This document shows, one piece after another, positions 1 to 64,000 of a stretch of DNA of 64,000 nt. The notes beneath the pieces were generated by a model, which was given only the letters and a program-made list of their open reading frames with translations, ran no database searches and had not been told where the DNA came from. Every line of letters starts with the position of its first letter. The stretch's first letter is position 1. Location: NCBI GenBank assembly GCA_964490365.1, contig CAZBAG010000002.1, forward strand, positions 73,486 through 137,485, read 5' to 3'. Both the position numbers and the translations under genes were made by a program. This DNA is from an uncultured Candidatus Saccharibacteria bacterium. Its GTDB lineage: Bacteria; Patescibacteriota; Minisyncoccia; Phycocordibacterales; CSBR16-119.

Positions 1-720
1 GAAATATCTTCTACGGAGCTTATAGAGGGTATTAAAGCGGTTTCATATAGTTCGTCTGTTTCAGATATTAAACCAGAAATATCAAGCGTGTTTATGTATA
101 CACACGAAGACTCCGTATATTTTGTTGCGACAGACTCCTTTAGACTTGCTGAAAAAGCTCTTAAAAATAGAAAAGAAGCTGATATTTCAACATTACTAAT
201 CCCTTATAAGAATATTATCGAGATAGTAAAAGTACTTACAGGAATAACAAGCGATGTAAAAGTTATTTATAATAAAAATCAAATATCTTTTAATGCTCCT
301 GGTCTATTTCTTACTTCTCGACTTATCGACGGTGTATTTCCTGATTATCGCCAAATTATTCCTAAAGAATATGAAACAAACGTTATTGTGCTTAAAAATG
401 ATCTACAAAATGCACTTAAACTGTCTCATATCTTCTCAGACAAGTTTAATCAAATAACAATATCTATTAAACCAAGTGAAAAAAGCTTTGAAATATATTC
501 GGAAAATAAAGATGTGGGAGAAAATAAGACAAAATTAGAAGGATCTCTGAAAGGAAAAGATGTTCAGATGAATATAAACCTAAAATATCTTCTTGATTGT
601 TTCCAATCAATTAACGATGACTCAGTAACACTTAATTTTAATGGATCAAATAGGCCACTTATTGTAAAAGGGAACAGTGATCGAAGTTTCCAATATTTAA
701 TAATGCCGATGAATCGTTAA
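1..720 (+). CDS. dnaN: DNA polymerase III beta sliding clamp, C-terminal part (5' end lies upstream of the window)
   Basis: Frame 1 is open from base 1 and continues into the ORF at 88..720. The translation (PEISSVF...LIMPMNR) is typical of beta clamp domains II-III. In bacteria dnaN usually follows dnaA. Confidence 0.8.
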   Translation, partial: EISSTELIEGIKAVSYSSSVSDIKPEISSVFMYTHEDSVYFVATDSFRLAEKALKNRKEADISTLLIPYKNIIEIVKVLTGITSDVKVIYNKNQISFNAPGLFLTSRLIDGVFPDYRQIIPKEYETNVIVLKNDLQNALKLSHIFSDKFNQITISIKPSEKSFEIYSENKDVGENKTKLEGSLKGKDVQMNINLKYLLDCFQSINDDSVTLNFNGSNRPLIVKGNSDRSFQYLIMPMNR

Positions 721-722
721 AT

Positions 723-980
723 ATGTTAAATCTACAAGATTTATTAATACACACTAAAAATACTCTCTTTAAAGATTCGTCAGAAAAAGACATTATTGTT
801 TCAGTTTTTAAAAAAATTATAGATATAACCTTAGCACGAGAAGATATTTCTACTAAAAGAGATATTCTTTATATAAAATCTAATGCATATATAAAATCAG
901 AGATACAACTCAATAAAACTGCTCTTTTACGGGAGATTCATAAACAAAAAATTGGAAAAGTTATTAATGACATACAATAA
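723..980 (+). CDS. small hypothetical protein downstream of dnaN (possibly a DUF721/DciA-like companion)
   Basis: 85-aa ORF that starts 3 nt after the dnaN stop and is followed by a hairpin terminator. No recognisable motif, so any family assignment is a guess. Confidence 0.35.
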   Translation: MLNLQDLLIHTKNTLFKDSSEKDIIVSVFKKIIDITLAREDISTKRDILYIKSNAYIKSEIQLNKTALLREIHKQKIGKVINDIQ

Positions 981-1004
981 AACCCTCACACTGTGAGGGT
1001 TTTA
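981..1004. terminator. bidirectional rho-independent terminator hairpin
   Basis: aaccctcacactgtgagggtttt is a perfect stem with flanking A/T runs. It sits between the convergent genes ending at 980 (+) and 1011 (-). Confidence 0.6.
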
Positions 1005-1010
1005 TTGTAT

Positions 1011-3569
1011 TTACATATCGACTGAGAAGGTTACACTTGCTTCTTTTTTGTTGAATGCCTTATCTCGAATAATAACCCTTAACTCATTTACCGACTGGAT
1101 ATTATCTACTGAAGATGGTACGAACGAGAAGTTAAATGGTGTGTTCTTTGTGTTTCCTAAATAGGTGTTATTTACAAAGATATCGAATGAATCAACCGGA
1201 GAATCTGTTTTATAGTCTAGTTTAATAGCTATCGGTTCGTCTGGTTGATAAAGGTCAGTGTTATTTGGATACTCAATGTCTAGTTTTGGCTGGCTTGTTT
1301 CTGTGTGAACATTATCGTATCCATTTGGTAGATCAGCTTTTGTGATAATGTCGTAGTTTTTCTTATTACTATTCCACCAATTCTGTACACTGTATTCCCA
1401 GTTCTCGTACTGTCTTCCTCCTGGGACTGCTGGATTTGGTCCTGTTGGGTTTAATCTGTCGATCCAGTGAAGTTCGTTGTGCACATTTGTTATGGTCATT
1501 TCTTTGAGCGTTTCCTCTGGGGTAAATTCCGTTGCAAGTTTTCCTGAAACAGAGTCAATGAGGACACTTTCTCCTCCAAGCCAGTTTCCTCGAAGGAGTG
1601 GCTTTAATTCAAGAGACTCATTGATGAACGGTGGGGTAAATGATTCTCTTGATACTTTTGTAAGGGCGAAATCCATAAACTCTCTCCATAGTCTTCCTGA
1701 AATAGCAGAACCTTTTTTCATTGGTGTATTGTCGTTGTTTCCAGACCACACCCCAACAACAAGATTTGGTGTATATCCCATCATCCATGCGTCTTTGTTG
1801 TTGTTGGTTGTTCCTGTTTTACCAGCAACATCTCGTTCTCCGAAGTTTAAGAATGAGTTAACTCCAAAAAGGGGAGTTCGCGCTTCATTATCTTTTAGCA
1901 TATCAGAAATAATACGAGCAGAGTTTGCATCAACAACCGTTTGACCACGAGATTCTTTATACTCTTCAAGTACGTTTCCATTAGCATCTTCTACGCGTAA
2001 TATCGATACTGGTTCATGGTGTACTCCTTCGGTCGCAAAGACACTATATGCCGATGTCATGTCAAGAAGTGTTACTTCGCCACCTCCAAGCACGAGTGTT
2101 AATCCATATTGGTTTGCGTCGGCAAGAGTCTTGATACCCATATTCTTAGCTGTTTTTAGAGAATCAGCAATTGTTGTTAAGTAGAGAAGTTTTACCGCAG
2201 GAACGTTTCGTGATTCTCCCAACGCTTGGCGTAGTGTTACAGGGCCCTTATATATATCATCATAGTTTTGTGGTTTATAACAATCAGCCTGACTACCACT
2301 TGTTGCATTTCCTTGAGGACTACATGTTGTCTGGAATTCAGTAGGAGTATCAAACAATACTGAGTTTGGTGTAAAGCCTTTCATCATCGCGGTGACATAA
2401 ATAAATGGCTTAAACGATGAACCTGGCTGTCGTTTTGCGGTTGCAATGTTGAACTTACCATCAATTTCTTCGTCGAAGTAATTTCGTGATCCAACCATGG
2501 TTAAGATTTCACCGGTTTCTGGATTTATGGCAACAAGTCCTGCATTTGAAGCGTTGTATAACTCTTCATTTTCTTTTGCGTGCTTATAAACCACTTGTTC
2601 AGCTTTTTGTTGAAGATCGTAATCAAGTGTTGTCACTACTTTAAGCCCACCCGACTCAACAACATCAGCGCCATATTTTTGTTCAAGGTATTCTCGAACG
2701 TAAAATACAAAGTGCGGAGCTTTAATGCTAAATCTACTTTGTGGTAGGAACTCAACAACTTCTTCTTTCGCTGCCGTATATTCTTCTTCAGTGATTCGAC
2801 CTTGTTTTAGCATCTCAGAAAGCACTAAGTTTTTTCGTGCGTTGAGTGCTTCTTTGTTTTTTCCATAGGGAGAATAATAAGTTGGCGCTTTTGGGATAGC
2901 AGCAAGATAGGCTGCCTCAGCAATTGTTATATCAACAGGATTTTTACTAAAGAAGTAGTTCGATGCTTCTTTAACGCCATAAATGTTGCCCCCATAAGGA
3001 ATTTCGTTTAGATAGGTTGCCAAAATAGCGTCTTTTGGCATTTCTTTTTCTAGTTTCAACGCCAAAAACCACTCTTTAAGTTTTCGTGAAATTCTCTTTT
3101 CGTTGGTAAGTAGAGAGTTTTTTACCACTTGTTGAGTAATCGTTGACCCTCCTTGAGAGAAGCTTCCAGATTTTAGGTTGGCAACAATAGCTCGAATAAA
3201 TGCCCGTGGCTGAACACCTTTGTGTTGATAAAAATCTTTATCTTCAATAGCAAGTGTTGCGTCTTTAATCGAGTCGCCCATTTCTTCAAAAGGAATAACT
3301 GTTCTTTTTACATCTTGGTGAATATCAAACAAAATTTCTTCCCCAGTTCGATCATAGATTTTTGTTGATCGTGCCACGCGTCGTTCGTCAAAAGAGGTAA
3401 AGTCTGGAACTCGGAGTGTTGCTACCCAAAGAATAGCTACTGCTCCCGCAAATACTCCAAACAAAACAAAGAGCAACCCTGCATTCACCACGTGATGCTT
3501 GTGTTTTTTAAGGTTAATCGACCGTATATTCCGTAGGTTTTTGAGCTTGTGTTTTAGTTTTTTAATCAT
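1011..3569 (-). CDS. class A penicillin-binding protein (bifunctional glycosyltransferase/transpeptidase, PBP1A-like)
   Basis: 852 aa. N-terminal membrane anchor, GT51 motifs (EDKDFYQHKGV, GGSTITQQ), and transpeptidase motifs SSFKP (SxxK), SRN and KTGTT. Confidence 0.85.
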   Translation of the reverse strand: MIKKLKHKLKNLRNIRSINLKKHKHHVVNAGLLFVLFGVFAGAVAILWVATLRVPDFTSFDERRVARSTKIYDRTGEEILFDIHQDVKRTVIPFEEMGDSIKDATLAIEDKDFYQHKGVQPRAFIRAIVANLKSGSFSQGGSTITQQVVKNSLLTNEKRISRKLKEWFLALKLEKEMPKDAILATYLNEIPYGGNIYGVKEASNYFFSKNPVDITIAEAAYLAAIPKAPTYYSPYGKNKEALNARKNLVLSEMLKQGRITEEEYTAAKEEVVEFLPQSRFSIKAPHFVFYVREYLEQKYGADVVESGGLKVVTTLDYDLQQKAEQVVYKHAKENEELYNASNAGLVAINPETGEILTMVGSRNYFDEEIDGKFNIATAKRQPGSSFKPFIYVTAMMKGFTPNSVLFDTPTEFQTTCSPQGNATSGSQADCYKPQNYDDIYKGPVTLRQALGESRNVPAVKLLYLTTIADSLKTAKNMGIKTLADANQYGLTLVLGGGEVTLLDMTSAYSVFATEGVHHEPVSILRVEDANGNVLEEYKESRGQTVVDANSARIISDMLKDNEARTPLFGVNSFLNFGERDVAGKTGTTNNNKDAWMMGYTPNLVVGVWSGNNDNTPMKKGSAISGRLWREFMDFALTKVSRESFTPPFINESLELKPLLRGNWLGGESVLIDSVSGKLATEFTPEETLKEMTITNVHNELHWIDRLNPTGPNPAVPGGRQYENWEYSVQNWWNSNKKNYDIITKADLPNGYDNVHTETSQPKLDIEYPNNTDLYQPDEPIAIKLDYKTDSPVDSFDIFVNNTYLGNTKNTPFNFSFVPSSVDNIQSVNELRVIIRDKAFNKKEASVTFSVDM

Positions 3570-3714
3570 GAAATAGAAAATTACCTCCTTAGTAAATCCT
3601 TAATCAAATACTAGCAATAAAAAGGCTTTTTGCCATCTTTTACGAAGACGAAAAAGTGGAAAATATATTACCCAGATACAAGGATTTTGCAACAATTTAC
3701 CAGAGTGTCTTAAA

Positions 3715-4929
3715 GTGATAAAATCACACTATATGGCAAACATAATAACTGACAGTAAAAAAATCGAAGAACTTCTAACTCGAGGTGTTGAAGAGGTTAT
3801 CGACCATGAAAATCTTAAGAAAAAGCTCATGAGCGGTAAACAACTTCGTATTAAGCTTGGTATTGATCCAACAAGTCCAAATATCCACCTAGGACGATCT
3901 ATTCCACTTCTTAAGCTTCGAGACTTTCAAAACCTTGGCCACAAAATTGTGTTTATTGCTGGTGATTTTACGGGAGTTATTGGTGATACGTCAGATAAAG
4001 ATTCAGAACGACCAATGTTGACTGATAAAATTATTAAAGAAAACTTAAAAAACTACAAAAAACAAGTTGGTAAAATTATTAACTTACAAAAATGCGAATT
4101 CCATCAAAACAGTAGTTGGCTTAAAAAACTTAAGTATAAAGATATTAGCACTCATGCAAATATCTTTTCAATAAATCAGTTTATTTCTCGCGATAATATT
4201 AATAAACGATTAAAAGAGGGGAAACGAGTTTCTCTTAGAGAAGTTCTGTATCCTTTGATGCAAGGTTATGACTCAGTTGCAATTAAAGCCGATGTAGAGC
4301 TTGGTGGTACTGATCAAAAATTTAATCTTCTTGCTGGGCGTGATATGCAACGAGAATTTAATCAAAACCCACAAGATGTTGTTATGACAAAGATTATCAA
4401 CGGTCTTGATGGGCGAAAAATGAGTTCAAGTTGGGGTAATACCATTAATTTTCTCGATGATGCAAATAATATGTTCGGGAAAATAATGTCGATGTCTGAT
4501 GGATTAATTGTGGAATATTTTGACCTTCTGACACGTGTTCCTCTTGAAAAAGTTTCTGAAGTGAAAAAGCGTTTAGAAAAAGGAGAGAATCCAAAAAATC
4601 TAAAAATAGAACTTGCACTTGAAATTGTTGCAATGTACACATCGAAGAAAGAAGCAGAAAAAGCAAGAGAAAACTGGGAAAACACGTTCTCTAAAAAAGA
4701 AGCACCAGAAAATATTCAGCAGATTAAAGTTTCTTCTGGGACAAAATTAAGCGACGTGTTGGTGAAAAATAATCTACTTCCTTCAAATAGTGAATTTAAC
4801 CGAAGACTTTCCGGTTCAGCTCTAAAAAATATGCAGACAGAAGAAGTATTGCAAAAAAATATTGAAGTTAAGGAAGACATGGTTCTCAAGTATGGTAAAA
4901 AAGATTTTGTGAAAATTATTGTTGGATAA
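3715..4929 (+). CDS. tyrS: tyrosyl-tRNA synthetase
   Basis: Class I HIGH region (GIDPTSPNIHLG...FQNLGHKIVFIAGDFTGVIGD), KMSKS-like KMSSS, and a C-terminal S4-like domain. An alternative start is possible at 3736. Confidence 0.8.
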   Translation: MIKSHYMANIITDSKKIEELLTRGVEEVIDHENLKKKLMSGKQLRIKLGIDPTSPNIHLGRSIPLLKLRDFQNLGHKIVFIAGDFTGVIGDTSDKDSERPMLTDKIIKENLKNYKKQVGKIINLQKCEFHQNSSWLKKLKYKDISTHANIFSINQFISRDNINKRLKEGKRVSLREVLYPLMQGYDSVAIKADVELGGTDQKFNLLAGRDMQREFNQNPQDVVMTKIINGLDGRKMSSSWGNTINFLDDANNMFGKIMSMSDGLIVEYFDLLTRVPLEKVSEVKKRLEKGENPKNLKIELALEIVAMYTSKKEAEKARENWENTFSKKEAPENIQQIKVSSGTKLSDVLVKNNLLPSNSEFNRRLSGSALKNMQTEEVLQKNIEVKEDMVLKYGKKDFVKIIVG

Positions 4930-5458
4930 TAGATGAAGGCCGGCACGCTTGCGTGCCGGCCCTTTTCTTTTTATTCTTCTTGAGCCATTTTGCAACAGCC
5001 TCAACTCCATTCTGCCAGGAACCGTATACTTTCATTTTGCCGTTGTAGGTTCCAACGTTCCCTGGATTCTTCGATCGTGCCCCTTTGCCCTTTGTTCCAA
5101 AACCAGAATCTTGTTGCATGATTGCAAGAAGAAGGTGAACACTTACTCCATGCTTAATTGCTGAGTTGGTCACCATTTTCCCAGTCAATGGGCTTTTAGG
5201 AAATCTTTTGCGGATGTATGTCTCAACATCCTGAGAAGATCTCATGCGAGGCATCTTTTGTAGGATTTTGTAAACCCTACTCTCATGACTCTTAGCCGTT
5301 GCGTAGTCTGTAATGTCGTAGTTCTTAAAAGAAGAAAGGGGTGACTCAAAAGCAGGATCCGTTTTTTCCACGGCTCGTCTCTGTAATCGGGCATGGATCA
5401 AGTAGAAAACGAGAACAGCAAGTACTATAAAAAGCCAAAACATTTTCTTATTTGCCAT
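4916..5458 (-). CDS. membrane-anchored peptidoglycan hydrolase-like protein (glucosaminidase/FlgJ-like motif)
   Basis: N-terminal transmembrane helix. AIMQQDSGFGTKGKGARSKNPGNVG parallels the GH73 glucosaminidase motif AxxLESGWG...NNLFGIK, with Asp in place of Glu. The 3' end runs through the terminator hairpin, so the true stop may be earlier. Confidence 0.3.
   Translation of the reverse strand: MANKKMFWLFIVLAVLVFYLIHARLQRRAVEKTDPAFESPLSSFKNYDITDYATAKSHESRVYKILQKMPRMRSSQDVETYIRKRFPKSPLTGKMVTNSAIKHGVSVHLLLAIMQQDSGFGTKGKGARSKNPGNVGTYNGKMKVYGSWQNGVEAVAKWLKKNKKKRAGTQACRPSSIIQQ
4938..4975. terminator. bidirectional terminator
   Basis: ggccggcacg/cgtgccggcc 10-bp GC stem followed by a T tract, located between tyrS (+) and the - strand gene ending at 4916. 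Confidence 0.6.
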
Positions 5459-5525
5459 GTTGTGTGTGTTGGTTGGTAAGAACCTTCTTGATTAAAATAG
5501 CATAAAAATATACTTTTGTCAAATA

Positions 5526-5554
5526 AAAAACCATGCAGGGATTGCATGGTTTTC
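5526..5554 (-). terminator. hairpin terminator downstream of the acidic small gene
   Basis: accatgcaggga/ttgcatggt stem with flanking A/T runs. Confidence 0.45.
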
Positions 5555-5558
5555 ATTA

Positions 5559-5774
5559 TTAATTCCATTCGTCTGGGTTATATCCTCCACCACTACCACC
5601 ATATTCATCATCTTCAGCAAGATCGTCATCATCAAGACCAAGTTCATCATCTTCAGTAAGATCGTCATCATCAAGACCAAGTTCATCATCGTCGCTCATG
5701 TCGTCGTCAGTCATTGCATCGTCATTTAGCTCGCTTGTAAACAAATCATCTGAAAGTAAATCGTCTTGTCCCAT
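5559..5774 (-). CDS. highly acidic small protein with tandem repeat (Asp/Glu/Leu rich)
   Basis: 71 aa, about 45% Asp/Glu. Contains two tandem 39-nt units that encode DDELGLDDDDL(T/A)ED. It has its own terminator. A DNA-mimic or chaperone-like role is only inferred. Confidence 0.45.
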   Translation of the reverse strand: MGQDDLLSDDLFTSELNDDAMTDDDMSDDDELGLDDDDLTEDDELGLDDDDLAEDDEYGGSGGGYNPDEWN

Positions 5775-5861
5775 GTTCTTTAAAAATTGATTATGATAAT
5801 TAGGATATTTTTATCAGAAACATTTTTTTTTGGCAATACCCTAGTGTTGCTTGTGTGGAAA

Positions 5862-6341
5862 CTAGAATCGCTCGTATGCAAAACAAGTAATCCCAATAGC
5901 AATCGCATCTATTTCATCATCTTGTTTTTTCTCTTTTGGAATATCTACAAGCCTGTGAACCATAGTATGAATTGCATCTTTGGTTGCTTTGCCGTATCCA
6001 GTCACAGCACTCTTAATTTGAAGTGGTGTATATTCAAAAATAGCTAAACCATGCACGTGCGCAACATATAAAATTGCCCCTCGTGCCTCTGCAACACCCA
6101 TCGCGGTTTTTTGATTGTTTTCAAAATAGAGTTTCTCTATAGCAAGTGTTTCAGGAGAAAATTCAGTGACTATTTTTTCTAGTTCTTGCCCAATAAGAAA
6201 TATTCTCTCATGGAGTGGCAACTTCGGCGAAGTTTTAAAGCACGTCGAATAGAGTAGTTTCTCACGTCTGTCACCGGGATTCTTTTCGAGAACCGCAATA
6301 CCAACTCGTTCATATCCTGGATCAATACCAAGTAGTTTCAT
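5862..6341 (-). CDS. ruvC: crossover junction endodeoxyribonuclease RuvC
   Basis: MKLLGIDPGYERVGIAV start and RNase H-like fold motifs. Conserved ruvC-yebC-ruvB order. Confidence 0.85.
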   Translation of the reverse strand: MKLLGIDPGYERVGIAVLEKNPGDRREKLLYSTCFKTSPKLPLHERIFLIGQELEKIVTEFSPETLAIEKLYFENNQKTAMGVAEARGAILYVAHVHGLAIFEYTPLQIKSAVTGYGKATKDAIHTMVHRLVDIPKEKKQDDEIDAIAIGITCFAYERF

Positions 6342-6346
6342 AATAG

Positions 6347-6868
6347 TTATAGAGCGTTTGTGTACACGTCTTGCACGTCGTCGCTTGCCTCAAGTGCCTC
6401 AATGATTGTATTGAGTTTTTCAAGATCTTCACCATGTACTTCAAGTGTTGTATTTGGCATCCATTCTCCCTCAGGATTTTTTGTGAAATTCCAAGCCACA
6501 GAACCTTTACTACCGAGACTCGCATCGTTTTTCGAAAGAATATGTTTAATCTCTTGGTTGGTTCGATTGTTGTTGTCGGTAAGAGCGGTAATGATAATAC
6601 CAATACCTCCTGGTCCATATGCCTCGAAGAGCACCGGCTCGAGGTTTACGTTGCTTTCAGAAGCCTTTTTAATTGCTCGTTCAATGTTGTCGCTCGGCAT
6701 ATTTTCCTTCTTTGCTTTTTCAATGGCCGCCTTAAGACCAGGGGAGCTCGTATTTCCTCCAGCCTTTTTTGATTCCATTTGAATAAGTTTTACAAGGTTA
6801 GAAAATACCTTCGATTTCTTAACGTTGTTGTCAGCGATTTTTCCTTGTTTTTTGTGTGATGATCCCAT
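6347..6868 (-). CDS. YebC/PmpR family DNA-binding regulator (short form)
   Basis: KVFSNLVKLI...GGNTSSPGLKAAIEKAKKENMP matches the YebC N-terminal region. Lies between ruvC and ruvB as in many bacteria. Confidence 0.7.
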   Translation of the reverse strand: MGSSHKKQGKIADNNVKKSKVFSNLVKLIQMESKKAGGNTSSPGLKAAIEKAKKENMPSDNIERAIKKASESNVNLEPVLFEAYGPGGIGIIITALTDNNNRTNQEIKHILSKNDASLGSKGSVAWNFTKNPEGEWMPNTTLEVHGEDLEKLNTIIEALEASDDVQDVYTNAL

Positions 6869-6869
6869 G

Positions 6870-7862
6870 TTATTTTTGTATGCCTAAATGTGTATATGCT
6901 TTTTCTGTTGCAGTGCGTCCACGCGGTGTTCGTTCAAGAAGTCCAAGCTGGATAAGATATGGCTCGATCACTTCTTCAATAGTTGCTTCTTCTTCAGAGG
7001 TCGCCGCCGCTAGTGTGCCGAGCCCAACAGGTCCGCCATTAAATTTTTCTATAATTGTTTTGAGTACCAGTCTGTCTGACTCAAAGAGTCCGAGAACATC
7101 AACCCCTAACAGCTCAAGTGCTTTTTGTACATTTTCTTTGGTAAGGTTTTCTTTGTGTACTTGGGCGTAGTCTCGTGCGCGTTTCAAAAAGTAGTTTGCT
7201 GTTCGTGGTGTATACCGAGCTCGCTTGGCTATTTCTTCTACTGCGCCGGAATCTATCGTTGTTCCAAGTATGTCGCCAGCTCGCTTTACGATTTTTTTCA
7301 TTTCATCTTCTGTGTAAAATTCAAGTCGATGTACTCCGCCAGAAAATCGAGAACGTAATGGAGAAGAGATAAGCGCTGGTCTTGTGGTGGCAGCAATAAG
7401 CGTAAATGCTGGAAGATCTAGTTGGATGGTTCGGGCAGAAGGTCCTTTTCCAATGATGATATCGAGCACACCAGATTCCATAGCAGGGTAGAGAACCTCT
7501 TCAACCATTTTGTTGAGTCGGTGTATCTCGTCGATAAAAAGAATATCACCGGATGAAAGATTGGTAAGCACCGATGCAAGATCGCCAACCTTTTCGATAG
7601 CCGGACCTGACGTGATTTTCATTTGTTTGCCAGACTCTTTGGCAATCAGGTGTGCGAGTGTTGTTTTTCCAAGACCTGGTGGGCCATGAAATAAAATATG
7701 TTCAGGAACATGACCTCGTTCTTCAGCGGCTTGGAGTAAAATTTTTAAATTCTTTTTTATTTTTTCTTGCCCAATATATTCGTCCCATGTATGAGGGCGA
7801 AGCGTATTATCCAAAAAGCTGTCACTCTTTAATTCTTGACTAAAAGGTGTATCACTTGACAT
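6870..7862 (-). CDS. ruvB: Holliday junction branch migration helicase RuvB
   Basis: Walker A GPPGLGKTT, AAA+ sensor motifs, and a C-terminal winged-helix domain. Confidence 0.9.
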   Translation of the reverse strand: MSSDTPFSQELKSDSFLDNTLRPHTWDEYIGQEKIKKNLKILLQAAEERGHVPEHILFHGPPGLGKTTLAHLIAKESGKQMKITSGPAIEKVGDLASVLTNLSSGDILFIDEIHRLNKMVEEVLYPAMESGVLDIIIGKGPSARTIQLDLPAFTLIAATTRPALISSPLRSRFSGGVHRLEFYTEDEMKKIVKRAGDILGTTIDSGAVEEIAKRARYTPRTANYFLKRARDYAQVHKENLTKENVQKALELLGVDVLGLFESDRLVLKTIIEKFNGGPVGLGTLAAATSEEEATIEEVIEPYLIQLGLLERTPRGRTATEKAYTHLGIQK

Positions 7863-8230
7863 ATTAGTTTATTTATGCTAGTCTTTAAGAGTAGTTAATT
7901 AAAGACATTGTAAATAGTATATCACTTTTTGTGATTTTTCGTTACAAGACAATGGTTTTTATGGGTAATTCCATGGAAATAGATTGTCTTTTCTTATGTC
8001 TTTAGAATAGTACTTTACAAGAATTTCACCCATGATATAGTGTGTATCCACTTTGATAAGGGTTTAGAAACCTCTAAGTAATCAGGCTCTGTCTCTATGA
8101 CTTTAATAAGGACGCAATGGTTACCGTTTCGGCGGAGTTACTGCGGCTATCCTTTGAGATTTCATTACTTTTCTTACTTTGTAAGAAAAAGGATTATTTG
8201 GAGGTTTGTGGATCTTTTCAAAGTAAAAAC

Positions 8231-8260
8231 AAAACCGCTCACATTGTGAGCGGTTTTGTT
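8231..8260 (-). terminator. terminator of pilB
   Basis: aaaaccgctcacattgtgagcggtttt is a perfect hairpin with flanking A/T. Confidence 0.6.
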
Positions 8261-9986
8261 ATACAGGTGCCTCGTTCTCTAATTTTATTTCTTCATAAAT
8301 ATCTACAGACTTCTTCACTTCTTCAATCGTGGTTACACCGATTACTGCTTTGATCAGTCCATCTTCTTTCATATCGAGTATTCCTTGCTTACTTGCGATT
8401 GATTTAATTTCGTCTTCACTTGGGTTTATGGGCATCGCATCAATGATCGCTTTATCAGAAAGAATTGCTTCAAAAATACCAATACGTCCTTTGTATCCGA
8501 TATTGTTGCATTTGTTGCAGCCAACCGCTTCCCATAGTTCAATTGCTTGATCTGCTTTCACACCATATGAAGCTAAATCTTTTCCAAGTGCTGCGGCAGA
8601 CTTCAATACTTTTTGAATAATTTCTTTTTCCTCCTGTGTTACATCTCGTTTCTTTTTACAGTGTGGGCATAATTTTCTTACGAGTCGTTGAGCAATCGAC
8701 AAAGAGAGGGCAGAGGCTAAGATCTTTGGGTTTACGCCGAGGTCGATAAGCCTCGGTACTGCTCCGGCAGCATTGTTCGTGTGAAGAGTTGAGAACACCA
8801 TGTGTCCAGTGAGCGATGACTCAACTGCAATCTTTGCTGTTTCACCATCTCGAATTTCTCCCACCATGATAACGTCTGGATCTTGTCGGAGCGCACTGCG
8901 TAACCCTTCGAGAAATCCGTACCCTTTTTTGTGATCTGTTTGAGTTTGGGTGATGCCTTCTAGGTGGTATTCAATAGGGTTTTCTATGGTTAGAATCTTA
9001 ATTTCAGCAGAATAGATTCTTTGTAAAAAGGTATATAAACTGGTTGTTTTTCCGCTTCCTGTTGGGCCGGTGATAATAATCAGTCCATTTGGTTTTGCGA
9101 TCTCTCGCTCGATGATGCTAAACAATTTTTTTTCAATACCGAGCTCTTCCATCGGCACCATAATCGACTGGGGGTTCAAAAGTCGCATCACAATACCTTC
9201 TCCATATGCTCCTGGTATCACCGATGTTCTCATCGACACCTCGTATTCATTTAACCAAATAGAAAAACGTCCATCTTGTGCTTGGTTCTTTGAAAGTTTT
9301 AATCCTGAAACTAATTTTATTCTTGAGTTGATAAGATTATATGTTTTTTCGTCGAGACGTAGTACTTCATGAAGGATTCCATCGAGACGTATTCGTACTT
9401 GCACGTGGTCTTCTTCTGGCTCAATGTGTACGTCAGATGCTTTCAGTGCAATCGCTCCAGCAAAAATTACTTCAATAATTTTAGAAATCTTATGAGTTGA
9501 TGTTGTGTCGGTGATTGTTTGAACTTGCTCTTCAATATCTTCAAGTTTTTTAATTTTTTCTGCAGTCTTTAAAAGTGTTTCTCCAGAAATACTCAAACTT
9601 CCTGCCTTTAATTTCTCAGCCTGCGACACTTCTTGATATCTGTCCCATACTTTCTCAAGACTTTTTTTTGAAGCCATGAAATAAATAACTTTGTAACCCT
9701 TACGTTCAAGTGTTTTTTTAAGATTCAACACTTCCATGCGTTCTGGGGCGTGCACGGCAATCAAAACCTTTTTTCCTGCAATATTAAAGGGTGCAACCTC
9801 AATTTCTCGTGCTTCGTCTTCAGAAACCGTCTTTAAGGCGTCGTTTTCGATAACCACTTTTGTGAGATCGATATAGGGAACATGGTATTTTGTGGTGGCG
9901 AGCGTTTTTGCCAAATCCTCCTCTTCGGTTATTCGAAGAAGATCGATCTGTTTTTGTTGTTTATCTTCATTAAATAGCACGTTCAT
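8259..9986 (-). CDS. pilB: type IV pilus / type II secretion assembly ATPase (PilB/GspE family)
   Basis: 575 aa. N-terminal GSPII_E N domain, Walker A GPTGSGKTT, Asp box, His box, and a tetracysteine zinc motif CPHC...CNKC. Confidence 0.85.
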   Translation of the reverse strand: MNVLFNEDKQQKQIDLLRITEEEDLAKTLATTKYHVPYIDLTKVVIENDALKTVSEDEAREIEVAPFNIAGKKVLIAVHAPERMEVLNLKKTLERKGYKVIYFMASKKSLEKVWDRYQEVSQAEKLKAGSLSISGETLLKTAEKIKKLEDIEEQVQTITDTTSTHKISKIIEVIFAGAIALKASDVHIEPEEDHVQVRIRLDGILHEVLRLDEKTYNLINSRIKLVSGLKLSKNQAQDGRFSIWLNEYEVSMRTSVIPGAYGEGIVMRLLNPQSIMVPMEELGIEKKLFSIIEREIAKPNGLIIITGPTGSGKTTSLYTFLQRIYSAEIKILTIENPIEYHLEGITQTQTDHKKGYGFLEGLRSALRQDPDVIMVGEIRDGETAKIAVESSLTGHMVFSTLHTNNAAGAVPRLIDLGVNPKILASALSLSIAQRLVRKLCPHCKKKRDVTQEEKEIIQKVLKSAAALGKDLASYGVKADQAIELWEAVGCNKCNNIGYKGRIGIFEAILSDKAIIDAMPINPSEDEIKSIASKQGILDMKEDGLIKAVIGVTTIEEVKKSVDIYEEIKLENEAPV

Positions 9987-10078
9987 ACTGGGTTAAGTAT
10001 ACTCCATAGGTCAAGAAATACCATATTTTATAAGGGGAAAATCGTTTATGTGGGCTCTGGGAGGGTTAGGTAAAGTAC

Positions 10079-10107
10079 TTGACAAAAATGCTTGAATATG
10101 CTATATT
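10079..10107 (+). promoter_or_regulatory. consensus sigma70-type promoter (TTGACA-17-TATATT)
   Basis: ttgaca at 10079-10084, a 17-nt spacer, then tatatt at 10102-10107. About 70 nt upstream of the 10176 start. Shares the 12-mer cttgacaaaaat with the promoter at 12233. Confidence 0.6.
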
Positions 10108-10175
10108 GTACACAGAAATGAGTCTTGGACTCAGACAAACAGAAACTAAAGCAATCACGATAAAACCCAAGAACC

Positions 10176-12068
10176 ATGAAGAAGTACCTTGTCATTTTCT
10201 TCGCGATAGTGAGGTTGGCATTGCCAGCCTTCTCGCAACAGGAGCTTTCTTACGAACAGTTCCAAAAGGTGAAAGAGGTCATTAAGGCCTCTCCCCAGAT
10301 GGAGTTCACAGAGGGTTATGCGACGAAGTTGAACATCAACAGTGTCAGTGATGACCACTGGAAGATGATCATTTCCAACCCTAATTACACGCAAGAGCAG
10401 AATCTGACTGGAGCATTCGAACTGATTGACCTTGCCAATGCCACGTCGGTGAAGGTATGGGACACCACTTTGACAGTTTTCGTATCTGACCTCTCTCTGG
10501 CATGGGAGACACGAGAAGGTGCGCCTGTTGAAGATCCTCGCTTCCGGATTCCAACCTATGAGGTTGGTACGAAGAAGATCATCAAGTCGTATACACTTGC
10601 CGGCGATACTGAAAAGACCCAAGAGCAATCTGAAGTCCTTGCAGAAAATGCCAGCACTACGACCCAAGAAGGATCTTCTGTGTCTACTAATTCTACCTCG
10701 TCTACAACAGCGGCGTCCGACAGCGTAAAAACCCCCGAACTTGTTCGCAAGGACAATCTTGGGAAGCGTGATGTGCTCAGCTTCTACAACCCGGCAACGG
10801 GCATGTATGAGGTGGCATATGATGGTCGTCGCTCACGTTGGCCATATCGTGATGACATGTCATGGAAGACCCGCAACGGTTTCTATGATGGTGGCTACGG
10901 ACTGATGCCAGTTGCATCTACCTTCTATCCTTCTTACAACTACGGTTTCCCAATGGGAGGCGGTGGATGGGGAGCTGGTTTTGGAGGTGGTTGCTATGGT
11001 GGAGGGTTCTCTGCTGGATTCAGCCTTGATTTTGGCTGGACCAGCGGCTGCAGTTATGCAAACCCTTACTATATGATGCCGAATCGCTACTCATCTGGGG
11101 GTGCCGCCATTTGGAATGGTTACACTCATGTGGGTATCGACTGGATCGGATCCGGCGTTGGTTGGAGTGCTGGTGGAAGCAATGGTTATTGGTACGATGA
11201 TGGCTGTGGTGGATGCAAATCCAACCAAGTTGCAAGTGCTGACACCTACGTTTCTGAAGCTGACAACAGCTACTACGCTGAAACTTCTGGAGGTGCAAAA
11301 TCTCTTCCCAATGCTCAACAGCAGCAAGAAGAGGTATTCACTTCTGTAGGGGTTTCGAAATTCTTGGCGAACGAAGATGTAGCGAAAGCTGCACCTGCAC
11401 GCGAGAATAACCAGTCGAAGGCTGCTCCGGTTACAACTGAAAATCGCATGAGCGATATTCCTACAACTCGCAGTGCTCAAGGGGAAGCATCTTCTCGGAC
11501 TACCGATCGTACCGAAGCACATGCTGAGGTCGGCAATCGTTTCCAAGATGTTGCTCCTACGCGCAAAGCACCTGCACCAACTGCGATGATTGAAGAGAAA
11601 CCTCGCAACTCGAGTAACTCTTCATTACGTGGTTCGCAGGATGTAAAACCTGGTCGTCATAATCCGGCTATCTCACAAGGTGGTCGCAGTGGTAACACTG
11701 CTCGTGACACTAGAAATACTTCGGCTCGCGCACAGCAAGATCCGAAGCCTGGACGCACTCGCAATGCAAGTGTGACCCCATCGACGAATCATCGAACAAC
11801 TACTGCTCCTCCGCAAACAACTCGTAGGTCAAACCCTGCCCCTCATATTGGGCAGAAACCTATGAACAATGGCGGTGGCAGGACAGTAAGTGCTCCTGCG
11901 GGACAAAACCGTGGACCGGTAACGCGTCCTACGCGTACCCAAAGGTCAAATTCGTCAGTTGGCGGAAAACAGCCGATGCGTTCTGCACCTGTGCGACAAG
12001 CGAACCCTCAAATGCGCCAAAAGCCAATGCGCTCTGCGCCGGCTCCTCGCGTACGGAAGGGTCGCTAA
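10176..12068 (+). CDS. secreted Gly/Trp/Tyr-rich protein with long basic disordered C-terminal tail; compositionally foreign
   Basis: Signal peptide MKKYLVIFFAIVRLALPAFSQQ. Central GGGGWGAGFGGGCYGGGF region. About 250 aa of R/T/S/P/Q/N-rich tail. GC about 50% and GC3 about 55%, against host GC3 of about 25-30%. Confidence 0.6.
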   Translation: MKKYLVIFFAIVRLALPAFSQQELSYEQFQKVKEVIKASPQMEFTEGYATKLNINSVSDDHWKMIISNPNYTQEQNLTGAFELIDLANATSVKVWDTTLTVFVSDLSLAWETREGAPVEDPRFRIPTYEVGTKKIIKSYTLAGDTEKTQEQSEVLAENASTTTQEGSSVSTNSTSSTTAASDSVKTPELVRKDNLGKRDVLSFYNPATGMYEVAYDGRRSRWPYRDDMSWKTRNGFYDGGYGLMPVASTFYPSYNYGFPMGGGGWGAGFGGGCYGGGFSAGFSLDFGWTSGCSYANPYYMMPNRYSSGGAAIWNGYTHVGIDWIGSGVGWSAGGSNGYWYDDGCGGCKSNQVASADTYVSEADNSYYAETSGGAKSLPNAQQQQEEVFTSVGVSKFLANEDVAKAAPARENNQSKAAPVTTENRMSDIPTTRSAQGEASSRTTDRTEAHAEVGNRFQDVAPTRKAPAPTAMIEEKPRNSSNSSLRGSQDVKPGRHNPAISQGGRSGNTARDTRNTSARAQQDPKPGRTRNASVTPSTNHRTTTAPPQTTRRSNPAPHIGQKPMNNGGGRTVSAPAGQNRGPVTRPTRTQRSNSSVGGKQPMRSAPVRQANPQMRQKPMRSAPAPRVRKGR

Positions 12069-12088
12069 TCCGAAGAAAATAATGAAGT

Positions 12089-12129
12089 CCCCACTATATG
12101 GGGTTTGGGGGAGGTCAGAAACCTCCCCC
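12089..12129 (+). terminator. tandem hairpin terminators
   Basis: ccccactatatgggg followed by gggggaggtcagaaacctccccc. Confidence 0.55.
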
Positions 12130-12232
12130 TCATTATTAAGTCTTTAATAGAAATATTGAATATTTAAGAGTGAAATATCTGAAAAAACGTTATATTACAA
12201 GCTTTAGGATATAGCTTGAGTAAATATAAAGC

Positions 12233-12261
12233 TTGACAAAAATATTATAAAGTGATATAAT
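12233..12261 (+). promoter_or_regulatory. consensus sigma70-type promoter (TTGACA-17-TATAAT)
   Basis: ttgaca at 12233-12238, a 17-nt spacer, then tataat at 12256-12261. About 50 nt upstream of the 12310 start. Confidence 0.6.
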
Positions 12262-12309
12262 GTATATATTAAAAGTTTAGTAAACCTGTGAAAGCAGGAC
12301 ATACAATAT

Positions 12310-13797
12310 ATGAAAAACACAATCAAAAATACAACAATCGTGGCATTCGTACTGGTGTTCTCATTCTCTGGTTTCATAAACACAGCGTTTGCAGCACCAA
12401 ACGGAAACGCTACATTTTGGAATGGTGAAGAACTTGTTCCAATTTCATGGGACGGCTCATCAAATAATAATGGAGGAAATGACAACGATGATGATGACGA
12501 TAATGATAACGACGGAGATCAAGTCACAACTCTCTCAGCGACAAGTATTGATGAAGATTCAGCAGTGCTTCGAGGAGAAGTAACAAATGGAAGTAATGTA
12601 GATGTGTGGTTTGTTATCGATGATAGCGACTCAACACCTTCATGTTCTGACGATGATCTCGAAGTAAGTGTTTCAGGAGACTTTGATGACGGAGATGATT
12701 TCTCACGAACAGTTTCTAATCTTGATGAAGATGAAACATATTATTTCCGAGCGTGTACGAACGATGACCCTGGCTCAGTTCGATCATTTACAACCGACGA
12801 TGATAATGGTAACAATAATAATGACGACGATGACGATAGTGATGACAACGACAACGGAAACAATGATGAAGGTAATGTTGTAGCGTACACAAGTATTGCA
12901 ACCAATGTTACAACAAGTTCAGCGTTTCTCAACGGTGTGTCAGTTATCAATGAAGGAGGTTCTGGAAATGCATGGTTCGAATATGGTCTTACAACAGCTC
13001 TTGGTGAACGAACACCAAATCAGTCTGTTGGTAGCGGATCAAACAATGTTTCTCGACAAATTCTTAATCTTTCGCCACGAACTCCATATTATTTCAGAAT
13101 GGTTGTTCAAAACAGTGAGGGAACAGACGCAGGAGATATCTCTACATTTACAACTGGTGGTTTCTCAACAACAAACACAGGAACAACACCAAAACCTACA
13201 GGAACGACAACAACATCAGTAACAACAACTAGTGCTGTGTTTCTAGGTCTTGATATTGAATCAAACCTCGACACTGTGTCTGTTGGAGATATTGTTACCT
13301 ATACGGTTTCGTATAAAAACATTTCAGGAAAAGATCTGAAAAATGTGATTATGCAAGTTACACTTCCATACGAAGTAGCATTTCAAAAATCTACTATTGG
13401 TGGATACTCGAAACCAACACACACCGTAACAGTAACCGTTGAAACTCTTCCAAAAGATGTTAAAGGTGAATTTGTGGTGGTCGGTGAAGTTCTAAAGACT
13501 GCTCGAGGATCATCAATCCTTATTGCATCACTCCTTGGAATTCATGATCATCCAACAATCGCCGATGCGAAAGTTGATTCACTCAGTTATTCAATTATTG
13601 AAGTTGACCTGGGGAATGCAAGTCAATCTGCAAACTCAGTATTTGCAGGGACATTCTTCCCAACATCATTTATTGGATGGCTTCTGATTGTTCTGATCAT
13701 CTTCCTTATCATTCTTATTGCCCGAAAAATGGCAAAGGATAAAGAGGAACGAGAAGAACAAAAAAAGAAAGAAGAAGGAATTAAAATAGCAAAATAA
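12310..13797 (+). CDS. cell-surface protein: signal peptide, poly-Asp/Asn tracts, duplicated beta-rich modules, DUF11-like repeat, C-terminal TM anchor
   Basis: Signal peptide. NDNDDDDDNDND and NNNDDDDDSDDNDN low-complexity tracts. Two related modules (TSIDEDSAVLRGEVTNGSNVDVWF / TSIATNVTTSSAFLNGVSV...AWFEYG). VGDIVTYTVSYKNISGKDL resembles a DUF11 repeat. C-terminal hydrophobic helix plus a KKEE tail. Confidence 0.55.
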   Translation: MKNTIKNTTIVAFVLVFSFSGFINTAFAAPNGNATFWNGEELVPISWDGSSNNNGGNDNDDDDDNDNDGDQVTTLSATSIDEDSAVLRGEVTNGSNVDVWFVIDDSDSTPSCSDDDLEVSVSGDFDDGDDFSRTVSNLDEDETYYFRACTNDDPGSVRSFTTDDDNGNNNNDDDDDSDDNDNGNNDEGNVVAYTSIATNVTTSSAFLNGVSVINEGGSGNAWFEYGLTTALGERTPNQSVGSGSNNVSRQILNLSPRTPYYFRMVVQNSEGTDAGDISTFTTGGFSTTNTGTTPKPTGTTTTSVTTTSAVFLGLDIESNLDTVSVGDIVTYTVSYKNISGKDLKNVIMQVTLPYEVAFQKSTIGGYSKPTHTVTVTVETLPKDVKGEFVVVGEVLKTARGSSILIASLLGIHDHPTIADAKVDSLSYSIIEVDLGNASQSANSVFAGTFFPTSFIGWLLIVLIIFLIILIARKMAKDKEEREEQKKKEEGIKIAK

Positions 13798-13804
13798 ATA
13801 CATC

Positions 13805-13829
13805 AAAACCCCCGCAATGCGGGGGTTTT
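13805..13829 (+). terminator. terminator
   Basis: aaaacccccgcaatgcgggggtttt. Confidence 0.6.
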
Positions 13830-13850
13830 GATGTATGGTAAAATAGGCTC

Positions 13851-14312
13851 ATGATATACAAAAGTGTGTCGGAGCAGGAAACAAAAGAAGCGGCAAAAGC
13901 TATCATTCAAAAGATTCTAGAAGCTAAAAAAACAGGGCCTATTTTTGTTGGGCTTATTGGTGACCTTGGAGCGGGTAAAACAACGTTTATGAAAGGTGTC
14001 GCTGAATTTTTTAGTGTTACCGAAGCTATACAAAGTCCCACTTTTGTTATTCAAAAAATCTATCCGATTTCAGAAGAAAATAGACACGAGAAACATCATA
14101 CATTTACACAGCTCATACATATGGATATGTATAGACTTGAGTCTGAAGATGCGCTTCGTGCACTTGCTTGGGAAGACTACAAAAATAACAAAGAGCACAT
14201 ACTCTGCGTAGAATGGCCGAATCAGTTGTGGGAAACGAACCCAGAAGAAATGATACCTGTAACCATAGAACACGATGACCATGAAACACGAATAATTACA
14301 TATCATGAATAA
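13851..14312 (+). CDS. tsaE: tRNA threonylcarbamoyladenosine biosynthesis ATPase TsaE (YjeE)
   Basis: P-loop GDLGAGKTTFMKG and a size of about 150 aa. Confidence 0.75.
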   Translation: MIYKSVSEQETKEAAKAIIQKILEAKKTGPIFVGLIGDLGAGKTTFMKGVAEFFSVTEAIQSPTFVIQKIYPISEENRHEKHHTFTQLIHMDMYRLESEDALRALAWEDYKNNKEHILCVEWPNQLWETNPEEMIPVTIEHDDHETRIITYHE

Positions 14313-16674
14313 AACACAGAAAAAAAGAATAGTTCTTCTCGACACGCATGCAATTATTCACCGTGCGTATCATGCATTGCCTGACTTTTCTACTTCAAGT
14401 GGCGAACCAACAGGCGCGCTTTATGGTCTCTCTACAATGATCCTCACACTTATTCAAACACTCAATCCAGACTATATTATTGCTTGTTACGATATGCCGG
14501 GGGGGACATTCAGAAGTGTGGCGACTCCAACCTATAAGGCCAATCGAAAGAAAAACGACGATGAGCTCAACGATCAGATTAAAAAATCTCGTGGACTTAT
14601 GGATGCGTTTGGAATTCCTTACTACGAAAAGAAAGGCTATGAAGCAGACGATTTACTTGGAACGTTGTCTGAAATTCTGAAGAAAGACGGAGATAATGAA
14701 GTGATTATTTCTTCAGGAGATATGGATACCTTGCAACTCGTTGATAAAAAACAAGTGCAAGTATTTACTCTAAAACGTGGACTCACTGACACTGTGCTCT
14801 ACGATGAAAAAGCAGTGAAAGATCGTTTTGGGTTTGGTCCAAAATTATTACCAGACTACAAAGGTCTTCGAGGTGATCCATCAGACAATATTATTGGTAT
14901 TGCTGGTATTGGAGAAAAAACAGCAACAACACTGATCACTGAATTCGGAACCATCCAAGATATTTATAAAAAATTAAAAAAAGATAAAGAAGCTTTTAAA
15001 AAAGCGGGAATAACAGATCGTATTGTGAAACTTCTCGAAGAGGGTGAAGAAGAAGCTCTTTTTTCAAAAACACTCGCAACTATCGTGAGAGATGTTCCTG
15101 TTTCATTTGCATTACCAGAAAAGAAGTGGAGAGAAGACGTGCAACTAGAAAATATAGAAAAGTTCTGTACTCAATTTGAATTTAAAAGCTTACCATCACG
15201 ATTTAGAAAAATTTTGACAGGTGAAGTGGTGCCAGAGAAAGTGGAAGAGGAAAAAGAAATCAATGTTTCTAAAGAAGAAATTCGCAAGGTGTCTATTGCT
15301 TTGTGGCTCATTGATTCAGAAAAAACAAATCCAAAAATTGATGATATTTTGCAGTTTGGTAAAACAAAAGATTTTGATGAGGCAAAGAAAAGTATTTGGA
15401 AAGAAGTGAAAAAAAGAAATCTAGAAAAAGTTTATGAGGAGATTGAAGCGCCAATCATTCCTGTTATTCAAAAAATGGAAGATCGAGGAGTACGTCTTGA
15501 TACACAATATCTAAAAACACTGAGTGTTGACTATCACAAGAAACTAGAAGCGTTAGAAAAAGAAATACACGCATTTGCAGGAGAAGAGTTTAATATTAAA
15601 TCTCCAAAACAGCTTTCTGAAATTCTTTTTACAAAATTAGGTTTACCAACAAAAGGTATTAAAAAATCTGCGACAGGTGGTTATTCAACAGATATTTCTA
15701 CACTTGAAAAGCTAGAAGATGATCACGAGATCATTAAAAAGATTATTGATTTTCGTGAATTGCAAAAACTTCTCTCAACATATATCGATGTCTTGCCTGA
15801 CTTGGTGAAAGAAGATGGACGTCTTCATGCTGAGTTTATTCAACATGGATCTTCAACGGGAAGGTTCTCTTCAAACAATCCAAACCTTCAAAACATTCCA
15901 ACAAGAAGTGAGCTTGGTCGAGTGATTCGAAATGCTTTTGTGGCAGCTCCAGGCTGGAAGCTTATCTCGTTTGACTATTCTCAAATTGAACTTCGTATTG
16001 CAGCTATGTTTGCCGCGGACGACTACATGATTAAAACTTTTAACGAAGGAAAAGATATTCATGCTGCCGTTGCCGCCAAGGTGTTTAATGTAAGAGAAGA
16101 TAAGGTTGATCGAGAGATGCGAAGAATGGCAAAGATTATAAACTTTGGAATTCTCTACGGTATGGGAGTGCTCGCTTTAAAGAAAAATATCGGCACAACA
16201 AAAGAAGAGGCGCAAAAGTTTTATGATGAATATTTTGAACAATTTAGTTCGATTAAAAACTATTTGGATGATACGAAAAATTTTGTAAGAAAATTCGGTT
16301 ACACTGAAACATTATTTAAACGTCGTCGATATTTTGGGGGTATTAACTCCACACTTCCTTTTATTCGTGCCATGGCAGAACGTATGGCGATCAATGCACC
16401 TATCCAAGGAACTTCAGCCGATATTATTAAACTTGCTATGAAGATGATCGACGACGTAATAGAAAAAGAAGGACTCTCTTCTTCCGTGTTTCCAATTTTA
16501 CAGATTCACGACGAACTTATTTATGAAGTAAAGGAAGATGTTGTTCAAAAAGTTGCCCCTATGATTGAAACTATAATGGAGCAGGTATTAGAAAATTCAT
16601 TCATCCATCACAAACCAGAAGTTCCACTCGACGTTAACTTTGCCGTGGGAGACAACTGGGGTGACCTTAAATAG
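14305..16674 (+). CDS. polA: DNA polymerase I (5'-3' exonuclease + polymerase; reduced or absent 3'-5' exo region)
   Basis: N-terminal FEN domain (VLLDTHAIIHRAYHA). Pol A motifs DYSQIELR, RRMAKIINFGILYG, QIHDELIYE. Only 789 aa. Confidence 0.85.
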   Translation: MNKTQKKRIVLLDTHAIIHRAYHALPDFSTSSGEPTGALYGLSTMILTLIQTLNPDYIIACYDMPGGTFRSVATPTYKANRKKNDDELNDQIKKSRGLMDAFGIPYYEKKGYEADDLLGTLSEILKKDGDNEVIISSGDMDTLQLVDKKQVQVFTLKRGLTDTVLYDEKAVKDRFGFGPKLLPDYKGLRGDPSDNIIGIAGIGEKTATTLITEFGTIQDIYKKLKKDKEAFKKAGITDRIVKLLEEGEEEALFSKTLATIVRDVPVSFALPEKKWREDVQLENIEKFCTQFEFKSLPSRFRKILTGEVVPEKVEEEKEINVSKEEIRKVSIALWLIDSEKTNPKIDDILQFGKTKDFDEAKKSIWKEVKKRNLEKVYEEIEAPIIPVIQKMEDRGVRLDTQYLKTLSVDYHKKLEALEKEIHAFAGEEFNIKSPKQLSEILFTKLGLPTKGIKKSATGGYSTDISTLEKLEDDHEIIKKIIDFRELQKLLSTYIDVLPDLVKEDGRLHAEFIQHGSSTGRFSSNNPNLQNIPTRSELGRVIRNAFVAAPGWKLISFDYSQIELRIAAMFAADDYMIKTFNEGKDIHAAVAAKVFNVREDKVDREMRRMAKIINFGILYGMGVLALKKNIGTTKEEAQKFYDEYFEQFSSIKNYLDDTKNFVRKFGYTETLFKRRRYFGGINSTLPFIRAMAERMAINAPIQGTSADIIKLAMKMIDDVIEKEGLSSSVFPILQIHDELIYEVKEDVVQKVAPMIETIMEQVLENSFIHHKPEVPLDVNFAVGDNWGDLK

Positions 16675-16691
16675 AAATCAAGCTCGTTTAT

Positions 16692-17192
16692 TTGCGAGTA
16701 GTAAATAAGTGCTATAATACACTCATGGATAAAAATAGTGTTTCTCATTTAAGTTCATATTCAATATCAATATTTGCACTCGGTCTTTTTATTGGAGTAC
16801 TTCTCGATATTTTCTTTCCTATGAGATTTATGATGGAACCTCTTAATCAATATATCGGTCTTGGCCTTGTTGTTCTTGCGACTCTCGTTATCTATTCTGC
16901 TGAAAAGCACGGGGAAGAGTATTCGACCAAGCGAAAGTCAAATACCGTTTCTCATATTGAACACTTTTCTGCTGGACCATATAAATATACGAGAAATCCT
17001 AAATATCTAGGGCTTAGTTTCTTATTAATAGGTCTTGGGCTTATTTTAAACACTCCATTTATCATTGGAACATCAATTCTTTCTGGAATTATCGTAAATA
17101 TCTATTTTGTTGGCAAAGAAGAGGCGTTACTTGAACAAAGACATGGAGAATTGTATAAAGAGTATAAGAGTAAGGTCAGAAAATGGTTATAA
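16692..17192 (+). CDS. membrane methyltransferase of the isoprenylcysteine carboxyl / phospholipid methyltransferase family
   Basis: Multi-pass membrane protein. GPYKYTRNPKYLG matches the ICMT/PEMT SAM-binding motif. Confidence 0.5.
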   Translation: MRVVNKCYNTLMDKNSVSHLSSYSISIFALGLFIGVLLDIFFPMRFMMEPLNQYIGLGLVVLATLVIYSAEKHGEEYSTKRKSNTVSHIEHFSAGPYKYTRNPKYLGLSFLLIGLGLILNTPFIIGTSILSGIIVNIYFVGKEEALLEQRHGELYKEYKSKVRKWL

Positions 17193-17206
17193 TATAGGGA
17201 ATTATT

Positions 17207-17920
17207 GTGGTATTCATTTATTCGGGCAAAAACTTTGAAAAGAAAAAGAAAGCGTTTGAGTCAGATCTCAAGCGCTTTTCTGAATACGATAAGGTGTTTA
17301 TGGACGAACAAAGCTTTCAGTTCCCAGAATTTGAGAGTTATATAGATGGGAGAAGCTTATTTGGCAATAAAACAGCGATAATTCTAGACTCCGTACTAGA
17401 AAATGAGTCATATAGACGAGATATTTTAAAAAAAATGAAGGAATTACAAGCTTCGGCCAATGTTTTCTTCTTTCTTGAAGCGAATATTACAAAAACAGAC
17501 TTAAAACCTATAGAAAAAAAGGTTGAAGCTATTGAATTTTTTGATCTTATTACCAAAAAAGAAGAAAAATTCAATATTTTTAGTCTTACAGACGCTTTTG
17601 CAAAAAGAGATAAGAAAGAAACATGGGTTTTATTGCAAAAAGCACTGAGGAACAACGTTCCTGCGATGGACGTGGCAAATATACTTACCTGGTCAATTAA
17701 AAACCTGATTTTGGTAAAAGGGAAGACTGGAACTGATCAAGATATTAAAAAAACAGGCCTTAACCCTTTTGTGTTTAAGAAAACCGTAGGCTCTTCAAGG
17801 CTTTGGAATGAAGCCGACCTTAAAAAGGCTTTGCAAAATATAGTTTTTCTCTATCATGATGATCGCAGGGGTGAAAATCTGGCTGTGGATTTAGAGCTTT
17901 TTATCCTGAAAACCCTTTAA
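17207..17920 (+). CDS. holA: DNA polymerase III delta subunit-like (short HolA)
   Basis: C-terminal region KKTGLNPFVFKKTV...DLKKALQNIVFLYHDDRRGENLAVDLELFILK resembles the delta subunit C-terminal domain. Sits downstream of polA. 237 aa is short for HolA. Confidence 0.45.
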   Translation: MVFIYSGKNFEKKKKAFESDLKRFSEYDKVFMDEQSFQFPEFESYIDGRSLFGNKTAIILDSVLENESYRRDILKKMKELQASANVFFFLEANITKTDLKPIEKKVEAIEFFDLITKKEEKFNIFSLTDAFAKRDKKETWVLLQKALRNNVPAMDVANILTWSIKNLILVKGKTGTDQDIKKTGLNPFVFKKTVGSSRLWNEADLKKALQNIVFLYHDDRRGENLAVDLELFILKTL

Positions 17921-17922
17921 TA

Positions 17923-18489
17923 TTAAAGATTCTCTACTAGTTCCAACCTTTCTTTAAGTGCTTGTATTTTTTCAGTATTTCTTGGCAACATCTCAAACTC
18001 ATCTGATTGCAACCTATCTTTTATTTCTGCAATCTGTCCTCTAATAGACGTTAAAAACCCTTTTAGATATTCAAAATCATCGTTTGCAAGAGCTAATGTT
18101 GTCGAGCTTAGTTTATTGTCAAAGAACCTAAGTCCTTTTTCTATGAAATTTCTGAGCTCGAAAAGGTTAAGACCTTGGATATAAATCGATTCTGTGATGT
18201 TATTTTCATGTAGAAAATCCAATATCATTTCTTCAGAGAGTCTGTTGATACCCTTTAGTTTTATTGATAAATCTCCCGCCTTTCTTAATATTTTTTTATA
18301 CTCACTATCAAGTAATTCTGGGTTTTCTTCGTTTCGAATCCTGTCTTTTAGGGCTAAAACAGTGATTTTTTTATATTCTGGATCTTCGCTACACTTTTTT
18401 ACTATAGGATTTGGATCAAAGCCCTCTAAATTAAGAAAATTACTGTAGTTTTTAAGCTCCAAGTCTTTATTTTCAGGTATTTTTTCCAT
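17923..18489 (-). CDS. hypothetical helical protein
   Basis: The ORF runs to 18567, but its first 26 codons overlap a hairpin. The more likely start is MEKIPENK at 18489. No motif recognised. Confidence 0.35.
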   Translation of the reverse strand: MEKIPENKDLELKNYSNFLNLEGFDPNPIVKKCSEDPEYKKITVLALKDRIRNEENPELLDSEYKKILRKAGDLSIKLKGINRLSEEMILDFLHENNITESIYIQGLNLFELRNFIEKGLRFFDNKLSSTTLALANDDFEYLKGFLTSIRGQIAEIKDRLQSDEFEMLPRNTEKIQALKERLELVENL

Positions 18490-19080
18490 TAAAAGTATTA
18501 TAGCATCTAAAAAATTATTAAAACCCCTCAAAAAACACAAGACCCGGCCAATGGGTCGGGTCTTCATCTAAAAAATTGTCGCCTATACGGCGTGTGACGA
18601 ATGGTTACGTCTAGGAAAGAACAAACTTCACTTCAAATGTACAAATCCACGATTATAGTCCGTCGACTAGATTGTATTTTGTTGTTGTCGCTCCCCTGTG
18701 CGAAGTTCTCCTCAGGCTTTTGTCATTCGAATGTTTGTAAGAATGTGATGATACGTATGTTGTATATTACCCTAAAAAGTGGGTGACTATGTATCTCGTG
18801 AAATTCTTCTAAATCTTCGAACATGTTTATTATACGAATAAAAGACATAAAGGACAAAATTGTTATTGTGGATAACTTATGTCCCTTACTTTTTCCATGA
18901 CAAAAAAGTAACAAAAACTCTAGACCCACACTTCACACCTAAAAATACTAGATGTTTAGCTAAGAAAATGATGAACTCGGAAAGTCATTACTTTCCTCAA
19001 ACAGCATCATTTTCTAAAGCAACATACTAGTATTTTAAAAACGGTGTTCTCGTGTAGGGTCGAAAGATTTAAATGAAACT

Positions 19081-19104
19081 AAAAACACCCTTGCGGGTGT
19101 TTTT
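19081..19104 (-). terminator. terminator of the dsbB-like/thioredoxin operon
   Basis: aaaaacacccttgcgggtgttttt. Confidence 0.6.
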
Positions 19105-19117
19105 AGTTTCATTCTCG

Positions 19118-19642
19118 TTAATTAAACCTTTTTCTGTTTACGATGAGTATTAGGATGAATACTAGTGCAGTAAGAGACATTACAGGAATATCGATGTATC
19201 CAAACTTTGTGAATAATTCTTGTAAACAAGATGGCCCAACCGCAGAACAATCAAATATTTCACTATTTGTTGTTCTTGAAAATACGTGGAATAGAGCGAC
19301 GATTGCCCCTAAGACAGCAAGTGTACTTATGTAGTTCCAAATATCTTTCCCTGTTTTTTTAATAAGTGCGACACAAGAGATTATGGCAATACTGTAAATC
19401 ACTATTCGTTGGTACCAGCACATAAGACATGGTAAGTAGCCAATAACTTCAGAATAGAAAAGACTTGCCAGCATTGATCCTCCCATTATAAATAGAGTTA
19501 AAACCAAAGCCTTGTCACTGAACCATTTTGCAAGAGCGCCCTTATCTTTTGTGGCGATCATTATAAGAAGCAGTACTGATGTAATTTGCACAAAAACGGT
19601 TCCTAAACTTAGTATTGTATTTGTTGTATTTGCTAAGCCCAT
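19118..19642 (-). CDS. disulfide bond formation protein B-like (DsbB/BdbC family) membrane thiol oxidase
   Basis: Four TM helices. CLMC (CxxC) in the first extracytoplasmic loop and a later Cys pair (CSAVGPSC). Adjacent to a thioredoxin-fold gene. The start was moved to MGLANT at 19642 to avoid an 80-nt overlap. Confidence 0.5.
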   Translation of the reverse strand: MGLANTTNTILSLGTVFVQITSVLLLIMIATKDKGALAKWFSDKALVLTLFIMGGSMLASLFYSEVIGYLPCLMCWYQRIVIYSIAIISCVALIKKTGKDIWNYISTLAVLGAIVALFHVFSRTTNSEIFDCSAVGPSCLQELFTKFGYIDIPVMSLTALVFILILIVNRKRFN

Positions 19643-19643
19643 A

Positions 19644-20096
19644 TTAACTAAGTGGTGCGTCTGAAGAAGTATTAGTTTGAACAGGTGTCTCCTCAGTTGC
19701 ATTTGTTGGCAATGTTGCTTCACATGCAGTTTTTTCTGCTAGAGCTTCTGGAGTTTGTTCTCCTGTGAGCCGTGTTCCATCTGCAAAGATCCATGTAGGA
19801 TAACTTTGGATTTGATTATCAATACATACTTGTGTCTGACCTTTTCCATCTGGGGTTGAACATTCTACATAAGGAAGCAATTCCTCGGATTTTCCAAAAG
19901 CCTTTTTCTGGTTATTACAGTGTGGACACCAAAACGCACCATAGAACTTTGCACCAGCTTCTCCAAGGCATGTTGCTAGAGCATTGTACTGTCCTGGTTT
20001 GCCAGACTCCTTATTACTTTTTTGTTGCAAAATGACGAGTCCGCCAATAACAAGAGCAGCGATAATAACAATTGAAATTATTGTTTGTTTATTCAT
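19644..20096 (-). CDS. membrane-anchored thioredoxin-fold thiol:disulfide oxidoreductase (DsbA/BdbD-like)
   Basis: N-terminal signal anchor and a WCPHC active site. Confidence 0.65.
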   Translation of the reverse strand: MNKQTIISIVIIAALVIGGLVILQQKSNKESGKPGQYNALATCLGEAGAKFYGAFWCPHCNNQKKAFGKSEELLPYVECSTPDGKGQTQVCIDNQIQSYPTWIFADGTRLTGEQTPEALAEKTACEATLPTNATEETPVQTNTSSDAPLS

Positions 20097-20325
20097 GTAT
20101 AATCTAATCTTCTAAATTACTAATAGTCTGATTTTAGGTGTTTTGGGCGCTTTTCGCAAGAAACAAAAATACTTAGCAAGGTTTGATGGTTTTCTCGGTA
20201 GATCGGTCACGAGTTACTAATTCCCTTCGGTCATAAGTACTCTCGACCCCGTCTCGCGATGCTCACAGGTTCGCATAACGCTCCGACCTTCGATTCCTAC
20301 ACGAAAGCAAAACTGTTTGCTTTCT

Positions 20326-20380
20326 CGAGAGGACAAAATGAAAAACCGCCTTACGGGCGGTTTTTCATTTTGTCCTCTCG
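20326..20380 (-). terminator. 25-bp perfect inverted repeat forming the tRNA-Lys trailer hairpin/terminator
   Basis: cgagaggacaaaatgaaaaaccgcc ttac ggcggtttttcattttgtcctctcg. One arm contains the tRNA-Lys 3' acceptor strand, and the other arm is an inverted copy of that 3' end. Confidence 0.55.
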
Positions 20381-20445
20381 GTAGGAATCGAACCTACGAC
20401 CGTCTCCTTAAAAGGGAGCTGCTCTACCAACTGAGCTACGAGAGG
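20373..20445 (-). tRNA. tRNA-Lys (anticodon TTT)
   Basis: Manual cloverleaf: acceptor cctctcg/cgagagg, D-arm gctcagttggtagagc, anticodon loop cttttaa, T-arm gtaggttcgattcctac. No CCA is encoded. Confidence 0.8.
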
Positions 20446-20505
20446 ATATTAAAAATCTCACAAAGAGATTAAAAATACTCTACGAATATACACAACTTTT
20501 ATCTT

Positions 20506-21006
20506 TTGGTCAATTGGTGTAAGATGCATGCCATGGAACGAGAACATATTCTTATTCTTCATGACATCCGAAGCGCCCAAAATGTGGGAGCTATTTTCCG
20601 CACAGCTGATGCATGTGGAATCTCAAAAATAATTTTGTCGGGCTATTCGCCAGCGCCAATTGATCGCTTTGGTCGTACAAGATCTGATATTACCAAAGCA
20701 TCATTGGGTGCTGAAAATACTATTCCATGGGAATTTTCTAAAAATATTTTTCAAACAGTACAGAGCTTAAAAGAAAAAAACTTTAAAGTTATTTCTATTG
20801 AACAGTCAGAAAATTCAATAGACTATAAAGAGGTGGGGCTCGGCGACAACAATGTTTTTATTGTTGGTAATGAGGTTGGGGGAGTGGAAAAAGAACTCCT
20901 AGATCTTTCTGATGTTGTGGCTGAAATTCCTATGAAAGGAGAAAAAGAATCTCTCAATGTTTCTGTTGCTGCAGGTGTGGCGCTCTTTCGCATGCTCGGT
21001 CTCTAG
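20506..21006 (+). CDS. SpoU/TrmH family RNA 2'-O-methyltransferase
   Basis: SPOUT motifs ILHDIRSAQNVGAIFRTADACG and IVGNEVGGV...LNVSVAAGV. Confidence 0.75.
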   Translation: MVNWCKMHAMEREHILILHDIRSAQNVGAIFRTADACGISKIILSGYSPAPIDRFGRTRSDITKASLGAENTIPWEFSKNIFQTVQSLKEKNFKVISIEQSENSIDYKEVGLGDNNVFIVGNEVGGVEKELLDLSDVVAEIPMKGEKESLNVSVAAGVALFRMLGL

Positions 21007-21013
21007 CTTTAGT

Positions 21014-21174
21014 TTGTTGGAGTGGTAAATGTTGTTGGGCCACCAACACCTTTTGGTGCAGAAATAAGTGGTGTGGTGCCGCCTCCACGCTCTGGGCCAC
21101 CAGTAAGAATCCAAAGGACAAAGAGTCCAAAGAACATAATAAGAAACCATTTTAAAACATCGGTAAGCATACAT
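21014..21174 (-). CDS. possible small membrane protein (53 aa; not in ORF track)
   Basis: Manual translation MLTDVLKWFLIMFFGLFVLWILTGGPERGGG... with one clear TM helix. It is in a different frame from the listed 91-aa ORF, which overlaps trmH and is probably spurious. Confidence 0.3.
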
Positions 21175-21176
21175 TG

Positions 21177-22115
21177 TTAGTTATTTTCTAAAGCTTGGTG
21201 GGCAGGGCAAAAGTGGGCACTTCTTCCTCCAACGACTTTTCTTAGTATAACACCTGGACAACCTCTTTTTTTACAGGGCTGTTTGTTTTTCCCGTAGACA
21301 TTATGTTTGTTTTGAAAGGTGCCTCGTTCACCATGAATGTTTCTGTAATCAGACATTGAATCGCCGCCGAAATTGATTCCATGTTCTAAGAGGGGTTTCA
21401 TGACAAGAAACATTTTCTTGAATTTATTTTCAGAAATGTTTCGCACGGACTCCTCGGGGTGAACACTTGCAAGCCACAACATTTCATCTGAATAAATATT
21501 ACCGATTCCTGTAATAAGTTCCTGATCCATTAACACGTTTTTTATTCTCCCATTTGGTTTTCTATGAAGTAATTCTTTAAAAGAGTTGTAGGTTAGCTTG
21601 ATATCGAGAGCATCTATACCTAAGTCTTTAACATGTTTCGCGGTTGCATCACCAGTTTTTACAAGTGTTACTTTCCCAAATTTTCGTGAATCACAAAATG
21701 CCAAATGTTTGCCATTGGTAAAGTGAATGAGGAAATGTATGAACCTATTGTATGGATCTTGAAGAGATGTATCTTTTTCTGCCCACCAAACCCACGTGTG
21801 ATGCGCTTCTCCGTCTTGTGGTTTCGCAGCGCGATATTTTCCAAACAGAAGGTGTCCGGTCATTTTCATGTGAATAAGGATTGTGAAACCGTTGTTAAGG
21901 TGAATGAAAATATTTTTTCCGTGACGGGTAGTGTTTTTAATGTTAGCGCCTACAACTTGTTTTTTAAATGTGTTCCAAAAGGCTAGATTTTTTATTTCAT
22001 CTTTTCGTGAGTGATTTTTTTGAGGTAGGTCACTCCAGACATCTTTAATGGTCAAACCTTTTACCGTCTGATTGAGGCCTCGCACTGTTGTTTCTACTTC
22101 GGGTAATTCTGGCAT
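21177..22115 (-). CDS. fpg: formamidopyrimidine-DNA glycosylase (Fpg/MutM family)
   Basis: N-terminal MPELPEVE catalytic Pro2/Glu3, H2TH region, and a C-terminal zinc finger CKKRGC...CPAHQ. Confidence 0.85.
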   Translation of the reverse strand: MPELPEVETTVRGLNQTVKGLTIKDVWSDLPQKNHSRKDEIKNLAFWNTFKKQVVGANIKNTTRHGKNIFIHLNNGFTILIHMKMTGHLLFGKYRAAKPQDGEAHHTWVWWAEKDTSLQDPYNRFIHFLIHFTNGKHLAFCDSRKFGKVTLVKTGDATAKHVKDLGIDALDIKLTYNSFKELLHRKPNGRIKNVLMDQELITGIGNIYSDEMLWLASVHPEESVRNISENKFKKMFLVMKPLLEHGINFGGDSMSDYRNIHGERGTFQNKHNVYGKNKQPCKKRGCPGVILRKVVGGRSAHFCPAHQALENN

Positions 22116-22200
22116 GAGTACAGTGTATGTAAAACTCTATAAAAAGGCGAGAATTGATAAGCGCTTAAAAATGTGTTTATATTAGGTTAAATTTGAACCT

Positions 22201-22668
22201 ATGAGTACTTCGGGTATACCCAAAGAGCTTTCAAAGTTGATTGCTAAAAAGCACCGTGAGGACTATCGGCGAGAGCATGGTAGGAATCCTCAAACCGGGA
22301 AAGAATTGTTCGATTCTGTGAAGAATACCATGGACAAGATGACACCAAAAGATTTTGCAGCTTTAAATGTGAGAATCGCTAGGGCCGATGTTGCGCACCT
22401 GGAAATGTTTAGTCGCACTCCCATGGAAAGAATAAATGCACAAAGAGATTTGGAGATAGCTGAAAGAAAGTACCAAGAAACTCCAGGTAAAGAAACCCCG
22501 AGAACACTATCCCTTAGAGAAAAAGTGGTTAATCTACTCTCCCGAGATAAAGAGAAGAATTGGAGAGTGAGAGAGATTGCAGAAGCGCTTGATCATCCCC
22601 CATCAGACGTAGGTATTGTGGTTAGCTTTTTAAGGAAGGAGAATCGGAGAATAAATGTGGTTAAGTAG
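22201..22668 (+). CDS. hypothetical basic protein with a possible C-terminal winged-helix domain
   Basis: 155 aa rich in Lys/Arg/Glu. The segment REIAEALDHPPSDVGIVVSFLRKENR looks wHTH-like. Codon usage (AGG/CGG, higher GC3) differs from its neighbours. Followed by a hairpin terminator at 22675-22704. Confidence 0.4.
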   Translation: MSTSGIPKELSKLIAKKHREDYRREHGRNPQTGKELFDSVKNTMDKMTPKDFAALNVRIARADVAHLEMFSRTPMERINAQRDLEIAERKYQETPGKETPRTLSLREKVVNLLSRDKEKNWRVREIAEALDHPPSDVGIVVSFLRKENRRINVVK

Positions 22669-22674
22669 TTACAA

Positions 22675-22704
22675 GTCTCGAATACTGTTCGAGACTTTTT
22701 CTTT
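22675..22704 (+). terminator. terminator
   Basis: agtctcgaa tactg ttcgagact followed by a T run. Confidence 0.55.
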
Positions 22705-22745
22705 ATAAAAAATAAGAGGTAGGAACCCTTGGTTCCTACCTCTCC

Positions 22746-22940
22746 CTAGTTGTGTGTTGGCTGGATCACTTCTTCAAGGCCTGCTTCTTCTGTGCCTCCA
22801 TGTGCTGTTGTGCTGCTTCTGGCTTGCCACGCGTCTTCTGGTTCTTTTTCATTGTGCTCATGGTCTTCGCGAACCAGTTGTTGGTTATCTGTATGGCTCG
22901 AATAGCAAAAGGTGGAATTCTCGACAAGACTATTTACCAA
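22746..22940 (-). CDS. possible small acidic protein downstream of ruvA (TTG start)
   Basis: 64 aa, follows the ruvA stop by 10 nt. A perfect hairpin terminator lies immediately downstream (22717-22743 with an A run). The + strand ORFs over this region are Cys/Phe-rich antisense artefacts. Confidence 0.25.
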   Translation of the reverse strand: MVNSLVENSTFCYSSHTDNQQLVREDHEHNEKEPEDAWQARSSTTAHGGTEEAGLEEVIQPTHN

Positions 22941-23502
22941 GAATTTTAAGTGCCTGCTTTATCTTTTCGTTTGTCGAAAGTGAATGGTCAATTTCTTTTG
23001 TTGCATTTCGTGATTCATTTTGAGTGTAGCCGAGTGACATAAGAGCAAGAATAACATCTGCTTCACCTTTAAGTGCCCCAGACTCATCGTTATGTCCCAA
23101 ACTTGCAAGTTTGTCGCGCAGTTCTACAACTATTTTTTCTGCAGTCTTTTTACCAATACCAGAAACTTTTGTCATGTACGACATGTCGCCTGTCGCGATA
23201 GCTTTCTTTAGAGTTTCCATTGGAGCAATAGAAAGGATAGAAAGCGCATTCTTTGGTCCAATTCCTGAAACACTGATGAGTAGTTCAAAAAAGTTTTTCT
23301 CATCAATTGTTTGAAAGCCGTACAAGTCGAGTGCATTTTCTCGAACGGCTAAATATGTCCAGAGAGAAAACATTTCTCCAATAGAGGGCGAAGAGGAAAG
23401 TGTGTGTGTTGATGTAAAAATCAAATAGCCAACACTGTTTGCTTCAATAATTAAAAACTTGTTATTTTTTTCTAAAATTTTTCCTTGAATGTGGGCGATC
23501 AT
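22930..23502 (-). CDS. ruvA: Holliday junction DNA helicase RuvA
   Basis: MIAHIQGKI...VGYLIF OB-fold start and HhH motifs (GIGPKNA..., GIGKKTAEKI). Confidence 0.85.
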   Translation of the reverse strand: MIAHIQGKILEKNNKFLIIEANSVGYLIFTSTHTLSSSPSIGEMFSLWTYLAVRENALDLYGFQTIDEKNFFELLISVSGIGPKNALSILSIAPMETLKKAIATGDMSYMTKVSGIGKKTAEKIVVELRDKLASLGHNDESGALKGEADVILALMSLGYTQNESRNATKEIDHSLSTNEKIKQALKILGK

Positions 23503-23647
23503 AGTGATATGAATGTGGTGCTATATACGGTAAGTGTACCATCTTGTAACACCAAAAAGACCCTTGTGTTTTCTTAAAACCTCTGGTATTATGACCTCGT
23601 TCGTAACTTAAGCGTGTCGCATAGGCTTACACATTAAATTTTACATT

Positions 23648-23902
23648 ATGCCAATATCAGCATCAGCAAAAAAATCTCTTCGAGTATCTCACCGAAAAAG
23701 AATCGTGAATGATCGCCGAAGAAAAACAATGAAAGAGTCGATTAAAGAAATCACAAAGCTTGTGAAAGCAGGGAAGAAAGATGACGCAAAAAAACTTCTT
23801 CCAAAAGTGTACAAAGCTATCGATAAAGCAAATAAACGAGGAGTTATTCAAACAAATACTGCATCTCGAAGAAAATCAAGTCTTTCTAAAATGACAAAAT
23901 AA
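23648..23902 (+). CDS. rpsT: 30S ribosomal protein S20
   Basis: MPISASAKKSLRVSHRKRIVNDRRR is typical of S20. 84 aa. Confidence 0.85.
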   Translation: MPISASAKKSLRVSHRKRIVNDRRRKTMKESIKEITKLVKAGKKDDAKKLLPKVYKAIDKANKRGVIQTNTASRRKSSLSKMTK

Positions 23903-23926
23903 AAAATCCCCGTACGGGGATTTTTT
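23901..23926. terminator. bidirectional terminator
   Basis: aaaaaatccccgtacggggatttttt. Confidence 0.6.
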
Positions 23927-24212
23927 ATTTTCGTGATAAGTCTTGAAGTTTTCTTTTTGCAGCTTCTATTTCTTGTTGTAAGCTTTGAATACTTGCTTCT
24001 GTTTGCTCTACTTCTCTTTCTAGGTTTCCTTTTTCTTGTTCTAATTTTCTTAGCTCAGCTTCGTGGTCTCGCTTACTTTTTTCAATATCAGTCTCTACTT
24101 TCTTTACTTTCCCTTGTTTGGTAGCAAGATCTTTTTTTGCTCTATCAATTTCTTGGGTGTGATTTTGAATTTCTGCTTGTATTTGACTAATTGCGGCATT
24201 TAATTCTGACAT
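23925..24212 (-). CDS. coiled-coil protein
   Basis: 95 aa. Heptad-rich charged sequence (EIDRAKKDLATKQGKVKKVETDIEKSKRDHEAELRKLEQEKGNLEREVEQTE). Confidence 0.4.
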   Translation of the reverse strand: MSELNAAISQIQAEIQNHTQEIDRAKKDLATKQGKVKKVETDIEKSKRDHEAELRKLEQEKGNLEREVEQTEASIQSLQQEIEAAKRKLQDLSRK

Positions 24213-24219
24213 ATGGTTA

Positions 24220-24801
24220 TTAATTCAATAAATAAAATTTAGTAATATCGTTTTTATTTCTCACACCAATATCATACATGTCGTTGCCAACTTTTATTGT
24301 GTAGTGGTATGTTGTCATATTTTCATCGGTAAAAGAATATACATCAAAATTCTTTCCGTTAATTTTTTCACTAGGAAGTTTTACTCCATCACTCATCATT
24401 TTTGTAAATTGTTCTATATCATTCCAAACATACAGAGCCATGCTATTTGGTACACGTTTTGATTCTTCTATGTTTGACTGATCTCCAGCACCAAATGTAA
24501 AAATTACACTCATGTAAAGTGGTGTTTCTGGTTTTCTTGTCGCAATAAGATTTGGTAAATCAACAGCAAACTTAAATTCAGTATTTGTATATGAGTATTT
24601 TTTATTTACTACTGGATTTTTTACTGGTTCAGGCGAGGTTTTGTTTTCTGTTGCCATTCCTTCTTCTTGTGTATCAACACTCTCAGGTGCCACTTGTTCA
24701 CCAGTCACCACTTCTTCTGTCGTAGGAGTAACTTTTTTCGAAATGAAAAATGCCACCACTAACACCACAACAACAACCCCTACCATCAAAATATTTTTCA
24801 T
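24220..24801 (-). CDS. membrane-anchored secreted hypothetical protein
   Basis: N-terminal hydrophobic anchor (VGVVVVVLVVAFFI) followed by a Thr/Glu-rich linker. Confidence 0.4.
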   Translation of the reverse strand: MKNILMVGVVVVVLVVAFFISKKVTPTTEEVVTGEQVAPESVDTQEEGMATENKTSPEPVKNPVVNKKYSYTNTEFKFAVDLPNLIATRKPETPLYMSVIFTFGAGDQSNIEESKRVPNSMALYVWNDIEQFTKMMSDGVKLPSEKINGKNFDVYSFTDENMTTYHYTIKVGNDMYDIGVRNKNDITKFYLLN

Positions 24802-24823
24802 ATGATATGTTTCTTAATTACTA

Positions 24824-24920
24824 TGTGCTCTCGGTAGGAATCGCCTCTCCCTTTGGTCGAAACGCACCATTTTTATAATCGCTTCGCTCTTTAAAAATGG
24901 GCGCCCTTGGTTCGATTCCT
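24824..24920 (-). repeat. tRNA-Arg-associated element copy 1: 20-nt direct duplicate of the tRNA 3' end plus an 84-bp conserved core
   Basis: tgtgctctcggtaggaatcg (24824-24843) repeats the tRNA-Arg 3' end at 24955-24974 with one mismatch. Bases 24837-24920 are 100% identical to 28901-28984. The core contains an imperfect hairpin (gcaccatttttat...aaaaatgggcgc) and terminal inverted ggaatcg/cgattcc. Confidence 0.7.
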
Positions 24921-24956
24921 ACCGTAAGTATAAAACTTACTTTGTTCATCCATCTG

Positions 24957-25028
24957 TGCTCTCGGCAGGAATCGAACCTACATTTTAACTTCCGCAAAGT
25001 CATGTCCTATCCATTGAACGACGAGAGC
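24957..25028 (-). tRNA. tRNA-Arg (anticodon reads GCG)
   Basis: Manual cloverleaf: acceptor gctctcg/cgagagc, D-arm gttcaatggataggac, anticodon stem tgact/agtta with loop ttgcgga, T-arm gtaggttcgattcctgc. Confidence 0.65.
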
Positions 25029-25086
25029 TCAAGGCGATAATACAATATTTCTTTTAAAAGTAAAACACCCACATAGAGTAGGTGTT

Positions 25087-25560
25087 TTAGAAACCAAGCC
25101 TGTCCATAATTTTATGAGCAGCTGATTCATGAATCTCTTGTTCTTCTAATACTTGTGACAAGATACTATAAATCTCTCTACCTGTTTCATCCTCTTCAAA
25201 AGGGAGAACCATAACCGGCATAAATGTTTTGTCTGACTGAATGAGTAGCCTTTTTTCTCCGCGAAGTTCTTCCATCCAAAATGAGGAGAGTCGTTCATAA
25301 GGGTAGATACGACCATCAAAATATACACCCTCTGTCGTTATTTTGTATCGTATTCTCTGAGGTTTTGAGAGTCCAAAGAAAAACATTGCAGCTGCAGTCA
25401 AGAGAATAAAAATACCAAAGAGAAAGTTGCCGTAAATAAAAGTGGCAGTACTTCCTGCAACAGCAATTATGCCAAGAGCCCAAAACCAATCCGGCCTTCG
25501 TTTTTTTTGCTGATATTCAAATGCGTCCCACTCCACGAGAATAGTATCATTGTTCATCAC
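25087..25560 (-). CDS. hypothetical membrane protein
   Basis: Two TM helices near the N-terminus. Hairpin downstream at about 25060-25086. Confidence 0.4.
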   Translation of the reverse strand: MMNNDTILVEWDAFEYQQKKRRPDWFWALGIIAVAGSTATFIYGNFLFGIFILLTAAAMFFFGLSKPQRIRYKITTEGVYFDGRIYPYERLSSFWMEELRGEKRLLIQSDKTFMPVMVLPFEEDETGREIYSILSQVLEEQEIHESAAHKIMDRLGF

Positions 25561-25620
25561 TTGTATTTTATCAGATTACTATGAAAGACTACAGAAAATA
25601 TGTCTGTTGAAAAACAAAAA

Positions 25621-25657
25621 CCGGAGTTAATCCGGTTTTTGTTTTTTGCGGAGGCGG
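25621..25657 (-). terminator. terminator after tRNA-Ser
   Basis: aaaaaccggagttaatccggttttt. Confidence 0.55.
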
Positions 25658-25658
25658 T

Positions 25659-25745
25659 GAGATTCGAACTCACGGACCGCGTTAACGGTCTCCTGTTTTC
25701 AAGACAGGTGCCTTCAACCACTCAGCCACGCCTCCGTACAATATG
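25659..25745 (-). tRNA. tRNA-Ser (anticodon TGA), long variable arm
   Basis: Acceptor ggaggcg/cgcctcc, anticodon stem cctgt/acagg with loop cttgaaa, long variable arm gagaccgttaacgcggtccgtga, T-loop gttcgaatc. 87 nt. Confidence 0.8.
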
Positions 25746-25789
25746 GAATACTAGCACGCTTGCCTCAGAATTTCAAACCCTTCACCGTG

Positions 25790-26020
25790 CTATCTATCTA
25801 GGTTGTCTACAGTATCTGATTTTGGTCGCACTGCAAAGAAATAGATAATCTCAAGGATGCCAAATGTATTCAAGACCAAAAGGATAATAAACCAAGGTTT
25901 TGAACCTAGTCTTGCGGCTTTCCAAAGGGCTAATCCTTTCCATGTAATGCTCCATGCAAGGATAAGTCCTAGGGCTGCCATCCCACCAGGCAATGGTATA
26001 AATTGTTCTGCGCCTAACAT
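25790..26020 (-). CDS. small two-TM membrane protein
   Basis: 76 aa with two hydrophobic helices. Confidence 0.35.
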   Translation of the reverse strand: MLGAEQFIPLPGGMAALGLILAWSITWKGLALWKAARLGSKPWFIILLVLNTFGILEIIYFFAVRPKSDTVDNLDR

Positions 26021-26074
26021 ACGTAGATTATAGCACGTGAAGCCAATTAGGGTATTTTGTGGTATTCTCTATGC

Positions 26075-26479
26075 ATGAAGATACTAGGGATTGATTATGG
26101 AGAAAAAAGGATTGGGGTCGCACTTTCTGACGACCAATCAACAATAGCCTTTCCTTATTCGGTTTTGGAAAATAAGGGAAATACCACTGAAGTTATAAAG
26201 GATATACAAAAGAAAGAAGGTTTTACTGATATTATTGTTGGAGATCCAGGATCTAATGCTCTCAAAGAAAAAGTCACTTCTTTTGTAAGGGCTTTGGAAA
26301 ACGAAGGATTTCGGGTTTTTCTTGAAAAAGAGTTTATGACATCGCTCCACACTGACATGTTTACTAAAACAAAACCTATTGCACGGCAATCAAAACAAAA
26401 ACGAGATGTAAAAAAAGATGAATCAGCTGCGGCGCTTATACTTCAACGATTTTTAGACAAACAAGCATTTAAAAAATAA
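26075..26479 (+). CDS. ruvX: putative pre-16S rRNA nuclease / Holliday junction resolvase-like YqgF (RuvX)
   Basis: MKILGIDYGEKRIGVALSD N-terminal motif typical of YqgF. The start was trimmed from 26057. Confidence 0.75.
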   Translation: MKILGIDYGEKRIGVALSDDQSTIAFPYSVLENKGNTTEVIKDIQKKEGFTDIIVGDPGSNALKEKVTSFVRALENEGFRVFLEKEFMTSLHTDMFTKTKPIARQSKQKRDVKKDESAAALILQRFLDKQAFKK

Positions 26480-26490
26480 CACAACATACT

Positions 26491-26850
26491 ATGGAAGATA
26501 TAAAGAAAGAAGAGGGAAACATGATTACCTACGAAGAATTTAAAAAGGTTGAAATGAAAGTAGGGGAGATTATGTCGGTGGAAATTGTTGAAGGTGCTGA
26601 CAAACTTTATAAGTTTATGGTGAATCTTGGAGAAGAAAAACCACGACAAATACTTTCTGCTATTCGAGAATACTATGACAACCCAGATTTTTTTGTTGGA
26701 AAGAAATTAGTATTTGTTTCAAACCTAGAGCCACGAGTTATACGAGGCTTGGAAAGTCAGGGTATGGTTGTTGCTGTTGATGGTTTCGAGAATCAGCCAA
26801 TTTTCTTGGTGCCAGAAGTTGATGTTCCACATGGAAGTAAAGCTCGCTAA
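26491..26850 (+). CDS. tRNA-binding domain protein (CsaA/Trbp111/MetRS C-terminal-like)
   Basis: KVGEIMSVEIVEGADKLYKFMVNLGEE...LVFVSNLEPRVIRGLESQGMVVA matches the OB-fold tRNA-binding (Myf) domain. Confidence 0.65.
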   Translation: MEDIKKEEGNMITYEEFKKVEMKVGEIMSVEIVEGADKLYKFMVNLGEEKPRQILSAIREYYDNPDFFVGKKLVFVSNLEPRVIRGLESQGMVVAVDGFENQPIFLVPEVDVPHGSKAR

Positions 26851-26853
26851 TAT

Positions 26854-27456
26854 ATGAAAAATATTTTTTATTTTTTCAAAAAAGAAAATTTAAAAGAATG
26901 GTTTATAAAGCATGGAGATTCTAAAAAATCCGCAGTTCTGTTGTGTGTTATTTCATATCTTGAGGCAATATTTTTCCCAATTCCACCAGATTTTTTCTTG
27001 ATGGCTATTCTTGCTTCAAACGAAGGGAAGAGATGGGCGTACTATTCATTTCTTACCTCAATCTTTTCAGTGCTCGGTGGTTTGACGAGTTATATGATTG
27101 GTTTTTTGTTTTTCGATACTCTTGGACAGTCAATCATTGATTTTTATAATATGCAGGCTGATTTCGATAAAGTATCAGTCATCTTTAATGAAAATGCTTT
27201 CTGGGCAGTATTCGTTTCTTCGTTTACTCCACTACCTGACAAAGTGTTTAACCTTGCGTCTGGTTTGTTTAAGCTCAACATTCCAATCTTCCTTATTGCG
27301 TACACACTCGGTCGATCACTTCGATTTTTCTCTGTTGGGATTGTTATGAAAATCTTCGGTGCTCGTATTGCAAAGGTTGTCTACAAACATTTAAACATCA
27401 TTTCTATTGTTGTTGTGCTCGTTCTTGTTCTGTTCGGATTCTTTATTTTCCGATAA
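26854..27456 (+). CDS. DedA/YqaA (SNARE-associated) family membrane protein
   Basis: Conserved AIFFPIPPD motif and a multi-TM topology. Confidence 0.65.
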   Translation: MKNIFYFFKKENLKEWFIKHGDSKKSAVLLCVISYLEAIFFPIPPDFFLMAILASNEGKRWAYYSFLTSIFSVLGGLTSYMIGFLFFDTLGQSIIDFYNMQADFDKVSVIFNENAFWAVFVSSFTPLPDKVFNLASGLFKLNIPIFLIAYTLGRSLRFFSVGIVMKIFGARIAKVVYKHLNIISIVVVLVLVLFGFFIFR

Positions 27457-27499
27457 CTATTCTTTGTAGTTTTCTAAAACCTGTTAAAATTTAGATACG

Positions 27500-28369
27500 A
27501 TGTTTCTATTTTTACGAAAAAGAAAAATTCTTGGTCTAGATATTACCGAAGAGCGTATTCGTTATGTGCTCGTTGAAAAAAGTAGAGAGACTACAAAGCT
27601 TATACTCTGTGCCGAAGAAAAAGTTCCCCGAGTTGAACCAAAAAATGCTTTACTTTACGGTCTTCGTAGTATTGTGCAAAAATCAGGTTGTACAAAAGCC
27701 CATGTTTCATTCCCGGCAGATTTCGTCAGGCCTGAAACTGTTTCTGTGTCGTCAAAAACTCGCCAAGAAGATATTGTTTCAGAGCTCGGACTTCGTTTAA
27801 CTGAACGAAAAGCTCTTACTCATGGAGAATCGATTTTTTATTACGAAAAAATTGAATCAATAAATAATAAAGATTTCTATACCGTATTTGTTTCTTCAAA
27901 CGAAACCATTAGTTTTCTTAAAAGTGTCTTCGTGCATGCCGGTCTTGATATTCAAAAGGTTGTTAGTCGTAAAGATGCACTTCTTGCGTCATGTGTGAAA
28001 GAGGGTGAAATTATAAACACCATGGTTATTAACGCTGACGCAGAGAGAGTTGATCTTGCTATCTTTAGCCCGTTCAATCGGTTTAAAGGCGTTAGTGTTG
28101 TGACAGGAAAAGAGAATATTCCAAGGCTTATTGCAGAAACACACCAAGATTTCTATGGCTTGGCGGGTGACAGGATTGGCTATTTCATGTGTGCCGGATC
28201 ATCTACTTCTGATATTTCATTTATAAACTATCTTTCTCGCGAAACGAGACTTCCTGTAAGTCAGACTGATATTTTTGCTAATGTTTCTTTGGGGAGAGGA
28301 GAGCTACCGCTTGTTACAAAAAATGAATCATTTAACTATGCAATAGCACTTGGTGCTGCTATGCGGTAG
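27500..28369 (+). CDS. type IV pilus assembly protein PilM-like (actin-like ATPase fold)
   Basis: N-terminal ILGLDITEERIRYVLVE and a C-terminal NYAIALGAAMR ending like PilM (..LALGLALR). 289 aa. Confidence 0.4.
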   Translation: MFLFLRKRKILGLDITEERIRYVLVEKSRETTKLILCAEEKVPRVEPKNALLYGLRSIVQKSGCTKAHVSFPADFVRPETVSVSSKTRQEDIVSELGLRLTERKALTHGESIFYYEKIESINNKDFYTVFVSSNETISFLKSVFVHAGLDIQKVVSRKDALLASCVKEGEIINTMVINADAERVDLAIFSPFNRFKGVSVVTGKENIPRLIAETHQDFYGLAGDRIGYFMCAGSSTSDISFINYLSRETRLPVSQTDIFANVSLGRGELPLVTKNESFNYAIALGAAMR

Positions 28370-28378
28370 AATACTCAC

Positions 28379-28732
28379 ATGGAACAAGGCCCTAATCCAA
28401 TACAAAGAATACGTGAACGTATTTCTCCTGAAACAAAACAGCGGGTTGCTTTAAGTATAGAAGAAGCCAACGAACGAAAGAAAAAAGTTGATTCTCTCAT
28501 GGAAAAAATACAAGAAAAGCAAATGCAAAAAGTTCATGTAAATTTTATTCTGTTGAATTCTGGATTACCTCATGACTTTATTCAAGGATACTTCACGGGC
28601 GATGAAGACTATCTGTATACCACTGACTACGACTTAAATAATCTGAAGATTATAGAAGAAGGGGTTGATAATTTTGATATAAAAAGAGACGAAGGTAAGA
28701 TGTTTCCAACTTCAGGCCATCACCATAATTAA
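28379..28732 (+). CDS. hypothetical protein
   Basis: 117 aa with no TM helix and no recognisable motif. C-terminal His run. Confidence 0.3.
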   Translation: MEQGPNPIQRIRERISPETKQRVALSIEEANERKKKVDSLMEKIQEKQMQKVHVNFILLNSGLPHDFIQGYFTGDEDYLYTTDYDLNNLKIIEEGVDNFDIKRDEGKMFPTSGHHHN

Positions 28733-28737
28733 ACTAA

Positions 28738-28763
28738 AAGACTCGCATATGCGAGTCTTTTAG
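28738..28763. terminator. bidirectional terminator
   Basis: aaaagactcgcatatgcgagtctttt. Confidence 0.6.
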
Positions 28764-28766
28764 TTT

Positions 28767-28842
28767 TGGTGGGCGATAGAGGACTTGAACCTCTGACCTT
28801 TCCAGTGTAAATGGATTGCTCTACCAACTGAGCTAATCGCCC
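28767..28842 (-). tRNA. tRNA-Val (anticodon TAC), CCA encoded
   Basis: gggcgattagctcagttggtagagca...tttacac...ggttcaagtcctctatcgcccacca. 76 nt. Confidence 0.8.
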
Positions 28843-28885
28843 TTATTGAACCTTAAATATACATTTATTTGCAGAAAACCGCAAA

Positions 28886-28984
28886 CTTGTCCCCTCGGCA
28901 GGAATCGCCTCTCCCTTTGGTCGAAACGCACCATTTTTATAATCGCTTCGCTCTTTAAAAATGGGCGCCCTTGGTTCGATTCCT
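28886..28984 (-). repeat. tRNA-Arg-associated element copy 2: 22-nt direct duplicate of the tRNA-Arg(TCT) 3' end plus the same 84-bp core
   Basis: cttgtcccctcggcaggaatcg at 28886-28907 is identical to 29009-29030. Bases 28901-28984 are identical to 24837-24920. Confidence 0.7.
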
Positions 28985-29012
28985 TTCGAATGTTTGTAAC
29001 ACATCGGCCTTG

Positions 29013-29084
29013 TCCCCTCGGCAGGAATCGAACCTACATCGAGACCTTAGAAGAGTCCTGTTCTATCCATTGAACTACGAGGGG
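29013..29084 (-). tRNA. tRNA-Arg (anticodon TCT)
   Basis: Acceptor cccctcg/cgagggg, D-arm gttcaatggatagaac, anticodon loop cttctaa, T-arm gtaggttcgattcctgc. Confidence 0.8.
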
Positions 29085-29148
29085 TGAACGTTTGAAATAT
29101 ACCATACATGACCAAAATTTCAAGTCTAAATAGGTAGAGTGTCTTTCA

Positions 29149-29907
29149 ATGAGTATTTTGGTAGAATTGAAATATATGGAAAAAGTTGGAAAAAGTTTTG
29201 AGGTTATAAAGAAATTTATTGAAAATACTGATCCACGAGAATTGGCAGAATGTATTAAAACCCTAGAGGGTAGAGCAGAGCAGATAGGTTGGGGTAAAAA
29301 TGCAGATATTTATGCTGTCGGAGATAAGGAATATAAAAGACTTTGCGCGAAAAAAATAAAAGAAAAACCATTCTTACTAGATAATCGTCCAGAAGAAGAA
29401 TTTGCATATCAGCAAAAAGTTAGAGCTCTTGGTGTAAAAACCCCTGCGAGTGTTGCTGTTATTAAAAATATTACAACAGGAGAAGAGTACATCATTATGG
29501 AAAGAATCATAGGTGTGTCTATTGGTGATATTGTAAGCTCTGAGATTAATGCTCCTATTCCTGAAGAATATGATCATGATAGGTTTTTTGAAAAACTAAA
29601 GCAAGATTTAAAAAAAATGCATGAGGATGGGATATATCACAGAGACCTTCATATGGGTAATGTGATGATTGACGAAAAAGGGGATCCTGTAATTATTGAT
29701 TTTGGCAGTGCCACTATTGCCTTTTCTGGTGACGATGATAAGTATTTACAGACTCAGGTTAAACAATATAACAAAGAAAAAGATCGATATGAAGTTGTGA
29801 GCGGGCGTTACCTAGATGACGATAACGGATATGAAAGCTTAAGAAGTTCGATGAATCGACATCTTAATCCAAATAGTATTAATGTTGACAAAAACTGGAA
29901 GTTATGA
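29149..29907 (+). CDS. small protein kinase-like fold protein (atypical/eukaryotic-like kinase; RIO/Bud32/Kdo-kinase-like size)
   Basis: Gly-rich loop IGWGKNADIYAV, conserved Lys region LCAKKIK, catalytic loop HRDLHMGNVMID, and DFG as IIDFGSA. 252 aa. Confidence 0.5.
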   Translation: MSILVELKYMEKVGKSFEVIKKFIENTDPRELAECIKTLEGRAEQIGWGKNADIYAVGDKEYKRLCAKKIKEKPFLLDNRPEEEFAYQQKVRALGVKTPASVAVIKNITTGEEYIIMERIIGVSIGDIVSSEINAPIPEEYDHDRFFEKLKQDLKKMHEDGIYHRDLHMGNVMIDEKGDPVIIDFGSATIAFSGDDDKYLQTQVKQYNKEKDRYEVVSGRYLDDDNGYESLRSSMNRHLNPNSINVDKNWKL

Positions 29908-29935
29908 TTATATTTTAAATAAATAAAAAGAGTAT

Positions 29936-30145
29936 ATGGAAATCCAATCAACATTCAGTGAAGAATTTAAAGAGGTTGTTAGAAAAAAGGCAACAGATTT
30001 AATTTCTTCCAATCAAGAAAAGGGTGAACTAGAAGATGATTTCTATGGTCCGCTTATGATCTTCATAGATAAACGACCCAAAACCATTCTCTTTTCTGCT
30101 AAGATAGATGATCATCAGATCTACGTGGGAGGAGAACAAGAATAA
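29936..30145 (+). CDS. small hypothetical protein
   Basis: 69-aa ORF between the kinase-like gene and the HIT gene. Confidence 0.25.
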   Translation: MEIQSTFSEEFKEVVRKKATDLISSNQEKGELEDDFYGPLMIFIDKRPKTILFSAKIDDHQIYVGGEQE

Positions 30146-30195
30146 GACCACCTTTAGAATTGCCGTAAGTTTATAACTTGCGGTAATTTTATTTT

Positions 30196-30594
30196 TTAAA
30201 TTAAATCTCTTTTTATATTCTCTGCTTGCTTGATTAACGTTTCATCGCTTACTTCTCCGCCCATGTGGATTTCAAGCTTCTCACCTTTTCGAACGGGATA
30301 CATTTTTATATGAACATGAGGCACATGAAAACCCTCTACTAACATGCAGACTCTTTCAGCATTTAAAGCTGTGTGCATTGCAGAACCAATTTTTTTTGCA
30401 AGGTTAAAAAGATATGAGTATGTTGTATCGTCTAAATCAAACACGTAGTCTGTTGGTGTTTTTGGTATTACAAGCACCTGTCCCGAAATAGCTGGGAATT
30501 TATCCATAATAGCGATAGCTTGCTCATCTTCATATACAAATACTGCAGGTATTTCTCGATCAATAATCTTTTCAAATATTGTTTTCATACTCAT
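30196..30594 (-). CDS. HIT family (histidine triad) nucleotide hydrolase
   Basis: HVPHVHIKMYP histidine triad. 132 aa, HinT-like. Confidence 0.75.
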   Translation of the reverse strand: MSMKTIFEKIIDREIPAVFVYEDEQAIAIMDKFPAISGQVLVIPKTPTDYVFDLDDTTYSYLFNLAKKIGSAMHTALNAERVCMLVEGFHVPHVHIKMYPVRKGEKLEIHMGGEVSDETLIKQAENIKRDLI

Positions 30595-30629
30595 ATTTTA
30601 GCATGTTTCAAGTGTGATAGAATTGACCA

Positions 30630-32333
30630 ATGACTATTGCAGAAATCCCTGAAAAATTAGATAAAGAATTGGCACGATATTCTCCACTTATCCGTAGACT
30701 TCTTGTAAATAGAAATATAACAACAGCAGAAGAGGCGAGAGCCTTCATGTTTCCTTCATACGAAGATGATGTTCATGATCCATTTTTAATGAAAAATATG
30801 GAAGGTGTTGTTTCTCGGATTTATACTGCGATACAGAATAATGAAAAAATTGTCGTATATTCAGACTACGACTGCGACGGTATTCCAGGCGCGGTGATTA
30901 TGCATGAATTTTTTAAAACTGTTGGTTACACGAATTTTGAAGTGTATATTCCTGATCGACACAAAGAAGGATACGGTTTAAATGCTGATGCGGTTCGTCA
31001 GATTGTAAAAGATGGGGCACAACTTTTAATAACACTCGATCTTGGTATTACCGCAGTAGCGGAAACAACACTCGCAAAAAGTTTAGGTATGGATGTGATT
31101 ATTACCGACCACCACCAACCCCAAGAACAACTTCCCGAAGCTCTTTTTATCTTAAACCCAAAACAAGAAGGTGATAGGTATCCTGACAAGATGCTCTGCG
31201 GTTCTGGAGTTGCTTTCAAATGCATACAATCATTTTTAAAAACATATGGAAAAGAATTTGGTGTGAAAGAAGGTTACGAAAAATGGATGCTCGACATGGT
31301 TGGTCTTGCAACTCTTGCTGACATGGTGCCACTACGAAATGAAAATCGGGTGTTCGCATATTATGGTTTAAAAGTTTTAAGAAAAACAAAACGTCTTGGA
31401 CTTCTGAAACTTTTTAGAAAGACATCACTGAAACCTGAAACACTTCAAGACGAAGATATTACATTTACGATTTGTCCTCGTCTAAATGCAGCAGGAAGAA
31501 TGGATCATCCTCGCTATGCGTTCGACCTACTTGTTGCAGACAATGAAGACGCAGCTGAAACATCAGCTGCGTATCTTACGAAAATAAATAATGAACGTAA
31601 AACGCTTGTTGCTACGATGATGCGATCGGTGCACAAAGAGGTTTCGGCACGACAAAAAGATTTCTCTGTTATTTGCATTGGTGACACAACATGGCGAGCG
31701 GGTGTGCTTGGTCTTGTTGCAGGAAAGATTGTTGATGAATATAAGAAGCCAGCTTTTGTGTGGGGGCTTGAAGGTGGTGAAACAATAAAAGGTTCGTGTC
31801 GTTCGTCTGGCGAAGTAAATCTTGTAGACATGATGACACTTCTTCCTGAAAATAGCTTGCTTGAATTTGGTGGTCACGAGATGGCTGGAGGTTTTTCGGT
31901 TTCTCGTGAAGAAATTCATTTCCTTGAAGAAAGGTTAGAGGAGGCGTATCAAAATACTCCCAAAAAAGAAGTTTCACGAAATGAGGAAGTTCTTGTTGAT
32001 GCAGAGCTTTCTCTCGATGAGGTGCGCAAAGATGTATTTGAAGAAATTAATATGTTGGCACCATTTGGTGTTGCAAATCCAAAACCAGTTTTTCTATTTC
32101 CGAGCATTGAAGTTTCTGAAGTGCGAACATTTGGAAAAAATAATGAACACATCGAGCTATCATTTAAAAACTCAAAAGGAAAAATAGTAAAGGCTATTCA
32201 ATTTTTTAAATCGTTTCACAGTCTTCCTTCTCATGTTCGAGCAGGGAATAATATTAATTTGAAGGCACATATTGAAAAATCTACATTTGGATGGAAAGAA
32301 GAGATACGACTTCGGATAGTTGAGATTTCTTAA
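30630..32333 (+). CDS. recJ: single-stranded-DNA-specific exonuclease RecJ
   Basis: DHH motifs (DYDCDGIPGA, ITDHHQP) and a DHHA1 C-terminal domain. 567 aa. Confidence 0.85.
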   Translation: MTIAEIPEKLDKELARYSPLIRRLLVNRNITTAEEARAFMFPSYEDDVHDPFLMKNMEGVVSRIYTAIQNNEKIVVYSDYDCDGIPGAVIMHEFFKTVGYTNFEVYIPDRHKEGYGLNADAVRQIVKDGAQLLITLDLGITAVAETTLAKSLGMDVIITDHHQPQEQLPEALFILNPKQEGDRYPDKMLCGSGVAFKCIQSFLKTYGKEFGVKEGYEKWMLDMVGLATLADMVPLRNENRVFAYYGLKVLRKTKRLGLLKLFRKTSLKPETLQDEDITFTICPRLNAAGRMDHPRYAFDLLVADNEDAAETSAAYLTKINNERKTLVATMMRSVHKEVSARQKDFSVICIGDTTWRAGVLGLVAGKIVDEYKKPAFVWGLEGGETIKGSCRSSGEVNLVDMMTLLPENSLLEFGGHEMAGGFSVSREEIHFLEERLEEAYQNTPKKEVSRNEEVLVDAELSLDEVRKDVFEEINMLAPFGVANPKPVFLFPSIEVSEVRTFGKNNEHIELSFKNSKGKIVKAIQFFKSFHSLPSHVRAGNNINLKAHIEKSTFGWKEEIRLRIVEIS

Positions 32334-32366
32334 AGAGGGTGGTATTCTGTTTAAAATTTCACGACC

Positions 32367-32753
32367 ATGGAAATGCTCCTTCAGTTGGTTCTTATTTTTC
32401 TTTGTTTTTTCCTTGGATGGATAGCACATGGATCACATAGACTGTTGAATACATATTCCCAATCCAGTAGGCTTGCTCTTGTGTCGTTGGTATATCTCAT
32501 CTTGATTCCAGCGCCTTTGTTTCTCTATGAAGAGAAGGTCTCATCAATTATCATGATGACTGCTTTACTTGTAGAGTATTCAATCAGTACATTCATGGCA
32601 GATGAAAAGATGCACGAAGAGCACTCCGTTACCTACAAGGCTCAGAAAGAAATGAAGAAGAGGTTTAAGCAAGAGCGAAGAGAAGCTCTCCAGATCTCTA
32701 GGCAGAGAAAAAACGAAACAGTGCAAATGTCGCACATCCAAGACCAGCTTTGA
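32367..32753 (+). CDS. hypothetical membrane protein
   Basis: Three predicted TM helices followed by a basic C-terminal tail. Confidence 0.35.
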   Translation: MEMLLQLVLIFLCFFLGWIAHGSHRLLNTYSQSSRLALVSLVYLILIPAPLFLYEEKVSSIIMMTALLVEYSISTFMADEKMHEEHSVTYKAQKEMKKRFKQERREALQISRQRKNETVQMSHIQDQL

Positions 32754-32776
32754 GGCTGGTCTTTTTCTTTGGTACA

Positions 32777-33493
32777 ATGACTTCAATGTCAGAGAATATA
32801 CAAGAGATAAAAATCTTTACTGATGGTGGTGCAATCGGGAATCCTGGTCCTGGTGGATGGGGGGCAATCATCTTGAATGAAACTTCAAAGAAGGTGATTG
32901 AACTCGGTGGCAAAGAAGACAAGACAACCAACAATCGAATGGAGATGATGGCAATTGTCCAAGCACTCAAATATTCTCCAGACGGGCTAATTACTATCTA
33001 CTCAGATTCAAAATACACTATTACTGGTATCACTCAGTGGGTGTTTGGTTGGGAGAAAAATAATTGGAAGACAAAAAACAAAACTGATGTACTCAATAAA
33101 GATCTATGGCAAGCGTTGATTGAAGTTACAAAAGATAAAGAAATCGAATGGAAGCATGTTGAGGGTCATGTTGGTATTGCTGGAAACGAAAGAGTAGACA
33201 CTATTGCCAACTCATTTGCGCGGGGTAACGAAGTTTCTCTTTTTAATGGTGATCTCAAAGAATATTCAGTGAATCTTCTTGATATGAAAAAAAATGAAGC
33301 TGCGGCTTCACAAAAAGCAAAAGCTAAATCAAGTGCAAAAGCCTACTCGTACATCAGTATGATTGATGGAAAAATTGAAAAGCATACTACCTGGGCAGAA
33401 TGTGAAGCGAGAGTAAAAGGTAAAAAGGCCAGATTCAAAAAAACTCTTTCAAAAGAAGACGAAGAAAAAATTATTAGTGAATGGATTAAGTAA
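32777..33493 (+). CDS. rnhA: ribonuclease HI with C-terminal hybrid-binding (Cauli_VI-like) domain
   Basis: RNase H core (IFTDGGAIGNPGPGGWGAIIL, MEMMAIVQAL, IYSDSKY, HVGIAGNERVD). C-terminal YSYISMIDGKIEKHTTWAECEARVKGKKARFKKTLSKEDEEKI matches the RNase H1 N-terminal hybrid-binding domain pattern. The start was trimmed to MTSMSE. Confidence 0.75.
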   Translation: MTSMSENIQEIKIFTDGGAIGNPGPGGWGAIILNETSKKVIELGGKEDKTTNNRMEMMAIVQALKYSPDGLITIYSDSKYTITGITQWVFGWEKNNWKTKNKTDVLNKDLWQALIEVTKDKEIEWKHVEGHVGIAGNERVDTIANSFARGNEVSLFNGDLKEYSVNLLDMKKNEAAASQKAKAKSSAKAYSYISMIDGKIEKHTTWAECEARVKGKKARFKKTLSKEDEEKIISEWIK

Positions 33494-33498
33494 CCTCT

Positions 33499-34962
33499 AT
33501 GAGGGATACTATTATTTTTGTTAGCACCTTCTCGTTTTTAGGAGGTGTTTTTCTGAGTTCTATTTTTACGATACCTACTGAATATTTTTGGATATTTGGT
33601 GTAGTGTTCGTAGTGCTTATTGTCAGTTTTTTCTTGCTTCGAAAAAAGACATTACTACTTGTTTCGTGTGGTGTACTTTTTGTATTTCTTGGAATTTTTC
33701 GTTTTCATCATAAAGACATTCGTGAGCCAAAAACTATTTTTGACGATATTGTTGGAAGTGAAGTACAGTTTGAAGGCGTGATACAGCAGGACCCCGATAG
33801 AAGGGAAAATAATCAAAGAGTTATTGTTGGTTTTGAAGGTGTTGACGTTCTTGTTTCTACTGAGCTGTATCCTGAATTTACCTACGGTGATCTTGTCCAA
33901 GTTTCTGGTGTGCTCGAAAAGCCAGAAAATTTTAAGACAGATATTGGGAAAGAATTTGATTACATCCACTATCTTTCAAAAGATAGTATTTATTACACTA
34001 TTTCATACGGGGATGTCACACTTGTTTCAAGTGGTCATGGAAGTGGATTTATGAGTGTTGTTCTTAAGACAAAACATACCTTACTTAATACACTAGAAAA
34101 AATTATTCCACCTCCACAAAGTTCGCTCTTGGGAGGCTTGTTACTTGGAACAAAGCAATCACTTGGAAAAGATTTAGAGCAACGTTTTATTGATACTGGG
34201 CTGATCCATATTGTTGTTTTGTCTGGGTATAACGTTACGATTGTTGCAGAAGCAATTATGCGACTACTTTCTTTTTTACCGCTCGTTGCTAGTGTCGCGA
34301 CAGGGTCGCTTGCCATTGTGTTGTTCGCGCTTATGACGGGTGCCGGGGCAACGATTGTTCGAGCCAGTATTATGGCGATTATTGCCCTTATTGCACGAGC
34401 AACGGGAAATGCTTTTCACATGACTCGAGCACTCATGTTTGCTGGATTCCTCATGGTTCTTCATAATCCATACATTCTCTACTTCGATCTTTCTTTTCAG
34501 CTTTCTTTTTTGGCGACCCTTGGACTTATCTATCTTTCACCACTCTTTGAGAAATATTTCCAGTGGCTTCCTAAAAAGTTTGGACTTCGAGAAATTGCCT
34601 CTGCAACACTTGCTACACAAATTTTTGTATTGCCATTTATTCTCTACACTATGGGCACCCTTTCTCTCATTGCACCGTTTACCAACCTCCTTGTATTGCC
34701 ATTTGTGCCACTCACCATGTTCTTTGGCTTTCTTACTGGGCTTGTCGGACTACTATCTCCAATAGTTGCTATACCGTTTGGCTTTGTTGTAAACGTGCTT
34801 CTTAAGTTTGAAATAGCTGTTGTTACGCTTTTTTCAAAATTACAATTTGCGGTGATGGAGGTAAAAAATTTCCCACTATGGCTTGCGCTGGTTGTATACC
34901 TCATTATCTTTTGGTTTTTGTATAAACAGTATAAAATTTATTCTAATGAACAGAGAACATAA
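33499..34962 (+). CDS. comEC: ComEC/Rec2 competence channel protein (DUF4131 + Competence domain portion)
   Basis: Multi-TM protein. SLLGGLLLGTKQSLGKDLEQRFIDTGLIHIVVLSGYNVTIV is the Competence-domain signature. Confidence 0.75.
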   Translation: MRDTIIFVSTFSFLGGVFLSSIFTIPTEYFWIFGVVFVVLIVSFFLLRKKTLLLVSCGVLFVFLGIFRFHHKDIREPKTIFDDIVGSEVQFEGVIQQDPDRRENNQRVIVGFEGVDVLVSTELYPEFTYGDLVQVSGVLEKPENFKTDIGKEFDYIHYLSKDSIYYTISYGDVTLVSSGHGSGFMSVVLKTKHTLLNTLEKIIPPPQSSLLGGLLLGTKQSLGKDLEQRFIDTGLIHIVVLSGYNVTIVAEAIMRLLSFLPLVASVATGSLAIVLFALMTGAGATIVRASIMAIIALIARATGNAFHMTRALMFAGFLMVLHNPYILYFDLSFQLSFLATLGLIYLSPLFEKYFQWLPKKFGLREIASATLATQIFVLPFILYTMGTLSLIAPFTNLLVLPFVPLTMFFGFLTGLVGLLSPIVAIPFGFVVNVLLKFEIAVVTLFSKLQFAVMEVKNFPLWLALVVYLIIFWFLYKQYKIYSNEQRT

Positions 34963-35803
34963 ACTTTTTATTGTCTCAATCCTACTTCTTGTTGGTATAA
35001 ATATTTTTGTATGGAGTTATACTCCACAAGCGCCTGATACTACGCTCACCGTTTCATTTCTTGACGTTGGACAAGGAGACGCTGTTTTTATTGAAGTCCC
35101 GAATGGCAAGCAAATGCTTATCGATGGAGGTAAAAATAGTTCCATGCTTTCTGCACTCGGAGAGCAGATCGATTTTCAAGATAGGGACATAGATGTTGTA
35201 TTGGTAACACATCCACATGCTGACCATATTGGTGGTTTACCTGAAGTATTTGACCGTTTTAATGTTCACTATTTTATTGATACAGGATTAGCAGGGGAAG
35301 ATAACACCTATCGAACACTCATAGATAAAGTTTCCTCAGAGACTTCAGTGTACAAAAAGGGTGAAAGGGGACTTACAATTATTTTAGATAAAAAGAATGG
35401 AGTATATTTTCAAATATTGGCTCCTGATGAACGATTTAACTACAAAGATCCAAACGATATGTCTATTGTGGGAAGGCTTGTCTATAAAGATTCGAGCTTT
35501 CTGCTGACCGGTGACGCTTCAAAAGCAATTGAAAATATTCTCGTGTATTCAGACGGAAATCTTCTCGACAGCGATATTTTAAAAGCCGGTCACCATGGGT
35601 CAAAAACTGCTTCAGGACTTTTATTTCTCGAAACGGTAACACCAGACGCTTCTATAATTTCAGCGAGTTCGGATAATAGTTATGGGCATCCACATATAAG
35701 CGTTCTTCAAAACTTAGAGTCGGTCGGTTCAGAAATCCTTGAAACATCAAAAGAGGGAACAATAACGTTTGAGACAGACGGCACAACTATTTGGAGAAAA
35801 TAA
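34946..35803 (+). CDS. membrane-anchored metallo-beta-lactamase fold protein (ComEC C-terminal domain as a separate ORF)
   Basis: N-terminal TM helix. SFLDVGQGDAVFIE...VLVTHPHADHIGG MBL motifs. It overlaps the channel ORF by 17 nt and is in a different frame. Confidence 0.7.
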   Translation: MNREHKLFIVSILLLVGINIFVWSYTPQAPDTTLTVSFLDVGQGDAVFIEVPNGKQMLIDGGKNSSMLSALGEQIDFQDRDIDVVLVTHPHADHIGGLPEVFDRFNVHYFIDTGLAGEDNTYRTLIDKVSSETSVYKKGERGLTIILDKKNGVYFQILAPDERFNYKDPNDMSIVGRLVYKDSSFLLTGDASKAIENILVYSDGNLLDSDILKAGHHGSKTASGLLFLETVTPDASIISASSDNSYGHPHISVLQNLESVGSEILETSKEGTITFETDGTTIWRK

Positions 35804-35829
35804 AAAGAGCACCTCACGGTGCTCTTTTT
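35803..35829. terminator. bidirectional terminator
   Basis: aaaaagagcacctcacggtgctcttttt. Confidence 0.6.
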
Positions 35830-35830
35830 A

Positions 35831-36073
35831 TTATATAATTCCTGCTTTTTTGAGTGTTTTGAATGCCCCGTTTTTGTTGATTGTTTTGATTGCCTTTGTT
35901 GAGATTTCAAGTCGTATTGTTTGACCTGTTTCAGGGATATAAATCTTCTTTCGTTGCATGTTTACCTTTTGAACTCGTGTACCTGTTGGGTTGAATTGGG
36001 TAGCACGAACACGGTTACTGTATTTCCCAGCTACGTTGCGTGTTTTCTTTGTTATTGGGCATGTTTTTGCCAT
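35831..36073 (-). CDS. rpmB: 50S ribosomal protein L28
   Basis: MAKTCPITKKTRNVAGKYSNRVRATQFNPTG is typical of L28. The start was trimmed from the 36112 ORF start. Confidence 0.75.
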   Translation of the reverse strand: MAKTCPITKKTRNVAGKYSNRVRATQFNPTGTRVQKVNMQRKKIYIPETGQTIRLEISTKAIKTINKNGAFKTLKKAGII

Positions 36074-36106
36074 AAGTTCCCCTATGCTATCATAAGGGGT
36101 ATAAAC

Positions 36107-36730
36107 ATGCAAGACCTTAATTCAATATTCTATATACTCGTACTTCTGATGTCTGTGGTTATCCATGAAGTCGCTCATGGCTACGCAGCCTTGTATTTTG
36201 GGGATAAAACTGCTGAATATGCTGGTCGATTAACACTAAATCCATTAAAACATCTTGATCCTTTTGGGTCGGTTATTCTTCCGCTTTTGCTTGTTATAAC
36301 ACATGCGCCATTTCTCATAGGTTGGGCAAAACCAGTCCCTTATAACCCAGAAAATTTACGAAACCAAAAGACAGCAGTTTTATGGGTTGCTTCTGCGGGA
36401 ATATTGGCAAACCTGTCGATTGCCATCTTTTTTGGTATTGTGATCAGAGTTTCTCTTGCCACCGGTATTCTAGGGTCATCATTTATAGAACTTGCTTCGA
36501 TTGTTGTTCTTCTTAATATTGTGCTTGCATTATTTAATCTTGTTCCAATTCCACCACTCGACGGATCAAAAATTTTGTTTACACCACTTGGATATCGCGG
36601 CAGAAAACTAGAAGCATTTATTTCAAGATACTCTCTATTTGTATTGCTTTTCTTTATCCTTTTTCTCTGGCAATATATTGCTCCTGTTATCTATATTGTC
36701 TTTAGACTCATAACAGGAATTTCTCTCTAA
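36107..36730 (+). CDS. site-2 protease family zinc metalloprotease (peptidase M50)
   Basis: HExxH as VIHEVAHG within a TM helix, followed by LNPLKHLDPFGS and a multi-TM topology. The start was trimmed to MQDLNS. Confidence 0.7.
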   Translation: MQDLNSIFYILVLLMSVVIHEVAHGYAALYFGDKTAEYAGRLTLNPLKHLDPFGSVILPLLLVITHAPFLIGWAKPVPYNPENLRNQKTAVLWVASAGILANLSIAIFFGIVIRVSLATGILGSSFIELASIVVLLNIVLALFNLVPIPPLDGSKILFTPLGYRGRKLEAFISRYSLFVLLFFILFLWQYIAPVIYIVFRLITGISL

Positions 36731-36733
36731 ACT

Positions 36734-37453
36734 ATGTATCCAGAAATAATATACGAAGACGATTCTGTACTCGTGCTTAATAAGCCGGCCGGTTTGGTTG
36801 TTCATGGTGACGGAAAAACACAAGAAAAAACACTGTGCGATTGGGTACTCGAAGAATATCCAGACATGGAAAATGTAGGTGAGCCGATCGATACAGGTGA
36901 TGAAATAATTAAAAGACCAGGGATTGTGCACAGGCTTGACCGAGAAACATCGGGAGTGATTATTCTTGCTAAAACACAAGACTCTTTTGAATTTTTAAAA
37001 GAACAATTCCAAAACAGACATGTTGAAAAAATATATAGCGCAGTTGTGTGGGGGAATATCAAAAATGATAAAGGAATCATCGACGCACCGATCGGAAGAC
37101 ACGGAAAAGATTTTAGGCAGTGGAGTGCAACACGCGGGGCACGAGGGCAACTAAGAGAAGCTATTACTGAGTACACCGTTTTGTCTCGTTTCGAGGAAGA
37201 CGGAGAAAAATTTGTATTAGTAGAGGTTCGTCCCAAAACAGGAAGAACGCACCAAATACGAGTTCATATGAAATATCTTAATAATCCTCTTGTGGGAGAT
37301 ATGTTGTATGCTGAAAATAGGCCTTATGTTTTGGGCTTTGAAAGGGTGGCGCTTCATGCACGAAGTATGACTATTGAGATACCTGAAAAGGGTAAAAAGT
37401 CTTTTGAGGCACCCTATCCTGAAGATTTCATGGATTTGCTTGCTAAACTCTAA
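36734..37453 (+). CDS. RluA-family pseudouridine synthase
   Basis: Catalytic motif [16 protein letters not shown] and no S4 domain. 239 aa. Confidence 0.8.
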
Positions 37454-37515
37454 TACTTGTGATAAAGTCTCTTTTGTTAATACGTCACCCAAATGTGGGT
37501 GATTTTAGAAAAAAC

Positions 37516-37950
37516 ATGACTACAGCAATTAAACTATCACCTATTGATATAGAATCACGAAAAAAACTCGACGTAAAAGCGGGTGACACTGTTCGTGTAT
37601 ATTCTAAAATCCAAGAAAAAGGAAAAACCCGAGTTCAGGCTTTTGAAGGATTAGTACTTGCTCGAAAGCACGGCACAGAACCAGGTGCAACAATTACCGT
37701 TCGAAAAATTTCAGAAGGTGTTGGTGTTGAAAGAATTTTCCCTCTGTACTCTCCAAATATTGAAACTATCGAAGTGGTGAAACGAGCAAAAGTAAAGCGA
37801 TCAAAGCTTTACTTCCTCCGAGAAAAGACAGCTAAAGAGATCCGAAGAAAACTAAAGGCATTTGGATTCATTGCAAAGACAGAAAAACTTGATATCAAAG
37901 CAGAAGATATGGAAGAGGAAAAAGTAGAAGCTCCAGTAGAAGAAAAATAA
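37516..37950 (+). CDS. rplS: 50S ribosomal protein L19 with acidic C-terminal extension
   Basis: [37 protein letters not shown] is typical of L19. The start was trimmed to MTTAIK. Confidence 0.8.
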
Positions 37951-37954
37951 CATC

Positions 37955-37988
37955 AAAGCCGCGCCGAAAGGTGCGGCTTTGATTTTTT
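37955..37988 (+). terminator. terminator
   Basis: aaagccgcgccgaaaggtgcggcttt followed by a T run. Confidence 0.55.
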
Positions 37989-38015
37989 ATGTATTTTCTG
38001 TAATATCTCCTATAT

Positions 38016-38097
38016 GCCCAGGTGTTGAAACTGGTAGACAAGCTACCTTGAGGTGGTAGTGCTGTGAGGCGTGGAGGTTCGAGTCCTCTCCTGGGCA
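38016..38097 (+). tRNA. tRNA-Leu (anticodon GAG), long variable arm
   Basis: Acceptor gcccagg/cctgggc, anticodon stem ctacc/ggtag with loop ttgaggt, variable arm gctgtgaggcgt, T-arm ggaggttcgagtcctct. 82 nt. Confidence 0.8.
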
Positions 38098-38104
38098 CAA
38101 AAAA

Positions 38105-38136
38105 TATCCCGAATTTTTTCGGGTTTTATTTTTTGG
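38105..38136 (+). terminator. terminator after tRNA-Leu
   Basis: cccgaattttttcggg followed by a T run. Confidence 0.5.
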
Positions 38137-38219
38137 TGAGAGGACTCGAAGACCTTTTGAGCTTTTTTGTGAGTGAAACGAACACAAGAGCCAAAAGGTG
38201 TACTGCTCCTGTAAGGAGA

Positions 38220-38239
38220 GAGTCCTCTCCTGGGCACAA
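38220..38239 (+). repeat. 20-nt direct duplicate of the tRNA-Leu 3' end
   Basis: gagtcctctcctgggcacaa is identical to 38081-38100, the 3' end of tRNA-Leu plus 3 nt of trailer. An inverted T-arm-like fragment (gagaggactcgaagacc) lies between the two copies. Confidence 0.65.
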
Positions 38240-38316
38240 CATGAATTTGTAAATACTCCGCTTAGGAGTATTTTTGCTATACTAATATCTGTAGATAATT
38301 AATAGAGATAATTAAT

Positions 38317-39348
38317 ATGTTTCTTATTTTAGAAAAACTTTTTTTTAATTTTGGACCAATACTTTTCGGTGCTGCAGGATTCTTTCTTGCCTCATATGTG
38401 TACACCAAAAAACATAAACAAGAAAACCTTGTGTGTCCAATGAATGGAAGTTGTGACGAGGTTGTGAATAGTAGATATTCAAAATTTCTTGGTCTTCCAG
38501 TGGAAGTTCTCGGCATGATCTACTACGCGTTTATTGTTTTAGTGTACAGCGCTATGCACCTCTACCCTCATGTATTTAGTGATGTGGCTAAATTTTTTAT
38601 AACAGGGATAACTGTCGGTGCCTTTTTCTTTTCAGTGTATCTTGTAACTATTCAGGCATTTATATTAAAAAAATGGTGCACATGGTGTCTTTTTTCTGCA
38701 GGTTTCAGTACATTTATTTTTATAACCGCTATTTTCACTACAGACTTCTCACTCATTTCTTTACTTGCCGAATACCGTACTACGATTATCATTTTCCATG
38801 CACTGGCAGCCTTGGTAGGTGTCGGCACCGCAACAGTGACTGATGTTTTCTTCTTTAAATATTTGAAAGATTACAAAATATCAGAAAGTGAACAAAAAAC
38901 TATGGAAACGCTCTCGGGTGTTATTTGGATTGCGCTTGGTGTACTCGTCTTAACTGGTATTGGATTGTTTGTTCCAGAATCAGAGCGCCTTCTTGATTCA
39001 TCAAAATTCATAACAAAGTCGTTTGCTGTGTTTGTGCTTATTATTAATGGTGTGTTGCTCAACTTAAGTATTTCGCCACGAATGATGGAGATTACCTTTG
39101 GCGACAACTTTAGCCACCAAAGACATGATTTACATAGATTGCGAAAACTCGCCTTTGCTCTTGGTGCGATCTCTATTACATCGTGGTATACCGTTTTTGT
39201 CCTTGGTTCTCTTAAGTCAATTCCTTTGTCTATCCAACAAGCGCTTTGGGCATATCTCACATTGCTTGTTGTGGTAATTGTTGTCTCTCAAGTTTTTGAT
39301 CATGCCATGATTCAAAAAAGAAAAAGAGAACTATCACTTAATAAATAA
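38317..39348 (+). CDS. vitamin K epoxide reductase (VKOR) family membrane protein with extended C-terminal membrane domain
   Basis: Loop cysteines CPMNGSC, a CTWC (CxxC) at the start of a TM helix, and about 8 TM helices. 343 aa. Confidence 0.65.
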   Translation: MFLILEKLFFNFGPILFGAAGFFLASYVYTKKHKQENLVCPMNGSCDEVVNSRYSKFLGLPVEVLGMIYYAFIVLVYSAMHLYPHVFSDVAKFFITGITVGAFFFSVYLVTIQAFILKKWCTWCLFSAGFSTFIFITAIFTTDFSLISLLAEYRTTIIIFHALAALVGVGTATVTDVFFFKYLKDYKISESEQKTMETLSGVIWIALGVLVLTGIGLFVPESERLLDSSKFITKSFAVFVLIINGVLLNLSISPRMMEITFGDNFSHQRHDLHRLRKLAFALGAISITSWYTVFVLGSLKSIPLSIQQALWAYLTLLVVVIVVSQVFDHAMIQKRKRELSLNK

Positions 39349-39351
39349 TCT

Positions 39352-39768
39352 ATGAATTTTCGAGAATCATTCAATAACTTATTTCACTCTCGCAGTCCCG
39401 AGAATACAGCACAGCAAGCTGATGACTTAACAGACTACACCTTCCTTTTCTCTACTTTTGAGGAACGTCTTGAAAAAGTAAAACCTTCTTTGGTCGAATT
39501 AGCGACTTTGTTGAGTGATTTCAAAGCAACATTTTTTGAAACAGGAGTAGGGAAAGAATATCGCCATCTAACCGAAGAAAAAAACAGCCTTATGTTGTCA
39601 CTTGATACTTCAGATGAGACAACAATTAATATGGGAGCCATCAACATGATCGATCAAAAGATGATGGTCATTGAAAACTCGGATGAGTTTGTTGGTTACA
39701 AAGACATGGTAGAAAGGATGGAAAAAATCTTACATGACGGACAAGAAGAATTACCAAGAGTTGCTTAG
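39352..39768 (+). CDS. hypothetical protein
   Basis: 138-aa acidic soluble protein with no motif. Confidence 0.3.
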   Translation: MNFRESFNNLFHSRSPENTAQQADDLTDYTFLFSTFEERLEKVKPSLVELATLLSDFKATFFETGVGKEYRHLTEEKNSLMLSLDTSDETTINMGAINMIDQKMMVIENSDEFVGYKDMVERMEKILHDGQEELPRVA

Positions 39769-39829
39769 TGGATTTATTTTTACTATTTTGCTATAACAGA
39801 GGAGTTCTAGGACTCTAGGACAATAATAT

Positions 39830-39905
39830 GGTGGCTATGGTGTAACGGTTAACACTGAGGTTTGTGGAACCTTCGATCAGGGTTCGATTCCCTGTAGTCA
39901 CCCCA
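39830..39905 (+). tRNA. tRNA-His (anticodon GTG) with encoded G-1 and CCA
   Basis: g-gtggcta...anticodon loop ttgtgga...T-arm cagggttcgattccctg, acceptor tagtcac, C73, CCA. The extra 5' G pairs with C73, as in bacterial tRNA-His. Confidence 0.8.
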
Positions 39906-39964
39906 AATATATAAACTTCGAACAAGGTTTCATTGGACGTGCTTAAACTGCTATAATCTTAAAT

Positions 39965-40471
39965 ATGGCAAATTACGAAGCTAAAACTGAAGACAATAAG
40001 TGTATTTTTTGTGAAATTTCAAGCGGAAGGATGAAAACATCTGGTGTGTTTTGGGAAGACCAAGAATTTATGGCATTTCTTTCGATAGATCCAAATACAG
40101 AAGGTTTTTCTTGTGTCATTCCTAAAGAGCACTTTGGAAGTGATGTTTTAAAAATACCTGATGATGTTTTGCAAAGGTTTATCCTTGCATCTAAAAAAGT
40201 TGCAGAGGTTCTAGAGGGCTACTTTGAGAATGTTGGCAGAGTTGGGCTAATCATGGAAGGAACTGGAATAGACCACGCACATATTAAACTTGTACCAATG
40301 CACGGTACTGGCTATATGAAAAAAGGAGAATGGAGGCAAATACTTTCTGGTAAAGAATTTTGGTTTCCAGAATACGAAGGATGGATTTCTTCTGGAGGAG
40401 GACCGAAAGCCGAACCTGCATCCCTAGCCTCTCTTGCCGAAGCTCTTAAAAATTACCAAAAACATGAATAA
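39965..40471 (+). CDS. HIT-like (histidine triad) family protein
   Basis: N-terminal CIFCEI and a triad region GIDHAHIKLVP (variant HxHxK). 168 aa. Overlaps the next gene by 8 nt. Confidence 0.6.
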   Translation: MANYEAKTEDNKCIFCEISSGRMKTSGVFWEDQEFMAFLSIDPNTEGFSCVIPKEHFGSDVLKIPDDVLQRFILASKKVAEVLEGYFENVGRVGLIMEGTGIDHAHIKLVPMHGTGYMKKGEWRQILSGKEFWFPEYEGWISSGGGPKAEPASLASLAEALKNYQKHE

Positions 40472-40997
40472 AACAAATCTAGAACTAAAACACTTTTGCT
40501 CAGACTTTCATGAGGTAAGAAAAGTTCTAAAAACAATGGGTGCGAAGAAAGAAGTGGTAAAAAATCAAAAAGATTATTTCTTTGAATTGCCAAAAAGGAA
40601 AATAGGAAATCCTAGATTAAAACTTCGGATTGAGGGGAAGAAAGAAACTCTTATTTACTACGATCGTCCTGATTTTAAAAAAGGAAAAGAAACTAACGCA
40701 AAAATAAAGCTCTATGAGGTTAAAGACAAAGAGCTCTTGCCATTTCTTAAAGAATCTTTGGGTGTGAAAGCTATTGTTGAAAAGAAAAGGGAAGTATGGC
40801 GAAAAGATAATACGGTATTCCATTTAGATGATGTTAAAGGTGCGGGGAAGATTTTTGAAGTTGAACTTCAAAAGTTTGGAAAAATAAACCAGAAAGATAT
40901 TGATCTTTTTAAAGAATACCAAACACAGCTTTTACCGTATCTAGGTCAGGTAGTTCGTGGCTCAAATGTTGATTTGGTTAAAAAGTCAAAAATCTAA
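40464..40997 (+). CDS. CYTH domain protein (CyaB-like class IV adenylyl cyclase / triphosphatase fold)
   Basis: About 178 aa. N-terminal NLELKHF (variant of ExExK), alternating charged beta-strand pattern (RLKLRIEGKKETLIYY, EVELQKFG). Translationally coupled to the upstream HIT gene. Confidence 0.45.
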   Translation: MNKTNLELKHFCSDFHEVRKVLKTMGAKKEVVKNQKDYFFELPKRKIGNPRLKLRIEGKKETLIYYDRPDFKKGKETNAKIKLYEVKDKELLPFLKESLGVKAIVEKKREVWRKDNTVFHLDDVKGAGKIFEVELQKFGKINQKDIDLFKEYQTQLLPYLGQVVRGSNVDLVKKSKI

Positions 40998-41042
40998 ATA
41001 CAAAAGTCGAAGCTCAGAGATGGTTTGACCCCTAAAAAACAA

Positions 41043-41066
41043 AAAGACCCATATGGGTCTTTTTGT
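41043..41066 (+). terminator. terminator
   Basis: aaaaagacccatatgggtcttttt. Confidence 0.6.
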
Positions 41067-41085
41067 TTGATATAATTAATACACT

Positions 41086-41526
41086 ATGAGTATAGAAAAA
41101 GTAGATTCTCGTCTTATTCATTTTTTTCGAAAAATATTTATCCCTTCAGCTCGAATAGGTTTGTTTATTGTGTTTTTTTGGTTTGGGTTTTTGAAAGTGC
41201 TTGGCCTATCTCCTGCAAGTGGTGTTGTCCAAAGGCTTTTCGAAAACACTGTTCCTTTTATGGATTTCTCTGTTTTTCTAGTTTTGTTTGGTCTCTTTGA
41301 GTGCTTGATCGGAGCGCTATTTCTTATCAAAGGTTTGGAGCGGTTAGTTATTCCTCTTCTTTTTATACATATGATCACCACGTTTGGACCACTCATTCTT
41401 TTACCAGAAGAAACGTGGCAACAATTTATGGTGCCAACCCTTGAAGGACAATATATTATTAAAAATGTTGTACTTATTGCTGCGGCTATCGGTATTGCAG
41501 CGCACCTTCATCCTATTAAAAGATAA
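41086..41526 (+). CDS. hypothetical 4-TM membrane protein
   Basis: Hydrophobic helices throughout. Confidence 0.4.
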   Translation: MSIEKVDSRLIHFFRKIFIPSARIGLFIVFFWFGFLKVLGLSPASGVVQRLFENTVPFMDFSVFLVLFGLFECLIGALFLIKGLERLVIPLLFIHMITTFGPLILLPEETWQQFMVPTLEGQYIIKNVVLIAAAIGIAAHLHPIKR

Positions 41527-41529
41527 ACT

Positions 41530-42015
41530 ATGATTGATGAATTACACAAAACAGTTGATGAGCTCGAGCGTGACGGCAAGCTCGATAAACGACTCAAGAG
41601 AAGGCTCTATTTTTTCAAGGTTCTTTCATTCCTTTTTGGGTTGATTACTGTCTACGATATTTTATTCGAAGGATTCTACTGGTTCCATGTCTTTCTAGCG
41701 GTAGCATTTTCATTCCTTTTCGGATTCTTTCTTTTGGCGAAAATAAATGAAGTTTCTTGGGATAAGAAAAAACAGAGAATGGTTATTCTAAAGATGGATA
41801 TTTGGGGTATTGTTATTCTAGTGTTGTATATTAGTGCTCGAATCCTTTCAGATGCCTATCTCCATGATTTTTTTGACGGCAATGTTTCAAAAGTTCTGGC
41901 ATACACGTTCTTTACTGCCTTTGGTGTAACTTTAGGAAGATTCGTAGGGTCTCTTGCGTCTATTTATATGGCACAACCGAGAAAAAGTTTCCGGTTTTCT
42001 CGAAAAAATAAATAA
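41530..42015 (+). CDS. hypothetical membrane protein
   Basis: Four predicted TM helices. Starts 4 nt after the previous stop. Confidence 0.4.
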   Translation: MIDELHKTVDELERDGKLDKRLKRRLYFFKVLSFLFGLITVYDILFEGFYWFHVFLAVAFSFLFGFFLLAKINEVSWDKKKQRMVILKMDIWGIVILVLYISARILSDAYLHDFFDGNVSKVLAYTFFTAFGVTLGRFVGSLASIYMAQPRKSFRFSRKNK

Positions 42016-42053
42016 GGTATACTGAAATTATTACCAATAATTTTTTTAATTCC

Positions 42054-42794
42054 ATGTATACAAAACTATCTGACAGACCTTTCTTTTATCCAGCACTTAT
42101 TATTGGCGCATGTCTTGTGCTCGCAGCACTTGTTGCAGGTTTCTTTGTTTCCGGTATTAAAAATTCTGGTGATACCATTACTTCAACAGGTTCTGCAAAA
42201 GTTCGAGTAACATCAGATTCGGCAAAGTTTACGGGATCTGTAGTGAGAACTTCGTCAGAATATGACTTAAAAGGTGGTTACACGGCTGTGGCGTCTGATA
42301 TAAAAATCATTGAAGAATTTCTTAAGGAAAAAGGCTTAACATCTGAAGACTATGCGATTCAGCCAGTAGCTGTGAACGAGGTGTATCAATACGGTGAGGG
42401 TGCTCAAAATCTTCCAAAAAAATATGAATTCCGACAAACAATTTCAATCGATTCAAATGAAATTGAAAAAGTTGAAAATGTTGCAAACTCTATTTCATCA
42501 CTCGTGAATAAAAATGTACTCTTCCAAAGTTACGGTATTCAATACCTTTACAGTGGGCTTGCAGAAAAACGAGTTGAGCTTCTCGGGGGAGCGATACAAG
42601 ATGCAAAAGCACGAGCTCATGAAATTGCAAAAAGTTCTGGTTCCAGTATTGGAAAGCTTCAGTCTTCAACAGGTGGTGTGGTACAAGTACTTTCTCCAAA
42701 CTCTATTGATGTTTCCGACTATGGTTCATACGACACATCTACAAAAGAGAAAGATATTTCAGTTACAGTACGAGCAACATTTAAGCTAAACTAA
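42054..42794 (+). CDS. membrane-anchored SIMPL/DUF541-like protein
   Basis: N-terminal TM anchor. Sequence pattern is similar to the SIMPL-domain protein at 59743. Confidence 0.4.
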   Translation: MYTKLSDRPFFYPALIIGACLVLAALVAGFFVSGIKNSGDTITSTGSAKVRVTSDSAKFTGSVVRTSSEYDLKGGYTAVASDIKIIEEFLKEKGLTSEDYAIQPVAVNEVYQYGEGAQNLPKKYEFRQTISIDSNEIEKVENVANSISSLVNKNVLFQSYGIQYLYSGLAEKRVELLGGAIQDAKARAHEIAKSSGSSIGKLQSSTGGVVQVLSPNSIDVSDYGSYDTSTKEKDISVTVRATFKLN

Positions 42795-42796
42795 GG

Positions 42797-42835
42797 AAAA
42801 AAGAGACGGGCACGCTTCGCGTGCCCGTCTCTTTT
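42797..42835 (+). terminator. terminator
   Basis: aaaaaagagacgggcacgcttcgcgtgcccgtctctttt. Confidence 0.6.
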
Positions 42836-42855
42836 CATTTTGGTATAATCAGGTT

Positions 42856-43620
42856 ATGAATACTATGAAGACCATTCTCTTAATACTCATGCTTGTGCTA
42901 GCCCTCTATTTAGGTGTATTTCGAGAGCGAAAATCTGTTGTTGTTGAAAATCCAAAAATTTGGATAGATGAAGAAGTTGTTACTCCTGAAACAGTTACAA
43001 AGCTTATGCTGTGGGAAAATGAAGAAACAGATTTGTATAAAATCACCTACAAACTTTCTGATATTTCGGAAGAACGTCCAAAAGAAGATATAGCACGTTG
43101 GGTTTCTGACAGAGTGTTGCAATTTAAAACAGAAGCAGGTTTTGAAACAATGACCGCAGAAGACAAAGAAACACTTGGTTTTAATCGTGGTATGAAATAT
43201 ACGCTTGATTTTTCATATAAGATTAAAGAATCCAAAACAATAAAAACATATGTTGTTTCGTCAGCCGTATTTACAGGTGGTGCACATGGAAATTTAGAAG
43301 TACTCACCTTTAACTACGAAAAAGAATCAGGAAAACGAATTTCCTTAAGTGATGTATTTGTGAAAAGTCCTGCAGAGTATTTGCCAGTACTCGCGGCTCT
43401 TGGTGATAAATTTTTAGAGGCAAAATATAAAGATGTTGCGTTTCATGAAGGTTTGAAGCCAGAGCCAGTTAATTGGGCAACATGGTATACGACCGACACA
43501 TCTCTTGTGTTTATTTTCCAAACATATCAAGTTGTGCCATATGCGTACGGGACTCCAGAGTTTGAAGTAGTTGCAGAAGGTGTTAAAGATTTCATTAACT
43601 CAAAATATTTTGTTGAATAG
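42856..43620 (+). CDS. DUF3298/DUF4163 (RsiV/PdaC N-terminal-like) domain protein, membrane anchored
   Basis: Signal anchor and the FTGGAHGN motif characteristic of DUF3298. Confidence 0.5.
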   Translation: MNTMKTILLILMLVLALYLGVFRERKSVVVENPKIWIDEEVVTPETVTKLMLWENEETDLYKITYKLSDISEERPKEDIARWVSDRVLQFKTEAGFETMTAEDKETLGFNRGMKYTLDFSYKIKESKTIKTYVVSSAVFTGGAHGNLEVLTFNYEKESGKRISLSDVFVKSPAEYLPVLAALGDKFLEAKYKDVAFHEGLKPEPVNWATWYTTDTSLVFIFQTYQVVPYAYGTPEFEVVAEGVKDFINSKYFVE

Positions 43621-43622
43621 CA

Positions 43623-45398
43623 ATGGAAGATACAAATAAAAAAAGTACGGTTAAATATTCTCGCATCTTTTACTATTTTTGGAGAGAGACAAAAGGTTAT
43701 AGATTACCTGTATTTATTTCCGTGCTTGCTGTTGCGGTAGGGACACTCTTAGCAAATGTTATTGAGCCAAAAATATATCAAAAAATAGTAGACGTTGTTT
43801 CGTCTAGTTCGTATCCAGCATGGACAAAAGAGTTAACCTCTTCCTTTTTCTTATTGTTTTTTGTTTTAGTGGGCGGTTTCATTTTTTGGAGAATAAACGA
43901 ATTTCTTCAATCTTACGTACAAAGTAAAATAATAAAAAAACTAACAGATCTAACGTATAAAAGCATACTAGCCCACTCAAGAAGATTTTTTTCAAATAGT
44001 TTTTCAGGAGGACTCATTGCAAAATCAGGAAGATTTATTGGTGCTTTTGAATCGTTGTATGACATTATTGTCTGGAATTTTTTTGCTTCAATTCTGGGTT
44101 TTATCGGTATTATTTTTGTAATATCAAAAGAGGACACAACTCTCGCACTCATATTCATAGCTTGGTTCTTTATTTTTTTAATAATCTCTTATTTTTTTGC
44201 AAAATATAAAATGCCATTTGATGAAGATAGGGCAAAAGCAAGCACTGAAGTAAGGAGTTGGTTCTCAGACGGTGTGACAAACATCTTAAGTGTAAAAATA
44301 TTCTCAGCCTTCGCAAGTGAGGTTTTAAATTTTAAAAGGAAAACAAAAGAAGAAGAAATAAAAAGAACTAAATCTTGGTTTATAACAAATACTCAGAACT
44401 TAGTTCAAGCCTTTTTGATTATGATCCTAGAAGTCGTAGGGCTGTATATTGCAATTCGACTGTGGTCAAAAGGATTAGTTTCTGTTGGTTTTATTATTCT
44501 GGTTCAAATCTATATGGCAAGAATCTTTCATTTTATTGGTGGAATAGGATATTCCATGAGAAGGTTCGCTGGTTCGCTTTCTGATGCTAAAGAAATGGTA
44601 GAAATATTAGATCAAGAAATCGATATAAAAGATCCTGAAAATCCTGAAACATGTTTAATTAAAAAAGGAGACATTACTTTCGAAGATGTTTCATTTGAAT
44701 ATAAAGACGGCAAAGATGTGTTTAAAAAATTAAACCTCCATATTCCAAGTGGACAAAAAGTTGGTATTGTTGGACATTCTGGCTCTGGTAAAACCACTAT
44801 CACCAACCTACTTTTACGCTTCGAAGATGTTTCAGGCGGCGTCATTAAAATTGATACTCAAGATATTAGAAACATAACTCAAGATGATTTGCGACGAAAT
44901 ATTTCATACGTTCCACAAGAACCTGTTCTGTTCCATAGAACGCTCAGAGAAAATATTGCCTACGGAAATCTAAGTGCAAGTACTAAAGAAATCGAAATTG
45001 CGTCAAAGAAAGCTCATGCTGAAGAGTTTATTAAAGACTTAAAAGATGGTTACGAGACCGTGGTTGGGGAGCGAGGAGTGAAGCTTTCTGGTGGACAACG
45101 TCAACGAATTTCTATTGCTCGTGTTATGCTCGAACATTCCCCAATTCTTATTTTAGATGAAGCAACATCTTCGCTTGACTCAATTAGTGAAAATCTTATC
45201 CAAAAAGCATTCGATGAGGCTATGAAGAACAGAACGACAGTAGTGATTGCTCATCGACTTTCTACCATTAAAAAGATGGATAGAATTATTGTTCTCGACA
45301 AAGGTGAAATCGTTGAAGATGGAACACACGATGACTTACTTCTTAAGAAGGGATACTACTTTAAACTTTGGCAGGCACAAAAAGATGGAGTGATATAA
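43623..45398 (+). CDS. ABC transporter permease/ATPase fusion (MsbA-like exporter)
   Basis: Six-TM domain followed by Walker A GHSGSGKTT, signature LSGGQRQRISIAR, Walker B ILILDEATS, and an H loop. Confidence 0.85.
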   Translation: MEDTNKKSTVKYSRIFYYFWRETKGYRLPVFISVLAVAVGTLLANVIEPKIYQKIVDVVSSSSYPAWTKELTSSFFLLFFVLVGGFIFWRINEFLQSYVQSKIIKKLTDLTYKSILAHSRRFFSNSFSGGLIAKSGRFIGAFESLYDIIVWNFFASILGFIGIIFVISKEDTTLALIFIAWFFIFLIISYFFAKYKMPFDEDRAKASTEVRSWFSDGVTNILSVKIFSAFASEVLNFKRKTKEEEIKRTKSWFITNTQNLVQAFLIMILEVVGLYIAIRLWSKGLVSVGFIILVQIYMARIFHFIGGIGYSMRRFAGSLSDAKEMVEILDQEIDIKDPENPETCLIKKGDITFEDVSFEYKDGKDVFKKLNLHIPSGQKVGIVGHSGSGKTTITNLLLRFEDVSGGVIKIDTQDIRNITQDDLRRNISYVPQEPVLFHRTLRENIAYGNLSASTKEIEIASKKAHAEEFIKDLKDGYETVVGERGVKLSGGQRQRISIARVMLEHSPILILDEATSSLDSISENLIQKAFDEAMKNRTTVVIAHRLSTIKKMDRIIVLDKGEIVEDGTHDDLLLKKGYYFKLWQAQKDGVI

Positions 45399-45464
45399 AG
45401 TATCACGAAGAGATTTTTTCACTTTCCCACACACAAAAATAATATTCTGCTGTAGAATACAAGT

Positions 45465-46118
45465 ATGAATAAAGAAGTATCACGTCTTGATATTTTAGCT
45501 GACGGTATTTTTGCTATCGTCATGACCATACTTGTTTTTGAAATCAAAGTTCCAGAAATTGTGAATCCAACCAATGAAGTTATTTTTGAGTTACTGAAGC
45601 ACTCATATCCACTCTTTTTATCGTATATTCTTTCCTTTGCAGTGCTGTTTACGTATTGGCGAGGATACCACTCTATCGTCTCTGATTTTGCAAAAAGTTT
45701 TGATGTAAATTTCCAAAATATTGCTGGCGCATTTCTTTTGTTTGTGGGACTTATTCCATTTTCTTCGCACCTTCTTGGGGTCTACAGCCACTTGCCTGCA
45801 TCAGTAATTGTGTTTTCACTCAACGTGATTATTATCGGAGCACTTCTCTTTTGTATGCGACTCTATGCGTGGAAGTCTCATAGTATTAAAAACAAACGAA
45901 TAACAAAGACAGAACAGGTTCATTCTCACATTAGAATCTTTATTCCTATTGTTTTTTCCGTGTTTGCGATACTCGTAGCTTTTATTAATACTGATATTGC
46001 ACTTACTATTCTTACTATTGCGATTATATTTAACCTTCTGAAGCGAAGTACGAGGATTATTTGCGAGTTTTTAGAAATTGAACATTCAAATGGAAAAATT
46101 ACTACCACTAAAAAGTAA
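45465..46118 (+). CDS. DUF1211/TMEM175-family membrane protein (putative K+ channel)
   Basis: RLDILADGIFAIVMTILVFEIKVP matches the TMEM175 signature RxxxFSDGVFAIAITLLVLE. Confidence 0.6.
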   Translation: MNKEVSRLDILADGIFAIVMTILVFEIKVPEIVNPTNEVIFELLKHSYPLFLSYILSFAVLFTYWRGYHSIVSDFAKSFDVNFQNIAGAFLLFVGLIPFSSHLLGVYSHLPASVIVFSLNVIIIGALLFCMRLYAWKSHSIKNKRITKTEQVHSHIRIFIPIVFSVFAILVAFINTDIALTILTIAIIFNLLKRSTRIICEFLEIEHSNGKITTTKK

Positions 46119-46563
46119 AGCACCTGATTTTACGTTGCAAGATCAAGATGGAAATAAACACTCACTTTCTGATTATCTTGGAAGTTTTGTCCTTATTTAT
46201 TTTTATCCAAAGGATGACACACCCGGGTGCACCAAAGAAGCATGTATGCTCCGAGATGATTTCCCAAATTTTAAGAAACTAGAAGCAAAAGTGCTTGGTA
46301 TTAGCGCTGATTCGGTTAAAAGTCATAAAAAATTCGCAGAAAAATACCAGTTGCCATTTACGTTACTCTCTGATGAAGAGAAAACAGTGATACGTGCATA
46401 TGGCGCGCTTGGTGAGAAAAGTATGTTTGGCAAAAAATTCTTAGGTATTCACAGAGTTTCATATTTGATCGATAAGAAAGGGAATATTGTAAAAGTATAT
46501 GACAACGTAAAGCCTGAAACTCATGCGGAAGAGGTGTTGGTTGACCTACAATCACTCGCATAA
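46090..46563 (+). CDS. bcp: peroxiredoxin Bcp (thiol peroxidase, AhpC/TSA family)
   Basis: FYPKDDTPGCTKEAC peroxidatic-cysteine motif. The start was trimmed to MEKLLP. Confidence 0.8.
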   Translation: MEKLLPLKSKAPDFTLQDQDGNKHSLSDYLGSFVLIYFYPKDDTPGCTKEACMLRDDFPNFKKLEAKVLGISADSVKSHKKFAEKYQLPFTLLSDEEKTVIRAYGALGEKSMFGKKFLGIHRVSYLIDKKGNIVKVYDNVKPETHAEEVLVDLQSLA

Positions 46564-46618
46564 TAAAGTAAAACCTTCTGTCGTGGAAGGTTTTTTCTTT
46601 GCGTGATACTATTGAATT

Positions 46619-47749
46619 ATGAAATCTAAATACCTAAGTGGCCTTATATTTCTGACTTTTCTTGTTTTGTCATTTCCTATATTTGCTGAAGCTGACCAGA
46701 AAAGCGATATATCAAAAGGGGAAGTGATAGAAATAGTTCAAGAAACAGAAGAAATGGACATTCTTAAGGACAATTCGCTAACGATACAACATTTAAAGGT
46801 CAAAAACACAAAAAGTCATGAAATTGTTGATGTATATAATGATTTTCGACCTGTTTCTGTGGGGCAAAAGGTTTTCTATGTGCCCAACGATTCAGGGGGT
46901 GGGGAACAGCAAAATATCCTTGTAGGTATTAGTCGTTTGACTCAAATAGTGCTTCTAAGCCTCCTTTTTATTATAGTTGTTGCGATTTTCTCAGGGTTTA
47001 AGGGTATTAGATCTATTTTTTCGCTTATTTTAAGCTTTTTAGCTATATTTTACGTGATGATACCCCTTATTTTAAAAGGGGTAAATCCGCTTATTGTAGG
47101 CCCTATTTTGGCTCTCACTATCTTGTTTTTTGCCATTTTTCTCTCATACGGGTTCAATAGAGTGTCAAAAATAGCCTTCCTGGGTACTGGAATAACTGTT
47201 GTTATTACTAGTATTTTGGCATTTTTCGCTATTAAATTCTTTGCGCTTTCAGGTATTACTGATGAAACAGCCCTTTATTTAGGTTATTTTTCTGAGGTTT
47301 CACTAAATTTAGTCAATTTGCTCACAGCTGGGATTATTATCGGAATACTTGGGGTTTTGGACGACATTGCTGTTACTCAGGTTGCCGTTGTCCGTGAACT
47401 CTATCTTTCAAATAGCAGTTTAACGGTCAAAGAAGTATATAGAAGAGCGTTGCGGGTTGGTCAGGATCACGTTTCTGCCCTTGTAAATACACTTGTATTA
47501 GCATATGTTGGTGTTGCTCTGCCCTTAATTTTAATTTTAAGACTCTCAAATAGTGGTTTTCAGTTTAATATGAGTCAAGAAATTATTGCTTCAGAGATTG
47601 TGAGAACTATTGTCGGCAGTATAGGAGTAGTACTCGCTGTTCCGATTACCACATACTTAGCGGCAAAATTTTTAGGGAAAGATAAAGATAAACTTTCTAA
47701 AATTCACTTTCATGGTGGTCACTCTCACGATCACCATAGTCACGAGTAG
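46619..47749 (+). CDS. YibE/F-like multi-TM membrane protein with His-rich C-terminus
   Basis: Signal peptide, extracytoplasmic N-domain, about 8 TM helices, and a C-terminal HFHGGHSHDHHSHE. Confidence 0.4.
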   Translation: MKSKYLSGLIFLTFLVLSFPIFAEADQKSDISKGEVIEIVQETEEMDILKDNSLTIQHLKVKNTKSHEIVDVYNDFRPVSVGQKVFYVPNDSGGGEQQNILVGISRLTQIVLLSLLFIIVVAIFSGFKGIRSIFSLILSFLAIFYVMIPLILKGVNPLIVGPILALTILFFAIFLSYGFNRVSKIAFLGTGITVVITSILAFFAIKFFALSGITDETALYLGYFSEVSLNLVNLLTAGIIIGILGVLDDIAVTQVAVVRELYLSNSSLTVKEVYRRALRVGQDHVSALVNTLVLAYVGVALPLILILRLSNSGFQFNMSQEIIASEIVRTIVGSIGVVLAVPITTYLAAKFLGKDKDKLSKIHFHGGHSHDHHSHE

Positions 47750-47878
47750 AAGATTATTTTTCTTGTTTTCTTGACCACACAAAATAAGAGTTATCAACAC
47801 TTTTATTTTTAAAGACTACGCTCTATATAAAAACTCAAATATAATATATTACGTATTAATAATTAAAAAACGTTTGTA

Positions 47879-50800
47879 TTGTATATGAAGTTACAAAAAG
47901 CATTCTTTCTTGTTCTCGGCCTCGCCTTTTTGGTGTCGCTGGGTTCTTTAGTTTCTGGGGCACCTGGTCAAAAAGCTCAAGTAGTTAGTGGACAAAACTC
48001 TATTGGTGTTACATCACCATCAACAAGCACTATTGTAGCAGCAGGGCAATCTGTTCCTACAACATGTCAGTATGCTACGGCGTCTGGATTCTCAGTAACG
48101 ACACTTCAGTGGTCAGCTGAGACGACAAATGATCTCGAAACACCTATTACAAGTATGGTTCCAACTGGAGCAACAGGATCTGAAACAAGAAATATCGTAG
48201 TTCCTGTTGGCGGCACTGGCTCTGTCATCTTAAAGTGTTATGCTGAATACGCAAATGCTTCTACAGGTGTTGAAATGCAAATTGCATCTCAAAGAGTTCT
48301 CAATATCTCTGGAACTGTAACACCTCCAACAAACGACACCACAGCACCTACTGTTCCATCAGGACTTACTGTAACTGCAACAAGTTACTCAAGTCTTACA
48401 CTTAACTGGACAGCATCCACAGATGCAGGTGGTGTAGCTTCATACGAGATCTTCCGAAACAATGGAGGGTCAACAGCAATCAATACAACAACTCCTATCG
48501 CTGTAGTTAATCATCCAACAACTACATATCTAAACTCAGGTCTTCTTGCGAATAAGACATATAAATATAGAATACGAGCAAAGGATACAGCGGGAAACGT
48601 TTCATCACTTACTTCAACAGTAAGTCGAACAACTCTCGCTATTGGTATACCAACAAACGTTACCATTACCAATCCAACAACTTCATCTCTTACGGTAAAC
48701 TGGACAGCGCCAACAAGTGGAGCATACGAATATGCAATTTTTGCAAACAACGGTGGTACCACAGCAATCAATACAACAACTCCTATTGCAACAGTTCCAG
48801 CGGGTGTAACAACATACACACGAACAGGACTTACTCCTGCAACTTCATATAAATTTAGAGTAGCAGCCCTTACTGATGCGGGTAGTCGATCATCTCTTAC
48901 AACTGTGAAAACAGGCGTGACAGCAAGTAGTGGACCATCTGACACCACCGCCCCAACAGTAACCATCACAGCTCCAACTGCTTCACAAGTTCTTGCAGCA
49001 GGTACTACTTCTACAAACCTTACGGTTACCACAAACGAGAATGCAACCTGTAAATGGTCAACAACCAACACAGCATACGCAAGTATGACCAACACCATGA
49101 CAGGATCTGGTTCTACTTCACACTCAGCTTCTCAAACAGGTCTTACCAATGGAACATCATACACACGATACGTATCATGTGCTGATACAGCAGGTAATGC
49201 TTCGACAACACAAAGTAGAGCGTTTAGTGTGGGATCTCCAGTTGCTGATACTACTGCACCAACATTCTCTGGTCTTGCAGCAACAGCTTCAACGGTAAAC
49301 TCAGTTACTCTTGATTGGTCAGATTCTACAGATCCTTCATCTCCGGTGACCTATAAGATTTACCGAAGCACAACTCAAACAGGAACATTTACTCAAGTTG
49401 GAGGAACTCTTTCAACAAGTGCATTTGTTGATTCTGGTCTTACTGCTTCAACAACATATTGGTATAAAGGAGTTGCTTGTGATGCGGTCAACAATTGTTC
49501 AGCTCAAAGTGCGGCGGTAAGCCGAGCAACAACTGCTGCTCCTGACACCACCGCCCCAACAGTAACCATCACAGCTCCAACTGCTTCACAAGTTCTTGCA
49601 GCAGGTACTACTTCTACAAACCTTACGGTTACCACAAACGAGAATGCAACCTGTAAATGGTCAACAACCAACACAGCATACGCAAGTATGACCAACACCA
49701 TGACAGGATCTGGTTCTACTTCACACTCAGCTTCTCAAACAGGTCTTACCAATGGAACATCATACACACGATACGTATCATGTGCTGATACAGCAGGTAA
49801 TGCTTCGACAACACAAAGTAGAGCGTTTAGTGTGGCTCTTGCAGCGCCAAGTGCACCAACCGGTGTAACAGTTGGCTCTCCAACAACTTCATCTCTTGTT
49901 GTAAACTGGACAGCAGTAACTAGTGCAACATCATACAAAGTCTATCGAGTTGCTTCAAACGGTCTTGTTGATGGGACTATTCCAGCGCTTACAGTTGCAA
50001 CACCAAACGTATCAACAACCGTTACAGGGCTTTCATCTGGTACCGCATACCGATTCCTCGTAACAGCAGTGAACTCTGTAGGCGAATCAACACTAACTCC
50101 AAGTGGAACAAACAATGCAAGTGCAACAACATCTTCACCACAAATTACTGTTTCATCACTTGAACTTGTTCGAACAAACGGAACAGTTGTTGAATCACTC
50201 GATGGAGGAGAATCAATTAACGTTGGAACTCAAAATGGAGGAGTGGGTCCAAACATTTCAGTACGAGCAAGCACAAACCCAGCTACTCCAGGAAGTGTTG
50301 TATTCTCTCTCCAAAAACCAAACAGTACAACACACACACTTACTGAAAACTCTGCGCCATATACGTTGTTCGGCGACACCAGTGACACAGTGATTGTTGC
50401 TTGGCAAAACCTTCTTCCAGGAGGATATACACTAACTGTAACTCCATACGCAGGTACAAATGGAACAGGACAAGTTGGAGTACCACGAACAGTGCAATTC
50501 CAAATTGTAAACAATGATGACACCACAGCACCAGTAAACCCAACAAACGTTGCGATTACGTATCGATCAGCATCTCAACTTAAAGTTGGATGGACTAATT
50601 CAACATCATCTGATGTTGCTTCATATCGAGTCTACCGAGACAACGTTTCTATGGGTGTTGTGAATCATCCAACAAATACATTTACTGATACATCAGTAAA
50701 TGCGACAGGAAACTATGTATACAAAGCAGTAGCAATTGACACATCAAACAATGAAGCAACTCTTCCAGGAACTGGTGTAACTTCGCCAACACTTTCTACA

Positions 50801-53800
50801 GCCTTCGTACTTAACAATCAAGTAGAAACAAATACAAGTGCTCAGGTTAAATCAGCACCTGAATCAACAACTGTTGCTGGTACACAAGCAACAGGTTCTA
50901 TTGGAACAATAACAAACGGACCAGTATGGGTAACAGGCGGTGTTCAACACTGGTATGTTAACTTTAACTCAGGTACTGATGGTTGGGTAAACCAAGCTAA
51001 TCTTGACCTCTATACAGCACCAACAACTGATACTACTGCGCCAGCATATCCAGGAGGAAATGCAGCATTTACCGTAACAGCAGGATCACAAACATCACTC
51101 GTCCTTGATTGGGCAGATGCAACAGACGCAACAGCTCCAGTAACATATAAAGTTTCAAGAAGTACTTCTGCAAGTGGACCATTTACTCAAGTTTCTCCAG
51201 CATTCACAGCAAGTACCTTTAACGACAACAACGCTGGTCTTACCGCAGGATCAACACGATACTACCAATTGATTGCTTGTGACGCCGTAACGCCAACTCA
51301 AAACTGTACAACACCAATTGTTCAAGGGGGTACAACTTCACCTGTTGTTGATACGACTGCTCCAACAGTAACGATTTCAGCGCCAACAGCAAATGAAGTA
51401 TTCCCATCAGGAACAACCAACGCAACACTTACTGTTTCTACGAACGAACCAGCAACCTGTAAATGGTCAACAACCAACACAGCATACGCAAGTATGACCA
51501 ACACCATGACAGGATCTGGTTCTACTTCACACTCAGCTTCTCAAACAGGTCTTACCAATGGAACATCATACACACGATACGTATCATGTGCTGATACAGC
51601 AGGTAATGCTTCGACAACACAAAGTAGAGCGTTTAGTGTGGCCGTGTTTGTTCCTGACACAACAGCTCCAGCCGGAACCTTAAACCCAGTAGTAGGTTCT
51701 CCTACATCAAGTAGTCTCACTGTTTCTTGGTCAGCTCTTACCGATTCAACAACACCAATTAACTACCGACTCTACCGAAGCACAACTCAAACAGGAACAT
51801 TTACACAAGTTGGTGGAAATATTACTGGTACATCATATGTTGACACTGGACGATCTGCTTCAACAACATATTGGTATAAAGTAGATGCCTGTGATAGTGC
51901 TACGACACCAAACTGTACTTCTCAATCAGCGGCAGTAAGTGGAACAACTGTTTCAGAGGGAACTGAACCACCAATTACTACAACATGTCCTACAATGCCT
52001 TCAATTACTGGAGACATTCACACACAAAAAGCAGTACAACTATGTGCAGAAATTTCAAACAACCCAAATAGAATCACTCTTAAGTGGGCAAACGTTTCAG
52101 GAAGAACGCAAACAAGTGCAACAATCTCAAGAAAAGCTGGCCTAGCTTCAACCTCATTCACTTCACTAGGAACAGTATCAGGTAATGCAACAAGTTACGT
52201 TGATAACACTGCGGTTGCTGGAACATACTATGAATACAAGGTTCAAGTAAACTCAAATGCATACGGATATATTGCTGCTGGAATCAATGTTCCTCAAGAA
52301 TCATATCGAGGTAAAATGGTTCTTGTTATCGACAACACATTCCAAACATCACTCGCATCACAAATTAGCACACTCGTAGATGACCTTACAGCTGATAAAT
52401 GGGTGGTAATACCAAAATATGTAAGTCGAAGTGATACACCAACAACAGTTCGAAATGCTATTAAAGCAGAATACGATGCCGATCCAACAAACGTAAAGGC
52501 CGTATATCTTCTTGGACACGTTCCTGTTCCACGAGCTGGAAACTTCAATGGTGATGGACATGGATCACGTGCGCTTTCAACTGATACATATTATGGAGAA
52601 ATGACTCAAGAGTTCAATAAACTCTCAAATGGATGTACACCATATACAGAAATCTCAAACATACCAGCTGGCCCGTCTGATTGGAGTCTATCGCCGATAA
52701 ACTACTCTCAATGGCAAAGTCCATATCAAGTGAGTTCATTTATGCCAATTCCACCAACGACTCATAAATTCTGTCTTACAAGTGGTCAAACTCCTTCTGC
52801 TCTTGAACTGCAAGTTGGACGAGTAGATATGTTTGCGCTTACAGTCTATAGTCAATCAGAACAAACACTACTTTCAAACTATCTAACAAAAGCAAGAGAA
52901 TTTAAGAGAAAAGTGTGGACACCGGTAAAAAGAGCATTTATCCGAGATGGACTTATCTATCAAGGATATGATGGAGGTAAGTTCGTATGGGGGATGTTGC
53001 CATCTATTGTTGGACCACTTGTCGGATCAAACATTACGGCAGATAACGGTGTAAGTAGTATGGCCGCAATGAACACGGCAACATCAAGTGCAAATACATA
53101 CTTGTTTACGTCGTTACGATACGGAGGTACAACAACTGCTGTTGACTATGCTGGAGGTACGGCTCTTGGTAGTAGTTATACACATGCATCATCAGGATTT
53201 GAAATGGGTGGTGTGTTTAATCAATATGTAGCAAGTTATATTCCAGAATGGGGAGACTATAATGCACTTCTTCGAGCCGCTCTTGCTGATGGTAAGGCTC
53301 TCGCTTCTATGCATGGTGATGACCGAAACTGGTACTTGCATTCAATGGGTCTTGGTCAAAATATTGGTTACGCAGGTAAGATGACTGTAAATAACACAAC
53401 CTCACTATATGTTCCAGTCGGAGGTATCTGGGATAGCAACTATGGCGGTAATGGGTTTATGTCACTTCTTGGCGATCCATCACTACGAGCTGAATATGTT
53501 GCTCCGGTTTCTTCTCTCACACTTTCAAACAGCTCTGGTAAGACAGCAATGTCATGGCCAGCAGCTTCAAGTGCTACTCATGGGTATAATGTATACAAAA
53601 TAACTTCAGGTGGTATTACAAAACTTAATGGAGCACCGATCACAGGAACAAGTTACACTTCAACAGATAACTATACTTCAGGAAACAAATACATGGTTAC
53701 TGCAGTAAAACTTGAAACAACAAACGGTGGAACATATTACAATGAATCGCTTGGTGCAATTGCAACAGTCGGTGGGGTGGCCTCAGATACGACGGCCCCC

Positions 53801-56224
53801 TCAACGCCGTCTGGGCTTGTTACCAACGGCTCAACTTCAAACTCACTTAGTTTCTCTTGGACAGCGTCATCTGACGCTGTTGGAGTTACAGGGTACAAAG
53901 TGTATCGAAGTTCTTCCCTAACTGGTACCTATAGTCAGGTGGCAACAGGAATTACAACAACAAGCTATACCGATTCTGGTCTTAGTGCGAGTACAACCTA
54001 CTACTACAAAGTGTCTGCATACGATGCTGCCGCAAATGACTCTGCTCAATCTTCAGCAATTACACTTACGACATCTGCTGCAGGTAGTGGCGGAGGTCAA
54101 GTACTTGGTATTAATGGACCAGTCGGTCCAAGCCTTACTGATAACGCTTCGGTCTGTACAAACCCATCTGGTGGAACTATTTACTACGTTGATTCAATGT
54201 CAGGGAATGATTCAAACAGTGGCACTTCAACAACTACTGCATGGAAAACAATAGGTAGACTTAACACAGGTGCCTCATCTTTCTCTCCGGGAACAATGAC
54301 TTGTTTCAAGCGAGGTGGTATTTATCCAGGAACAATTACTCTTCCTGTGTCAGGAACACAATCAGCACCAATTCGATTTGATGCGTATGGATCTGGTAAT
54401 GCGCCAATTATCTCTGGATTCGACCAAATTACAACACCATGGGTAGCTCACTCAGGTAATATCTGGAAAACAACCATCGCCACAGGTCTAACACCAAAAC
54501 AACTTCAAGTAAGTGGTACTGTGCAAAAACTTGCACGTCATCCAAACACTGGATGGCTTCAAACAACAAATAAAACCGCAACAACCACCTCAGGATCTTG
54601 GATCGGTACTCAAACAGCAGGATCTCTTGTTGGTGCAAATATTGTACAGTTAGCAAATCCTTGGGCATGGTTCCGAGATAAAGTGACAGCACAATCTGGG
54701 TCAACAGTAACGTTTGCTTCTCCGGGTGCAGCAATTTTTACAGGCGAGCAAGCTGGTTGGTCATATGGTTTTGAAAATAAACTATCATTCTTAGATTCTG
54801 CGGGTGAATGGTACTACAATGATGTGACGGGAGAGCTCTATCTTTGGGCACCAAGTAGTGCAAACCCAAATAGCTTGTTGGTAGAAATTTCTTCTCGAAA
54901 TCTTGGAATTGTTCTACGAGAAAATATGCCAGATGCTGATATTCAGTTTAAAAATCTTGTTTTCGAAGGTTACAGTACGGCAATTAGTCAAGATGGAATG
55001 CAAACACGAGTGCTCTATGAAAATCTTGAGTTGAGAAAATCTGGACGAGCACTCCTCATGTGGACACCAAGTGAAAATATTAACGACGCAAACACTATTC
55101 GAAATAACTATATTCACGATATTCAACAAGATGCAGTTGCACTCTTCAGTGGAAATGGTCACACATTTGAAGGAAACGTGGTGAAAGATGTTGGGGTTGA
55201 TCCTTGGCTTGCTGCAAACTCTACAACATGGGGAATGATCGGGCTCAACACAGGAACATCAAACCAAATTGTTCGAAGAAATAAATTTGAAAATATTGGG
55301 TACACAGGAATCTTTGTAAACGGTAGTGGTCTTGTTGAAGAAAATTATCTTGAAAACATGCTGGTATCAACAACGGATGGTGCAGGTATTATGTGGAACG
55401 TAGCAGACGGACTTACCGTTCGAAAGAATATTGTAAAAGATGTTCACTCAAACGTAGATAACATGCCTCTGCCATACCCAACCTACAGTCCAATTGGTAA
55501 TGCATTCTACTACGGAGACGACACGATTAAGAACACAACGGTAGAAGGTAACATTGCAATTGATATTGAAAATGATGCATACGTTATGGATCACGGTGCA
55601 GAATATACAAACAACAGAACTATTAACAATATCGGATTTGATTTCGGACGAGGAGGACTCTTCTTCTCAGATGCTTCAATTTATCGAGACATTGGTCCTT
55701 CATATGGTCAATCATATATGCAACTCTGTCTTCCATATGAAAACAGTACATGTTTCAGACCACAATTTAACGATGTGGTAACAGGAAATAAGTTGTACGG
55801 TATAAAACCAGATGGATTTAATAGTGCAGCAAACTATGGAACAGGTAGTAGAGGAATTTACATGTTCTACGTATACAGTAACGGCAGTGGTGCGCACGTA
55901 GATTACGGCACCATCAACAATAACTACTACTATAACCGTTTAAGTGCTGAACGAGTAACAACACGCTTGCCAGTTATCGGTCCATTTACTACAATAGACC
56001 ACACTTTAGCAGAATGGAGGACTGCTTCAGGGGAAGATATGAACTCAACAGAATCAAGTTATCCTGCATCGAGTACACGACCAGAACCAAGTATCTTCTA
56101 TAACGCAACAAGTGCTCCAATCACACAATCTGTTAACGGGTGTACATCAACAAACACACCTCTAACAGGAACACAAACTATCCAGCCATTCACCGCATTA
56201 GTAGTAGAGTATGGTAATTGTTAA
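47879..56224 (+). CDS. giant (2781 aa) secreted surface protein: FN3-like repeats, thrice-repeated Cys-containing Ig-like module, C-terminal right-handed beta-helix region
   Basis: Signal peptide. Multiple modules of about 100 aa with the FN3 pattern (TSSLTVNWTA...YKYRI.A.D.AGN). Three copies of the module DTTAPTVTITAPTASQVL...ATCKWSTTNTAYASMTNTMTGSGSTSHSASQTGLTNGTSYTRYVSCADTAGNAS. The C-terminal 700 aa has parallel beta-helix repeat signatures (NNYIHDIQQDAVALFSGNGHTFEGNVVKDVG). Confidence 0.8.
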   Translation: MYMKLQKAFFLVLGLAFLVSLGSLVSGAPGQKAQVVSGQNSIGVTSPSTSTIVAAGQSVPTTCQYATASGFSVTTLQWSAETTNDLETPITSMVPTGATGSETRNIVVPVGGTGSVILKCYAEYANASTGVEMQIASQRVLNISGTVTPPTNDTTAPTVPSGLTVTATSYSSLTLNWTASTDAGGVASYEIFRNNGGSTAINTTTPIAVVNHPTTTYLNSGLLANKTYKYRIRAKDTAGNVSSLTSTVSRTTLAIGIPTNVTITNPTTSSLTVNWTAPTSGAYEYAIFANNGGTTAINTTTPIATVPAGVTTYTRTGLTPATSYKFRVAALTDAGSRSSLTTVKTGVTASSGPSDTTAPTVTITAPTASQVLAAGTTSTNLTVTTNENATCKWSTTNTAYASMTNTMTGSGSTSHSASQTGLTNGTSYTRYVSCADTAGNASTTQSRAFSVGSPVADTTAPTFSGLAATASTVNSVTLDWSDSTDPSSPVTYKIYRSTTQTGTFTQVGGTLSTSAFVDSGLTASTTYWYKGVACDAVNNCSAQSAAVSRATTAAPDTTAPTVTITAPTASQVLAAGTTSTNLTVTTNENATCKWSTTNTAYASMTNTMTGSGSTSHSASQTGLTNGTSYTRYVSCADTAGNASTTQSRAFSVALAAPSAPTGVTVGSPTTSSLVVNWTAVTSATSYKVYRVASNGLVDGTIPALTVATPNVSTTVTGLSSGTAYRFLVTAVNSVGESTLTPSGTNNASATTSSPQITVSSLELVRTNGTVVESLDGGESINVGTQNGGVGPNISVRASTNPATPGSVVFSLQKPNSTTHTLTENSAPYTLFGDTSDTVIVAWQNLLPGGYTLTVTPYAGTNGTGQVGVPRTVQFQIVNNDDTTAPVNPTNVAITYRSASQLKVGWTNSTSSDVASYRVYRDNVSMGVVNHPTNTFTDTSVNATGNYVYKAVAIDTSNNEATLPGTGVTSPTLSTAFVLNNQVETNTSAQVKSAPESTTVAGTQATGSIGTITNGPVWVTGGVQHWYVNFNSGTDGWVNQANLDLYTAPTTDTTAPAYPGGNAAFTVTAGSQTSLVLDWADATDATAPVTYKVSRSTSASGPFTQVSPAFTASTFNDNNAGLTAGSTRYYQLIACDAVTPTQNCTTPIVQGGTTSPVVDTTAPTVTISAPTANEVFPSGTTNATLTVSTNEPATCKWSTTNTAYASMTNTMTGSGSTSHSASQTGLTNGTSYTRYVSCADTAGNASTTQSRAFSVAVFVPDTTAPAGTLNPVVGSPTSSSLTVSWSALTDSTTPINYRLYRSTTQTGTFTQVGGNITGTSYVDTGRSASTTYWYKVDACDSATTPNCTSQSAAVSGTTVSEGTEPPITTTCPTMPSITGDIHTQKAVQLCAEISNNPNRITLKWANVSGRTQTSATISRKAGLASTSFTSLGTVSGNATSYVDNTAVAGTYYEYKVQVNSNAYGYIAAGINVPQESYRGKMVLVIDNTFQTSLASQISTLVDDLTADKWVVIPKYVSRSDTPTTVRNAIKAEYDADPTNVKAVYLLGHVPVPRAGNFNGDGHGSRALSTDTYYGEMTQEFNKLSNGCTPYTEISNIPAGPSDWSLSPINYSQWQSPYQVSSFMPIPPTTHKFCLTSGQTPSALELQVGRVDMFALTVYSQSEQTLLSNYLTKAREFKRKVWTPVKRAFIRDGLIYQGYDGGKFVWGMLPSIVGPLVGSNITADNGVSSMAAMNTATSSANTYLFTSLRYGGTTTAVDYAGGTALGSSYTHASSGFEMGGVFNQYVASYIPEWGDYNALLRAALADGKALASMHGDDRNWYLHSMGLGQNIGYAGKMTVNNTTSLYVPVGGIWDSNYGGNGFMSLLGDPSLRAEYVAPVSSLTLSNSSGKTAMSWPAASSATHGYNVYKITSGGITKLNGAPITGTSYTSTDNYTSGNKYMVTAVKLETTNGGTYYNESLGAIATVGGVASDTTAPSTPSGLVTNGSTSNSLSFSWTASSDAVGVTGYKVYRSSSLTGTYSQVATGITTTSYTDSGLSASTTYYYKVSAYDAAANDSAQSSAITLTTSAAGSGGGQVLGINGPVGPSLTDNASVCTNPSGGTIYYVDSMSGNDSNSGTSTTTAWKTIGRLNTGASSFSPGTMTCFKRGGIYPGTITLPVSGTQSAPIRFDAYGSGNAPIISGFDQITTPWVAHSGNIWKTTIATGLTPKQLQVSGTVQKLARHPNTGWLQTTNKTATTTSGSWIGTQTAGSLVGANIVQLANPWAWFRDKVTAQSGSTVTFASPGAAIFTGEQAGWSYGFENKLSFLDSAGEWYYNDVTGELYLWAPSSANPNSLLVEISSRNLGIVLRENMPDADIQFKNLVFEGYSTAISQDGMQTRVLYENLELRKSGRALLMWTPSENINDANTIRNNYIHDIQQDAVALFSGNGHTFEGNVVKDVGVDPWLAANSTTWGMIGLNTGTSNQIVRRNKFENIGYTGIFVNGSGLVEENYLENMLVSTTDGAGIMWNVADGLTVRKNIVKDVHSNVDNMPLPYPTYSPIGNAFYYGDDTIKNTTVEGNIAIDIENDAYVMDHGAEYTNNRTINNIGFDFGRGGLFFSDASIYRDIGPSYGQSYMQLCLPYENSTCFRPQFNDVVTGNKLYGIKPDGFNSAANYGTGSRGIYMFYVYSNGSGAHVDYGTINNNYYYNRLSAERVTTRLPVIGPFTTIDHTLAEWRTASGEDMNSTESSYPASSTRPEPSIFYNATSAPITQSVNGCTSTNTPLTGTQTIQPFTALVVEYGNC
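48941..49232 (+). repeat. intragenic ~292-bp direct repeat (copy A) inside the giant gene
   Basis: Identical to 49544-49835 (copy B, offset 603 bp). The 3' 190 bp is also identical to 51453-51641 (copy C). Confidence 0.85.
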
Positions 56225-56228
56225 ATAT

Positions 56229-56525
56229 ATGAAAAGAATAGTAATTTTGATCTCAGTTGTCTTGGTTCTACTCATCGCATATCTTGTAATGAGTAAGAAG
56301 AATATGGACACGGGCAACAACGAAGCAAATGTGATCTCTAACCTTTTCAAAGGTAAGACAGAAGAAAAGCCTGCAGATACAAAACCTATGGAAACATCAA
56401 AGGGTAGACCGGCGATAACTCCAGCAATGACAAGGTTTAAAGGAAATGATCCTAAAAAGGTGCAGGAAGTATTCATTGATGGACTTAAAAAACAAGTTCC
56501 AAAAGGACAAGACGTACCAAGATAA
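56229..56525 (+). CDS. small membrane-anchored hypothetical protein
   Basis: MKRIVILISVVLVLLIAYLV anchor followed by a Lys/Pro-rich tail. Terminator at 56531-56555. Confidence 0.35.
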   Translation: MKRIVILISVVLVLLIAYLVMSKKNMDTGNNEANVISNLFKGKTEEKPADTKPMETSKGRPAITPAMTRFKGNDPKKVQEVFIDGLKKQVPKGQDVPR

Positions 56526-56577
56526 TATATAAAAAGACCCCAAAAGGGTCTTTTTATATTGTGCTATAATTACTTCT

Positions 56578-57006
56578 ATGAAAATTGGATTGAAATCACA
56601 GGTAAAGAACAGTAAAGATTTTACGATTATTAAAGCGAAAAAAGGTGCAGGATTTGGACTCAAAACAAATAAAAGCTTTAAAAAAGGCGACTTTGTTATT
56701 GAATATATTGGTATAAAGCGACTTAATAAAGATATTGAATACCATACAGGAAAATATCTATTTGAAATTGATGAAACGTACACGATTGATGGAAGTCCAC
56801 GATGGAACATTGCTAGGTATATTAATCATTCTTGTCGACCAAACTGTGAAGTAGAGATTGATGCAGAAGGGAAAATACTCATTGAGGCAATAAAGCCAAT
56901 ACAACCAGGAGAAGAAATAACGTACGATTACGGCAAAGAATACTTTAATGAATTCATAAAGCCAATTGGGTGTAGATGTGTAAAGTGTTTAGCAAAAAAG
57001 AAATAA
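56578..57006 (+). CDS. SET domain protein (putative protein lysine methyltransferase)
   Basis: GAGFGL, RYINHSCRPNC (the NHSCxPN SET hallmark), EEITYDYG, and a post-SET Cys cluster CRCVKC. Confidence 0.7.
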   Translation: MKIGLKSQVKNSKDFTIIKAKKGAGFGLKTNKSFKKGDFVIEYIGIKRLNKDIEYHTGKYLFEIDETYTIDGSPRWNIARYINHSCRPNCEVEIDAEGKILIEAIKPIQPGEEITYDYGKEYFNEFIKPIGCRCVKCLAKKK

Positions 57007-57008
57007 GT

Positions 57009-57698
57009 ATGGATCAAGAAAAACAAGAAAATATACATAAAAAAAAGTTGATGGTTTCAATTCCTCAGGCAATTGTGGTGGCGGGTGTTCTTATTTCACT
57101 ATCGGTTATTTTTTCATCATCACAGTCATCAAACACTTCAGCTGAGCTTGGCTCAGTAAAACAGGTACCGATTCCTGAAGTTACTGAAGCTGACTTTATT
57201 TTGGGAAACAAAAATGCAGAGATTACTCTTGTAGAATATTCTGATTTTTCATGTGGTTTTTGTGCACGCTACCATCCAACCATGAAGCAAATTGTTGCTG
57301 AATACGACGGAAAGGTTCGCTGGGTATATAGACACTTGCCAATTTTTAATAAACCCGCAGCAGTTTCTGCATCGTGTGTTGGAAATACTCTCGGAGACAC
57401 TTCGTTTTTCTCATATACCGATACCTTGTTTGCAAACCAGAAAAATATCGACTCAGCCCTGCTAAAAAGGGAAGCTCTAGCACTCGGCATGACTGATTCT
57501 GACTATGAAGCATGTATTAATGACAAAGAATTGCAAGATACTATTACAAAAGAATTTACTGCGGTGCGGGTATTGGCCGGTTTTAATGCAACACCGTACA
57601 GTGTGTTAATTGATAAAAAAGGTAATATGCACCCATTTTCAGGTGCGTTGCCGTATGAAGAAGTATCTGCACTGATCGATTCATTATTAGCAAGTTAA
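57009..57698 (+). CDS. membrane-anchored DsbA-like thioredoxin-fold oxidoreductase
   Basis: TM anchor, a CGFC active site inside LVEYSDFSCGFCARYHP, and a DsbA-like length. Confidence 0.65.
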   Translation: MDQEKQENIHKKKLMVSIPQAIVVAGVLISLSVIFSSSQSSNTSAELGSVKQVPIPEVTEADFILGNKNAEITLVEYSDFSCGFCARYHPTMKQIVAEYDGKVRWVYRHLPIFNKPAAVSASCVGNTLGDTSFFSYTDTLFANQKNIDSALLKREALALGMTDSDYEACINDKELQDTITKEFTAVRVLAGFNATPYSVLIDKKGNMHPFSGALPYEEVSALIDSLLAS

Positions 57699-57712
57699 TG
57701 TAGTTTTACGTT

Positions 57713-58537
57713 ATGGAAATTATTAAATCAGGTGGTGTTCCAGAACAATTTAATCCTAAAAAACTGTGCGATTCAATCAAGCACGCTGGTGCGCCAACAA
57801 AGGTTGCAGATAGTATTTGTCAGATGGTTGCTCAAAAAGTAAAACCGGGAATTACTAGTTCAAATATTTTTAGAGATTCACTAAGGCATCTTATAAAAGA
57901 AGACTTGGATATTGCTGTCAGATATTCTCTTAAAAGAGGTATTAATTCTTTAGGTCCATCAGGTTTCTTATTTGAGCAGTATATTGAGGCTGTTCTTCGG
58001 GCATACGGCTATAAAACACGCAGAAATATCATGATGAAAGGTAAGGGCGTTATTCATGAAATTGATGTTGTTGCTGAAAAAGATAATCAAACATTTCTTG
58101 TTGAAGCAAAATATCGAAACGAAGAAGGTATCCGCACTCATATTAATGAAATGATGTACGCAGAATCTCGGGTTCGTGACATCAATAACCTTGAACAAAA
58201 TAAGAAAAAAAATAAACAGTTTGTCCCTTGGCTTATCACCAATACGAAGTTCACCGATACTGTCATAAAATATGCAAAAACATATAACTTACTTGTAACA
58301 GGTTGGACGTATCCAAAGGGAAAGTCACTCGAAGATCTTGTTATTGCAAAGAAAATATATCCGGTGACCGTTATTCCATCGATGACAAAAAGCGCTCTCG
58401 AGGAGATTGCAAAGAGGGGAATGATTTTGGCTCAAGACTTGCTACCATATTCTGCAGAAGATTTAGCTTTAGAATTTAACATTAATCCATACAAAGCAAA
58501 GGCTATTTTCCGAGAAGTTCAAGAGCTTATGAAGTAG
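57713..58537 (+). CDS. ATP-cone domain fused to Mrr-like (PD-(D/E)xK) restriction endonuclease domain
   Basis: N-terminal roughly 85 aa is an ATP-cone (IIKSGGVPEQFNPKKLCDSIKHAG...). The middle segment GFLFEQYIEAVLRAYGYKTRRN...GVIHEIDVVAEKDNQTFLVEAKY matches Mrr_cat with the EID...EAK catalytic arrangement. Confidence 0.55.
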   Translation: MEIIKSGGVPEQFNPKKLCDSIKHAGAPTKVADSICQMVAQKVKPGITSSNIFRDSLRHLIKEDLDIAVRYSLKRGINSLGPSGFLFEQYIEAVLRAYGYKTRRNIMMKGKGVIHEIDVVAEKDNQTFLVEAKYRNEEGIRTHINEMMYAESRVRDINNLEQNKKKNKQFVPWLITNTKFTDTVIKYAKTYNLLVTGWTYPKGKSLEDLVIAKKIYPVTVIPSMTKSALEEIAKRGMILAQDLLPYSAEDLALEFNINPYKAKAIFREVQELMK

Positions 58538-58579
58538 GGTATAATACAAAGGATTATAAATTTATTTTTTTAATGATAT

Positions 58580-59074
58580 ATGAATAAAAATTTACTTATT
58601 TCAGTTATTGTTGTTGTTGCTTTTGCGGCTGGTGTATACTTTGTCCTGCAAAATGCACCAGAGCGTGAAGTTATTAATAATCAATCAGAAACAGGACAAA
58701 CCGAACAATCTATGAATACTACACAAGAAACAGCAGATCAACCTATGGGAGAAGCTCCTGAAATGGTTGTTCTGAAAGAGGGAACAGGAGATATTGTTAC
58801 AAAAGAGGGCGACACGCTCAGTGTTGTCTATACAGGATATTTCACAGATGGAAAAGTTTTCGATTCAAATGTAGAATCTGGTCAAGCCTTTGAATTTACT
58901 CTTGGTGCTGGCCAAGTGATTGCTGGCTGGGATGTTGGACTTGTCGGTATGAAAGTTGGCGAAGTAAGAAGACTCAAACTTCCTCCAGCGTTTGCATACG
59001 GATCAAATGAAGTAGGTCCAATTCCTGCGAACTCTACACTTGTATTCGATGTAGAACTAAAAGCTATTAAATAA
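58580..59074 (+). CDS. FKBP-type peptidyl-prolyl cis-trans isomerase (secreted)
   Basis: N-terminal TM anchor. FKBP core VVYTGYFTDGKVFDSN...FTLGAGQVIAGWDVGLVGMKVGEVRRLKLPPAFAYG. Confidence 0.8.
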   Translation: MNKNLLISVIVVVAFAAGVYFVLQNAPEREVINNQSETGQTEQSMNTTQETADQPMGEAPEMVVLKEGTGDIVTKEGDTLSVVYTGYFTDGKVFDSNVESGQAFEFTLGAGQVIAGWDVGLVGMKVGEVRRLKLPPAFAYGSNEVGPIPANSTLVFDVELKAIK

Positions 59075-59079
59075 TCTCT

Positions 59080-59733
59080 ATGAATATTTCTCTTAAAGAA
59101 ATCTTTAGAACAAGTTGGAAACAGGTAAAAGCTAACTATAAATTTCTTATACCACTTTTTCTGATAGCAATAGTAATTTCTTTTGCCCTGAGTTTTGAAG
59201 GGGATGATATCTTTTCCTTGTCCGGTATTATATCACTACTCATTACTCCACTCTTGTATTTTGTAGTTACCAAAGTTTCGTTATACGTTGCAAGAAATGA
59301 AAAAATAGGATTCCACGACCTTTTTAAAGGTTTTAACCAGAGAACATATCTTCTGTTTTTGGCGATAAATATTTTTATGAGTATTGCTCTTATGTTGCTC
59401 ATTGGTCTCGGGGTTTTTGTTGCCTTTCTGCATCCGATTATCGGATCTCTTGTTTCGTTGGCAGTGCTCGTCGTAGTATCAATTATCTGTATTGGAGTAA
59501 TATTCTTCCCACAATTCCGTCTTATAGATGTAGGAAGCAGTTTTTGGCCTACGATAAAGGATTCTTTTATTCTGGGAAAGGGTAATAGAGTACTCCTTAT
59601 CAAGTTTGTCCTGATTGCTTTTGTACTCAATATAGTTGGGGCACTTTTGCTTGGAATTGGTTTACTTGTAACACTACCAATTACAACAATCGCTCTTGCT
59701 CATATCTACGAAAAAATTAAGATTATAAAATAA
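59080..59733 (+). CDS. hypothetical multi-TM membrane protein
   Basis: About 6 TM helices. Confidence 0.4.
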   Translation: MNISLKEIFRTSWKQVKANYKFLIPLFLIAIVISFALSFEGDDIFSLSGIISLLITPLLYFVVTKVSLYVARNEKIGFHDLFKGFNQRTYLLFLAINIFMSIALMLLIGLGVFVAFLHPIIGSLVSLAVLVVVSIICIGVIFFPQFRLIDVGSSFWPTIKDSFILGKGNRVLLIKFVLIAFVLNIVGALLLGIGLLVTLPITTIALAHIYEKIKIIK

Positions 59734-59742
59734 TAGATACGT

Positions 59743-60525
59743 ATGGAAAAAACATTACAAGACAGTATAAAAAATGCCCTCGGAGTAGTTACTATTGTAC
59801 TCTTGCTTCTTGCCGCATTTATTATTGTTCAAATTTTTAAAGGGTTAAAACAAAAAGGAGATTTTGACACGATCACCGTCGATGCTTCAGCTGAAACATT
59901 TGCAACGCCAGATATTGCTGAAATTTCTTTCTCGGTTATTAAGGAAGATAAAGAGCTTTCAGTTGCTCAAGCAAACGTTGATATCATTGTAAAATCAACC
60001 CTTGTTTCACTTAAGGCGTTGGGTATTGAAGATAAGGATATTAAAACTTCTTACTACAATGCGAATCCTCGATACGAATATGGAAAAGCTATTTGTATGC
60101 AATATCGATGCGATGACGGAGAACGAGCATTGGTTGGATACGAAGCAAATCAATCAATAACCGTTACTATTCGAAACTTAGATAATGTTGGCAAGGTGAT
60201 CTCAGCCCTTGGCTCAGCAGATGTTTCAAATATGTATGGTCCAAATTTCCGAATTGAAAATGAAGATAGCCTGAAGGCAGAAGTTCGAGAAGAAGCTATT
60301 GCTAAGGCAAAAGAAAAAGCAAAAGTGTTGGCAAAAAATCTTGATGTTCGAATTGTCGGTATTGAAAACTTCTCAGAAGGTTACGGTGGTGGAATGTATT
60401 ATGCAAAAGCAGAAATGGCAGCAGGGGACGCAATGAACCAAGCAGCTCCAGCATTTAGCCCAACACTTCCAACAGGAGAAAACAAAGTTCAAACAACAGT
60501 AACGATTACCTATCGAGTGAGATAA
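59743..60525 (+). CDS. SIMPL domain (DUF541) protein, membrane anchored
   Basis: TM anchor then ITVDASAETFATPDIAEISFSV...ANVDIIVKSTLVSLKALGIEDKDIKTSYYNANPRY, typical of SIMPL/26-kDa periplasmic immunogenic protein. Confidence 0.55.
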   Translation: MEKTLQDSIKNALGVVTIVLLLLAAFIIVQIFKGLKQKGDFDTITVDASAETFATPDIAEISFSVIKEDKELSVAQANVDIIVKSTLVSLKALGIEDKDIKTSYYNANPRYEYGKAICMQYRCDDGERALVGYEANQSITVTIRNLDNVGKVISALGSADVSNMYGPNFRIENEDSLKAEVREEAIAKAKEKAKVLAKNLDVRIVGIENFSEGYGGGMYYAKAEMAAGDAMNQAAPAFSPTLPTGENKVQTTVTITYRVR

Positions 60526-60535
60526 TAAAAGACAG

Positions 60536-60564
60536 AAAAAAGCGGGCCAGATGGCCCGCTTTTT
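60536..60564. terminator. terminator
   Basis: aaaaaagcgggccagatggcccgcttttt. Confidence 0.6.
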
Positions 60565-60763
60565 ATTTCCAAGGATTTATAGCCCTGTGTAATGGTGATA
60601 CATTATCCCAATCCCTTCGCAACTTTTCTTTATCAATTCCAAATCCTTTGAGTTTGGTCGGAAGATAAGTAGACAACTTTCTCTTTTGAGATTTGTCTTT
60701 TGGATAAAATATACCAACTACCCCAAAGATGGCCTCACGTATTGCTTTGAGTATGTACTCCAT
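60563..60763 (-). CDS. small hypothetical protein
   Basis: 66 aa, basic. No motif. Confidence 0.25.
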   Translation of the reverse strand: MEYILKAIREAIFGVVGIFYPKDKSQKRKLSTYLPTKLKGFGIDKEKLRRDWDNVSPLHRAINPWK

Positions 60764-60798
60764 TGTTTATGGTGTTTGCTCTGTTTATATCATACTCT

Positions 60799-60840
60799 TA
60801 ATCAAACAAAAAATCCCGCGAGGGATTTTTTGTTTGATTA
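60799..60840 (-). terminator. 17-bp perfect inverted repeat / terminator downstream of the 60838 gene
   Basis: aatcaaacaaaaaatccc gcga gggattttttgtttgatt. Confidence 0.55.
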
Positions 60841-61080
60841 TTTTGAAGCGAAGTATCCAAGAGCGATACCCATGATTGAGAGGGAGCCGATAATTGGTCC
60901 TAATACCCAAGCAGTATCAGGTGCAAATACTACAACAATCGCGACGATACCCACACAAAGCTGTGTGATCGTTTTGGTTATTTTTGCAAATACATTTTCT
61001 TGTTTGAGAGGTGCTGATGACTTACTTGTTTCAGGAGATTTTTCTGCAACTTTTTTTGTTGTTCTTTTTACGGTTGCCAT
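60838..61080 (-). CDS. small membrane protein
   Basis: 80 aa. Basic N-terminus followed by two hydrophobic helices. Confidence 0.35.
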   Translation of the reverse strand: MATVKRTTKKVAEKSPETSKSSAPLKQENVFAKITKTITQLCVGIVAIVVVFAPDTAWVLGPIIGSLSIMGIALGYFASK

Positions 61081-61326
61081 AATACTTTGAAAATTCTTAT
61101 GTAAAAATTATACACTATAAAAAAATAAAACAATACAAGTTTTGCACAACTTTATGGTGCAAAAAGTAAAATTTAATTTCTGATTTTAGGTTTTAGCGAA
61201 TATTTTATTATGTTGACAAAATCTATAAACAAGAGTATTCTCTAAATAACCCCGCGGGGGTTTTTTAGTAAGGGAAAACCTTATATACTACTCTTAGGGA
61301 TTAATAACTAATTTGGCGCTACCACT

Positions 61327-61503
61327 ATGAAATTTTTCACATATATTAAAGAATCGTTTGGGGAGATCAAGCATATTAAATGGCCAACAAAACGAGAAAC
61401 AGCAGCGTACACACTTGCAGTTATTGTTATTGCAGTACTTGTTGCGTACTATCTTGGTGTTTGGGATATTATTTTCACAAAAGGACTTGAGCAAATAATT
61501 TAA
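61327..61503 (+). CDS. secE: preprotein translocase subunit SecE (58 aa; below ORF-track cutoff)
   Basis: Manual translation MKFFTYIKESFGEIKHIKWPTKRETAAYTLAVIVIAVLVAYYLGVWDIIFTKGLEQII: a single TM helix with the conserved KW motif. Lies immediately upstream of nusG, as in the canonical secE-nusG-rplK cluster. Confidence 0.7.
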   Translation: MKFFTYIKESFGEIKHIKWPTKRETAAYTLAVIVIAVLVAYYLGVWDIIFTKGLEQII

Positions 61504-61509
61504 TTTTCT

Positions 61510-62055
61510 ATGGCAAAACAATCATTAGGAGAAAGAAATTGGTATGCAATTCACACCTATGCTGGGTATGAAAACGCAGTGCTTCGAAATCTAAAACAAC
61601 GAATCGAGTCTCTTGGTATGCAAGATAAGATTTTTGAAGTTATCGTTCCAACAGAAAAGAAAATAAAAATCAAAGGTGGCAAGCGCGTTGAAACAGAAGA
61701 AAAGATCTATCCTGGATACATTCTCGTGGATATGATCGTAACCGATGATTCTTGGTATGTTGTTCGAAATACACCACGAGTAACAGGTTTCGTTGGGGCA
61801 GGAGTGAACCCAGTTCCAGTCTCAGAGCAAGAAATCAATATTTTGTTTGGCAGAATGAAAGGAGACGAAAAGAATAAATTTAACATTGACGCTGAAGTGG
61901 GTGAGACAATCAAAATTGTTGACGGACCATTCAAAGATCTTGAAGGAAAAATCAATAGTATTGACAAAGAACGAGGAAAAATCAATGTATTAGTTTCAAT
62001 GTTTGGCCGCGAAACTCCAGTAGAGCTCGACTTTTTGCAAGTAAAGAAGCTCTAA
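61510..62055 (+). CDS. nusG: transcription termination/antitermination factor NusG
   Basis: NGN domain WYAIHTYAGYENAV and a C-terminal KOW (ETIKIVDGPFKDLEGKINSID). Confidence 0.85.
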   Translation: MAKQSLGERNWYAIHTYAGYENAVLRNLKQRIESLGMQDKIFEVIVPTEKKIKIKGGKRVETEEKIYPGYILVDMIVTDDSWYVVRNTPRVTGFVGAGVNPVPVSEQEINILFGRMKGDEKNKFNIDAEVGETIKIVDGPFKDLEGKINSIDKERGKINVLVSMFGRETPVELDFLQVKKL

Positions 62056-62179
62056 AGAGTTCTTGGCAAAAAGGGATAGTTAGTGTATAGTCATTGTGCT
62101 GTCTCTTGGAGATAAACTGGAGACACTCTTGTTCAGCCTCACACTTGTTCAAGAAAAGACGTATTAATTTAGATAGAAT

Positions 62180-62602
62180 ATGGCAAAGAAAATAACAAAA
62201 ACAGTAAAAATGCAGGTTCCAGCTGGAAAGGCAACACCTGCTCCACCGCTTGGTCCAGCACTTGGACAAGCTGGTGTGAACATCAGTGCGTTCGTGAATG
62301 AATTTAACGATCGTACAAAGCAAGATGTGGGGCACAAAGTTTCTGTGGTTCTACGAGTATTTGAAGACAGATCCTTTGAATTTGATGTAAAAACTCCACT
62401 TACAAAAAGTCTTATTTTGAAGGCTGCAGGACTTGAAAAGGGTTCAGGAAAGAATCGAACATCAAAAGTTGGTTCAATCACAAAGGCAAAAGTTCAGGAA
62501 ATTGCAGAGATTAAAATGAAAGATCTCAATGCAAAAGACCTAGAAGGTGCAATGAAAATTGTTTCTGGACAATGCAAATCAATGGGAATTGAGGTTAAAT
62601 AA
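62180..62602 (+). CDS. rplK: 50S ribosomal protein L11
   Basis: MAKKITKTVKMQVPAGKATPAPPLGPALGQAGVNI is typical of L11. Confidence 0.9.
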   Translation: MAKKITKTVKMQVPAGKATPAPPLGPALGQAGVNISAFVNEFNDRTKQDVGHKVSVVLRVFEDRSFEFDVKTPLTKSLILKAAGLEKGSGKNRTSKVGSITKAKVQEIAEIKMKDLNAKDLEGAMKIVSGQCKSMGIEVK

Positions 62603-62605
62603 TTA

Positions 62606-62634
62606 AAAGAACCCCTTTAAGGGGGTTCTTTTAA
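62606..62634 (+). terminator. terminator directly after rplK
   Basis: aaaagaacccctttaagggggttctttt. Confidence 0.6.
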
Positions 62635-62665
62635 TTTAGTCACTTTATAACGTATAATAGTAAAT

Positions 62666-63148
62666 ATGTCAGATAAACGACCATCTTGGGATGAATACTT
62701 TTTTGAGATTATTGACGCCGTGGCAAAACGAGCAACGTGTGATCGTGGACGAAGTGGCTGCGTAATAGCTAAAAATAAACGAATACTTGCGACAGGTTAT
62801 GTTGGCTCTCCTGCAGGATGTAAACACTGTGATGAAGCTGGTCATGAGATGCATAAAGTTACTAAAGAAGATGGAACAGAATCTAGTCACTGTATCCGAA
62901 CTGCTCATGCTGAGCAAAATGCCATAGCACATGCCGCATGTGTGGGCATTGCTCTAGAAGGCGCAACATTGTACTGCCAAATGACCCCATGTTACGTGTG
63001 TGCGAAGATGATTATAAATTCTGGAATTGAAAGAGTGGTGTCTCGCAATGACTACCATGCTGGTGCGCGAAGTAAAGAAGTTTTTGCTGAAGCTGGTGTT
63101 GCTTTTGAATTACTTAATAATCAAATTGAAAAATACGATAATCAATAA
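62666..63148 (+). CDS. deoxycytidylate (dCMP) deaminase / ComEB-like cytidine-deaminase fold
   Basis: Zinc-binding HAEQNAI and PCYVCAKMI motifs. Confidence 0.75.
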   Translation: MSDKRPSWDEYFFEIIDAVAKRATCDRGRSGCVIAKNKRILATGYVGSPAGCKHCDEAGHEMHKVTKEDGTESSHCIRTAHAEQNAIAHAACVGIALEGATLYCQMTPCYVCAKMIINSGIERVVSRNDYHAGARSKEVFAEAGVAFELLNNQIEKYDNQ

Positions 63149-63162
63149 TAGTTCACAAAATT

Positions 63163-63495
63163 ATGTCAGTTGATCTAAAAAAGCTTCAAGAAGAAGTGAT
63201 GAGAAATAAGATAGAGAAGGGGTTTAATACCACTGATGTGGCACTTGAATTTTGTCGTGCCCATGAGGAGCTTTCAGAAGCTTTTGCAAAGTTTCACAAA
63301 AATGAAGACGGTGTTGCAGAGGAGTTTGCTGACGTTGCAATTTTCTTATTAGGCATGTCTGAAATTTTGGGCTACGATCTAGAAAAAGAAATTACAAGAA
63401 AGATAGAAATAAACAAAAATAGAAAATACACCAAAACAAAATCTCCTGACGGTAAAGATATTTTTATACGAGTAAAAACAAAGGAGGATAACTAA
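63163..63495 (+). CDS. MazG-like nucleotide pyrophosphohydrolase (small all-alpha NTP-PPase)
   Basis: EELSEAFAKF...EEFADVAIFLLGMSEILGYDLEKEI is the EExxE/D metal-binding helix pattern. 110 aa. Confidence 0.6.
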   Translation: MSVDLKKLQEEVMRNKIEKGFNTTDVALEFCRAHEELSEAFAKFHKNEDGVAEEFADVAIFLLGMSEILGYDLEKEITRKIEINKNRKYTKTKSPDGKDIFIRVKTKEDN

Positions 63496-63509
63496 TTATT
63501 TAAAAACAG

Positions 63510-63537
63510 AAAGGCCGGACCCTTGGGTCCGGCCTTT
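63510..63537. terminator. bidirectional terminator
   Basis: aaaggccggacccttgggtccggccttt. Confidence 0.6.
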
Positions 63538-63553
63538 GCCGTTTGATGTGTTG

Positions 63554-64000
63554 TTACTTCACTTCATCTTTCTTGATGATCGTCTGTGTTCCACGCTTGA
63601 TGTCGAATTTGTCCGGATCCATGTTGGCGTAGAGCCTCATGTTCGGGAACATGCTCATCAAGTCTTTAGCCCAGAACTGAGCGATTCTCCGCACAGTCGG
63701 ATGGACGGTCTGTGGAGTTCGCAGTTCAACAATGTAGACAAGGTGTGCGAGACCAACCGAGAACTCGATCGATACCTTGTAGCCCATTGGTGTCAGATAC
63801 TGCTTGTCTTCGAGCGAAAGATCGAGCGCCTCGAGTCTATTTTGGTAGTTCTCAAGCCATTCGCGCACTTTTGCTGCCATGGGTTCAGGCATCTGCTTGA
63901 GATACCATTCCTCGAAGCCAAGTCCGGTGGTCAGAAGTGGCATGCTCTGATTCATACTACGCTGACGATGTAAGTCACGGAATGAGCGGAAGTCGATGGT
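63554..64000 (-). CDS. hypothetical protein, compositionally foreign (GC3 about 60%); N-terminus may lie beyond the window
   Basis: The reading frame is open to the window edge upstream of the listed Met. Codon usage is sharply different from the neighbours. No confident family assignment. Confidence 0.45.
   Translation of the reverse strand, partial: TIDFRSFRDLHRQRSMNQSMPLLTTGLGFEEWYLKQMPEPMAAKVREWLENYQNRLEALDLSLEDKQYLTPMGYKVSIEFSVGLAHLVYIVELRTPQTVHPTVRRIAQFWAKDLMSMFPNMRLYANMDPDKFDIKRGTQTIIKKDEVK

What the first reader, a model, noticed from the sequence alone, without database searches (positions are those of the whole stretch)
47879..56224. 8.3-kb gene for a 2781-aa surface protein with three near-identical ~290-bp internal DNA repeats
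A single ORF encodes a signal peptide, many FN3-like modules, and a Cys-containing Ig-like module (ATCKWSTTNTAYASMTNTMTGSGSTSHSASQTGLTNGTSYTRYVSCADTAGNAS) present three times. Copies A and B are identical over about 292 bp, and copy C over about 190 bp. A beta-helix region of about 700 aa at the C-terminus suggests a glycan-binding or glycan-cleaving function. Identical intragenic repeats imply very recent duplication or ongoing gene conversion, and make the locus prone to expansion or contraction (phase or size variation of an adhesin). Such giant adhesin-like proteins are candidates for host-cell attachment in episymbiotic CPR bacteria.
Basis: seen in the sequence. Interest (0 to 1): 0.55.

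Follow-up and report, generated by a model that had tools for sequence, protein, structure and literature searches.

The report
Giant secreted two-headed protein with homogenised repeats
The 8.3-kb gene is real and intact. It encodes a conserved giant exported protein of a tiny Patescibacteria (CPR) bacterium: a long stalk of small modules carrying a gingipain-shaped domain without the protease catalytic residues and a sugar-cleaving-type beta-helix. Three stalk modules have been made DNA-identical by gene conversion, which is interesting but not extraordinary.

Summary
ORF 47879-56224 (+) is uninterrupted, and its true start is probably ATG 47885, giving 2779 aa. Copies A and B of a two-cysteine Ig-like module are identical over 294 nt. 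Copy C has 36 mismatches in its first 102 nt and none in the next 190, which is a gene-conversion mosaic.

The signal peptide, FN3 array and C-terminal beta-helix are real. The helix is closest to the GH141/GH136/GH120 group.

The whole architecture and its neighbours (a small membrane protein, a DsbA-like thioredoxin, FKBP) are conserved in distant CPR genomes, including an intact 2650-aa orthologue. The two head domains are under purifying selection. This points to a conserved exported enzyme or binding machine rather than a fast-switching adhesin. I found no evidence for phase or size variation, and no anchor motif.

One side finding: three related lineages carry a conserved in-frame TGA inside the last FN3 domain, with selected coding sequence after it. 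This suggests read-through. The window has ATT at that codon.

The parts
47885..47959 (+). Probable true start (ATG 47885) and Sec signal peptide MKLQKAFFLVLGLAFLVSLGSLVSG
   Evidence: It is the only hydrophobic segment in the protein. Orthologues start MKLQ[KR]AFF.
47960..48328 (+). N-terminal module of about 120 aa with one Cys pair (C63/C120), unassigned
   Evidence: No Pfam hit. Conserved in orthologue P0243 (42% identity).
48335..48913 (+). FN3-1 and FN3-2
   Evidence: Pfam fn3 and the internal similarity map.
48941..49234 (+). Cys/Ig-like module A. The tract identical to B is 48939-49232.
   Evidence: Weak Big_3_2 and SigLec-like Ig hits.
49247..49528 (+). FN3-3, with Cys pair 534/540
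49544..49837 (+). Cys/Ig-like module B. The tract identical to A is 49542-49835.
49844..51328 (+). FN3-4, an Ig-like module (aa 755-880), FN3-5, an unassigned ~75-aa module (aa 975-1050) and FN3-6
51350..51643 (+). Cys/Ig-like module C, a mosaic. 51350-51451 is 35% diverged from A. 51452-51641 is identical to A and B (the gene-conversion tract).
   Evidence: alignment.
51656..52285 (+). FN3-7 plus the FN3-like domain that always precedes the gingipain-like domain in this family
52301..53503 (+). Gingipain (peptidase C25) fold domain, aa 1475-1875. Invariant S1786 sits at the catalytic-Cys position and R1747 at the catalytic-His position.
53516..54073 (+). FN3-like domain closing the gingipain unit, then FN3-8. 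Codon 53951-53953 (ATT, I2025) is the position that is TGA in three related lineages.
54101..56221 (+). [quoted passage not shown] Invariant residues are E2310, W2311 and D2500.
56229..56525 (+). Conserved small single-pass membrane protein gene starting 4 nt after the giant gene's stop
   Evidence: Translation and orthologues in L001, L002, L003, L005 and L012. No Pfam hit.
56976..57698 (+). DsbA-like thioredoxin (Thioredoxin_4), a syntenic neighbour in all related loci
58580..59074 (+). FKBP-type peptidyl-prolyl isomerase, a syntenic neighbour

Best explanation
The gene encodes a conserved, Sec-exported, disulfide-bonded giant protein of a Paceibacterota-type CPR bacterium.

Anatomy. An N-terminal stalk of about 1,330 aa is made of roughly 15 beta-sandwich modules (FN3, Ig-like, Cys modules). 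The stalk carries two globular heads near the C-terminus. Head 1 is a gingipain-fold domain that has lost the Cys-His dyad (Ser and Arg in their places), so it is most likely a binding or non-canonical hydrolytic module rather than a cysteine protease. Head 2 is a beta-helix of the GH141/GH136/GH120 type that most likely binds and cleaves a polysaccharide, such as a cell-wall, capsule or EPS glycan of a host or of the environment.

Repeats. The three near-identical ~290-bp repeats are anciently duplicated Cys modules of the stalk. In this lineage they have been homogenised recently by intragenic gene conversion. They are a by-product of modular repetition, not a demonstrated switch.

Shown: the ORF, the repeats, the mosaic, the folds, the loss of the dyad, and the conservation and synteny. 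Inferred: export and disulfide formation with help from the adjacent DsbA-like protein, glycan cleavage, and the role of the stalk as a spacer.
For: - The ORF is intact and the only hydrophobic segment is the signal peptide.
- The 24 Cys form 12 intra-module pairs. A DsbA-like gene is always nearby.
- Dyad loss: RgpB A-C244-V-N-G-D-F corresponds to the family motif G-S-Y-F-G-D-W. Ser is present in 40/40 aligned members and in 222/222 motif matches. The His position is Arg here and variable elsewhere.
- Architecture is conserved: an intact 2650-aa orthologue in L012 with the same downstream genes, and full-length relatives P0243 and P0252.
- Purifying selection: dN/dS is 0.06-0.11 in the beta-helix and 0.20-0.27 in the upstream block that spans Cys module C to FN3-8 and includes the gingipain domain.
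- Gene conversion: A equals B over 294 nt. A vs C has 36 mismatches in 102 nt and then 0 in 190 nt. The adjacent FN3 modules of the same duplicated units are only about 75% identical in DNA (D2). L012 has two diverged Cys modules and no DNA repeats. L001 has independently homogenised a different FN3 module (266 nt at 100%).
Against: - No enzymatic activity is shown, and the catalytic residues of GH141 or GH136 could not be mapped onto the beta-helix.
- The residue equivalences in the gingipain domain rest on motif and secondary-structure alignment, not on a 3-D superposition. hhalign aligned only the first subdomain and failed on the second.
- An invariant Ser could still be a nucleophile.
- No cell-surface anchor was found, so the protein may be released rather than displayed.
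- The arrangement of the repeats in the assembly is unverified.
Confidence: 0.6

Rival explanations
1. It is a non-enzymatic adhesin for host-cell attachment, and its identical repeats drive phase or size variation.
Against: The repeats are interspersed (603 and 1806 bp apart), not tandem, and no length variants were found. The heads are the most conserved parts (dN/dS 0.06-0.27). Architecture and synteny are conserved at 42-46% identity. There is no LPXTG or other anchor. Invariant acidic residues in the helix (D2500, E2310) fit an enzyme.
Confidence: 0.22
2. The identical repeats, or their number and order, are an assembly artefact: a collapse, a duplication or a mis-threaded repeat graph.
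For: The 294-nt and 190-nt exact repeats are longer than typical short reads. Two in-frame orders of the segments between the copies are equally consistent with a de Bruijn graph (inference). Contigs of relatives L003-L007 and L013 start inside this module. No reads were available.
Against: Copy C has its own diverged 5' third joined in frame to the identical core, which a collapse would not create. Each copy has unique flanks and the ORF stays open across all of them. The orthologue in L001 independently has a 266-nt perfect repeat. Multiple Cys modules are ancestral (L012 and L002). Flanking sequence is reproduced at 100% identity in eight independent contigs.
Confidence: 0.1
3. The central domain is an active gingipain-type cysteine protease, making the protein a secreted protease.
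Against: The Cys position is Ser in every family member examined (40/40 and 222/222). The His position is Arg here and variable elsewhere. Our sequence gives no Pfam C25 hit.
Confidence: 0.03

Closest known systems
Gingipains RgpB/Kgp and PorU (MEROPS family C25, clan CD)
   Different: The catalytic Cys is replaced by an invariant Ser. The catalytic His is absent. There is a 60-residue low-confidence insertion (segment residues 220-278, about aa 1580-1638). Our sequence has no significant sequence-level hit to C25. The homologues form a separate unannotated family of about 1,900 representatives, found mostly in Flavobacteriales T9SS proteins and in CPR giants.
GH141 (BT_1002), GH136 lacto-N-biosidases (LnbX) and GH120 (XylC) beta-helix glycosidases, plus the uncharacterised PDB entry 9rx2
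   Same: Right-handed beta-helix with the YYVxxxGxDxNxGTxxxPxKTI N-terminal cap and a beta-sandwich inserted after the cap, as in BT_1002. Profile E-values are 7e-31 (9rx2), about 1e-24 to 1e-27 (GH136), 1.6e-21 (GH141) and 5e-18 (GH120).
   Different: Identity is only 14-19%. The Pfam GH141_M hit is below the gathering score. The catalytic Asp residues of BT_1002 (D523, D564) and of GH136 were not mapped. No family assignment is possible and activity is unknown.
Giant modular surface proteins with concerted evolution of repeats (e.g. Gram-positive Alp/Rib/Bap-type adhesins; giant FN3 proteins noted in Patescibacteria)
   Same: A signal peptide, a long array of beta-sandwich modules, and DNA-identical internal repeats maintained by recombination or gene conversion.
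   Different: The repeats here are interspersed single modules, not tandem arrays. There is no LPXTG anchor. The distal end carries two enzyme-like domains. The whole protein is conserved with synteny across distant lineages.

Membership tests
Peptidase C25 (gingipain) | Two-subdomain caspase-like alpha/beta fold | tested here: met
Peptidase C25 (gingipain) | Catalytic Cys (RgpB C244) after the last core strand | tested here: not met
   Motif alignment places A-C-V-N-G-D-F against G-S-Y-F-G-D-W, with S1786 here. Ser is present in 40/40 aligned members and 222/222 motif matches. This rests on motif and secondary-structure alignment, not on a 3-D superposition.
Peptidase C25 (gingipain) | Catalytic His (RgpB H211) | tested here: not met
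   The equivalent position is R1747 here and Cys, Ser, Gly or Ala in homologues. No conserved His is present.
Peptidase C25 (gingipain) | Significant match to Pfam PF01364 | tested here: inconclusive
   Our domain gives no hit even at E<=1. 15 of 40 homologues hit at E<=0.1, the best at 2e-8.
GH141 | Beta-helix catalytic domain interrupted by a beta-sandwich insertion (PF21231) | tested here: inconclusive
GH141 | Catalytic Asp pair (BT_1002 D523 nucleophile, D564 acid/base; PMC10154630) | not tested
   HMM alignments did not reach that part of 5mqp. The family's invariant acidic residues here are D2500 and E2310.
GH136 (lacto-N-biosidase LnbX) | Sequence similarity over the catalytic beta-helix, not only over the N-terminal cap | tested here: not met
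   phmmer and profile matches are strong only for the first ~85-100 residues, which form the cap. The remainder gives fragmentary low-score stretches.
Fibronectin type III domain arrays | Pfam PF00041 matches above the cut-off | tested here: met
   E 4.6e-44 at 149 bits against a cut-off of 25. Eight canonical copies were mapped by internal similarity.
Sortase-anchored (LPXTG) Gram-positive surface adhesins | C-terminal LPXTG, a hydrophobic segment and a charged tail | tested here: not met
   The only LPGTG is internal, at aa 962. There is no hydrophobic segment apart from the signal peptide. The C-terminus is ...VVEYGNC.
Phase- or size-variable repeat adhesins | Population-level variation in repeat number, or an on/off frameshift | not testable with these tools
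   An exact-pattern scan of metagenome contigs found nothing. Contigs from the same population do not span the repeats. Reads are needed.
Concerted evolution by gene conversion | Paralogous copies identical within a genome, diverged between genomes, with sharp mosaic boundaries | tested here: met
   A vs C shows 35% divergence followed by 0%. Orthologous modules in L005, L001, L002 and L012 are 62-78% identical in protein to ours. L012 copies are diverged with no DNA repeat.

The most novel reading that the evidence does not exclude
There are two linked possibilities.

(1) The gingipain-fold domain with a universally conserved Ser in place of the catalytic Cys defines a new catalytic type, a Ser-nucleophile clan-CD-like hydrolase. 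It would be widespread in Bacteroidota T9SS cargo and CPR giants, rather than a dead pseudoprotease.

(2) In sister lineages the same gene uses a conserved in-frame UGA inside an FN3 loop as a programmed read-through site. That site would set the ratio of a short form (stalk plus gingipain-like head) to a long form (plus beta-helix head). The window's lineage would then have fixed the long form by changing TGA to ATT.
Probability: 0.2. Interest if true: 0.75.

Novelty: new variant of a known kind. Interest (0 to 1): 0.45.

Why it matters
Giant exported proteins are prime candidates for how ultra-small CPR bacteria interact with hosts or substrates, but almost none have been dissected. This work gives a full domain map and shows that the architecture is an old, conserved unit with dedicated neighbours. 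It also identifies two testable heads: an unannotated gingipain-fold family with Ser replacing Cys, and a GH141/GH136-like beta-helix. The repeats give a clean example of intragenic gene conversion and flag a place where short-read assemblies of this clade systematically break. The conserved UGA in sister lineages is a candidate for bacterial programmed read-through, which is rare.

Tried and rejected
- Pfam and NCBIfam on the whole protein and on segments found only fn3, Beta_helix and weak Ig or GH141_M hits. There was nothing for the central 520 aa.
- Sequence and profile searches of the central domain against the PDB found only FN3 hits.
- hhalign of the family profile against RgpB aligned only subdomain A. 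A forced global alignment of subdomain B failed, so catalytic positions were mapped by motifs and secondary-structure order.
- I tried to map the GH141 catalytic Asp residues through P0139 or the A3 profile. The alignments did not reach them.
- PDB entry 9rx2 has no paper in the library.
- An exact 41-nt core pattern scanned against metagenome contigs gave 0 hits.
- The exact full-length protein is not on record.
- The afdb50 fold library was unavailable.
- Selenocysteine as an explanation for the TGA in relatives: there is no Rfam SECIS hit. The hairpin after the UGA in L005 (z -2.8) is only partly conserved in L002, and L013's sequence, read by eye and not folded, shows no obvious equivalent. 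I consider this unlikely.
- Genome-wide UGA reassignment: three genes in the window end in apparently genuine TGA stops, and neighbouring genes in the relatives have no in-frame TGA. I rejected this for the window and consider it unlikely for the relatives. A UGA-to-Trp family is known in Minisyncoccia (PMC13092985).
- The window contains no tRNA-Trp gene to inspect.
- No inverted repeats that would suggest an invertible segment occur around the gene in the window.

Full report
**1. Observation**

The ORF 47879-56224 on the + strand is open for 2781 codons from a TTG. Two codons downstream is ATG 47885. Full-length relatives start MKLQ[KR]AFF..., so the real product is probably 2779 aa. The only strongly hydrophobic stretch in the protein is aa 3-27, a typical Sec signal peptide ending VSG|A.

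The reported module occurs exactly three times. In DNA, copy A (48939-49232) and copy B (49542-49835) are identical over 294 nt. Copy C (51350-51643) differs from A at 36 of its first 102 positions and at none of the next 190, which are 51452-51641.

**2. Domain map**

Internal similarity, Pfam and two AlphaFold models give this order:
- Signal peptide.
- An unassigned ~120-aa module.
- FN3-1, FN3-2, Cys module A, FN3-3, Cys module B, FN3-4.
- An Ig-like module, FN3-5, an unassigned ~75-aa module, FN3-6, Cys module C, FN3-7.
- An FN3-like domain, then the gingipain-fold domain (aa 1475-1875), then another FN3-like domain.
- FN3-8.

The 24 cysteines fall into 12 intra-module pairs. There is no LPXTG-type signal (an LPGTG at aa 962 is internal) and no second hydrophobic segment.

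**3.

The central 520 aa have no Pfam, NCBIfam or PDB sequence match. They do have hundreds of homologues, mostly 700-830-aa Flavobacteriales proteins with T9SS sorting domains.

I recalled the RgpB sequence from memory and checked it against the PDB; it is 100% identical to 4ief_B. I then used it as follows:
- hhalign aligned the first subdomain, pairing GKMVLVID with GRMIVIVP and VYLLGH with VLLVGD.
- In the second subdomain, the order of secondary-structure elements and a clear motif match place RgpB A243-C244-V-N-G-D-F against the family motif G-S-Y-F-G-D-W.
- That Ser (S1786 here) is present in 40/40 aligned sequences and in all 222 motif occurrences among 263 family members.
- The position of His211 is Arg here and Cys, Ser, Gly or Ala elsewhere.

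So this is a gingipain-fold domain that is not a canonical cysteine peptidase. A full scan of 1.84 billion cluster representatives finds 1,916 relatives at E<=1e-3 and 290 at E<=1e-30. These include several 2.5-2.9-kaa giants with the domain in the same relative position.

**4. The beta-helix**

Profile searches of the PDB agree: 9rx2 at 7e-31, GH136 at 1e-23 to 1e-27, GH141 at 1.6e-21 and GH120 at 5e-18. BT_1002 has the same 'cap, inserted beta-sandwich, helix' layout, and its catalytic residues are D523 and D564 (PMC10154630). I could not map those residues.

Invariant residues in the family alignment include E2310, W2311 and D2500, plus an Asn ladder. Family membership is unresolved.

**5. 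Relatives**

*L001.* A Paceibacterota MAG (GCA_041389065.1) has the same flanking genes, but its orthologue is broken by several frameshifts.

*L012.* A distant MAG contig labelled Saccharibacteria has an intact 2650-aa orthologue. It has the same domain order at 37-46% identity and the same downstream genes: DsbA-like thioredoxin, FKBP, DUF975 and SIMPL. It has two diverged Cys modules and no DNA repeats.

*Database giants.* P0243 (2487 aa) and P0252 (2496 aa) share the signal peptide and the ...VVE[YH]GNC C-terminus. Shorter members (P0242, P0244) end right after the gingipain unit. The two heads are therefore separable units.

*Selection.* dN/dS is 0.06-0.11 in the beta-helix. It is 0.20-0.27 in the upstream block running from Cys module C to FN3-8, which contains the gingipain domain. 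Synonymous divergence (dS) is near saturation, about 1.0-1.3.

*Small neighbour.* A small single-pass membrane protein gene follows the stop codon by 4 nt, and it is present in all related loci examined.

**6. The repeats**

Three observations point to gene conversion:
- The units 'Cys module + following FN3' (A+FN3-3 and C+FN3-7) are old duplicates. Their FN3 parts are about 75% identical in DNA (D2) and 55% in protein, and the 5' third of C is 65% identical to A. Against that background, a 190-nt tract of perfect identity with a sharp edge marks a recent gene-conversion event. B is a full-length converted or recently copied version of A.
- Orthologous Cys modules in other genomes are only 62-78% identical in protein to ours.
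- L001 has independently homogenised a different FN3 module: 266 nt at 100% identity.

This is concerted evolution of stalk modules.

Contigs of relatives L003-L007 and L013 all begin inside this module. That fits assemblers breaking at multi-copy near-identical modules.

For the window itself, eight k=31 contigs from runs SRR10036056-65 are 100% identical to the flanks, but none spans the repeats. I therefore cannot verify copy order or number. I found no evidence for phase or size variation.

**7. Mechanism**

Shown:
- The protein has an export signal and is modular with paired cysteines.
- It carries two conserved head domains of defined folds.
- The protease dyad is lost.
- The repeats were homogenised by conversion.

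Inferred:
- After Sec export, the adjacent DsbA-like protein and the FKBP help fold a roughly 15-module stalk.
- The stalk presents a beta-helix glycan-cleaving or glycan-binding head and a gingipain-fold accessory head to a polysaccharide target, which could be a host envelope or environmental EPS.
- The small downstream membrane protein may be a partner or anchor.

My confidence in this overall picture is about 0.6. The pure variable-adhesin reading is about 0.2, an assembly artefact about 0.1, and an active cysteine protease 0.03 or less.

**8. Side finding in relatives**

In three lineages there is a single in-frame TGA at exactly the codon that is ATT (I2025) in the window. These are L002-L004, L005-L009 and L013, which are 71-88% identical to ours in the beta-helix. 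The codon lies in a loop of FN3-8, in the conserved context AGT GCR TGA ACT. Gene callers split the gene there.

The 114 codons between the TGA and the next ATG are under purifying selection (dN/dS 0.18 at dS about 1.1). They encode half an FN3 domain and the conserved beta-helix cap. The called downstream ATG corresponds to M2140, which is already inside the helix. No in-frame start follows the TGA.

Read-through or recoding of the UGA is the simplest explanation. By beta-helix identity, L013 and L001 are each only about 66-74% identical to every other lineage, whereas the window, L005 and L002 are 83-88% identical to one another. I did not build a tree. Because TGA occurs in L013 as well as in L002 and L005, it looks ancestral and lost in the window.

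I found no SECIS and no sign of genome-wide reassignment. A UGA-to-Trp lineage and read-through-prone tRNA-Trp variants were recently described in Patescibacteriota (PMC13092985). This does not affect the window's gene, but it is the most unusual thing seen.

**9. Verdict**

The finding is real. The gene is a new variant of a known kind: a giant modular exported CPR protein with concerted evolution of its repeats. It carries an uncharacterised Ser-variant gingipain-fold domain and an unassigned GH141/GH136-like beta-helix. The adhesin and phase-variation story is unproven. Interest is moderate.

Noticed in passing
L002 nt 4689, L003 nt 2669, L004 nt 2602, L005 nt 2673, L009 nt 1722, L013 nt 2417 (= window codon 53951-53953, ATT): A conserved in-frame TGA sits in a loop of the last FN3 domain in three related lineages. 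The 114 codons after it are under purifying selection (dN/dS 0.18) and no in-frame start follows. This is a candidate programmed UGA read-through that would separate a short form from a long form carrying the beta-helix. Gene callers annotate two genes.
   Followed up: partly
window 56229-56525 (+): A conserved 99-aa single-pass membrane protein gene (MKRIVILISVVLVLLIAYLV..., with a charged tail ending VPR) starts 4 nt after the giant gene's stop. It is present in L001, L002, L003, L005 and L012. It may be a partner or anchor. No Pfam family matches.
   Followed up: partly
window 56976-57698 and 58580-59074: A DsbA-like thioredoxin and an FKBP isomerase stay syntenic with the giant gene in all related loci, including the distant L012. 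This fits the 12 cysteine pairs in the giant protein.
   Followed up: partly
window 47906 (ends of L019, L020, L021): Three independent k=31 contigs from different runs of the same project, all 100% identical to the window, end at exactly 47906, which is 27 nt into the giant ORF. No repeated k-mer occurs in the window at that site. The cause could be strain polymorphism starting there or a repeat elsewhere in the genome.
   Followed up: partly
L002 1-130 vs 1818-1947: A 130-nt terminal inverted duplication (99% complementary) occurs on a MEGAHIT contig. A divergently oriented gene with three tandem diverged Cys modules lies to its left. It could be an assembly fold-back or a real inverted arrangement. 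Nothing similar occurs in the window.
   Followed up: partly
L001 4542-12937: The orthologue in MAG GCA_041389065.1 is split over at least four reading frames, and the gingipain region is only 35% identical. It is either a pseudogene or a poor assembly. It also carries its own 266-nt perfect repeat of an FN3 module (5073-5338 and 6048-6313).
   Followed up: partly
window 48000-52000: The stalk-coding part has higher GC (0.43-0.44 against about 0.35 in the flanks) and a strongly negative GC skew. This is explained by the Thr/Ala/Ser-rich composition (ACN and GCN codons; Thr is 20% of aa 1-1330) and is not evidence of foreign origin.
   Followed up: partly
window, whole: Stop-codon usage among 61 long ORFs is TAA 48, TAG 10, TGA 3. 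Related loci show no TGA stops at all in 11-17 genes. This is consistent with low GC, but it is worth a genome-wide check given the in-frame TGA in relatives.
   Followed up: partly
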